Part shown: positions 1-64,000 of the stretch, one piece after another | How the letters are laid out: every line of letters begins with the position of its first letter | Position numbering within the stretch: the first letter of the stretch is position 1 | Source: the human T2T-CHM13v2.0 reference genome, Homo sapiens | Direction: 5' to 3' (one strand) | Length of the DNA stretch: 64,000 bases | Assembly: GCF_009914755.1 (NCBI RefSeq) | Contig: NC_060930.1 | Notes under the pieces: generated by a model | The model's database searches: none | The model's input: the letters and a program-made list of their open reading frames with translations, nothing else | Told to the model about the DNA's origin: nothing | Made by a program: the position numbers and the translations under genes

Positions 1-173
1 CAAAACAATTTGACAAGCTAAATAGAAACAAGTCCACAAAGTCATAAAATTGAAGTTAGACTATTTAACTTAATGTAATTATTGGTATGAATCTGGTAAA
101 ATTAAATTGCTATACACCAAATAATTTTAGCACTGATTGTTATAATACAGGCACTTTAAAAAATAAAGATTAT

Positions 174-473
174 GGCCGAGCAGGGTGGCTCACGCCTATA
201 ATACCAGCACTTTGGGAGTCCAAGGCAGGTGGATCGTGAAGTCAGGAGTTCGAGACCAGCCTTGCAAATATGGCGAAACCCGTCTCTACTAAAAATACAA
301 AAATCAGCCAGGAGTGGTGGTGGGTACCTGTAATCCCAGCCACTCAGGAGGCTGAGGCAGGAGAATTGCTTGAACCCGGGAGGCGGAGGTTGCAGTGAGC
401 CGAGAAATCGTGCCACTGCACTCCAGCCTGGGTGACAGAGCAAGACTCCATCTCAGAAAAAAAAAAAAAAAAA
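174..473 (+). mobile_element. AluS (AluSg-like)
   Basis: Full dimeric Alu with poly-A tail and AAAGATTA target-site duplication. Has the 2-bp deletion after GGATC with GAGTTCGAG. Confidence 0.9.
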
Positions 474-590
474 GATTACAACACAGATATTACATGTATA
501 ATACCCACAGGTGTATATGCATACAAATATATAATGGATATGAGGATATAAGTATTTTAAAGACTAGTGATAAAATGAACACGCATGTTC

Positions 591-650
591 TTTTTACTAA
601 CTTTCTTTATACTAACGTTCTTTATACTAACGGTTCTTTATACTAACTCT
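591..650 (+). repeat. Short ~15-bp tandem repeat (TTCTTTATACTAAC-G) x ~4
   Basis: TACTAAC at 595, 610, 625 and 641. Confidence 0.8.
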
Positions 651-1419
651 ACCTAGTTAGTATAAGGCATTATGAGCAATGGTGATACCTGCTTTGAGCC
701 TTAAAAACTACTCTTTGATCTCTTCTCCGTTCTTACGTGGTTATCCCTGTACTGATTTCTAAGTTTTCTAGTCCTTTATTTCTTTATCATCTACCAAACA
801 TATATATGCACACACACACATACACACAAAAATATATCAGAGATTACATATTGTTTAAGTTCTCCTGTTTGGGAAATTTATATAATGGGGATATTTGTTT
901 ATGACTTTCTTTTTTTCTCTTCCATGTTATTTTTTTGAGATGTATTCATGTTGATGTGTACAGGTGAGAATCACTGATTTTCACTACTGCATATGTTTTT
1001 TGGTATATACAGTATACATACTACTGTAAGTGGACGTTATTGTTGTTTTTACTTTTTATATTATAAAGACTTTTGTTATGAACATTCCAGTACCATGTCT
1101 CCTTATATATACATCAAAGAATTTCACCTAAACAGGAAAATTTTGGTGTATTGGATATGTACATCTTCAACTTTTTAAGTGATGCCAGATGGCTTTTTAA
1201 TGCAGATTTAGAAAAACTATATATGTATTAAACTTTTCCCTGCAGTTGCAATTTACATACTTATCAGTTAAGTAAGCAAATTCATCTAAAATATCCCCTT
1301 TTTGTCAGGGCAAAACATTAGTTCTTAAAAGAATACAGATGGTGTTCCTTTACTCATCATCATGGGCTTTAATAGAGGTGGTCATTTCTTTTATAAGTGT
1401 ATTAATAATATCCATATCA

Positions 1420-1970
1420 AAGAATCCAGTGGATGTCTTTCAGCCCTTATTCTATTTTGTTTTTTCATTTTTGGTTTCAGTTTTAGCCCTTATTCTTGCT
1501 AGACTTCACTGCAGCAATATTGAACAGCCCCTCCTTCTCAAAACTTTGTTCTTCTGGCTTTAATGATAATACATTTTCTTGGCTGTGCCCTTGCCCCTCT
1601 GCCTGTTTTTCTGCCTGATATTGAATTACTTTCTTATTAAATGTCAGATTTCCTCAGGACTTTGTTCTGGACCTTCCTATCTCATTCTCTTCACTCTCTC
1701 CTGAGGTTATGTCATCTGGCCTCACGTATTTAAATACTATAGCCTGAGAACTTCCTGAATCATGAATGTAAGTGTTAACTTGGTAACCTTCCCTACAAGC
1801 CTCAGAAACACCTCAAACTTAAAAGTGTCCAAACTAATTATCTTGTTATTCTCCCCTAAATATTTTCTTCTCAATCTTCCCCATCTTAATGATGACCCTC
1901 ACCTCCATTTAGTTGCTTAATCCAGAAGTCTGAGGCTGATGTTTGACTCTCCCTCTCACATCTTCATAGG
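1420..1970 (+). mobile_element. Old L2 LINE fragment
   Basis: Diverged L2-like motifs (ccctccttctcaaaact..., cctcaaacttaa...tgtccaaact). Boundaries approximate. Confidence 0.5.
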
Positions 1971-2443
1971 TTTACATGTGCAAGTGTACAGTTTATTTCT
2001 GCATTTTCTAATTAGATTAAATAATTAGGATGATATAAATACAGTGGTACATCTAAACCAGAGAGTGCTTGAATAGAAGAAACTATGATTAAATGAATGG
2101 AGACCGTTTCAAACTAGAAGCACACACAAATGGAGAGATCAAACAGAGGTCCGAAGGATGTTGAAAACACACAGATTAAGAGAGAATCTTGAGTGGAGAC
2201 AGATCCAGGGACAGGCCCTTCCGGACTATTGGTACTCAAGAGTTTTATAAGGGCAGGAATACATAGATGCAGAGCTGAAAAAAAGATGCATCAGAGTAAA
2301 AAATGGGAAGAGTGGTGGGTGGGAAAAAGTGGAGTGGTGGGAAAAGAGGTTTCCTTCTGTTGGGTAGGAGCCAGTTTCTGCTGCTCCAGGGAGTGGAGTC
2401 CAATCCATGGTGTATTGTTGTCTCACTAAGAAAGGCAAGGCCT

Positions 2444-2774
<331 letters not shown>

Positions 2775-5678
2775 TCATGTAGGAATAAATTGTAAATTGA
2801 GAGTGATTCTTATACGTGCAAGGAATGGGAAATAATTCTTATTGGATGAGTCTGCATCTGATAATGTCTTGACTTGTGATTCAGTGCCCTCAGCAGAATA
2901 GACACCAGATGCCCAAGTCCAAATGGTAGTCCAGTGGAATAAGCAGATGGGTGAATGAATGAATCATTTACCACATAACTTCTAGAAGGAGCAATGGGTC
3001 ATAAAACATGGTAGTGAAACCTTGATGTCTCTATTACTTTGCTTATGTTTATCAGAGGTTTGGGTTTATTTTCACCAGTAAGTGGACCCCTATAAATGGC
3101 TATTTAAGAGACTTACATTTGTTGTGCAGTGATTCTCTTTTTACACATTGTTGGACAGAAAATGAGGACAGGGTAATGATTAACTTTTATCCCTGTAATT
3201 TACAAAACCCAAAAGTGTTGAATGTTGTTACCTTTCTTGATTTCTTCAATGGTGTGTTTTAATTTTTTCTAATTATTTTGTGTCCATTAGACAAGTGTCT
3301 TTGAAGAGCTGAAAAAGGTTGACACGCATCCTTTTACAGAATATCATAAACACATTTAGTGAGGTGCCACTAGATACATATAATGTCTCTAACTTGATAA
3401 GCTGGGACAAGTAATATAAGCAACCCAAATTTTCTACAGATAACTGAAGTGGTTTCTTTCTTCATTTGTTCTTCAGGAATCTCTCACAAGTCCTTAAAGA
3501 GAATCCTGTTTTTATGTTTTAGACATTTCATAGTAATTTATTTTGGCTAAAGGATTTTGATGGCTAATGATTGACAGGGCTTTTTATAAAAGTGAATGGA
3601 GCAAACTAATTATTGACTTTGTAAGTCAATGTCTTGAACATACCTGAAGTGCATAACACTCATTTGCTTTACCAGTGTCCCTATTTCCAAATGGATTCAC
3701 TAGAAATTAAAAAAAATTAAATTATTAAACTTCTTTACTGTGTTGAAATTATAAACTAATTTGAAAATTAAGATAATGTTTACATTTTTGGAGTCGGTCA
3801 CTAATTCTTCAAAAATTCCAGTCAAATATAATAGTACATGCAATCACACATGTGTTTTCAATCCTAGTGACTTACTTACATCTGAAAAAAAGGTAGCATC
3901 TTTCTAGAACTTATAATATCAACTTCTGCATATATAAAAAACAAATCTAATTGATTAACAATATTTATTTCTTTCCATAATTATTTTATTTCCTCTCATA
4001 CTTAGCAAAGAGAATAGCTGGTAACATCTGCATTTACTAGGAATTAAGATTTGGTGTCCTTAACTAACTTGGACCCGAAAGCAAGAGTCCATGCACTGAA
4101 AAGTGTAAGCAATTAAAGCACTACCAAGGAAAGTGTTTTTCTACCACCAGAGAGAAGGCATTTACTCTCAGACCTTGAAAGTTATCATCATTTATGGTCA
4201 TCAGGGGAAGCAGAGTTTTTCACACCCCAGGCACAAAATTGAAAGTGTCTGTTTCATTCTCTTCTCACATACTGAGCTCTGGGTGATTTTGTTAAAGGAA
4301 GCATTAAACAACCTGTCAGCACATACACATTGGATTAGGGACTCTTATCATGTGGAGGGGCTCTGGCCAGTTCAGAAAGACATTATTGGAAACTTAGGGG
4401 TGAGAGCATAAATGTAACTTAACACTTTTTGGCTCGAGGAATCAACTATAGTTCTTTTCCTTAGTGTTTTATATTACAAACCTGTTGTTTTTAATTTTCT
4501 GAGCACTAACAGCCTACTGTGCTTAAACAGCTTTTAATCAGAACACAATGATTAGATAGAGCCTGCATGATACTTAGATATTCAGAGGAGCTGCATTGCC
4601 CAGAAACATATTCAGAAGGCTGAATTTCCTATCTTTCTTTTTCTGATCCATCATACGAGTTCTCTTTAAGAATTATCATCTAGATACATTTTACAGTTTG
4701 TATCAGTCATCTGGTATATAGCAATATAAGTGTATGTCTCACATACATATTCTAGCACACACACATACACACATAGTTACTGTGACACTGTAACAGTATA
4801 AAAAAGAATAAAAAATCAATGAGGGGCTGACATAAAATCTTTCAACTACAGCATATTTAACAAGGAGGGAAAACCTGCTTAGCTGGCTGCCTTTTTAATT
4901 TCAAGGTAACTTTATTGGTCCAAATACTGAATGTTCCTCCAAATTTGATTATAACAAATGTCCAGTTCCCTTACATCACAGGATGAATGTCGAGTTTTTT
5001 AGTGAGATAATCCTTTAGTAAAGGCCAATGTTTCAGACAAGGTTTTAGGAGAAAAAGTCTTTCGAAATTTAGTCAATTATTATCATCATCTTTCTGCAAT
5101 TTCAAAACTCTGTCCTCCCCTACATAACAACCTCTCTGACTTATTAACAAGCTTCTAGAAAAATAACCTAAAACCACTCTGTTGCTTCTTCCAGTTCATT
5201 TATTCTTCCTCAGAATATTACAATTTGATTTTTGTTAACATTTTTCTCCAGAAACTGGTGGGTGAACTTTTGTAACATTGGTGTTCAACAGATGCTTCTT
5301 TTTCCATCTTTGGTTCTTGTGACATTTTTTTCCTTTGTCTATGGCCAGCCTCTCTATTCCTTAGCTAATTTGGCATGTACCTCTTTCTTAGCCTAGTTCT
5401 TGATTGCTGATTCTCAATTCTCAGCCTTCTTTTATTTTAATCCTCAAAATCAATTCAATCAGTTCTTATGGCTTCCACCATCTCCTGTGCAGACTCCCAC
5501 AGCCATATGTTAATGATCTTTTGTGAACCGAAGGCCCGTATTTCAAATGACTTGTGCCTCACAACATTCCACTAATAGGAATGATATTCAGCAGGAACAC
5601 ACACAAAGGACTGATGGATTAGTGGTGATGGCAAGCCAGTTGTTAAATATTTGAAAATCATTTCTGCCCAAAAGCAAC

Positions 5679-6037
5679 TGTATTAGTCTGTTCTCACATT
5701 GCTAATAAAGACATACTTGAGACGGGGTAATTGATAAAGGAAAGAGGTTTAATTGACTCACAGTTCCACACAGCTGGTGAGGCCTCACAATCACAGTGGA
5801 AGGCAAATGTGGAGCAAAGTCACGTCTTATATGGCATCAGGCAAGAGAGCTTGTGCAGGGGAGCCCCCATTTACAAAACCATCACATCTCCTGAGACTTT
5901 TTCACTACCAGGAGAACAGTATGGGGAACAGAACTACCCTCATGATTCAATTATCTCCACCTGGCCCCACCCTTGACACATGGAGATTATTACAACTCAA
6001 GGTGAGATTTAGGTAGGGACACAGCCAAACCATATCA
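5679..6037 (-). mobile_element. THE1/MST-family MaLR solo LTR
   Basis: TGTATTAGTC...CAAACCATATCA is the reverse complement of a THE1 LTR. Perfect 5-bp TSD GCAAC (5674-5678 and 6038-6042). Confidence 0.9.
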
Positions 6038-8126
6038 GCAACTCAAATGCAATGATAAACCTGCCGTTTTCCCTATAAATAATCCTAGATTCATTCCCCA
6101 TTTTGAGAATGGGACTATAAATTCTATGGTTACATAAGCCAACCTGGTCATTAAAATTCCAAATTTTCTATATATTTTTTGCCAATAATTATTTTTAAGT
6201 TCAATAGCATTCATAATTATTCTCCCACCCTTATTGCCAAAATACCTTTTTTGTTTAATTATTCTGAACAAACCTGACTTTGCCATTTCTTACGATGTAG
6301 TCCTAACCCCTCCAGTTGTACACTTTGGTTGCTATCAGAGGGAACATAGCATGATGACAATTCCTACTCAAACTTTTTAAATGGCTCCCCCATTTAAGAA
6401 GTATGTAATGTATAGTATATGTATATGGCAGCAATATGTAAATATATACTATTTTGCATTTTACATAGGATTAATTATTCTCTGGCTCCCACTCACCTAT
6501 CCAAAATCAAGTGTTCTTTCTGCTCACTTCATATCAAACCCCATGTCTCCATAATAATAAATTATGTCTACTCCACCTCCCCATCCCTCAGACCTTTCCA
6601 TTACCTAAGCCTGTGTATATGTAATATTGTCTCTGTCTACAATGACAGCCTACATATTATTTACAAGGAAGACACTTGATCTTTCTTCAAATTTCTAATT
6701 ACAACTCCTCTACTTCTTCAGAGAGGTCAGAAGACATCTTTTTCTATTTTTCTATATTGCTTCTGCATGTTTATATTTATAATAAAGTAAATGCTCAGCT
6801 ATATTTATATTCAGGGGTAGCTAATTGAGTTGAGATATTACACTCAATTAATGTATACTCAATTAAATTTAGTTTTATATTAAAATTTATATTTTATTTG
6901 GGAAAAAGTATAGTTATGAAATAAGAGGACAAATGTAATTTATGAAAGGTTTTATTTATGTTTCATCCATTCTTTAACTGAGGCCTTTATTTAAAAGCTG
7001 TTCATTGAACTCCAACAATGTGACAGGAACTGTCCTTGCCTTGGTGTATAAAAAAATAAACAAAACATATTTTTTACTATCATGGAACTTTTAGAATGGT
7101 TTCATTTACGAAAAAGTCAATGAAGCACATTAATGTTATAGAAAAAGTCACAAATATCTGTTTAATGATCAATAAACATACTGCTAATGGAGTAAATCTG
7201 AATCTAAATCTCTGCGTGCTTACAGATACAGAATTATCTTATTTCCTTAAAGGCATATGTATCACATCAAATATGCTCGTCAATTTTGTTTTTATGTCTA
7301 TTTTTGTTTTATTTTATCTTGTATACTACGGAGTCATGATATTTACAGTAACTAGATGTATGTATACCAATTTGCATTATTTGTGGGACTGTGAAACAAT
7401 AGCATTTTATATTTCCAATAATATAAAAATAGTATGTTCAAACAGGTAAAATGCAATGGTAAATATAATAAGGGAAAAGATTAATAAATGTAATAAGCTA
7501 CTGGTATACTTAACAACCTTCAATTTTTAAAGCAATTTGCTGCAACAACATAAAATGGAACCAAATAATAGCATTTAAGTCAGCTTTCAAGCTATTTTCC
7601 TTAAATATAGCTTAATAATGAAGACAATAAGCTAATTATCTAAATGGAAATTTAAAGAGTGGGCTGGCATGTGGGAAAAACTCTGTAATAAATGTTCTCA
7701 CATTTTGGTAATCTCATACAAAACACAGACTGGGGATGGTCTTCCAATTCCTTTTCTCAAACTATATTTTTGGTGTGTTATTAAGTGAATCTTTTGAAAT
7801 ATCCAGTGAAAATCACTATCTTAGTGGACAAATCACACATGCTAAATAGTATTGAGAAATGTAATACACATACTATAGCCATAAGATGGAAAAACAGACT
7901 GACATTGGAGCAATTTTTTAAAAAGAACAGTAAACTTCTATTATACTTTGGTATGATAGATAAAAATATATATGTTAGTAGAGTCACTCAAAAACTTTTT
8001 TGAAACCATGCAGATGGCCCCACTAGCCAGAAAATATTTCTAAAGTTTTTCTTTTTCATTTATCAATATGATGATTTTCAATAATTATTTTCAATAATTA
8101 ATATTTTAAAACATCTATAGAAATAC

Positions 8127-8277
8127 CTGGATTTTCCCATGAAGGTCTGGAAATCCACCAATGAAGACAGATCCTGATTTTGGCAGGGGTTTTCCGAGTA
8201 CATGATTGATAGATTCGCATATTTGTGTATTCCTCCCTAAAATAGTCAGCTCAGCGTTACATGGATCCAATTCTTGC
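8127..8277 (-). CDS. EYS: EYS coding exon (probably exon 29): (R)QELDPCNAELTILGRNTQICESINHVLGKPLPKSGSVFIGGFPDLHGKIQ
   Basis: Acceptor ttctttcttaaatggttacAG (8278-8279) and donor CAG|GTATTT (8125-8126). 151 bp, phase 2 to 0, in frame with the 92-bp exon (AG+G = Arg). Contains the LamG-type 'VFIGG' motif. Confidence 0.93.
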
Positions 8278-8918
8278 CTGTAACCATTTAAGAAAGAAAT
8301 GGTTTTAGTATGAGTCATATAAACATTTATCTGACAAATTAATTAAACTATTATCAAAAGAATAATTTAAGTAAATAGATTATTTCACAATAAAACAAAG
8401 CCAGAAGCAGATTAATCTGTTATAAATTAGAATCCTTAATGCTTTAAGTACATAAACACAAAGTTACAGTTTGACAAAACAACAAATTATAGCAATCAAC
8501 CAATGAAATAAATAAATCCTGATAAACAGATCTTTCTCAATTGTAACTGAAACAATGATGGATTATAATATTCCATTTTAGCTTTTTACATTATTAAATT
8601 TTCTGTATGAGTGAAAAATATTAAAAAGAATCAAATTTCAATGCAGTCATACAGTGTACAATATATACTTAGGTGGAAAACAGATATATTGCAGACAGTA
8701 ATTAGTTGTAGAAATATAAATTATACCAATAAGCAAAGCACAGAAAAATTAACAAATGAATAAATCAAATATAACTTAATTAGGAAGATCAGAGTAATAA
8801 TTTCCATATGCCCATTCTTTTAGAAAGATGAAAAAGACAAAATACTTTGTCAATACTTTAACATGTAGATATGCATGTGTCATTTACTCTAGCCATATGT
8901 TTAACTAATTGTTTAATC

Positions 8919-9120
8919 CAGAGATTGGCAAACTATACCCTAGGCCAAATCTTGCCTGTCATCTCTAAGTAAATAAACTTTAATTGGCACACAGCCATAT
9001 GTTTCTTTACATATAGTCTATGGGTTTTTTCATAACAGAATTGAATAATTGAAACAAGACTTTAAGTCCCAAAAGCCCAAAAATATTTACTATCTAACCC
9101 TTATAGAAAAAGTTGGTAGA
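8919..9120 (+). mobile_element. MER58A-like hAT-Charlie MITE
   Basis: cagagattggcaaacta...ggccaaatc...aaataaactttaattggcacacagcca...aaaatatttactatct...agaaaaagtt follows the MER58A layout. Confidence 0.75.
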
Positions 9121-9197
9121 TGCACTATTCAATTTATCTATTAACCAAGCAAGTAAGCTTTATCATAATCCTTTTCAAAATAATAGTACACATTCTT

Positions 9198-10103
9198 GGG
9201 AGGAGCCAAGATGGCTGAATAGGAACAGCTCCGGTCTACAGCTCCCAGCGTGAGCGACGCAGAAGACGGGTGATTTCTGCCATTTCCATCTGAGGTACCG
9301 GGTTCATCTCACTAGGGAGTGCCAGACAGTGGGCGCAGGTCAGTGGGTGTGCACACCGTGCACCAGCGGAAGCAGGGCGAGGCATTGCCTCACTTGGGAA
9401 GTGCAAGGGGTCAGGGAGTTCCCTTTCCTAGTCAAAGAAAGGGGTGACACACGGCACCTGGAAAATCGGGTCACTCCCACCCGAATACTGCGCTTTTCCA
9501 ACGGGCTTAAAAAACGGCACATCACGAGATTATATCCCGCACCTGGCTCGGAGGGTCCTACGCCCACGGAGTCTCGCTGATTGCTAGCACAGCAGTCTGA
9601 GATCAAACTGCAAGGAGGCAGCGAGGCTGGGGGAGGGGTGCCCGCCATTGCCCAGGCTTGATTAGGTAAACAAAGCAGCCAGGAAGCTCCAACTGGGTGG
9701 AGCCCACCACAGCTCAAGGAGGCCGGTCTGCCTCTGTAGGCTCCACCTCTGGGGGCAGGGCACGGACAAACAAAAAGACAGCAGTAACCTCTGCAGACTT
9801 AAATGTACCTGTCTGACAGCTTTGAAGAGAGCAGTGGTTCTCCCAGCACGCAGCTGGAGATCTCAGAACGGGCAGACTGCCTCCTCAAGTGGGTCCCTCA
9901 CCCCTGACCCCCGAGCAGCCTAACTGGGAGGCACCCCCCAGCAGGGGCACACTGACACCTCACAGGGCAGGGTATTCCAACAGACCTGCAGCTGAGGGTC
10001 CTGTCTGTTAGAAGGAAAACTAACAAACAGAAAGGACATCCATACCAAAAACCCATCTGTACATCACCATCATCAAAGACCAAAAGTAGATAAAACCACA
10101 AAG
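9198..10103. promoter_or_regulatory. L1 5'UTR: CpG-rich sense promoter with YY1 motif, plus antisense promoter (ASP) directed toward EYS exon 29
   Basis: AAGATGGC YY1 core near 9208 and many retained CpGs. The ASP is an established property of L1PA 5'UTRs; activity at this copy is not shown. Confidence 0.7.
9340..9648 (-). CDS. L1 ORF0 (antisense ORF), open for 102 aa: MAGTPPPASLPPCSLISDCCASNQRDSVGVGPSEPG...
   Basis: ATG at 9648 in strong Kozak context (GGGCAATGG). The N-terminus matches primate L1 ORF0. Both internal donors are present, at +106 (CAG|GTGCGG) and +191 (CAG|GTGCCG). Confidence 0.75.
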   Translation of the reverse strand: MAGTPPPASLPPCSLISDCCASNQRDSVGVGPSEPGAGYNLVMCRFLSPLEKRSIRVGVTRFSRCRVSPLSLTRKGNSLTPCTSQVRQCLALLPLVHGVHTH

Positions 10104-11121
10104 ATGGGGAAAAAACAGAACACAAAAAATGGAAACTCTAAAAAGCAGAGCGCCTCTCCTCCTCCAAAGGAACGCAGTTCCTCACCAGCAACGGAACAAA
10201 GCTGGATGGAGAATGACTTTGACGAGCTGAGAGAAGAAGGCTTCAGACGATCAAATTACTCTGAGCTACGGGAGGACATTCAAACCAAAGGCAAAGAAGT
10301 TGAAAACTTTGAAAAAAATTTAGAAGAATGTATAACTAGAATAACCAATACAGAGAAGTGCTTAAAGGAGCTGATGGAGCTGAAAACCAAGGCTCGAGAA
10401 CTACGTGAAGAATGCAGAAGCCTCAGGAGCCGATGCGAATCAACTGAAAGAAAGGGTATCAGTGATGGAAGATGAAATGAATGAAATGAAGCGAGAAGGG
10501 AAGTTTAGAGAAAAAAGAATAAAAAGAAAGGAGCAAAGCCTCCAAGAAATATGGGACTATGTGAAAAGACCAAATCTACGACTGATTGGTGTACCTGAAA
10601 GTGATGGGGAGAATGGAACCAAGTTGGAAAACACTCTGCAGGATATTATCCAGGAGAACTTCCCCAATCTAGCAAAGCAGGCCAACGTTCAGATTCAGGA
10701 AATACAGAGAACGCCACAAAGATACTCCTCGAGAAGAGCAACTCCAAGACACATAATTGTCAGATTCACCAAAGTTGAAATAAAGGAAAAAATGTTAAGG
10801 GCAGCCAGAGAGAAAGGTCGGATTACCCTCCAAGGGAAGCCCATCAGACTAACAGCAGATCTCTCGGCAGAAACCCTACAAGCCAGAAGAGAGTGGGGGC
10901 CAATATTCAACATTCTTAAAGAAAAGAATTTTCAACCCAGAATTTCATATCCAGCCAAACTAAGCTTCATAAGCGAAGGAGAAATAAAATACTTTACAGT
11001 CAAGCAAATGCTGAGAGATTTTGTCACCACCAGGCCTGCCCTAAAAGAGCTCCTGAAGGAAGCGCTAAACATGGAAAGGAACAACCCGTACCAGCCGCTG
11101 CAAAATCATGCCAAAATGTAA
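10104..11121 (+). pseudogene. L1 ORF1p, frameshifted
   Basis: MGKKQN...QNHAKM split over two frames by a +1 insertion near 10438 (cgatgcgaatcaac). Confidence 0.92.
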
Positions 11122-11184
11122 AGACCATCAAGACTAGGAAGAAACTGCATCAACTAACGAGCAAAATAACCAGCTAACATCATA

Positions 11185-15014
<3,830 letters not shown>

Positions 15015-15549
15015 ACAATGAGATCACATGGACACAGGAAGGGGAATATCACACTCTGGGGACTGTTGTCGGGTTGGGGGGAGGGGGGAGGGATAGCATT
15101 GGCAGATATACCTAATGCTAGATGAGGAGTTAGTGGGTGCAGCGCACCAGCATGGCACATGTATACATATGTAACTAACCTGCACAATGTGCACATGTAC
15201 CCTAAAACTTAAAGTATAATAAAAAAAAAAGAAAAAAAAACAAAAAAACAAAATAATAGTACACATATTATAAAAGACACCTACATAGCATCCAACAATC
15301 AATGCCATTCTGTTCCATGAATATGTGACATTCTGGTTTTCATATATTTATATTGAATTATGGCATACATAATAAAGAGGGTAAAGGATAAAGCTCTATG
15401 AAATATTATATTGTGAACATAGTCAAGTAACCACTACCCAGGACAAAAGGCACAAAATTACTACCTAGACTACTCCACCACAACATACACAAGCATGCAC
15501 ACACATGCACAGACACACACGCACACACATACTCTCTCTCACAACTCTT

Positions 15550-17930
15550 CTATCCTCATTCAACATTATGTTTTTGAGATATATATTTTTGAATTGAATA
15601 GTTTATTTATTTTCAAGATATATAGTCAGATACTTCACAAATTATTCTAATGTTGGTATACTGTGAAATTTTAAATTGTTGAGCTATGAATAGTGCTGCT
15701 ATAGACATGCTTGTATGTATTGTTTGATGTACAGAAATGTGCATTTCTGTTGAGCATTTAACAAAAAAGTACTTAGAGTTCTATGTTCAGTATATGTGCT
15801 CTACTGATTATATATTTTGCAAGGATTTTCTTTTTACTTTGGGTATCTTACTGTTTTAGTTTTTTAATGGTGTTTTTTAATAATCAGAAGTTTTTCATCT
15901 TAATTTATACCAATTGATCAATCTTTTCCTTAATAATTAGTATTTTGTTGTTGTTCCTGACTTACTCCATTTTTGAAACTATATTTTAGTATTGACATTT
16001 AGATCTACAATCCACCTGAGATTGGTTTTTATATAGTCCCAAGTATGTATCAGTTTTTATTTTTTCTCTATGGAAATCCAATCGACTCAGTAACATGAGT
16101 GGAAGAAAACTATCCATTCTCCACTGTTCTGCAGTATCGCTTCTGTCATAAATCATGTCCATATATATGTAGGTCTGTTTCTAGACTCTCTTTTCTGTTC
16201 TACTGGTCAATTTTTCTATCTTTGTACCAATATATCAATGTCTTAAGACTTACTCTAAAAGTACAGTATTTAATACACAGTAGAGTAAGTCCTCCTACTT
16301 CATTTTTTCCCCCTTAACATTGTTTTGGCTGTGTGTGTGCATGCATGTGTGTGCACACAAGGGTGTGTATGTGTGTGTATTCCTGGGCTCTCTCTCTTTT
16401 ATTGGTTCATATTTCTACCTTTGTGTCAATATTACACTGCCTGATACTGATACTGCCTAATGCTAACGCCTTATAATTATTGATATTTTGTATAGTAAAT
16501 TACCTTACTTTGCTCAGTTTTTTTAATTGAGATAATTAAATATCTCTTTCTTTCTCTCTTATGTGTAATGAATTATGTTTGCTGGTTTTCAAAAGTTTGG
16601 GTGTATTCTTGGAGTAAGTTTAACTTGGTTATGATATATGGCTTTCTTATATAACAGTGGATTTACTTTTCCATATGTTAAGGAATTTTTACATACAGTT
16701 AATAAGGGATAGACCTTTCAATTTCAATCCGTGTACTGCTCTGGTAAGATTTTAGTATCAAGCCTATGCTGTCCTCACATTCAGAAAGATTGTGTTACAC
16801 TGATGTTATATCTACCTTTTATGTATGATAGAATTCACTAGTATAGCCTACTGGGCCTGAAATTTTCTTTGTGTTTTCTTTGTGGAGATGATAAATATGG
16901 ATTACATGTATTTAGTTGATATAAATTATCTATGATCATGTCTGTTTTGTCACATTGTATTTTTTATAGGATTTTTTAATCTAAAATTTCAGTTATTGGC
17001 AAAAATGTTTCATAATTTCCTTTTGTTATTGGTATTGGTTTTGGAACTCCCACATCTGCCATTTTTTGGTATGGTATTTGGCTAATTGTGTCCTTTCTAA
17101 TTTTGTTTTGTAAATCAATGTTGGTAGAAAGCAGAAAATTTCAAAGAACACACTTTTGGCACTGTTGATAGTCTCCATTCTCTGTTTTCTACTTCATTGA
17201 CTTCTGCTCTTTATGATTTCCTTCCTTTAACTTTCTCTGTGCTTTATTTACTCTTTTGTTTCTAAGGTTTTTAATCTAACATGCGCTTTCAGGATAGAAA
17301 ATTTTTTCTAAACATAAATTTAACCATATTCAACAAGTTCTATTTTTCATTATTATCTGTTCAAAATATTTTCTAATTTCCTTTGTGATTGTTTTCTTTG
17401 GCCTCAGTGGTATTTAGAATTGCATTGTCAAATTCACAAATACACAGGTATTTTTCTGGTCATTTTTTAATATTCTAATTTTAGCTCAAATTGAGATTGT
17501 CCAGAAAATATTATCTTTAAACTTTTAATAATTTTATAGGTATTTAATAATAGGTATTGAAGGTAGATGCCAGGAAAGGCCAAGTAACTGCTGAACACCA
17601 TAAAGTTGTGGCTGACCTACATTGATATTATTTACATGCTTACCACATTATTACACAGCAAGTTTTAAACTTGAACACGTGTTAGGAGACAGAAGGAGAG
17701 GGATTAAATAGGTCAATCCTGTAAATGATTCTCTTTCAGTAAGAAACTTGAACACGCGTTAGGAGATGGAAGGAGATGGATTAAATAGGACAATCCTGTA
17801 AATTATTCTCTTTTAATTCTTTGAAATATGTTGACTCAGGCTGCATTGCCCAGCATATGGTCAATTTTAATGATATTTTCATGACACTGGAAAGTCTGTT
17901 GTTTGGTGAAGTGTTCTTGATATGTGAATA
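15550..17930 (-). mobile_element. Old L1M-type fragments (several), highly diverged
   Basis: T-rich antisense ORF2/3'UTR-like motifs (ttagatctacaatccacctgag, aggtctgtttctagactctc, gcccagcatatggtc). Boundaries and subfamily uncertain. Confidence 0.55.
17563..17814 (+). repeat. ~160-bp copy of 20428-20590, followed by a 77-bp-period tandem duplication of its 3' part
   Basis: gtagatgcc(a/t)ggaaagg(c/t)caagtaactgctgaacacca... occurs at both 17563 and 20428. aaacttgaacacg(t/c)gttaggaga... occurs at both 17667 and 17744. Confidence 0.88.
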
Positions 17931-20427
17931 TTGTCAGGTTTTACACACACACACACACACAAATATACACACGTTCAAACATATTTATCCACATATACAC
18001 ACATACCACAAATATACAGACATCCAAACACATTTATCCAGGTTTATAATACATTTAGAATAAATATAATAAAACAGTGAAATCATGTCTATGATGTATG
18101 CACCTTTTTTCTTCTTGAGAAAATATTTACACATATTCTTCAAATCCTCCTATCTGTATAATGATATAAACCTCATAGACCTAAGACCAGGTATGGTCAT
18201 GCAGCCAACTTTGGGGCTTTGATAAAGAAAGCTTTGACAATTTTTTGAAAATATCAATGATATTCCCTATGTTAAGACTATGGGAGAAAAAATGGTTCAA
18301 CATTTTTAGAAACCACTGGATATTCTTGGATTCTGTATTTAGAAGCAAACTAGAAGCTTTCTGGGTTAATTACTTCTTACAATTAAACTGTTAAAAATAT
18401 CTGAGGGAGAATATAGCTTCCAGGAAGCTATTCATTAAATGATAAAAATAAAAAAGCACAACTGCTTTAATAATTCTCTAAAATTTAATGTTTGGAAAAA
18501 GTTTGTACTGTTTTATGATATTAAAATAGCAACAATAGTTATTCACTAACACTTTGCTAATGAACTCATTTCTTATAAATGAAACACATTAAGATATCAA
18601 ATATATTTATTTGATCTTTGATTATGACAACTGAAAGACTAACATAAAACAATATATATGAACTCTATGTTTTCTTTCCTTACTATACAAGCAATATAAG
18701 CTCATTATAAAATTTTATAAAAATAAACAAATTTACCCAACATCCACACTTGGCTTTTATAATTATATCAATTGACCTAAAATATAGGTCAATAACTATA
18801 TATCTGGATTTATTTTCTGGTTTTCACCATTTTCTCTTATATGACTATATCACTATTTAAGTGAATCCCATTATTGTCTATTTAGTTTATTTTTTGAAAT
18901 TATAGAATCACCACCACAATTATGTAGTAATTAATACTTGGGAAGTCATCTCACCCTTGTTTAGTTATTTTCTCATAAGGAAAATTTATTCACTACAGAT
19001 GAATTATTGAATCAAATTATAAGCAATTTTAATGATTTGTCATCAAATTGCTGGCCTGCTCTGCAAACTTTGTACCTGTTCATCTAAAACCTACAATTAC
19101 ATAAGCCAATTCCTTGAAATAATTTTTTTAATATAAGTTTTCTGTTAGTTCTGTTTCCCTGGTAAGACCCTGACTGAAATTTTGGTACCTGATGTATGGA
19201 GAGTATCAAGATGACTGAATTTTTGACTCATTGTACAAAAATATCTCTTATATTTTCTTATTTGAAGCTGTGTTAGTGCTGATGGAGTATAAAATCTGAC
19301 TTTTTAATCGGAGCTGGTCCTGATAATAGTTTCTGTTAAAATCACAATTCATGTCTCTCTCAAATAGTATTAGCTGCATGGAATTCAGTTCCTTAAGATT
19401 TTCTGCAGAACAGCAATGGATCAGGTGATTAGCCTTTGACTATCAACTCTAAGCTAGAGAATTGCTATGATTTTTGAAATAAATAAATGAACAGAAGAAA
19501 AAGGATTTTGGGGAAAAGTGAATATATCATGAGGGAAATTATTTATAGATATATTGCATTTGAGGTTTTTCCTTGAAAGTTAGGATTTTTGTTATTTTAG
19601 AGAATTTCTATTCATTGTCACAGAAGGTAGTCAGCTTCACCATCGGGAATACTATTATCTATATAATAATTGTGCAGGTTTTCACCTTTGGATAAGTATG
19701 GGAATTTTTCTTTCATACTTAAAATTCTTCATGGTTATTCTTGTTTTCAAAGATATTATCTTATCTGAAATAAATTACCCATTGTAAATGAATACAAGGA
19801 TGGCACATCATCTTTTCTCATACATATATTCAGAGAGCTGGCAGCTATGTTGCAGGAAGATGAAAGGTAAGCACGCCTCCATTATACCTACGTAGGCCAT
19901 CAGGTTTTCTTTGTCATAGATGCAATTCTAATATTTCATCTAGCAGGTTGTTATTTTATTCAAGAGGCACACTTTTTAACAGCAGTTGTATCTTTCCCCT
20001 TAGGCTTATTAGAGCAGAGGCAATCTTGTGCTGATTGTGCTCGATTGAATCTGACTGAACATAGAAAAACAGTCCTACAACATTATTGTTTAGCATTTGC
20101 TGATGAACAGTTTGCTTAGCTCACCATGCAGTGTAAATTTTTTCCATCAAGGCTTTTTAAATGCTTTCTCTAAAATCAGCACCGAGGGTGCTTTAAAGGT
20201 CAAATGAGCAGAATAGTTTTTCTTTTTTGCATAATTGTATGTAAAACTCTCTTGAGGACCACTGGTGTTTGAACTACCTTTAATTGTTCTTCCAAACTTA
20301 CAGTGATTGTTCAGGTTTGTCATTTGGACTGACATAACGGTAATCACTAACTACTCTCCACTAAATAGAGTATGGAAGAAAAATTTAGTGAGCCATGAAT
20401 TCTATCCATTAAGTTTATGTATTCAGA

Positions 20428-20590
20428 GTAGATGCCTGGAAAGGTCAAGTAACTGCTGAACACCACAGAGATGAGGGTGACCTACTGTGATATTATTCAC
20501 ATAGCTACTGTATCATTACACAGCAAGTTCTAAACTTGCACAGGTGTTAGCAAAGACTAAGGAGATAGATGAAATAGGCAAATTCTGTAG
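20428..20590 (+). repeat. Second copy of the ~160-bp local dispersed repeat
   Basis: Aligns by eye with 17563-17724. Confidence 0.85.
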
Positions 20591-22799
20591 ATAAATATTC
20601 AAAAAGGCAGAAAATAGCAAAATTCCATCGTGTTGGAAATCAACTCTCTCATCTGATCATTTTTGAGCATTACAATCGTCAACCTTCAGAAATTACTGAC
20701 TCAAATCTTAAGCTTAACAAAATTGTTCTTAATTGAAAGCAATAAACCTTCCTATAAAACCTGAGTATGTGTGTATCTACTTTGTTGTTTATCACATTTG
20801 CATTAAAAAATTGATTCCATCAGTCATAAAAATATAAAGGAATTAGTATGAAATAAAAGCAAATGTATGCTTTTAAGAAAGATTCAGGCCTGTAAGTTGG
20901 CTATTCCCACAAATATAAATAAAAATTATAAACATCAACTTAGATTTTTGATGAAGACACACTTTTTTTATTGATACATGATACTTGTACATATTTATGG
21001 GCTACATGTGATTTTTGGGGCAATATTTTTATCTTAACAAATTACCCCATATATCTACAGATATTTTATATTTAAGTAAATATAAAATATATTCATTAGC
21101 TTAAAAATACTTATTAAACTGCAACTACAAATTGATTTTTAAAGGGATTTAAATAGATATAGTGGATATTTCTGTTAGGGAGACTTATTCAATTCTCATA
21201 TTTATTCAAGTAATTTCCACAGGTGACATGGAACTGTCCCCAGATTCCACTATATCTTGTCATATCTCTGAAAAACTTAAAATGAATTTCCTCACTTAAA
21301 ACTTTGAATGGTAGACTATTGCCAAAAGAATTAAGTCTAAACACGTTCATTTGGAATTCAAGTCCCCATGTTTCCTGTTTAGGCTTTTCTTATTTGGTTA
21401 TCTATATCTATGACAGCTCAACAACAGAAATTTTATGCTGTACTTGTCAGTCTCTTAGTTATCTTACCATGTCCACTCGTCTATGAATTCTTCTGGCCCT
21501 TTGCTGAATCCTGTTTCCCCACTTGCCAAGGTTTTTATTTTGCCAACTGATATATTACTTATAATTAAGACTTTATCTAAGATCCACCTATTACCTAAAA
21601 AGTTTCTAATATTTGCAGTCTTAGTGATCTCTTTAATGTCTAACACCATTAAAGTGTGCCACTCATTTTTGCATTCAATTACATATTGCTTTCTCCTTTT
21701 ATGTGATTGTATGATATTTATGTTTTGTTTCTCCAGTAAAAAAATAACCTCTCAATTGGCAGAGTTGTGATTTATCCATCTTTGATTTCTTAATAAAACT
21801 TAGGCTTTTGATTAAGGACTTAGAAAATAAAATTTTGAGTTTTAGTTGATAGGAAAAACTGTGTTCCTAGAAATGTACCACATATTCCCTTCTATCCTAA
21901 ATAAATGTGTTTCTAAGGTAGTGACCTTTTCATTTGCAGGAAGCCATCAAGTTGCTAGGTGCTTAAATGGCACCTCCTTCTATCACAGATTGCTTCTGGT
22001 CTTTATGTTAGGATCAGATCATTCGTTTGCCCATGGGGCTTCCCACTGGCAAAGTAACTGTTTGCATTCATTGAGCACTAGTCAGATTTCCTAACATTGA
22101 CAGGCAATTGAACAAAGATTAGCTAAAAATTTTGAATTCAATATTAAAAATACCATGCAATTCAATTGTTCTCTGGCAAATTCTAAAGTAAAGATTATTC
22201 TGGTTGATTTTTTTCTTTTAGGGTACATACTCTTAAGAACCGTGTAAATAGACCTTCTTTTTCCTTTTGTGTTTGTATGTGGGACAAAAAATATTTCCAT
22301 ATCGTGTTATGATTCTTCTGAAAGGACTGCTAGAACTTCAGATCTTTCCACTGAATAGATTTTAAAATATGTTTTTGCATTTGTGATTGAGATTAATTAT
22401 CAGTGATATGGTTAATACTCCACATTAATCATTGTGATTCTAATTATATTATATTTCAGGAGCTGTAAAACAATACTCAATAATAAAATAATTGACATTA
22501 GATTATTAAATACTAAGATCATTGAAAATTTAATCAAGAACAATATATCCAATTATCGTTATCATTATAAGCAATTAAGCCACATCTAGTAATATTCCCT
22601 TGAGATAAAATATAGACTTTATAAAAAGAAAACACCAAGAGAACTAGGTTAATTTAGCATACATTTATATTTTATATTATTTGGCAAAATTGTGTAAAAA
22701 TATTTAAAAATATGGTACTTGACAATTTATGAATATTCACAAAATATGTCTGAAATTTTATTTTTCTTAATCATTAAAAGGATAAAAAAAACAAAGTAA

Positions 22800-23093
<294 letters not shown>

Positions 23094-23810
23094 TGAAAGT
23101 AACTTTTAAATTTAATTTGCTAGATACTTTTCTTCCTATCATGGGCAATCCTGAAAAGAATATTGGGTCATGTTGTGAACACCTCCAAGCCTTCCTCAGA
23201 TCAGCAAGAACAATTCAAGAAAACACCAGAAGTAGAGGTGATAAAGCAAGACTGCTTATGTAGAGAAATAAAGGGAAGATCAAAAGACACCTTCAAAATG
23301 ACATGTGTAATGCAATTTTCCTCTGAGAAACTGGATTTTTTCAGAGGAAAATCCAGTTTTTTGTTCGTGAATCCAAAAATCAGCCCACTGGGTGGCTGAG
23401 ATGTTGGGAGCTTGTGTAGGGCTTACCTTGAAAGTGTATTTCTTATATTCTGTGCTGGGGGTGGTTAGCCTATTACAGTTTCAAGAGTGATGGCTATTTA
23501 ATTATGTAAAATTGGGGAGTAAATCCCTAGTCAGATTAGTCACATAATTAAGTTTGATAAAGCTCAATATTATAGTTGGGCATTTTTAGCTCAATCTAGT
23601 TGCATATCCACAACAACTCATAAAATCTATTAGCCTTCAACAATGTCACTGGAGCTTTTAGGTTACTTTGCTTTAACACATGAGGGATAAAATAGACAAT
23701 GAGGCATACTCATTTGAAACCATATATGCTGTTGATTCATCTGAATTTAATTTCAGAAACACACAAATTATTTTTGTTCCCTAGTCCTTTTTCTAAATTG
23801 TAATATAGAG

Positions 23811-23814
23811 TGTG

Positions 23815-23851
<37 letters not shown>

Positions 23852-23865
23852 ACGCACGCGTGTGA
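23811..23865. repeat. (TG)n microsatellite
   Basis: About 16 TG units followed by cacgcacgcgtgtg. Confidence 0.9.
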
Positions 23866-24399
23866 GCTTTTAAGAGGAAATAGGGAAAGCCTGGTCTTTG
23901 GAGTAAGAAAGGCTCCATTTCAAATCCCAGCTTTACCATTTATTATCTAGCAGAATTTTACTTTTTATTTCTCAGATAGGTATTTTAAAATACTACCACG
24001 TGTCAGGCAAGACAGTCCACGCTGGATGCAAGATTAACAAAACAGCATTAGGGTCCTTCTTTTGTAATTCAAATCTCAAGGGAGAGGACAATATGCATCA
24101 AACATCAAGATGCTTAATGGGGTTGGGGACTGATTTAATCTGAAATGTCAGGGAACACACTCCAAAGGAAGTGAGATTTGAGATGGAGTCTAAATAATAA
24201 ATAAGAATCAGTGGACTGGCAGAATTAGGTAAGAGTGTGCCAGGCAGAGGGAACAGTATATACAAAAGTTCTTGGGGGCAGAACGTAAGAAGGCATGAGT
24301 TGAAATAAATCCTGAAGAATTGATGCAGAATCATACCATGTGTGGGAACATTGATGGGGAAAATGGGATTAGAGAAAAAGTCAAGGCCACTTAACTTTT

Positions 24400-24601
24400 T
24401 TTAACACTCTTATTTATTTTATTTTATTTATTTTAAAGTTCTGGGGTACCTGTGCAGGATGTGCAGATTTGTTACATACGTAAACGTATGCCATGGTGGT
24501 TTGCTGCACCTATCAACACATCACCTAGGTATTAAGCCCAGCATGCATTAGCTATTTTTCCTGATGCTCTCCCCGACTATTCCCCCAACAGGCCCCAGTG
24601 T
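24400..24601 (-). mobile_element. L1PA (older) 3'-end fragment
   Basis: T-rich tail, then gttctggggtac..gtgcagg...gccatggtggtttgctgcacc...ggccccagtg. Confidence 0.85.
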
Positions 24602-24751
24602 CACATTCAGTTTTCACATCCATGAAGTGACATGTCTAAAGTTATTGCTAAAAATGTATATCTTAATTAACCCATCCTTTCATTGTCAAATAGGAGACTT
24701 GGGAAATTAGAACAAAGTTAGGTGTTCAGTGGATGTTAGTTTTCTTCTTAA

Positions 24752-26902
<2,151 letters not shown>

Positions 26903-27115
26903 GGGTTCATCAATTAATATGGAAGATAACACCATTTATGGCAAAACAGAGGTGCTGGAATATCTTGGTATACTTGATGCTAATGAAAGAAGTGGGGCTT
27001 CTAATTCCTCACAGGTGATATTAAGCCAGATTCAGTACTATACAAATATAAATTGTTTTCAAGGAATGTTTTATATGCTATTTTAAGAATTAGATACATA
27101 CAATTTAAAATATAA

Positions 27116-27463
<348 letters not shown>

Positions 27464-28189
27464 GCACACATTATTTTTTTTTAAAAGGGAATACATAACA
27501 GAGGTTTACCATAAATTATCTTTGGAGTATTATTTCTCCTTATTCTGCTCTAAACCTTTGGAGAAGGAATGGTTTAATGGAAGAGCAAATGGAGAATAAA
27601 TAATGAGTTAATAATAAATAAATAAATAATAATAAATAATGAGTAATAAGAAATGTTTTCTCATTACTATGTGTTTGAAACATAATGCTTTATAGTTCAA
27701 GGCCTGTAAGACCTTTAGATATAAAATATAAATGTGATTGTGACTGCTACATAAAAGAAAGAAAAACATTAAGTCACACTATGCAACTCAGCCTCCCTCC
27801 AATCACCTGAGGAGGGAGAGAGGATGCCTAAGAACAACATGAAGGACAATTCTGTGACCAAATATTTTTAAGTACGCTGGTACATATATTTCCACAGTTT
27901 TAAAAATCTGAATGCTTAAAGGAGGTGTATATCTGGGAAAGTAGTGATTCCAAGACTTGAGCCCCAGCTGGGGTACAGGGATAGTATAAATCCCAACACA
28001 GGGTATTCTCCTAAAACTGAGTTTGTCTTTTCTAGAAAGCCCTGCATAACATGTATTTCTGTGAGAAAAAATACAATATAGAATGTATTCATTCTCCTGT
28101 GAGAAGAGATACAAAAACCAAACTTCTGTAGTGTCTGTAGGGTACAGAGAATTGGTAAACTCTGAAATTATACCATAGTCAATATGACT

Positions 28190-28895
28190 CTTTTGTTTTT
28201 TCTTCCAACTTGTATTAGGTTGGTGCAAAAGTAAGTGTGATTTTTGCTATGTTGAGGGCATACATGTGCACGCTTGTTACATGGGCAAATTGTATGTTGC
28301 TGGGGTTTGGTGTACAAATGACTTTGTCACCCAGGTAATAATCATACAAACCAATAGGAAGATTTTCATTCTTCACACCCTCTTCCCATTCTCAACCTTC
28401 AAGTAGGCCCTGTGCTTATTGTTCTTTTTGTTTCCAAGTGTACTCATTGTTTAGCTCTCACTTATAAGTGAGAACATGTTGTATTTGGTTTTCTGTTCTT
28501 ACTTTAATTTGCTTGGGATTATGGCCTCCAGCTGCATCTATGTTACTGAAAAGGATGTGATTTCATTCCCTTTTATGGCTGCATAGTATTCCATGGTGTA
28601 TATGCACCACACTTTCTTTATCCAGTCCACTATTAATGGGCATCTAGGTTGATTCCATATCTTTTCTATTGTAAAAAGTACTGCAATGCACATATGACTG
28701 CATGTGTTTTTATAGCAGAACAATTTATATTCCGTTAGGTATATACCCAGCAATGGGATTGTTGGGTTGAATGGTAGTTCTGTTTTAAGTTCTTTGAGAA
28801 GTCACCAGGCATGCCAGACTCCAAAAGCAATTGTAACAAAAACAAAAATTGACAAGTGGGATCAAATTAAACTAAAGAGCTTCTACATAGAAAAA
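28190..28895 (-). mobile_element. L1PA15/16- or L1PB-like 3' fragment with a short inverted 5' piece
   Basis: Antisense 3'UTR and ORF2 end at 28190-28810, abutting plus-strand ORF2 (ccaaaagcaattgtaacaaaaacaaaaattgacaagtgggat...) at about 28812-28895. Confidence 0.8.
28213..28250 (+). mobile_element. Half MADE1 / Hsmar1 terminal inverted repeat
   Basis: TA-TTAGGTTGGTGCAAAAGTAA(G)TG(T)G(A)TTTTTGC matches the Hsmar1/MADE1 TIR. Confidence 0.75.
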
Positions 28896-30997
28896 GGTGA
28901 TCCTTGAGAGCATAACACAGTTTTGTTTCTTTTTCTTTCCATTCAAAGAGCTGGAAGTTTAATCTAGCAAAATGCGAAGCAATTCTTACCAAGACATGGC
29001 CACAAATAGACCATGCCACTGGTCATGAGGCTTTGGTTGAACTAACTTCACCAATTTTATATGTTGATTATTAGAATCTGAAAAAATGCTCTTATTATTT
29101 TGGGCGCATTGGCTTGTTTCAGAAAGTAGAAAGCAAAATGAAACCTGAGTAAAGGTAAGAGATACATGGTTTTTGTTCAGGGAAGCTAGTAACACACACT
29201 ATGGTAATTTGTTGATATATCAATTTATGTTGATAGGTCTATAGGGTCTCAAGTACATTTATGCACATTTTGATAAATCTAAATTTTTTTAAAGACATGT
29301 ACTATGAAAGTGCTCTTAGTGAGGATTTATTTGGGAGACAAAAGGAGGGAAAACAAATTAATTTATTTAGGGGTAAGTTTATATTTTATATAGCCTGGGT
29401 TTAAAAAATCCAGCACTACCTTTAAAAGTAACTAGTGATTCTTATCAGTAGAGGGGAACACAGACGAGTTACTCTTGGGGCATTTATAATTGTAAAAATT
29501 AGGGCATTCATGGACTCTTAAGATTTAATAGGACTGTGTTAGTGCAGATAAAAAAAGAGATTCAGGGCATTTAACCAGGCAGGACCCATGAGTCTGTGAA
29601 TTAACACAACATTTTAGGGTCCTGGCTAACATTTTATCTTTGCATCCAACAGTCAGATTCTGTTCTGCAGCATTCCCTGATGGCTGATGGAAACTCAAGT
29701 TAAAAATAAAATCTGATTTATTATATTTTCTTACCATGGAATGAGAGTGAATCCTCAAAATAGTATCTGAGACTGAATATGATTTTTATTATACCTAGTT
29801 TCAAGGTTTTACTAACTGAAAATGAGTCGCATTGCTATCTTGTCACTATTGGGAATCTTCATGTCCAATGAGCCTTTTACTTCCACTGAAGCAAGAATTG
29901 AAACTGTCTCTAAGGGGAAAAGATGGCTAATAATCACTGCCATTGAAAGACAATCTTAGTTGGATTTAAATGAAAACTAAATATTTTTTATTATCTGGTT
30001 CCAAATGCCATTCTATCTTTCTTTCACAGTCATATTTAAATCTAAGAAGCCCAATTCATTGTTGTGTGTATGTATTTGTGAGGAAAGCATGTTTATAATA
30101 TTTTCATAAAACATGAAAAATTCTGTCTTTGTCTTTTAGAGTAATATGACAAATAAAACACATCAACTCTAGCCAGAACATTGGCTTGACTGAAATATTA
30201 CATGGTCACCCTGATGTGTATATATTGGTTTTTACTGTGTGTCTATGTACTCTCACCTACTATGATGATAAACTTTCTGTGCACTGTTAAAGGACACTTT
30301 CTTTCCTCAGACAAAATCTGTAACATTTATGCTGAGTGAAAAACATTAGAATTTTGGATACTCAAAATTTTTAGTTGGGTAGTAATCTTTATTTTAATCT
30401 TGGTTTTAACTACCAGCATAAAGTTTAATCAGCTTTTAAGAAAATGTGGACTGTTTTAAGTCTTTAGAAGCTCAAGATGAATGATTTTACACATTACAAA
30501 GTGTATGTGTGGGGATAATCAGGAGAGAAACACTGAATCTTCCTTAAAGGGATGTTGAAAAGCCATAGTTCTATTTTTAAGTATGACAGCTATTTAATGA
30601 TATATTGAAGATTTTATATAAAAATTAACCTGACCATTCACAAATTATAAAATAATGGTTTATATTAGAAGTTAGAGAGAAAATGATTACAATACAGCAT
30701 CATATAACACCATATAGGAGAAAAATCTTGACAATCCATAAAACATAAAACAGTAACAAGCAGAACACAAATTATTGAAATTAGGTTAAAGTCTCTCAAA
30801 TTTGGAGAATTAAATAAAAGACACATGTGAGAACCAATGACTCAGAAGTAAGTTGGCAAAGTTAGATCATACAAATGGAATCCAAAAAATCAGGTCAAGC
30901 ATTAGCATTCAGTAGCAATCAAAATTCAAAACAGAAAATAAGACAATTAGGCTCATACATTTATAAAAGTCACAAAGCAGTTTAAATATATAAAATA

Positions 30998-31242
30998 GGC
31001 TGAGTGGCATGGCTCAAACTTGTAATCTCAGCACTTTGTGAGGCTGAGGCAGGATGATCACTTGAGGCCAGGAGTTCCAGACCAGCCTGGACAACATAGT
31101 GAGATCCTACCAATATACAAAAGTTTATTTCAAAACTAGCCAGGTGTGGTGGCTTGCACTTGTAGTCCTAGCTATTTAAGAGGCTGATTTAGGAGACCTC
31201 CTTGAGCCTAGGAGTTTGAGGCTGCAGTGAGCTATGATTACG
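30998..31242 (+). mobile_element. AluJ, 3' end replaced by a TA-rich repeat
   Basis: ggctgagtggcatggctc...ggatgatcacttgaggccaggag...gaggctgcagtgagctatgat. Confidence 0.85.
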
Positions 31243-31245
31243 AGT

Positions 31246-31418
31246 GTATATGAATATACACATATATGAGATACACATATATGTTTGCATATATGTATAT
31301 TTGTATATATGTATGTAATATATACACATATATATGTATATATGTTTATATATGCATGCATGTATGTATATATGTTTATATATGCATGCATATATGTATA
31401 TATATACAAGTATATATA
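31246..31418. repeat. Degenerate (TA)n/(TATG)n low-complexity tract
   Basis: Alternating purine-pyrimidine TATA/TATG/CATG units. Confidence 0.85.
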
Positions 31419-32960
31419 AAATGATAAATGTGTATTAGTAAAATCTGTTATGAATTCAAGAGGAATGAATTGATATCCAAATATAGCCTAGAAATTTAAT
31501 ACTTCATTACTAGATTATGAAATAAACTGAAAAAATAAATAATATAGAACATTTGAAAAATATGGCCAATAAAATGTAATTAAAATCTATATATCAAAAT
31601 TTTGCCTATACACAGAATATACATAATTTTCTAATATCCACAGAATATTTTATATTTGTTTTATATTTTGCAATCAATAATATTTTGGTAAATTTTACTA
31701 AAAGCACACAAAAATTAATCATTCTTTGACAAACTAGTGTAAGAAGTTTTAAAGAAAAAATGTGAATAGCCTATTTAAAACAATTGTTCCCAAACAAATA
31801 ATGAAGAATGAGGACTCAGGCAATTTAGACTGAGGAGATCTTGAAAGGTCTTTGTTAGTATTTATTTATCTAATGCTGTGTCTACCTAATTATATCAGAT
31901 GAATATTGGGGTTGGTAGAGATATATAGGAGGATGCATAAGTATAGAAGAAAAGGAGAAGGCATTTGAGATGCTGAGGATGTTAATAATGGCAAATTTGT
32001 TTTTCAAAAATAGTAAAAGTTGATGTCTAGTAATATACTCATTTAAAAATTTTTTTTCTCTCTTTTCCTGAGGAACCTCAAGTGTGTCAGCTGTGAAGCA
32101 TGTACTGTATTCTTCTGGTGGAAATTAGCATGGCCACTATATCACAAATGGATATTATCGCAAAAGTTAATTGTATTACTAGTTCTGTTTAAAGATAAAG
32201 AATCAGACATGTGCAATTATCTTCTATCACCTCTGCTTAGTGAGATTCAACTTTCTTTTTCTTTACTATGAATAAAACAAACTAAAAATTCACAAAGATA
32301 TACAAAATGCACGTGTATATAAGTGGATGGTAAAGTTAAAAAAAAATAGAGACAAAATTTTGGATGGAGAAGTGCTAACTAATTTAGCCGAATTTATGAT
32401 GCATGCCTGTGGAGGAGGATACTAGTAGAAGAGAGCCAGCTTATTCCACAAAACTGCTAAAAGGCCAAACTCCTATACAGGCTGCAAGGAGCAGGATTAA
32501 AACTATGGATACTAGTTGAAGCTTATGTTCAGGGCAAGTAAATTCCCCTTCCTCACCTTGTGCAGCCATATATTCCCCACTCTCCCTTAAAGGAGATTAG
32601 ATATTTATCCCCTCTACTCTGCCATAGTTTTGGCAGTGGTTCTGATTCTCCACCCTCCAAACTCCTGTCAGATAGTGCCTTCTACAGAGCTCCAAGATCT
32701 AGGCTATGGTCATACTTCCTCCTTCTCAGGCCTGCAGTTGGTAATGGCTTCTCAGCCATCATTAGTCTCCCGATGCTTCCCTTGCCAATGTCCAAACATC
32801 TATAAATTATCTTTTCATTAAACTCTGTTTAAGCCCTTTGAGTATAAATGTATTTGTCTCCATCTGGGACCATGATTGATACATCAGAGAACAGACAAAA
32901 TCTTCAAAAAACTGTAATTGAATAATATCCTCAGGGAGAAAACAGAAGGCTATTCTTGTC

Positions 32961-32961
32961 C

Positions 32962-32994
<33 letters not shown>

Positions 32995-32995
32995 A
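32961..32995 (+). repeat. (CAA)n microsatellite
   Basis: About 10 AAC units. Confidence 0.9.
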
Positions 32996-33205
32996 AACCC
33001 AAAAAAAAACCTCCCCTCCCAAAAAAAAACAGTATCAGGAAGAACACAAAGTACAGAAAATATCGTAAAGGTTAGGACAAAAGATAAAAATATAGAAAAT
33101 CAATGAAATAATTTAAGGGACTAAGATACTAGTACTGCTGTACCATGCCACAAAGGCTTATGGGAATCCAGCAGAGTGAAAGATAAAAGAAAAACACTAA
33201 GTACA

Positions 33206-33570
33206 TGCTATGGTCTAAATATTTGTGTCTTCCCAAATTCATATGTTGAAATCCTAACGCCCAAGTTGATGGTATTAGGATGTGACATGTTTGAGAGGTG
33301 GTTAGGTCATGGAGGCAGATTCCTCATGAATAAGATTAGTGCCTTTAGAAGAAAAGTCTGAGAGAGACCATTCACCTTCTCCACCACATAAGGACACTAT
33401 GAGAAGGCGTCATCTCTGAACCAGGAATTTTGCCCTTACCAATGACTGAATCAGCTGGTTCCTAGATCATGTACTTCCTAGCCTTCAGAACTGTGACAAT
33501 TCATTTTCTGTTATTTATAAGCTACCCAGTTCATAGTATTTTGTTACAGCAGCCAAAATGAAGTAAGATT
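33206..33570 (+). mobile_element. MLT1A-like MaLR solo LTR
   Basis: TGCTATGG..AATATTTGTGTC..CCCAAATTCATATGTTGAAATCCTAA...gttacagcagcc. 5-bp TSD GTACA (33201-33205 and 33571-33575). Confidence 0.85.
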
Positions 33571-36500
33571 GTACAACTTTGTGAAATTTCAGGAGACTAA
33601 AAATAGAGAAGAAACCTTAAAAGTTTCCTGAGAAATGAAGAGAAATTAAAAGATATCATATACAAATAAATATCTGAAAGTTATTAGATATTTCATAGGA
33701 ACACAGGATGCTAGAAATCAATGGAGCCATGCCTTCAAAATTCTGAGGGAAATGGTTCACGTTTTGTGTATAAATTTGTGTAAAATTAAGTTTGAGGGTA
33801 GAACATCTAGATATACATAAAGATGTGGCAAGATTGTCACTTTCCAGGCAGCCTTGATTCAAAAACCTAATATATACTATGTTCCAGCATCTTATATCAG
33901 ACAAATGAAACAAAATAAGTAAGAGAAAATAAGACATTCAATAACCATTTGGCCAAACATAGAAGAATAGCAAAGTGAAGTTTCATTGCTAGGAGCCATA
34001 AAGTAAATCTCATGAAGAGTTAAAAAAAGATAAGCATAATAAAATTATGCAAATAATAAACAAGGACATTATTTACTGGGCAGAGGGTGGTGAGGTTATA
34101 AGAAAAGGAAAGCTCACTGTAGTATAATACTTGGCTGTGCCAAACATCAGCATATGCCATTTATAATGGTTTATACTTTGCCCGTTGCTTTTCAAACAAT
34201 GGACCTAATTTTGGGGATGATCAAGCAAAACAATCAGGGTTGATGTAAGATAGGTAAATCCTCATTCTTCATAACAAAAAGTCAGTGATAATTTTGGAAA
34301 TGAATACATAAAAATAGTAAAACACACTTTTTACTTGGAAGTATGAATATTGAGATACAGAAGAAACTCCTGAAAATATATAGGTAATTACCTTTGAAAT
34401 AAAGTAGGATTTGGAGAGGATGAGTATGTCTCTCTCTAATTTTCTAATAAAATTACAGATGACTTTGATATAAAATCCAGTGCAAAAATGCAACAAACAC
34501 AATAGTTGTATGAACACAAACACAAGAATAGGCAATATGTGACTAGAAGAACCACACTGGCGAAGAAAAAATTCTGGGTGTTGCCAACCAACAACTACAC
34601 TAAATGGATTGTAGCACCTTTAGCATCTGGTGGCAACCTTGGTGGTGTTTGAAGTACACTGAGAGCCACACAGGTGTTTTTCATGTAACTATAGGTAAAT
34701 TCATTTCAAACAACAACATAGGCCTTATGTCTTTGGACACAGAAAGCACAAGTTCCACAAGGTCACATGGCACCCCTGTATTTTCAATTCTGCTTTTTGT
34801 GATGCTCTAAAAAACAATAAATGTTTTATTCAAACTGCATCTATGTAGCTTCCCAGTCATGGCATCACTGGCCATGTTTATTTGAGACTAAATGTCATCA
34901 TGGTTTACATTCTCTCTGTCCTAATAGAGAATTACTCTTGGTGAGAACATCAAGCATGCTCTGCCTGTATCACATTGCTCTTGGATGTGTTATGAATGAG
35001 TCTGAGGCCCATTCTGAGGGTACAATGTTCTGTCCATATGCATTAAGAGTAAATGCTTCAGTTACTGGGAGAAGTTCATATGTTCCATTATTTTAAGCTG
35101 CAAAGTGTGGGATTTTTTATTGACCTATTTTGAAAGTATGCTTACTCAATAAAAATTGCTAGTGATTTTGCAGTGTTCTTCAAATCATAAGGCATAAAGC
35201 TAGATGTTTTTAATTGCACTTTAGCATCTCGTAAGGAAATGCTCTCAAGCCTCAGACAAATGGTAAGCTGTTGTATTCCCTTTGGAAAAACTTCATTTGA
35301 TTATAGTAGTATTTCTCTTTCTCCTAAATATTAAAATAAAGCAAGCTGAAGTTTCTAAGCTTTATAGAAACTATCACAGAGAGTTTTGTCTTTCCTTTTT
35401 AACATATTGGACAAAAACTGAGCTTAATGTATAAAAGGCTACTTTCAGCAAAGCTGCTCGTGTGCTATTCCAAAAGAAGTTGGTCTCTCCTTGGAAAGGA
35501 TCCTAGAAAACTGAATTGGAGGCAGATTTTTTGGCTACCTTCGCACATGAATTTCTTCAGAGTAGTGGCAGAAATCAATGGCTTCCTTAAATAAAGCACT
35601 CCAGGGACAGAAGAAATCATAGCCTGGCTCAGTTCCTGGAATTTGTGTTTTTGCTTGTATGATCATTACTTAGCAAGTACTTTCAAAGTCAAATCCCTTT
35701 TTCTACATTTATAATCAAAAAGAATAAGAACCTAAACTCAGATATAAAATTCTGATGCTTAAAGTAATTCTCATCCTGGTGTTATCAAATCTTCATTTTC
35801 TAGTCTCATCTATGGCAGCTGAGCTTATGCCAAATTAACAAGAGCAGCAGTAAACCACTCAATTTCTGAGCTTATTAAAATTATTCCATATTTTAGTGTA
35901 TGTGAATGCATCTCTGCATGAGTTTTATGAGTTCTTTATAAGCCGTTAGGTCTTTTTTTTTTTTTCTTTTCCTCTGGTTTGTTTTGTCTTCCTTATATTA
36001 ACTCATTTATTCACACTTAATTCATTCATTTATTCATTAGGCAAAACTTCATAAGTACTTAATGTTTATCACTCACCATAGCTAAGTGCTAAGAAATTGG
36101 AGGTTTAACTTTATTTCTGCATTTTTATTTTGAACTTTTTTGAGACATTAATGGTACATCTTAGTAAAATTTTCTAAGTTCCATCCAGGCACTTGGGTAA
36201 ATTTTCCAAATATTACTCAGCATAATATGGCTGTCCTTAGGTAAAAGATAATGATACATAACAAAAAATTATCAATGTTGATAACCTAATAATAATCTTA
36301 TTGGCTAACATTTATTAAGTGATACTAAATGGTTTCACCTATTTTAGCTTTTCTGATCCTCAGTAAACCCAGGAAAACTGAGAAGTTGTGGGACTTGACC
36401 CAAATTGCACAGCAAGTGATGGTGGTAGTAGAACTCTGGTTGTCCAACTCAAGAACTCATTCTTTTCAAGACAACATTGTACGGTACTGCAATAATAATG

Positions 36501-37078
36501 ACATAATGTTGACTGAACCATTACTTCATGGTCCTGGACACAGTGGTATGATAATTAGAGCTTTTATACATTACAGTGAAAAGCTATACACATATATTTG
36601 TAATTTTAAAATGCTCAAGAGTAAAAACAATTACAAACATTTATTGAGCACTTTCTGTATGCAAGGCATATGTAGTACCTTATACTATATGAAAAATTAC
36701 CCTCTGCAGCAGGTATTATTATTACCTGCATTTAACAAATGAGAGATTTAAGGTTCTGAGTTCTTTGGTAACAGGTACAGGGGTTTACAATGGGTAGCAG
36801 TGCTAGAATTTGCTTTTAATTTGCTTGTTTCCAGAAACTTGTTTTAATTGGTATGCTTTACTTCCTCTCTTAAAAAGTGAAAACCATTTATACCTTATCA
36901 AAATAGACCATTTAGATACATATTGTTGGTGGTGAATTAGATTGCATTGAATAATGACAAGTTTCTGACAATTATAAAGCAGTGACATTCAGGAAGAATT
37001 TTTTTTATTTAGTTGCATACTAGTTATTATTTCAGGAATAATATTTTAAAAATCTAGTTTTTCAACTCTAGCAAATAA

Positions 37079-37446
<368 letters not shown>

Positions 37447-38578
37447 TAACACAACAATGTTTTTCAAAAATGTTTTCATATGATTGTTTAGATTCCAGAG
37501 TGGTGACATAGGAGAAATTTTAGGGGAGACAGGGAAACCACAGGGTGGGGCTAATAGTTCCCTACCCAACTCTTCCTATTATCTCCAATCCAGGTCTCAA
37601 ACAGAAGAGGCTATCCTTTAATTATTTCATACTGTAGCTATCTACGTAACACCTTGTTTAAAAAAAAATAACTCTCTGCAAATTTGTGGTATGGCTATTT
37701 AGTTCTTCATGATTGAATACACTTGATACATATTAAAGTATGTATCTTAAGAAGCTTCAGAGTAATACTTTGGAAAATCACAACCTTTTTATTTTCTAAT
37801 AACCAGTTCTATGCTATTTCTTATAGGGCAGAAAGCACTAAAGTGAGTTTTTTCTTGCCTTTAAGTCTAAAGGAGTCTTTCCTGTGTTCTGCCCTCTGTG
37901 TGTTCGAATGAGAAAACCAGGCAAAATAGGTCTATTTCACCAGAGACCAGTGTGATCAGATCACATTAATATCTACGTGATTACCTGCACCATCTATGCC
38001 TTGGCACTGTCATAAAATCACAGGGAGAGAGAAGGAAACTCTCATTGACTGAAATTGATTTTCTGTTATCTCATCAGAATGGGGACTAGAAATGTAAATT
38101 AAGTTGAGATGTAGAAAATAAAATTATATGTCTTGCATACCTGAGTTATTGGCAGAGATTCCTGTATGCTGCAATTGGAATATATGACTATAATTGAGGG
38201 AAGGTTCTGTCCCATGGAAAAAAAAAAGAGTAAGTTTCACCAGAGTCATGCTCCTCCACTCTATTCCCGACTTTGGTTTCAAGTTAGATTTATATTGTGA
38301 TTTGATCACACAGTCCCTGAGAAAAGGTGAGGTATGCTGTGGTATTAAGGATGCTTTGTGAACGGTGGTTAATATTCACCAGGTTTCTGCTTCCAGAAAT
38401 GTCTGGAGTACTGTGGGGGTGCCAGGGTGTCAGCTGAACTGGAAAAATGCAAGATCAAATAGAACAGCCCTGACTCTGACTACAATTTAAATATTCGCTA
38501 TGGCTCCCATCTGAGTTCCTCAAAATTTCATCCTGGCTAGTTCCCCACAAATCCTCTCTATAGACGATCATAAGTAGC

Positions 38579-40859
38579 TATATTAGTCCATTCTCGTGCT
38601 GCTAATAAAGAGATACCCAAGACTGGGTAATTTATAAAGGAAAAAAGTTTAACTGACTCACAGTTTAGCATGGCTATCATGAGAATAGCATGAGGGAAAC
38701 CACCTCCATGATTCAATTACCTCCCATGGGGTTCCCTCCACCAAGTGAGAATTATGGGAACTACAATTTAAGATGAGATTTGGGTGAGGACACAGCCAAA
38801 TCATATCATTCTATCCCGGGCCCCTCCCAAATCTCATGTCCTCACATTTCAAAACTCAATTATGCCTTTCCAACAGTCCCTCAAAGTCTTAGCTCATTCC
38901 AGCATTAACCTAAAAGTCCAAATCCAAAGTCTCATCTGAGACAAGGCAAGTTGCTTCTGCCTATGAGCCTATAAAATCAAAAGAAAGTTAGTTACTTCCT
39001 AGATAAAATGGCGGTAAAGGGACTGGGTAAATACACTTGCTCCAACTGGGAGAAATTGGCCTACCAGAACAAAGTCCAAAATCCAACAGGGCAGTCATTA
39101 AACCTTAAAGTTCTGAAATGATCTCCTTTGAAGCCATGTCTCACATCTGAGTCACACTGATGCAAGAGGTGAGCTCCCATAGCCTTGGGCAGCACTGCCC
39201 CTGTGGCTTTGCAGGGTACAGCATCCCCTCCTGGCTGCTTTCAGGGGCTGGTGTTGAATGTCTGTGGCTTTTCCAGGCACACAGTGCATGTTGTTGGTGG
39301 GTCTACCATTCTGGGGTCTGGAGAACAGTGTCTTTCTTCTCACAGCTCCACTAGACAGTGCCCAAGTGGGGATTCTGTGCGGGGTCTTTGACCCCACATT
39401 TCCCTTCTGCACTGCCCTAGCAGAGGTTCTCCATGAGGGCTCTGCCCCTGAAGCAAACTTCTGCCTAGACATCCAGGCATTTCCATACCTGGTGGAGGTA
39501 TGAAAGATTTCACACCTAGATTTCATACCTCTGAAATCTAGGCAGAGCTCCCCAAACCTCAGTTCTCGACTTCTGTGTATCCACAGGCTCAACACCATGT
39601 GGAAACTGCCAAGACCTGGGGCTTACACCCTCTGAAGCCACAGCCAGAACTGTACCATGTGACTTTGAGCCACCGCTACAGTGGCTGGAATGCAAGGCAC
39701 CAATTCCCTAGGCTGCATACAGCCGGGGGAGCCTGGGCCTGGCCTATGAACCATATTTTCCTCTTAGGTCTCTGAGCCTGTGTTGGGAGGACCTGCTGTG
39801 AAGGTCTCTGACATGCCCTGGAGATATTTTCCCCATTGTCTTGGTGATTAACATTCAGCTCCTTGTTACTTATGCAAATTTCTGTAGCAGGCTTGAATTT
39901 CTCCCCAGAAAATGGGTTTTGGTTTTCTATTAACTTCTGTGCATCCACAGGCTCAACACCATATGGAAACTGCCAAGATTTGGAGCTTACACCCTCTGAA
40001 GCCACAGCTAGAGCTGTATTTTGTGACTTTGGGCATCAAAGGCTGCATCATCAGGCTGCAAAGTTTTCAAACTTTTATGCCCTGCTTCCTCTTGAATGCC
40101 TTGCCACTTAGAAATTTCTTCTGCCAGATACCCTAAATCATCTCTCTCATGTTTAAAGTTCCACAGATCTCTTGGGTAGGGACAAAATGCTGCCAGTCTC
40201 CTTGATAAAGCATAGCAAGAATCACCTTTATTCCCGTTCCCAATAAGTTCTTCCTCTCCATCTGAGACCACCTCAGCCTGGACTTCCTTGTTCGTTTCAC
40301 CATCAGCATTTTGGTCAAAGCTATTCAACAAGTCTCTAGGAAGTTCCAAACTTTCCCACATTTTTCTTTCTTCTTCTGAACCCTCCAAACTATTTCACCC
40401 TCTCCCTGTTACTCAGCTTCAAAGTCGCTTCCACATTTTCAGGTATCTTTACAGCAGCACCTCACTCTCTGTGGTACCAATATACTGTATTAGTCCATTC
40501 TCACACTGCTAATAAAGACATACCTGAGACTGAGTATTTATAAATGAAAGAGGTTTAATTAACTCACAGTTCAGCATGGCTGGGGAGGCCACAAGAAACT
40601 TAAAATCATGGTGGGAGGGGAAGTAAACATGTCCTTCTTCACATGGCAGCAGGAAGGAGAAGAACGAGAGCAGTGCAAAAGGGGAAGCCCCTTAAAAAAA
40701 CCCTCAGATCTCATGAGAACTTAATATCATAAAAATAGCTTGGAAGAAACTGTCCCTGTGATTCAATCACCTCCTACTGGCTCCCTCCCATGAACGTGGG
40801 GATTATGAGACCTAAAATTCAAGATGAGATTTGGGTGGGGACAAAGCCAAATCATATCA
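38579..40859 (-). mobile_element. Full-length THE1 MaLR (5'LTR 40486-40859, internal region, internally deleted 3'LTR 38579-38808), sense to EYS
   Basis: Two LTRs (T[G/A]TATTAGTCCATTCTC...CAAATCATATCA) flank THE1-int. TSD GTAGC/GTGGC. Confidence 0.92.
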
Positions 40860-41249
40860 GTGGCTATGGTTGAAGGGGAGGGCAATTTAGGATGATGTCA
40901 TTTCTCATTAGTATAACTCTTAAATTATCAAGCAGAAATAAATGTTAATTTTGTCTTTCATATCTAGGGAATTTTTTTTAATTAAATACATTCTTCTAGT
41001 AAGGTCAGGCTGACAAGTAACAATTTATCTTTGGCTCATGAATCATTTAAAGATAATCCACTTCCTAAATGCTAAACACAATCAGTATGCTAGTTACTCT
41101 TCTAAAAAATCAAAATGCACAGATTAAGAGCTTGCTCTTTTTCTCTTTCTCAAAACTAGGATACAAAAATAAAAATAATCACCAATCTTTTGTAATAACT
41201 TGGAAACTGCTGATTAGTGTTTTCAAATATTTCAGGGAGGGAGCGAAGA

Positions 41250-41291
41250 AGAGAGAGAGAGCGAGAGAGAGAGAGCGCATTTTTTTGTTTG

Positions 41292-41335
<44 letters not shown>
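41250..41335. repeat. (GA)n and (TG)n microsatellites
   Basis: Seen directly in the sequence. Confidence 0.9.
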
Positions 41336-41339
<4 letters not shown>

Positions 41340-41540
41340 CAGTGGTTCTCAAACAGGGATTGTGATTTTTGCCCTCTCCATCCTCCCCATCAAGAAACAT
41401 TTCACAACAACTGGAACGATTTTGGCTCCTCCCAAGTGAGGGAAGGGGTAGAATCCAGAGTTGCAGCTAAACATCCTACAATACAAAGGACAGCACCTTA
41501 CAACAAATAATTATCTAGCCCCAGTATCAATAGTGCTGAG
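41340..41540. mobile_element. MER20-like hAT MITE
   Basis: cagtggttctcaa...gctaaacatcctacaat...acagc...acaacaaataattatctagccc...tcaatagtgctgag. Confidence 0.75.
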
Positions 41541-41544
41541 CTAG

Positions 41545-41618
41545 ATGATTGACAGATAGATAGATCGATAGATTGATAGACAGATGATAGATAGACAGAT
41601 AGATGACAGACAGATAGA
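41545..41618 (+). repeat. (GATA/GACA)n tetranucleotide STR
   Basis: Seen directly in the sequence. Confidence 0.9.
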
Positions 41619-43006
41619 CTTTTTTTTTCTAATAAAGACATTTAAAGGGTGCCCATTGAAGGGAAGACTTCATGTTACTCGAAACATGTTACCTTCTTTG
41701 TTTTGAGAACAGTCACTCAATTGCCTCATTCCATTAGGCAAATAAGTGTGGGGCATCTGTGCAGTGCTGAAAGGGATACAGACAAGCCAAGGGCCTATCC
41801 CTCTTGGAATATGGATAAGCATGTATGTTCTACTTTGTAGCAAGAAATAAGGGCAATGGTGGACAAGGGTTGTTAGGTCATATTGCTATTCTAAATCTGC
41901 TGAGGACCTTCGTACTTTAAAACCTTATGGTACTTGGTCAATTGGAATGGCTGGGATGCCTCAGGGAGGAAACATGGAACTTTCTGTTGTGAAGCCTCAA
42001 TAGGTTGAGTATAAAAATATTTTCTTAGTGTTATCTTTGAATCCTGTTTTGCTTTTTTTATTAGAAGAGTCTCAGAAGTAATCTTCACATGATTATTATT
42101 ATCACATTAGTGTAATAGAACCTATTAATACATTTGGTCTTAATTGTTCTTAGAACGATGGAGTGAGAGGTTAATTATTATGAGCATAATGTCTATGTTA
42201 ATCTTGTGCTACCACTTGGTTTAATATTCCTGTCACCTTACAAGTGTATCTGAGAGTATTCATTACTTTCATTTGTAGTGTAGATTTTTCCTTCAGAATA
42301 ATAATGTGCATAATAAATAGTTCATTTTATATAGATAACATTTTATAACTGTCTTTTAAAATGTAATACATGTCTATTAGGACTATAGGCATATAAAATA
42401 CTTTCTTTTTTATTTTTTGGTTTTTCTTTTAGATAATTTTGTTTTGAAAATGTTGAATGCCTGTTTTGTAAATATTTAATTCATTTATTCATTCATTCAA
42501 TCAATCACTCAGTAAGGATTTACTGATTTTTCTGCAAAGCATTTTGTTAGATCTTGAGAATATAAAAAAGAATAAGTGAAGTTTTCACTCTCAAAGTACT
42601 CAGATTTTAATTTTAGAGTATTTTCTCTTCATGGATTAACAATTATTGATATGAAAACTTATTGGAAAGGAAGTCAATTCAATTGTATAACCACTTTCAT
42701 TTCAAGTAAGATGTCACATGCTATACAGATTAATTTGAAACCATCAAACCTAGACCATTAAGCAATTTAATTTCCTAGTTGTAAAATCAATGTCCATTTC
42801 AAATTCAGCCAGCTAAACATTTTAACTATAAGTTTAGTATATTCAAATTGAAATATACACAATGTTTCTAATTAGTTCTAATTACTGACAGACATGTAGT
42901 AGGTAGTGTTTCCTAACATTATAGAATCGTCATGCCTCTTGAGGTGATACAATACCAACAGAGGAATCGCTTTCCTTTCACAGGTATGTTAAGAAACCAA
43001 ATTCTT

Positions 43007-43260
<254 letters not shown>

Positions 43261-44117
43261 TTAGAGTTGCCAATGAGATCACCAATGGCAAGCTTTATAT
43301 AATTCTGAATGGGTCACGTTACTTAAGTTGCTTGTATATAAACTTAATATGAACACAATCACTTTTGATTATTTTAAATGCTAACATTTCTTGGAAGAAA
43401 ATGTTTATTTTAGCACTTAACCTTTCATTTTGCATTCCCTTTTAAATGCTATCCTAAAATTTTCAACCATTTGAATAAAATTAAGTTTCCATTTTAGTGA
43501 GAAAGTTCTTCAATAATTAACATAACATATTCTTCAACTATAAAATATTATGATATAAAGTTTGACTCAAAAGTTGAGTTAATGATTTTATCTATTTAAA
43601 ATAACCACAGTAGTGATAACTCAGCTAAATCAACCCCCGTTTTCATATTTTTGACAGTTTACGACCTACATAAAATATGCACACAGATATAAAACATCCA
43701 GTAAACTTCATAGGCATCTGTTTAAAAACAGAAAATATTTTAAGATATTTGAGAAAGAAGGAGGACTCATTTAAAACACTGATATTTTATTATCAATATT
43801 TTATTTAATACCTATGATGTACCAGATTTTTACCCAGGTTATTGTGAGCATGCAAATAATTTCATGCAACTCTGGAGAAAAAAATATTTGTGACTAAGTC
43901 TAAGCAGTTAGACAGCCTAGCGACCCTACTGAAACAGAACTTCTGATTTTTATGGCTGCACCAAACTGCATCTGCTTTATTTCACTGCAAACCCTGCGTG
44001 TTTTTAAGACAACAGATGTGGCTCACTCTAAGATTGCATTTCTTCCCGTGCTAATTTTCTCTCCTCTCCAACACCTGCCCACCGTTGAATCTCAAATCAA
44101 GTTTCATCCCTGCCTTT

Positions 44118-45640
<1,523 letters not shown>

Positions 45641-46441
45641 GGTCGTATAGAGTGACCATTGTCTCACACTGCTTAGAATAATTTCTGTTTGTACATGTTG
45701 TCCCAGAGTCATAACTAACAACACTCTTTTTTATTTTTAAATATTTATCAGTTTGAATGACAAAATTCTCTACTCACAGGTGACAGTAACAAAAGCTGTG
45801 TCAGTTGTGGGAACATGGATACCAGATTGGATAGGACTGAATAGTAAAGAACAAGTAACAAAATCAAAATCTCATGTGTGGCAAACTTTTGACATGTTGA
45901 CTTTGAAGAGGAACAGAATCAAAGTAATATAAGATCTCGAGAGGTGCTGTGTTGCAGCTGAGAAATTTTAAAGCCTTTTTTTTTCTTTTTTTTGGAAATG
46001 GTTCAGCAGAGAGAAAAAGATGGATAATACAAGAAAATAAAGGTGATCCTGAAGAAGAGAAGTCCTTGAAAATGTGAAAAAGGATGGAGTCTAGCGGTTG
46101 GCAGAGGGGTTGGCTTTGGATAGAATTGGATCAAGTCCTCCCAGTAGCAAGAGGGATAAACTATTTCTCTTAAACCCTGTCCTTCAGATATGTGACCATT
46201 CTGTTCTAAACTTCTATAAGCAACTTATCATGCCATGATTAGCCACAGTTTTCAAATGGAAGTCTCCAGCTATGCTGAACTCTGACTTTTTAAGAATTAT
46301 TCTGTTTCTGGTAATTACAGAATCACTATTTCTAGTTATTTTTTAGTCAATTATATATGAGAACCATTTTGCATAATATTATTGCATTGTTTCAAATGAT
46401 ATGAAAATCTTGCAAAGCTTTTTCTAAAAAAAAACTAGATC

Positions 46442-46471
46442 ATTGTTTCTCAGCTTTTTGGCTATCAAGTG
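46442..46471 (+). pseudogene. Tailless 5' U2 snRNA retrofragment (~30 nt)
   Basis: attgtttctcagctttttggcta---tcaagtg versus the U2 5' end ATCGCTTCTCGGCCTTTTGGCTAAGATCAAGTG. Flanked by a ~15-bp TSD aaaaa(a/t)aactagatc. Confidence 0.7.
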
Positions 46472-48725
46472 AAAAATAACTAGATCAATTTTTCTTTTAG
46501 CTTAAATTTGGGCAAATTTCATTAGCACTGTGTTTTATTGCAGTTAGCATGATAATTAGTCATTAATGGTTAGTTCCCTTAAAAAATAAATACATCTGAC
46601 AGGATTATCTAGGAATTTACATTTCAGTGGTTCCTAGAAGTATTCTGCTAGAGAATCTGTGGATATGGACTTAATGTATTCATTTTTATTGACATGCAGT
46701 GATCAATGAGGCTTTAACAATTAAAGCAACATGCAAGGTCATAACAGAGAGTACACCAAAGCAGCAGGTAACCAACAACTATAGAGAATGTCAACTTGGG
46801 GAGAGACTGATGTATATAAGCTAAATGATATACAGACTGCATTATTCCATGTAGGCTCTAGTCAATTAACTGTGAAGACCCTTTTGGAAGTGTTCCATAC
46901 TTCCTAATTAGAATGCTTTGAAACTTAACTTTCCTATTGTTGTATTGATTTAACTTGAAGCTTGCTACCTTCAATATGCTCTCATTATATATTAAAAAAG
47001 GCCATATAACAAAAAGATATTTGACTATCCTTTTTGAGAAGATTTGATGTAAACAAAAATATATTAGGTATTGTAACCCTGATAATATACAACTGAAGGA
47101 AGCAAATATAGGCTTGACTTTTGATTCTGAAGTCATCTAAATGAACATAGAATGAGAAAGCACATGAAAGCAACCATTATGTATACTTCAGAATTCCTTT
47201 TCACAAAATAACTTTTCATTAATAGAAAAAACTTAAGAAGTAACACAATGAAGTAGGATATGTTCTTTTCAAACTGAAAGGAATTTGATAGTATTTGTAA
47301 AATGACTTGAATTAAGCATTAATTTTCTGAAATAATGATTATTCTAAATGTTTCTCAAAAGTGAGTTTACCTCCCATAACACAACTGACTTTCAACATTT
47401 GAATTTTCTGACATCTATTGATTCAGTAAACTAATTACACTATGGTGATCTACAAGAAACATTTTAAAGACTTAAATTCAAAGTATTATGTATCTAGCAT
47501 TTCAAAATGCACTCAACTGGATCATAATACAAGTTAATGAGAATTAAAATTTATCACTCAACAATTGCCTTCAATATTGCAAGTTTCTCTTAATAAGATA
47601 ACCATAATCTTTATTTTTATATTTACACTGAAATATCTCACAGGAAGGCTTTCTGAAACTGTGGTTAATATAACCTTGTTTTATTTTTTAGCAAGAATAT
47701 TTTTTCATCTCTGTTTTCTTATATGAAATACTAAAATTATAAACTATCCACTTTCAGTTTGTTTTCAAACTGTTTGTATTAGCATAGGAGACAGTTGACC
47801 TCTTGGCAAAGATAAGAGAAAAATGAGGCAAGCTAGAATTACAGCTGAGTCAAGTGAATCATATGCAGCAGAAAGATTTAAGTAGAAATTTTAACTGTAG
47901 GTCATTTATACTAGAACCTCTCTTATCAGGTTAGAGTAAAAAACATCATCAAAAACAAGACATATTTCAGGTAAAATTGAAGGACACGAGTAATCAGTGG
48001 ATACCTGTTGAAGCCTATACTATGATATGCTAATCTTTGTTTCCATAAGTTGTTGAGCCTCTAAAGGGCATACATTTGTATGGCTCAGTAAATGTCACTA
48101 AATTGCCATTATCCAATTCTTACTAAAAGCATGCATTTGGCAGAAATAAGCCAATTATACTTTATGATATTGTCTATTTCTAGCCTATATTATTATCTTG
48201 TTTTAAAAAGTGCTTTCAAAATATATTTTGAAATTATTTTTGCTGAAAGAATAAGACTCAGGCCTTTGACTTGTGTATACTTTGAATTTTTATATCCCAG
48301 ATATATGATAAAATGCCTGGGTACAATAGCTTCCCAGTAATTCCACATAAATGCAGCTGCTATGTGCTTCTTTTGGTAACATCTGCCCTTTTTGATCAAA
48401 ATCCAACCAAAAATATTCTCAAAACTCTTGAGGTCCAGACGACTTATAGACTGACATCAGCTACATAATTTCAGCTGAACTTCCACAGAATAATAAAAAA
48501 TATCTTTTTCTAGAGAAAAAAACCCCAAAACTCTGATGTTAAATGGACGTATCAAGTAAAACCAAAATTACTCTATGCTCCTCTGATTTGACTAACAGTA
48601 TTAATAATAGCAGTATATTTTGTTAGATTAATTTCAGTAATTTTATAATAGGTAATATGTTTTCAAGTAAAATGATGGGAAATGTCCTACTTTTTAAATT
48701 ATTTTGTGTTTAAAAATAGCCCCTA

Positions 48726-49088
<363 letters not shown>

Positions 49089-50624
49089 TTAAACATGGTT
49101 AATTTCTATTCTAATTAACTGGCCTATATAGGTTACATTTTAAGATCCTCTTTTCCCACGTTAAATGATGAAATTTCACTCCTACTCTATCTTTTGTGTT
49201 AAAGGAATATATACCACTTGGAAAGGAAGAGAAAAATAGGTTTATGATACAGGAACAATTCCTTGGATGAATAATTATCATTTAAAATGAAAATCAATTG
49301 TTCATTTTTTATTTTGTTCAAGTTAAAGTAAAATCAGTATTCCATGGTCATGTTTTTCTTGACACTGCTGACAGGGGTTAATTAAAAGATTAATGGGATA
49401 ATGTACACATTTCATTAGAAACAAATTTTTTATTTTTTGGAAAGTAGTTAAATAGCTAATTTTTGTTTGTTTGGTTCCACTTCACTGATTTTCCAGCACT
49501 CTGAGCCAAAGTATTCCCGCTCTAATTGACACATGTCCTGTTCTTGGTTTCATTCTTAATGTCTTCCAAATGAAGTGCAAAACTTGGATGCTTACTCTAG
49601 TGATAATGTTTCCATTGTCTTTGTTCCAATTGTTACTAAAATTTGTGGTTTCTTTCAGACTGCTCTGTGTTTTGAATGCACAATTTGCTGCATTTTTATA
49701 ATATTTTCTACCACTCAAACACATAAGAAGGTATATGATGTGATGATGAAACAATTTTTCATTCCTAGGCATTATGCGCCAGTACGCCGGGTGAATCCTG
49801 GAGTAGTTTAATGGAAAGTAGAAAGAAGCAATTATTTAAAACATGTAATCTGACATGCTAAGCATTTTGATGAAGTTATAATTATTTAACAGATAAATAG
49901 CGTATATATCAGTACATATTTTGTAAGCAATGCAATAAACCACTAAAAACCAAGATTAAAAGAAATATGAGCACTTTGGTTCAAATTCAACTACTAAGTG
50001 TTATAAATTGTGTTTACTGATTTTTTGCTTTTATCCTAAAGGTAGACAGTTATATTTTCCCTTATAGAAATAATTCTCATCTTGTTTATTCCACTTTGTT
50101 TTAGCTGATGTACTCTTCCTCGTGGGTGCAAAGCTAGAAAACCTTTTCCAGCTTCCCTTGTCATGAAGTGTCTCCATGTGACTAATCTCTAGCCAACAGA
50201 ATGCAGAAAGGGGTGGGATTTGCCACTTCTAGTCCTGCCCCATTAAACCTTTCACCAGTCCTTCACCATGCTGACTGGTGGAGAATTCATTTTCTCAGCA
50301 GAATATACATGGAACACTTCAACAATATAATTTGAGTAAGGTTAAATAAATGAACTTTTCACAAAGATGTGGTCAGAGAGTAGAAAAGCCACAAAGGATT
50401 GTACAGAATGCCAGGACCACAACATAGTTACTCTGACACTATCTCTACATCTAAAGACTAGAGGAAGAGAGGAGTTATCAGAACAGAGTAGAGGGCCATT
50501 TGCCAGGAGCAAAGACCTTGACTTTAGGGAGAGAACCAACCCATGGGACACAACACAAGGTCAAAGGAATACACATTCAGGCTTTACCCTCCTGCCTCCC
50601 TATTTTTTTGATATGAAGAAAGAA

Positions 50625-50890
50625 TCTGTTCTAGACCTTTCTCTTTGGCTTGAAGGTGGCTGTCTTCTGTCTTCATGGTGTCTATCTTCTGTATGGGTCT
50701 CTCTCTATGCCCAAATTTTCTCTTTTTATAAAAACACCAATTATATTTTGTTAAGGCCCACCCTGATGAATTTATTTTAATGTGATTACCTCTGTAATGA
50801 CTCTGTAGCTAAATAAGCACACATTCTGAGCTGCTGAGGGTTAACACTTCAATGCATAAATTTTGTGAAAACCCAATTTAATCCATAAAA
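50625..50890 (-). mobile_element. MLT1B-like LTR fragment
   Basis: ggctgtcttc..tcttcatgg...ggcccaccctgatga...gattacctctgtaa...cacattctgag...aatccataa. Confidence 0.7.
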
Positions 50891-53391
50891 GAGCCCACTA
50901 ATTTAATCCACACAGGTAAATCTCAGAGGACCAGCGCAGAAAGAAAAGGGAAACGAGCTGTAGAGCGGATCTGGAGAAGCCCAGACATTGAGAGTCTATT
51001 GGGTACTGTAGGTTAGCCTACCCTATTAAGGACAGTGAGTACTCCTTTGATTATTTATCTGATCTCTTACTTAAATATCCTCCAGTAAGACTCTATTGCA
51101 TACGATGTAGTTCACAGTTCTTACTGTGGCATTTGATGACCTATACAACCTGACTACCACTGCATTTTCATACCCAATTCTCATTCCTTCCTACCTAAAT
51201 AATCTCAAATTATTACCTTCCTCTCTTCTTTTGATACCAGTACTTAATTAAGGAACACCCTTCTCCTATTATCATCTAACAAATTAATATAATGACATTC
51301 AGGCTTTGTATCTGGTTCTGCATCACTTGAGAAAATATCTGCCAGTGTGTGGATTTCATTGGTACATGTCAGTCTTCTAAAGTGTCATGTCATTTACTGT
51401 TTATATAAATCATATGCCCTTTTTCAAAATGCTTTGTAATTTATTGCATGTCTAATGCAATGATTTATTGTATCCAATGCATGTGGATGACTGTACATAA
51501 ACATAGCTGGTAAATTATTATCTCAAGGATAATTAAAGATGTTCTCATTTGTTCTAGGTTATTTGGCTTTGCAGAGTTTGTAGAATAGGAACCACCTGCT
51601 GCCAAAGGGCCAAACCAATAAATTCTCCAGGAGACAGTTTTAGAACTGACAGAGTGTTTGTGAATTACTTACAAATTAAGATATTGACTCAAATTAGGAT
51701 ATTGTTGTCTTAAATCTAAGACAAGAAATAAAGTAATTTTTTAAAATTAATGGCAGTATTTTTAATTGGTAGATACTTAGAAAAATCTAAAATCCCATAG
51801 ATTAGGAGGTCAGAAAAGCCTAACTTAACTCTCTTTTAATCCCAAATTCTACCCTTCTTCAAGGACAAGGTAGAATTTAAGCGGTGACTTTAAATGGAAA
51901 AAGGCCCATAATACACTTGTTATTAAAGGCAAACTCAATTATTATGTTAATATAATTATGTTTTAGTATATAATTATAATGTAATATATATTATAGTGTA
52001 ATATATGCAATGATTATAAGTAGTATATAGTATATTAAAAACTTAATACAATACACATGCATAATTATAACTATACCAACAGACATGAATAAAATATAAC
52101 ATCAGACTCTCATATTTGTGCTTTACAGAAAATACATGTGCCACTATCTTCAGCTTCTCAGCAGCACCTTCTACCTTAATGTTCTACCTGGTGGTGTTCA
52201 ATAGTGGAGTGACAAATGCTCACCCATTTGCATTTTGCTTCATGACATACTCTATGCTATTTTTCTGCCTTCTAACTTTACTGCTTTGTCCCATTTTGAC
52301 TGTCCCTTTCATTAAAATATGAGCACCAGCTATAGTTAATTTCTCACTAAAATAATTTTTAGTATGTGTGCTTTTAGTATCTTTATTATGCCAAACTGTA
52401 TTTCACCTGATTTTAAGCACTCCATATTTTCCTTCCTGCTTTTGTTATTTTAAGCAATCACACATTTCTTTTTCAAAAGGACCATCCTGCTCTGCAGAAC
52501 AGCTTGTCTTTCCTTGTTCTCAAAAATAATGAGCCAGGTTACTTTTTCACAGAGCATATTTGTTTCGCTTTTTCTGAGATAGATCATCATGGGCCTAGCA
52601 CAATTTTGCTGTCCTTTTTCTTCCCAGTTCTATAAGGGTACGTAAGGCAAGACCTTTCTCCTATATTCATATTCAAGAAGAAAGCCATATTTCAACAATA
52701 ACAAAATAAAAGAGGGTAAAACTGGGGGTGAATTGTGTGCACACCATTTACTTTTATTAGAAGAATATGTAAATGGTCAAAAAATTTTAGCTGCAACATT
52801 CATGAATTGTGTTCAACTCATAATTCGTGTTTTTGACTTTTTTTCCCCAGGACTATATTTTAAAGATACTGAAAAATAAAATTAATGGAGCTTCACTTTT
52901 GTACTTTATAGATGATAATCATGGACAAAATATATTTCTATAAATTTTTTATTACTTCAAACAAACCAAAAACCTGAGAAGAAATATTTCTGAGTTTAGA
53001 TTATTTAGATCAGATATAGACAGGGTATCAACTAATTTTTGATAAAAATAAGAAGCAATGGTGTATGTAAATTGAAACAAAATTATAGTCATATAACTTA
53101 AAAGAAAGTGATTTTTTGGTTAAGTATTCTTAAAAGTGACATTTTGTAATAAAGATAGTGAAAAATATGTATTCTTGGGATTTAAAAAATCTTAAACATC
53201 TAATGTTTCTTTTAAAGAAGACTAGTGTTTTGTTACTTTAAAAATACAGACTGTCCATGTTTAGTAAAAACAATGATCAGGTCAAGGGGCAGGAGATCTG
53301 GGTTCTAATCTTGCTCCCTTACTGACTAGCAATGTGATAGAGAAAGTTGTCCAGCTTCTATGAGTCTCAGCTTTCAAATATGCAAAATGAC

Positions 53392-53795
53392 TGCTATGGG
53401 TTGAATTGTGTTTCACTCAAAATTCATATGTTGATGCCCTAGCCATCAGTACCTGAGAATGTGACTATATTTGGAAATAGGGTCTTCAGAGAAGTAATAA
53501 GCTAAAATGAGGTCATTATGGTAGGCTTTAATCCAATGTGTCTGGTGATCTTATTACAAGAGGAAATTAGGAGATAGACACATACAAAGGGTAGATGATA
53601 TGAAGACACAGAGAGAATACAGCCATCTACAAGCAAAAGGAGACCTCAAAAGAAATCAAACCTGTTGTCATTTTGATCTCAGAATTGTGAGACTAAATTG
53701 CAATTGTGAGATTAAATTGCCTGTAGAATAGTGAGAAAATTAATTTCTGTTGTTTGAGCCACCTTGTCTGCCACTTTGTTATGGCAGCCCAGCAT
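53392..53795 (+). mobile_element. MLT1B-like LTR, inserted in a MIR
   Basis: TGCTATGGGTTGAATTGTG...AAAATTCATATGTTGA...TTTGTTATGGCAGCCC. MIR-like flanks at about 53280-53390 and 53800-53890. Confidence 0.8.
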
Positions 53796-55608
53796 CCTAG
53801 TAAAATAGGCATTATAAGTTTTACGATGATTAGATGTAGTTATGTGTGTGTAAAGCATATGGTACATGTTAATTGTTTAGTGTGTGTTAATTAATATTGT
53901 TGTTTCTTCTGCTAGTATTTTTACTGGACACATCATTTATAACTCTTATCTTTACCTGATCTTGAACATACAGCAGTTCTTTCCTGGTGGGGGAAAACAG
54001 GAATTCAATTCATATTACATTTCTCTAGCATGGTTCATGGGGCCTGTAGCTTCAAACTTACAGATTTTGGAGTGAAAGCAGCCTTGAGATTGTGTCATTT
54101 TCTAGTTATGTCATTATCTGTACTTAATCTCCCTGTCTCTCAGTTTTGCATCTGAAAAGTATAGATAATTATAATTGTTTATAGGAATACATTCATATAT
54201 GTAATACAATTAGTACTTGATATAAATTCCTGTTGAAGAAACTATAATTATGATTTTTTAAAAATGTATTTTTTTACTCTTTTTCAGCCATGCCTGAGGC
54301 CAGAACAGCTTCTGTGGGTTTTCCCTCTGTCTCTTCATGATACCAATCTGTCATTCTGCTTTATTCAGGAGCCCATCTATGTCCTTCATGATTTGATTCT
54401 TACTGCCACCCAAGGCTCATGCACTTGCTTCCCTACAGATGATGGTCATCCCTGCCCAGGGAAATTATTACCTCGACTGAGATGGCATTTTCCAAAGTGT
54501 ACTGCCCCCAGCATTTGTTATTTAGGAGATTAAAATGATGAGAAAGATATTAAATGTGTGTCTGTGTCATGGCACTTTTAAGTATAGTGACACTAAGCAT
54601 TAAGAAAAAAAAGAAAAAAGATGATTTATTAAATAGCATCTCAGAGTTCTTAAAATGTTCATGTTCATTTTGAGTATTCTGGGTGGGGAGTAGATATGAT
54701 GTAGGCTTTCCTCAATTTATTTGATGATACATTATTTTTTGGTCAATCATTTGTAAGAATCTGTATTCTAGATAATAGAATTTGGGTAGTTCTGGCCTAA
54801 GGAAGATAGAACTTCCTTAAAACCTCTCATTTAACTTTTTTCCCAGTCTCTGTTTAGGACTTCTTCTTCTTCCTTTTTTTTTTTTTTTCCTTTTTATTGG
54901 CTTTAAACAGATGTTTCCTTTTACTAAATAATCTATTGCCAGAAAATAATTTAATCTACATACCAGCTTATGGCTGTGGTATGTGTTTTCAGCATCACTC
55001 AAAGAAATAAAAAAGGTGGAGGGAGGTAAGGCACATAACAAAAAAGCATTACATCTATATTAAAAATTAAAATTTACTAAAAATCAAATGAGAAAAAGGA
55101 AAAGTTTACTTATCAGATTGGCAAACTGATTTATTTCAGATGTTCATGAGCATTTGGGGATAGGGTCACCTTAAAACATAGCTTTTGAAAATATTAATAA
55201 TATACCTTAATTACTCAATCTGGATTGTGGTGGGCCATTTTAATTTCCTTCTTTATGCTTTTCTGGAAGTGCCACATTTTCTACACTGAATATAATTTAC
55301 TTTGTTCATCAAAAGAAATTACCAGTTTAGTTGATTTGTTACAACAGCCATATGAGAAAAATATGAGGCTTTTATGGATCTTTTGTAAATCTCCTTATGT
55401 GAGTTCATTGATAATGTAATCCCTATAATATTCTTTTCTCAGTACATTTTTTAGAATATATAGAAAAGCTTGACAAACATTAATTCATACACATGCACAT
55501 GTTAATACTAATCAGTATAACCTCAATTTTGAAATGACAAGTACAATATTGTTAGGGATAGCCTTTGCTACTTAATGAGATTAACTGGAAAAGAAATAAT
55601 TATCTTAC

Positions 55609-55700
55609 CTGATAAGCAGTGTATACTTTTGCCCGTTGTCCACTCTAACAGTAGTATTAATGCTTTTAAATTTTGCTTCACCAGGACAGTAAAAGTGGTA
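55609..55700 (-). CDS. EYS: EYS coding exon (probably exon 28): YHFYCPGEAKFKSINTTVRVDNGQKYTLLI(R)
   Basis: Acceptor ttttttcccccaacAG (55701-55702) and donor CAG|GTAAGA (55607-55608). 92 bp, phase 0 to 2, continuing the frame of the upstream exon. Too short to appear in the ORF track. Confidence 0.93.
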
Positions 55701-57628
55701 CTGTTGGGGGAAAAAATTTTGTCCTCAAACAGTTTTTCAGCATGAAATTAATACCATATATTTGCACTGGACTTTATTATTTATCAATATATTTTACATC
55801 ACTTTGGAGAGACATGAAGTTTGAAACTTAAAGAGAAGTGATAACTGAAGGTTTACAACTGATATGTCCTAGATTTAATACATACAAATATATGAGTATT
55901 ATATAGATATAAATACACATGCATACATGTGTACACATACATGTCTAGATTCTTTTCCAGTATTCTGAGGAACATGGTTGAGAAAAGCAACATCCTCTAC
56001 TAGCAGAAAGCAAGTATTTTAGGAATTTTCCTTACATAACAGCAATTGAGCAAGGCAAAGAATGGTTAATACAATCTAGAGGGCAATATTAATGTCACAG
56101 GAAGGCAAACTTCAAGATTGTGAAAACTAACCATTCATTCCAAGTTTTTTGAGATGTCAGGGTGTCTGGGTTCATTTGTAGAATTACTGTTAATGGCAAC
56201 TAAGTTATGATCTAGAGAGGAAAAATCATGTCTATATCAGGTATGATTAACCAAGTATCCCCAGGAAATACATGGATGTGCTACATTGGCTTATTAAGCT
56301 TCTTAGCAAGCATGTGCCTACAGGTATATGGATTATATTGTGTCTATTCTTTCCCAGAGAGGGGCTTTAATATTTTTATTGTATCTAAAAGTGATCTATA
56401 ACCCACATGTGTTAAGAAACTCACTTGCATTGTGTTTCATAACTTGTGCCCCTAGCTGTATTTAAGTTGATATACCCAAATCCTCTCACATATAGTCCAA
56501 AGATAAAGATAATGCTATATATTTTAACTTTTTATGATATTTGGGCCATTGCAAAAGACTCCTTTCCTTTATAAGATTATTTATTGTCAGTTGACTTTAA
56601 AAACTCCAATAAGAAGCATTAGGAGGAATTATTGGAGACTTGTAGGATTGTAGGTGAAAATATTTTATGAAATAATGTATTATTAAGACTAATGGATAGC
56701 CACTACTTTCCCTATCAAATGGGAAAAAAATTAATTCACAATAGGTTAAACGAAGATATTTAGGAACCATAAAACTAACTAGTGAATAGAGGTATAGAAT
56801 TTCTTTCCCTTTGGTTTTATGAAAAAGAAAGGATATATACTTACAAGTCTACAATAATTACTATTATTTACTTAATTGTAATAATTTGTCAATCTCCATC
56901 TTAAGAAAATTTAAGATCATTTACATTTCAGCTAGATGATCAGAGTTCAAAACTCAGCTCTGTTACTTGGAAGTTTTGAGACTTCACATGTGCTTTGTGC
57001 TAAAATCTACTCACTTGTAAAATGGGGTAATACAAATTTTTGTGTGATTTAAATTGGTAAATGAATGAATATTGTGAAGTAAATATTATAAATGGGCAAA
57101 TAAGTCAATCAAAGTGGAACACACAGAATTATACCTGGGACATAATTATATATGAAGGCTATGAAGGCTAGCTTTTTTTTCCTTTTTTTTTTGGCTCTAT
57201 CTCCCAGGCAGGAGTGCCATGGTGCTATATATATATACATATTATATTACTTCAGAAACATGAGCATTTAAAGAAAGTCAAACTAAGGGAATTTGCCTAT
57301 TTAAATAATAACTCATCCTTTCATGGAAATTCACAACATGTACACTTAAATCACATCATAAAAGAAATGGTAGCCCAAATGCTGTTATTATGTTTCATAT
57401 ATTAGAATTATATAAGTTAATTACCTTATTGTGCTGAGTTATTGCAATGATGATTGGGATGAGTTCCCTAAACCAGGTATTCAGAGCAGGGATATGAGAA
57501 AATTTGTTAAGGTAGAATGATGTTGGGAAAAGAGCATGCACTTTCAAATGAAGTTGGTTTCAAAATGTTATTAGCTGCATAACCTTGGACTTTTGAAAGG
57601 TTCTTATAACACTTACCAAGTGCAAAGT

Positions 57629-57985
57629 CAGCAATCTCAAACTTTTTGATCTCACAGTCTCTTTGCATTCTTAACGTTTATTGAGAACCCCAAGGAGTTT
57701 TTGTTAACTCAGTTGTGTCTATCAATATTTACATTGCTAAAAATTACAACACACATTTTTAAAATACAAAAATACATAATAAAATGATACATTAGCGATT
57801 AGAGCAAGGATATAATTGCATGTCATGTAGCCTCTGGAAAACTCTACTATACACTTATGAGAGTAAAAGTGAATAAGGCAAATAACACCCCTTGCCTACA
57901 GAAAACTTACAAAAACAGGTTTTCTCTTGAGGATCCTCTAAAAATATCTTGGGATTCCCTAGGGTTTCCCAGACTCTACCTGCCC
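57629..57985. mobile_element. hAT-Charlie-type non-autonomous DNA element
   Basis: ctcaaactttttgatctca...ttattgagaaccccaaggagtttttgtt...gcatgtcatgtagcctctggaaaactc. Exact subfamily not assigned. Confidence 0.6.
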
Positions 57986-58191
57986 TTAAGGTTATAAAAA
58001 TGGTAACAATTATTATCATTGAGAAATTAAGAAATTGGGAAACTGGTCAATAAAGAAGTAGAAGAAAAGTTGAAAATAAGGAGAAAAAAAGACAATGAAT
58101 GTTAATTCAAATCATGTACCGTTTGAAATATTAATATCTAAATATATATAAACTGATCTATCAGTATGAATGTAAATTTTTCTCCGTATAG

Positions 58192-58420
58192 TATATGAGC
58201 TTCTTAAGAACACTCTCTTGTCTTCTGAATGATATTCTAATTAGGTATATTTTCCAGAAAAAATAGAGACCTTTTGAGCAAAATACTCTGACAATTATAT
58301 TTTTTAAATTTATAAATATGTGATTAATGAAATCCAGTTAGCTTATTTTTTGAATAAGTTGTTAACCACTTTATATTATTATTAAATCAGTTTTTTTGCT
58401 TAAAAATACTTGGTTGTTGT
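58192..58420 (+). repeat. ~230-bp direct repeat, copy 1 (intron downstream of the 191-bp exon)
   Basis: Aligns with 59228-59456. Shared blocks include cttctgaatgatattctaattag, tttgagcaaaatactc, tttttgaataagttgttaac and actttatattattattaaatca. Confidence 0.92.
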
Positions 58421-58589
58421 TGGTTCATATATACATAGAAAGAAATTATAAAAGTAGAGGAAGAGACATCCTGGTGGTGAGTATAATATATAGAGTTAAG
58501 TTTAAATTTTATTTTGAAAATAACCAATGAAGCACATAATTAGAACAACTTTGTAATTTTTAAAAAATTAAATGAACTGAATAACTTAC

Positions 58590-58780
58590 CTTTAAAGTAC
58601 CATTTTCAATAAACAATTGAATAAAAAATCCATCTACTAAATTTGAGTCTTGCTTGACATACAGCAGAAGTCCATAGGAGCTGAAGGTCTGAAATTCTAG
58701 GGAGATGTTATTTTGTGGATTTAAAGCCACATTCTGAAATTCTAGATAAGAATCTCCATAATAACGAACACAACTGAAAT
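58590..58780 (-). CDS. EYS: EYS coding exon (probably exon 27), start of laminin G-like domain: (D)FSCVRYYGDSYLEFQNVALNPQNNISLEFQTFSSYGLLLYVKQDSNLVDGFFIQLFIENGTLK
   Basis: Minus-strand acceptor tttctgactccacAG at 58781-58782 and donor AAG|GTAAGT at 58588-58589. 191 bp, phase 1 to 0. The translation is LamG-like and matches EYS as I recall it. Exon number is from memory (c.5645-5835). Confidence 0.95.
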
Positions 58781-59227
58781 CTGTGGAGTCAGAAAGAAAA
58801 TACAATTTAGGTTGAAATAAATATTCAATACCTAGGTTTCACATTATTAACATAGCATATGTTTTCTCTAATGACTCATACGTCTCTTTCCTGCCTCTTT
58901 CAAGCCCAGGCACTTCTTTCCTTTGGAATAGTCATGGCAGTTTTCTCATGATTTCTTTGTATTTGATGGCTTCATGATAAAATCTCATTGTAAGGCAAGG
59001 AAATCAAGATGATTACTCTTCAACACTGCTTTTACTTAGATTTTATGTTACAGGTTAACAGAAAAGGGCACATTTTCTAAATATGTACTTATTTCTTCTT
59101 TATATAAGATATTGATACAAATTATGATTAATATTGTTAATAATTTAATTTGGGAGGTTTGTGAGGGAATGCTAGAGATTATTGAGAGGCATAGAAATTG
59201 TTAACCTTTTGTATTAACACTCTAAAT

Positions 59228-59456
59228 TATATGAGTTTCTTAACAACTCTCACCTTCTGAATGATATTCTAATTAGCTGTAGATTTTCAGAAAAAAATGA
59301 AGACACTTTGAGCAAAATACTCCACAGTTAAATTTCTTAAATTTGTAAATATGTGATTAATAAAACCAAGTTAGCTTATTTTTGAATAAGTTGTTAACTA
59401 CTTTATATTATTATTAAATCATTTTTTTTTGCTTGATAAATACTGGATTGATTGTT
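59228..59456 (+). repeat. ~230-bp direct repeat, copy 2 (intron upstream of the 191-bp exon)
   Basis: Aligns with 58192-58420 at an offset of about 1036 bp. Confidence 0.92.
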
Positions 59457-60262
59457 CTTGGCTAATGATTCCTGAAACAATGGATTTGAATATCGCCTTT
59501 CTTCCAGTTCCTTTCTTCTTTTGTTATTTTCATGACGTCCCCAACACAAGCTTTCTTTCTCTTTTAAAACTTTCGAATTATGTATTATTTATAACTACTA
59601 GAAAATATTATTTATAAAACCATGTGAGTTTTAGTTTGCTGTCTATCACAGGATAATATTCATTTTCGAATCTGTACTTTAAAACTTCAAGAAATTTTAT
59701 ATCCTATGTGTGCTGTCTTTATTTGGAATTTTTAATGATGCTTTAGAATTACTCATTTTGCTACATTTTCAAACTTGCAACAATTTCTAAATAAATAACC
59801 AGCAAGCCTCAAATTAATTTTTTTCACTGGAAATAAGGTTCAAAATAGTGCCAGGAAGCATTTGCACTTTATAGACATAAAAGCATGAGTATATGTGTGT
59901 GTGTTTGTGTGTGTGTTTAATCAAGGACTGACTTCATTAGTGAAGGACAAGTTAATGACTGAAAAAATAACAATGTCCTTTCAATTTTGACATTCTAATT
60001 TTTTCAGTTGTTAAATGATAGGGACGTATTTTTTTTCCCCATGTAGCGTTTCAATGGTGATGTTAAAAGCATAATACAATAACATTTTAAACAACAAGAA
60101 ATTGTTTTAAAGATTTCAGGCATTTATTTTAACAAATTGAGAATAAAGTCATGTATCAGTTTGATTTAAAATTCAAATTGTGAAAGAGCATAAAATGTTT
60201 TCAAAAACAAACATTACAAGAAGAATATACCCAATATTGATGAAATTAAAAAAAATTACATA

Positions 60263-63200
60263 CAGGGGGTCTTCAAAAAGTTCACATAAAATATGTATTA
60301 TTTAAAAACTATGGATGAATTTCACTCATCATGACATGTCTGAACAGAATATATTTGAGTTACTAAGAAGGATAAGACATCTGTTTGAAAACAGCCCCTA
60401 TCGGAACATGAATTCTGCTAAAATTGAAGCAAGAACAAATATCAAATTTACGATGACGCTTGGGTGAAAGAATGGTAAAATCATTGATGCTTTACAAAGA
60501 AATTATGTGGACAATGCCCCAAAGAAATTCACAGTTTACAAGTGAAAAACTTGTTTTAAGAAGGGACAAGACTACGTTGAAGATGAAGTCCTTAGTGACT
60601 GACCATCCATATCAATTTTCAAGGGAAAAATTAATCATATTCATGTCCTAACTGAAGAGGACCAATAATTAACAATAAAAACAATAGCCAACACTATTGA
60701 CATCTCAGCTGGTTCAGGTTACACAACTCTGAATGAAAAATTAAAGTTGAGCAAACTTTCCACTCAGGGGATGTCAAAACTGTTGTGCCCAGATCAGCTG
60801 TAGACAAGAACAGAGCTTTCAATTGCAATTTTAAACAAACAAGAACAAGATCTTGAAGTATATCTTTGAAGAGTTGTAACAGGAGATGATACATGGCTCC
60901 ACTAGTATGATATTGAACACAAAGCACAATCAAAGGAATGGCTATCAAGAGGTGGAAGTGGTCTAGTCGGAGCAAAAGTGGACCAGTTAAGATCAAACAT
61001 CATTGATATCGTTTGGCTCTGTGTCCCCACCCAAATCTCATTTTGTAGCTCCCACAATTCCCATGTGTTGTGGGAGGGACCCAGTGGGATATGACTGAAT
61101 GTTTTTCCTGTGCTGTTCTTGCAATAGTGAATGGGTCTCATGAGATCTGATGATTTTAAAAACAAGAGTTGCCCTGCACAAGCTATCTCTGCCTGCTGCC
61201 ATCCATGTAAGAGGTGACTTGCTCCTCCTTGCCTTCCACCATGATTATGAGGCCTCTCCAGCCATGTGGAACTGTAAGTCCAATAAACCTCTTTCTTTTG
61301 TAAATCACCCAGTCTCAGGTATGTTTTTATCAGCAGCATGAAAACAGATTAATGCAGTAAATTGGTACCAGTAGAGTGGGCACTGCTGAAAAGATACCTG
61401 AAAATGTGGAATTGACTTTGGAACTGGGCAACAGGCAGAGGTTGGAACAGTTTGGAGGGCTCAGAAGAAGACAGGAAAATGTGGGAAAGTTTGGAATTCC
61501 CTAGAGACTTGTTGAATGGCTTTGACCAAAATGCTGATAATGATATGGACAATGAAATCCAGGCTAAGGTGGTCTAAGACAGAGATTAGGAACTTGTTGG
61601 GAAATGGAGCAAAGGTGACCCTTGTTATGTTTTAGAAAAGAGACTGGAGGTATTTTGCCCCTGCCCCAGAGAATTGTAGAACTTTGCACTTGAGGAACAT
61701 GATTTAGGATATCTGGCAGAAAAAATTTCTAAGCAGCAAAACATTCAAGAGGTGACTTGGGTGCTGTTAAAGGCATTCAGTTTTATAAGTGAAGCAGAGC
61801 ATAAAAGTTCAGAAAATTTGCACCCTGACAATGCGATAGAAAAGAAAATCCCATTTTCTGAGGAGAAATTAAAGCCTGCTGCTGATATTTGCATAAGTAA
61901 TGAGAAGCCAAATGTTAATCCCCCAAGATAATGGGGAAAATATCTCCAAGGCATGTCAGAGGTCTTCATGGCAGCCCCTCTCATTACAGGCCTGGAGGCC
62001 TAGAAGGAAAATGTGATTTTGTGGGCCAGGCTAAGGGTATTTCCGCTGTGTGCAGTCTAGGGATTTGATGTCCTATGTTCCAGCTGTTCCAGCCATGACT
62101 AAAAGGGGCCAAGGTACAGCTTGAGCCATTGCTTCAGAGGGTGGAAGCCCCAAGCCTTGGAAGCTTCCATGTGGTGTTGAGCCTGCAGGTGCACAGAAGT
62201 CAAGAATTGAGATTTGGGAACCTCTGCCTAGATTTCAGAAGATATATGGAAACATCTGGATGCCCAGGCAGGAGTTTGCTATAGGGGCAATGTCCTCATG
62301 GAGAACTTCTGCCACGGCAGTGCAGAAGGGAAATGTTGGGTGGGAGCCCTGACACAGAGTCCCTACTGGGGCACTGCCTAGTGGAGTTGTGAGAAGAGGA
62401 CCACCATTCTCCAGAACTCAGAATGGTAGATCCACTGACGGCTTGCACTGTGCACCTGGAAAAGCCACAGACACTCAACGCCAGCCCACGAAGGCAGCCA
62501 GGAGAGAAGCTGTACCCTGCAAAGCCACAGTTGTGGAGGTGCCCAAGACAATGGGAACCCACTTCTTGCATCAGTGTGACTTGGATGTAAGACATGGAGT
62601 CAAAGGAGATCATTTTGGAGCTTTAAAATTTGACTGCCCTGCTGGATTTTGGACTTGCATGGGACCTGTAGCTACTTGGTTTTGGCCAAGTTTTCCCATT
62701 TGGAATGGATGTCTTTACCCAATGCCTGTAGCCCCTATTGTATCTAGGAAGCAATTAACTTGCTTTTGCTTTTACAGGCTCATAGTGGGGAGGGACTTGC
62801 CTTGTCTCAGATGAGTCTTTGGACTGTGGACTTTTGAGTTAATGCTCAAATGAGTTGAGACTTTGGGGAACTATTGGGAAGGCACAATTGGTTTTGAAAT
62901 GTGAAGATATGAGTTTTGGGAAGGGCCAGGTGTGAAATGATAAGATTTGGCTCTGTGTCCTCACCCAAATCTCATCTTGTAGCCCATAATTCTCACATGT
63001 TGTAGGAGGAACCTGGTGAGAGATGATTGAATCATGGGGACAGGTCTTTCCTGTGCTGTTCTTGTGATTATGAATGGTTCTTCCAAGATCTGATAGTTTT
63101 AAAAACAAGAGTTTCTCTCTTTGCCTGCTGCCATCTCTCTTTTTCTCAGCACAATCTCTCTCTTTGCCTGCTGCCATCTATGTAATATGTGACTTGCTCC

Positions 63201-63832
63201 TCGTCTTTGGCCATGATTGTGAGGCCTCCCCAGCCATGTGGAACTGTAAGTCCAATAAAACTCTTTCTTTTGTAAACTGCCCAGTCTCAGTTATGACCTC
63301 ATCAGCAGCATGAAAATGGACTAATAGAGTCATTAAAAAAGATTTCTGGGGGATGCTCAAGACATTTTTCTTTTTGACTTTCTGGAGGGCCAAAGAAGGA
63401 TAACATGTCCCTATTATTACAGTGTTTTAAGAAAGTTAGTCAAAGCTTTAGCAGAAACATGCCCATGAAAGCTTCACCAGAGAGTACTATTCCACCATGA
63501 CAATGCTCCTGCTTATTCCTCTCATGAAATTAGGGGTAATTTCTGAGATTATCAATAGAAAATCATTAGGCATCCACCTTATAGTTCTGATTTGCCTCTT
63601 TCTGACTTCTTTTTGTTTTCTAATCTTTATTTTTCTTCAGTTAATAATGTAAAAAGGCTGCATTGACATGGGTAAGGTCCCAGGACACTCATTTCCTTAG
63701 AGATGGACTAAATGGTTGGTATCATTGCTTGTAAAAGTGTGTTGACCTTGATGAGGTTTATGTTGAGAAATAAAGCTAATTTTTAAAATTTTTATCTAAT
63801 ACCATTTTTCACAACATTTCGAAGTCTTTTCA
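60263..63832 (+). mobile_element. HSMAR2 mariner transposon (decayed transposase from ATG 60408), split by a THE1A insertion
   Basis: Left TIR cagggggtcttcaaaaagttca and degenerate right TIR at about 63802-63832, with TA flanks. The ORF remnant MNSAKIEARTNIKF... continues after 63333 (ccaccatgacaatgctcctgct = HHDNAPA). Confidence 0.88.
61004..63328 (+). mobile_element. Full-length THE1A-like MaLR (LTRs 61004-61356 and 62938-63328)
   Basis: Both LTRs begin TGAT...TTTGGCTCTGTGTCC.CACCCAAATCTCAT, with THE1-int between them. TSD ATCAT/GTCAT. Confidence 0.92.
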
Positions 63833-64000
63833 TATTATTTTATAGCTTTTAGAAAGAAATATACTGCCTGACAATAAAAAACTCAAAAACTCCTTAATAT
63901 TATTAAGATATGTATTTTATAGACTAAATTTTAAAAAATTCAGTGGCTTTTTCATTATGTGACTAATTATCTGTATGGAAACCCATATATGCATTCAATT

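What the first reader, a model, noticed from the sequence alone, without database searches (positions are those of the whole stretch)
8127..9648. Predicted in-frame L1 ORF0-EYS fusion from an antisense L1 promoter ~1 kb upstream of EYS exon 29
Seen in sequence: the full-length L1 starts at 9198 on +, so its antisense promoter fires in the EYS sense direction. ORF0 has an intact strong-Kozak ATG at 9648 and no stop. Donor 2 (TCC AG|GTGCCG, last exonic base 9458) lies 191 nt from the ATG, which is phase 2. EYS exon 29 starts in phase 2 (G CAA GAA). A 1180-nt intron (9457-8278) would give ...VTRFS-R-QELDPCNAEL..., meaning 63 ORF0 residues fused in frame to the EYS C-terminus from about R1976 (numbering from memory). 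The junction even regenerates the native Arg codon. Established: L1PA ASPs drive chimeric transcripts, and ORF0 donors at +106 and +191 form fusion proteins with nearby exons. Inference: this could be a young, ape-restricted internal promoter producing a C-terminal LamG/EGF EYS isoform without a signal peptide. It would most plausibly be expressed where L1s are demethylated (germ line, pluripotent cells, tumours) and would bypass variants in exons 1-28.
Basis: partly seen in the sequence, partly recalled or inferred. Interest (0 to 1): 0.85.

Follow-up and report, generated by a model that had tools for sequence, protein, structure and literature searches.

The report
Untested L1 ORF0-EYS fusion prediction
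An old, coding-dead L1 retrotransposon sits backwards in an EYS intron and could, on paper, splice its small antisense ORF0 in frame onto the next EYS exon, but nothing found here shows that this transcript is made, and its protein would probably not work as EYS.

Summary
A full-length L1 (9198-15248, + strand, 18-bp target-site duplication, poly(A)) lies antisense in the EYS intron, 921 nt upstream of the exon at 8277-8127. ORF0 has a strong-context ATG at 9648. A GT donor lies after base 9458 (+191, phase 2). The exon starts in phase 2, so the junction would be in frame and would re-create AGG (Arg).

None of this is special to this copy. Of the 30 nearest L1 5'UTR copies in the same genome, 23 have the ATG, an open frame and the +191 GT. 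A given donor fits a given exon phase one time in three.

Donor 1 (+106) is slightly stronger and gives a stop inside the exon. The product would lack a signal peptide and probably start inside a LamG domain.

No text I could search or read reports it. Paper reading closed, so several tables were not seen.

Verdict: a correct but ordinary prediction, a candidate new member of the known class of L1 antisense-promoter/ORF0 chimeras. Most likely it is silent or a rare by-product.

The parts
9198..15248 (+). Full-length L1 (about 6051 nt including poly(A) 15220-15248). The 5'UTR is about 906 nt, up to the first sense ATG-ORF at 10104. ORF1 and ORF2 are both broken into pieces.
   Evidence: Sequence. 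ORF list. Pfam: Tnp_22_trimer, Transposase_22 and Tnp_22_dsRBD in 10465-11118, Exo_endo_phos in 11185-11796, RVT_1 in 12473-13447. More than 4000 first-look candidate 5'UTR copies in the same genome; the 39 non-self copies scored are 95-96% identical.
9176..9193 (.). 5' copy of the 18-bp target-site duplication. Four bases (TCTT) separate it from the L1 5' end.
   Evidence: Identical 18-mer at 15249-15266, directly after the poly(A).
15249..15266 (.). 3' copy of the target-site duplication.
9649..9797 (-). Presumed antisense-promoter / start-site zone (L1 positions about 450-600). It holds no ATG upstream of ORF0.
   Evidence: Inferred from print: ESTs from L1HS and L1PA2-8 start within the first 600 bp of the 5'UTR, antisense (PMC4908685 passages). 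No ATG on the - strand in 10000-9649. Three positions here differ from at least 5 of 6 related copies. Activity was not tested.
9340..9648 (-). ORF0, 102 codons plus stop. ATG at 9648 with G at -3 and G at +4.
   Evidence: No Pfam family. The same 102-aa length occurs in 18 of the 30 nearest copies.
9537..9545 (-). Donor 1, CAG|GTGCGG. Last exonic base 9543, +106 from the ATG, phase 1. Out of frame with the EYS exon.
   Evidence: crude U1 duplex energy -7.2 kcal/mol. GT present at this place in 26 of 30 copies.
9452..9460 (-). Donor 2, CAG|GTGCCG. Last exonic base 9458, +191, phase 2. In frame with the EYS exon.
   Evidence: -6.8 kcal/mol. GT present in 28 of 30 copies.
8278..9457 (-). Predicted 1180-nt intron of the chimera: 260 nt of L1 antisense sequence plus 920 nt of A+T-rich EYS intron. 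It holds 54 AG sites (that count also takes in the exon's first bases, down to 8200), no AATAAA, and two ATTAAA (8984, 8917).
8127..8277 (-). Acceptor TTACAG|G, first base is codon position 3.
   Evidence: Hub annotation. Single open frame. Fits c.5928-2A>G.
9311..9313 (-). L1-internal acceptor-like site CCCTAG|TGAG (AG 9313-9312, first base after it 9311). A possible competitor.
   Evidence: It ranks 9th of 54 AG sites by a crude pyrimidine measure; the native exon acceptor ranks 11th.
9392..9483 (-). Two further GT sites in ORF0: CGG|GT after 9481 (+168, phase 0) and CAA|GT after 9394 (+255, phase 0). Both are out of frame with the exon.

Best explanation
This is a fixed, coding-dead, full-length L1 of L1PA2/L1PA3 grade, roughly 10 million years old. 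It inserted by ordinary target-primed reverse transcription into the EYS intron upstream of the c.5928 exon, antisense to EYS.

Like most of its closest relatives, it still carries the standard ORF0 cassette on its antisense strand: a promoter zone, an ATG in strong context, an open frame, and GT donors at +106 and +191.

If the antisense promoter fires, Pol II would start upstream of 9648. The RNA could then splice from 9458 to the native acceptor at 8278/8277 and read 63 ORF0 codons, Arg, and then EYS from about residue 1977 to its normal stop.

That capacity is shown by sequence. Its use is not shown. I judge that in normal tissues the element is silenced. Any transcript from it would be a rare, opportunistic by-product of hypomethylated cells, shared among several donors of which only one is in frame. 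The in-frame protein has no signal peptide and begins inside a LamG domain, so it has no EYS-like function.
For: - Anatomy and frame.
- L1 identity and broken ORFs.
- The cassette is the family default. Among the 30 nearest copies, the ATG is present in 30, GT at +192 in 28, and the frame is open to the donor with GT in 23.
- Age: the star-tree private branch is 1.74% at all sites and 0.89% with CpG columns masked, over 2 kb against 7 relatives.
- CpG decay is as advanced as in relatives: 29 CpG in the first 900 nt, observed/expected 0.40, against 28-38 in seven other copies. This gives no sign of a germ-line-unmethylated promoter (inference).
- Donor 1 is no weaker than donor 2 by crude U1 pairing energy (-7.2 against -6.8 kcal/mol), and it gives a stop in the exon.
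- EYS needs its N-terminal signal peptide, and all retinal transcripts contain it (PMC8127272 passages).
- A LamG profile start maps to the exon two upstream: Pfam PF02210 positions 1-31 of 126, E 0.11, below the cut-off.
- Negative look-ups:
  - EYS is absent from the 10 held supplementary files of the EST catalogue of 988 genes.
  - The brain/glioma table holds one EYS row, and it comes from another element, an L1PA7 of 6607 bp.
  - In dermal fibroblasts an exon-36 primer gave no product (PMC6202841 passages).
  - Five full-text searches gave no report.
- Base rate: 57 of about 3200 genic ORF0 loci were seen fused to an exon (PMC4908685 passage citing Denli 2015).
Against: - No expression data of any kind could be consulted, so 'silent' is a prior, not an observation.
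- The arrangement is close to ideal for a chimera: same orientation as the gene, 921 nt from a validated acceptor, no AATAAA in the intron, and no upstream ATG in the 352 nt before ORF0.
- Donors 1 and 2 rank 2nd and 3rd of 74 GT sites on that strand, and are about as strong as the native donor of the same EYS exon (-7.2 kcal/mol) by the same crude measure.
- Hominoid-specific L1s are reported as widely expressed in pluripotent cells. I saw only the abstract in the listing for PMC12791003.
- A signal-peptide-less C-terminal EYS transcript from another internal start (exon 37) does exist, so such isoforms are tolerated.
- One database paper on TE-initiated transcripts in cancer (PMC13184619) contains 'EYS' once and an 'L1PA' word once. 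I could not read it.
Confidence: 0.65

Rival explanations
1. The antisense promoter is active in some hypomethylated cells, but the RNAs are non-productive. They use donor 1 (+106) or the phase-0 GT sites (+168, +255), splice to cryptic or L1-internal acceptors, or end in the A+T-rich intron. This gives out-of-frame, NMD-prone or non-coding L1-EYS chimeras.
For: - Donor 1 has G at +5 and slightly better U1 pairing (-7.2 against -6.8 kcal/mol).
- A GT after 9481 scored best (-9.6 kcal/mol) in the crude measure.
- The donor-1 product stops 10 codons after the junction, inside the exon.
- 10 of 54 AG sites have a pyrimidine fraction at least as high as the native acceptor, and there are two ATTAAA signals.
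- About 73% of EST-supported L1 antisense transcripts were not predicted to encode a peptide (PMC4908685 passage).
Against: - No transcript data.
- The native acceptor is a proven one with the preferred CAG|G.
- The duplex-energy measure ignores register and context, and is not a validated splice predictor.
Confidence: 0.17
2. The L1 acts as a young internal EYS promoter. It yields a translated, in-frame ORF0-EYS C-terminal isoform of about 63 + 1169 residues, if EYS is 3144 aa (a length I recall, not checked). It would be made in germ line, pluripotent cells or tumours.
For: - Frame and junction are correct.
- Strong ATG context and no upstream ATG.
- The class is documented, including fusion products detected in cells.
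- The ORF would run to the native EYS stop, so NMD is not expected (inference).
- An exon-37-start EYS isoform without a signal peptide is a precedent.
Against: - No report in any text searched.
- Only one of at least four usable GT sites is in frame.
- Base rate of 57 in about 3200.
- EGF and LamG modules are secretory-pathway domains, the fusion lacks a signal peptide, and it would probably begin mid-LamG (weak).
- ORF0 protein is reported to sit next to nuclear PML bodies (PMC7746726 passage).
Confidence: 0.12
3. There is no promoter use. Instead, pieces of the antisense L1 are occasionally taken up as a pseudo-exon into EYS pre-mRNA, for example from the acceptor at 9312/9311 or 9428/9427 to a downstream GT. 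The element would then matter only as a source of cryptic splicing.
For: - Acceptor-like sites with good pyrimidine tracts at 9427, 9392 and 9311, and GT sites downstream of them.
- Antisense L1s are known to hold cryptic splice sites (PMC4908685 passage).
Against: - No data.
- The GT sites downstream of those acceptors are weak (-5.1 kcal/mol or weaker).
- No such EYS pseudo-exon came up in the searches, which did not target this question specifically.
Confidence: 0.04

Closest known systems
L1 ORF0-proximal exon fusions (Denli et al. 2015, Cell; known to me here only through citing papers)
   Same: A primate L1PA 5'UTR, an antisense ORF0 with an ATG in strong context, two internal GT donors, a host exon downstream in the same orientation, and an in-frame junction for one donor.
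   Different: Those 57 cases were observed as RNA or protein. This one is only predicted. ORF0 here is 102 codons, against the 70 aa quoted for the described ORF0. I could not check whether EYS is in their table, because the paper is not held.
L1 antisense-promoter chimeric transcripts (LCTs) such as L1-MET (abstract of bioRxiv 10.1101/2020.09.01.276808 in the listing; catalogue in PMC4908685)
   Same: An intronic full-length L1PA antisense to the gene, acting as an alternative promoter that skips upstream exons. Hypomethylation-dependent according to reviews.
   Different: No transcript evidence here. EYS is not among the 988 genes of the EST catalogue as far as the held supplement text shows.
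L1PA7-EYS chimeric transcript row in Pinson et al. 2022 (PMC9396940, supplementary file 2)
   Same: An L1 on the + strand inside EYS (- strand), listed as the source of a chimeric read cluster.
   Different: A different element: labelled L1PA7, 6607 bp, at other coordinates in that paper's assembly. The window's element is 6051 bp. Support in only one sample column.
EYS 'fibroblast-type' isoform 5 (Takita 2019 as cited in review PMC8127272; Seko 2018, PMC6202841)
   Same: An internal start, only 3' exons, LamG/EGF content, and no signal peptide.
   Different: It starts between exons 36 and 37, far downstream of this L1. No L1 or ORF0 part is described in the passages I read. It is experimentally detected, whereas the present chimera is not.

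Membership tests
Full-length primate L1 (L1PA) insertion | Target-site duplication and 3' poly(A) | tested here: met
   18-bp duplication at 9176-9193 and 15249-15266; poly(A) 15220-15248.
Full-length primate L1 (L1PA) insertion | ORF1 and ORF2 (endonuclease, reverse transcriptase) homology in the right order on one strand | tested here: met
   Pfam hits with E from 1e-20 to 9e-63 for the ORF1 domains, 1e-10 for the endonuclease and 2e-44 for RVT_1. The frames are interrupted.
Full-length primate L1 (L1PA) insertion | Subfamily assignment (L1PA2 or L1PA3) by diagnostic positions, or by presence in other primates | not testable with these tools
   Only a divergence estimate is available: 1.74% at all sites and 0.89% with CpG masked for the private branch. 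No repeat library or primate genomes were on hand.
ORF0-bearing L1 5'UTR | Antisense ATG in strong context with an open frame through the donors | tested here: met
   ATG at 9648 with G at -3 and G at +4; 102 codons open.
ORF0-bearing L1 5'UTR | Two splice donors inside ORF0 | tested here: met
CAG|GT after 9543 and CAG|GT after 9458, kept in 26 and 28 of the 30 nearest copies.
ORF0-bearing L1 5'UTR | Active antisense promoter | not testable with these tools
   No expression, CAGE or methylation data. Three positions in the presumed promoter zone differ from at least 5 of 6 related copies.
L1 antisense-promoter chimeric transcript / ORF0-exon fusion | Host exon downstream in the same orientation with a usable acceptor | tested here: met
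   The EYS exon 8277-8127 lies 921 nt from the L1 5' end, with acceptor TTACAG|G.
L1 antisense-promoter chimeric transcript / ORF0-exon fusion | Reading-frame continuity | tested here: met
   Met for donor 2. Not met for donor 1 or for the GT sites at +168 and +255.
L1 antisense-promoter chimeric transcript / ORF0-exon fusion | Observed spliced RNA starting in the L1 | not testable with these tools
   The literature look-ups found none for this element. Several relevant supplements and Denli 2015 were not seen.
EYS isoform 5 (fibroblast-type C-terminal isoform) | Start between exons 36 and 37 | tested here: not met
   The L1 lies upstream of the exon that begins at c.5928. The fibroblast start lies between primers at cDNA 7140 and 7286.

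The most novel reading that the evidence does not exclude
In some hypomethylated human cell type (early embryo or pluripotent cells, male germ line, or tumours), this ape-lineage L1 does fire antisense. It would then make a translated ORF0-EYS protein: an ape-specific, intracellular, signal-peptide-less LamG/EGF protein that carries the ORF0 N-terminus. Such a protein could act as a tumour or germ-line antigen, or have a role unrelated to the retinal matrix function of EYS.
Probability: 0.08. Interest if true: 0.5.

Novelty: new member of a known kind. Interest (0 to 1): 0.22.

Why it matters
If the junction were found, it would add one more L1-driven alternative start to a major retinitis pigmentosa gene. 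It would also give a second signal-peptide-less C-terminal EYS transcript beside the exon-37 one. That could matter for interpreting RNA-based diagnostics (reads over 3' exons in non-retinal tissue) and for lists of TE-derived tumour antigens.

It would not rescue upstream EYS mutations, because the product cannot enter the secretory pathway as EYS does.

As it stands, it is one of probably hundreds of equally valid sequence-only predictions genome-wide. There are more than 4000 first-look candidate copies of this 5'UTR, most of the nearest ones carry the cassette, and one in three phase matches per donor is expected.

Tried and rejected
- Pfam on the single exons. The c.5928 exon (50 aa) and the 30-aa exon gave nothing at E up to 1. 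Only the exon two upstream gave a sub-threshold Laminin_G_2 match.
- PDB sequence search with the 50-aa exon peptide gave one chance hit at E 0.69. The ESM Atlas gave no usable hit. The claim that the junction falls inside a LamG domain therefore stays an inference.
- A pattern search for a second ORF0 start in the window found only the one at 9618-9653.
- Papers not held: Denli 2015, Speek 2001, Isackson 2011, Matlik 2006. The published donor positions and start sites could therefore not be checked.
- The search of earlier findings was not open.
The supplements of PMC12791003 and PMC10619931 (not sent) were not seen. Lanciano 2024, the pan-cancer ASP paper, the long-read CAGE paper and the text of TEITbase (PMC13184619) were not attempted after that. 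Any of them might list this locus.
- I did not check whether the held supplement texts of PMC4908685 and PMC9396940 were cut when stored.
- I considered and rejected the idea that the in-frame junction and the re-created Arg codon are meaningful coincidences. Both donors end in AG, as do most exons, and phase matching is 1 in 3.
- I did not search the genome for the spliced junction (a retrocopy test), because that would need a joined sequence.
Full report
**What is there**

The window is human chr6 (T2T), with EYS on the minus strand (hub table). Between 9000 and 10000 the G+C content jumps from about 0.28 to 0.46-0.59.

- The plus strand from 9198 reads as the 5' end of an L1 (GGGAGGAGCCAAGATGG...).
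- The element ends in a poly(A) at 15220-15248.
- It is flanked by a perfect 18-bp target-site duplication at 9176-9193 and 15249-15266.
- Pfam finds the three L1 ORF1 domains, the endonuclease and the reverse transcriptase, in the right order on the plus strand.
- The frames are broken. ORF1 is split into two overlapping ORFs and ORF2 into at least three pieces of 200 aa or more.

It is therefore a complete but coding-dead L1, about 6051 nt long, antisense to EYS. Its 5' end lies 921 nt upstream of the EYS exon at 8277-8127.

On the minus strand the ATG at 9648 has G at -3 and G at +4.

- The frame is open for 102 codons, to a TGA at 9342-9340.
- CAG|GTGCGG has its last exonic base at 9543, which is +106 and phase 1.
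- CAG|GTGCCG has its last exonic base at 9458, which is +191 and phase 2.
- The EYS exon is open in only one frame, with its first G as the third base of a codon. The upstream exon ends in AG, so the native codon is AGG.
- Joining 9458 to 8277 removes 1180 nt and gives 63 ORF0 codons, AGG, and then the native EYS frame with no stop in the exon.
- Joining 9543 to 8277 gives a stop 10 codons after the junction, inside the exon.
- The numbering R1976 fits the published acceptor variant c.5928-2A>G (14 papers; passages in PMC11588300). I did not verify the exon number.

The one nuance is that ORF0 does have a stop, downstream of both donors.

**Is it more than chance?**

No. I fetched the nearest 5'UTR copies from the same genome. 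The first look gave 4431 and 4296 candidates, 40 were scored each time, and the non-self copies scored were 95-96% identical.

Among the 30 copies analysed, the window's own included:

| Feature | Copies |
|---|---|
| ATG present | 30 |
| GCAATGG context | 29 |
| GT at +107 | 26 |
| GT at +192 | 28 |
| Open to the second donor, with the GT | 23 |
| 102-aa ORF0 | 18 |
| 71-aa ORF0 | 4 |

The cassette is the default state of this L1 lineage. Only the element's position matters. A given donor matches a given exon phase one time in three, and the ORF0 GT sites between them cover all three phases. The 're-created Arg' follows simply from both upstream sequences ending in AG.

**Age**

- Over the first 2 kb, the private branch of the window copy in a star-tree fit against seven relatives is 1.74% at all sites and 0.89% with CpG columns masked. 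One relative, L004, is an outlier at 8-10% and was kept in the fit.
- With neutral rates that I recall (about 0.1-0.17% per million years), this is of the order of 10 million years. That is L1PA2/L1PA3 grade and compatible with 'ape-restricted'.
- The relatives were chosen for similarity, which biases the figure, and no primate genome was available.
- The 5'UTR holds 29 CpG in 900 nt (observed/expected 0.40), at the low end of the 28-38 seen in the other seven copies. I read this as no sign of a germ-line-unmethylated promoter. This is an inference.

**How it would work, and what competes**

Published passages state the following.

- L1HS and L1PA2-8 start antisense RNAs within the first 600 bp of the 5'UTR (PMC4908685).
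- ORF0 has two donors and can fuse to downstream exons (PMC4859970; PMC13517631).
- Fusion products are detected in cells, and ORF0 protein sits next to PML bodies (PMC7746726).
- 57 of about 3200 genic ORF0 loci were seen fused.

Points in favour of use here:

- There is no ATG in the 352 nt upstream of ORF0.
- There is no AATAAA in the predicted intron.
- The acceptor is a proven one.

Points against:

- By a crude U1-pairing energy, donor 1 (-7.2 kcal/mol) is slightly better than donor 2 (-6.8). A GT after 9481 (phase 0) scores -9.6. The native EYS donors score -7.2 to -11.0.
- Ten of 54 AG sites have a pyrimidine fraction at least as high as the native acceptor, among them L1-internal sites at 9427, 9392 and 9311.
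- Two ATTAAA signals lie in the intron.

These measures are crude and are not validated predictors.

**What the protein would be**

- The EYS review describes an N-terminal signal peptide with EGF repeats, and a C-terminal half rich in LamG domains. All retinal transcripts contain the signal peptide (PMC8127272). The fusion has none.
- Pfam places positions 1-31 of the 126-position Laminin_G_2 profile at the end of the exon two upstream (E 0.11, below the cut-off). The junction would then fall at about profile position 60, inside the domain. This is an inference from a weak match. Searches with the exon peptide alone gave nothing.
- A cytosolic or nuclear protein that starts in the middle of a LamG domain and carries many EGF modules is unlikely to fold or to replace EYS. 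'Bypassing variants in exons 1-28' is therefore not a functional prospect.

**Evidence for or against expression**

None is direct.

- EYS does not occur in the 10 held supplementary files of the EST catalogue of 988 genes.
- The brain/glioma table of PMC9396940 has one EYS row, from a different element (L1PA7, 6607 bp).
- In dermal fibroblasts an exon-36 primer gave no product, while exon 37 did. That defines the known 'fibroblast-type' start further downstream (PMC6202841).
- Full-text searches gave nothing relevant by title:
  - EYS with 'L1 antisense promoter' gave 1 paper.
  - EYS with 'chimeric transcript' and 'LINE-1' gave 2 papers.
  - Fused names such as L1PA2-EYS gave 0 papers.
  - ORF0 with EYS gave 0 papers.
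- One open lead remains. The TEITbase paper holds 'EYS' once and an 'L1PA' word once.
Denli 2015 is not held.

**Verdict**

This is a correct, well-argued, but ordinary sequence-level prediction in a known class. I put about 0.65 on 'silent, or a rare non-functional by-product'. Interest is low to moderate until a junction read is shown.

Noticed in passing
window 9198-9366: NCBI's repeat mask for this L1 starts at 9367. The first 169 nt of the element, which include the end of ORF0 and the L1-internal acceptor-like site, are unmasked although they are clearly L1.
   Followed up: partly
window 9340-9648; loci L009-L038: ORF0 comes in length classes among the 30 nearest copies. 18 have 102 aa and 4 have 71 aa; the 71-aa copies carry CAG|GTGCGT at the second donor. 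The rest have other lengths: six are shorter and one is 150 aa. Reviews quote 70 aa for ORF0, so this lineage has a longer ORF0 than the described one.
   Followed up: partly
L004 (G000 C13:50293912-50297413): This copy is 95.5% identical over the ORF0 region, but it is 8-10% from all seven others over the first 2 kb. It may be a mosaic or rearranged element.
   Followed up: no
window 9194-9197: Four bases (TCTT) lie between the 5' target-site duplication and the first L1 base. They are either filler added at insertion or divergence of the target copy.
   Followed up: no
window 9458/8277 junction (predicted): Because the junction residue is Arg, trypsin would cut the fusion into a 3-residue peptide and a peptide identical to native EYS. 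Standard tryptic proteomics cannot detect this junction (from the translation).
   Followed up: yes
outside the window (EYS, another intron): Supplementary file 2 of PMC9396940 lists a chimeric read cluster from a different L1 (L1PA7, 6607 bp, + strand) inside EYS, supported in one sample column.
   Followed up: partly
outside the window (EYS exons 36-37): The known signal-peptide-less 'fibroblast-type' EYS transcript starts between exons 36 and 37. Whether that start is itself repeat-derived was not examined.
   Followed up: no
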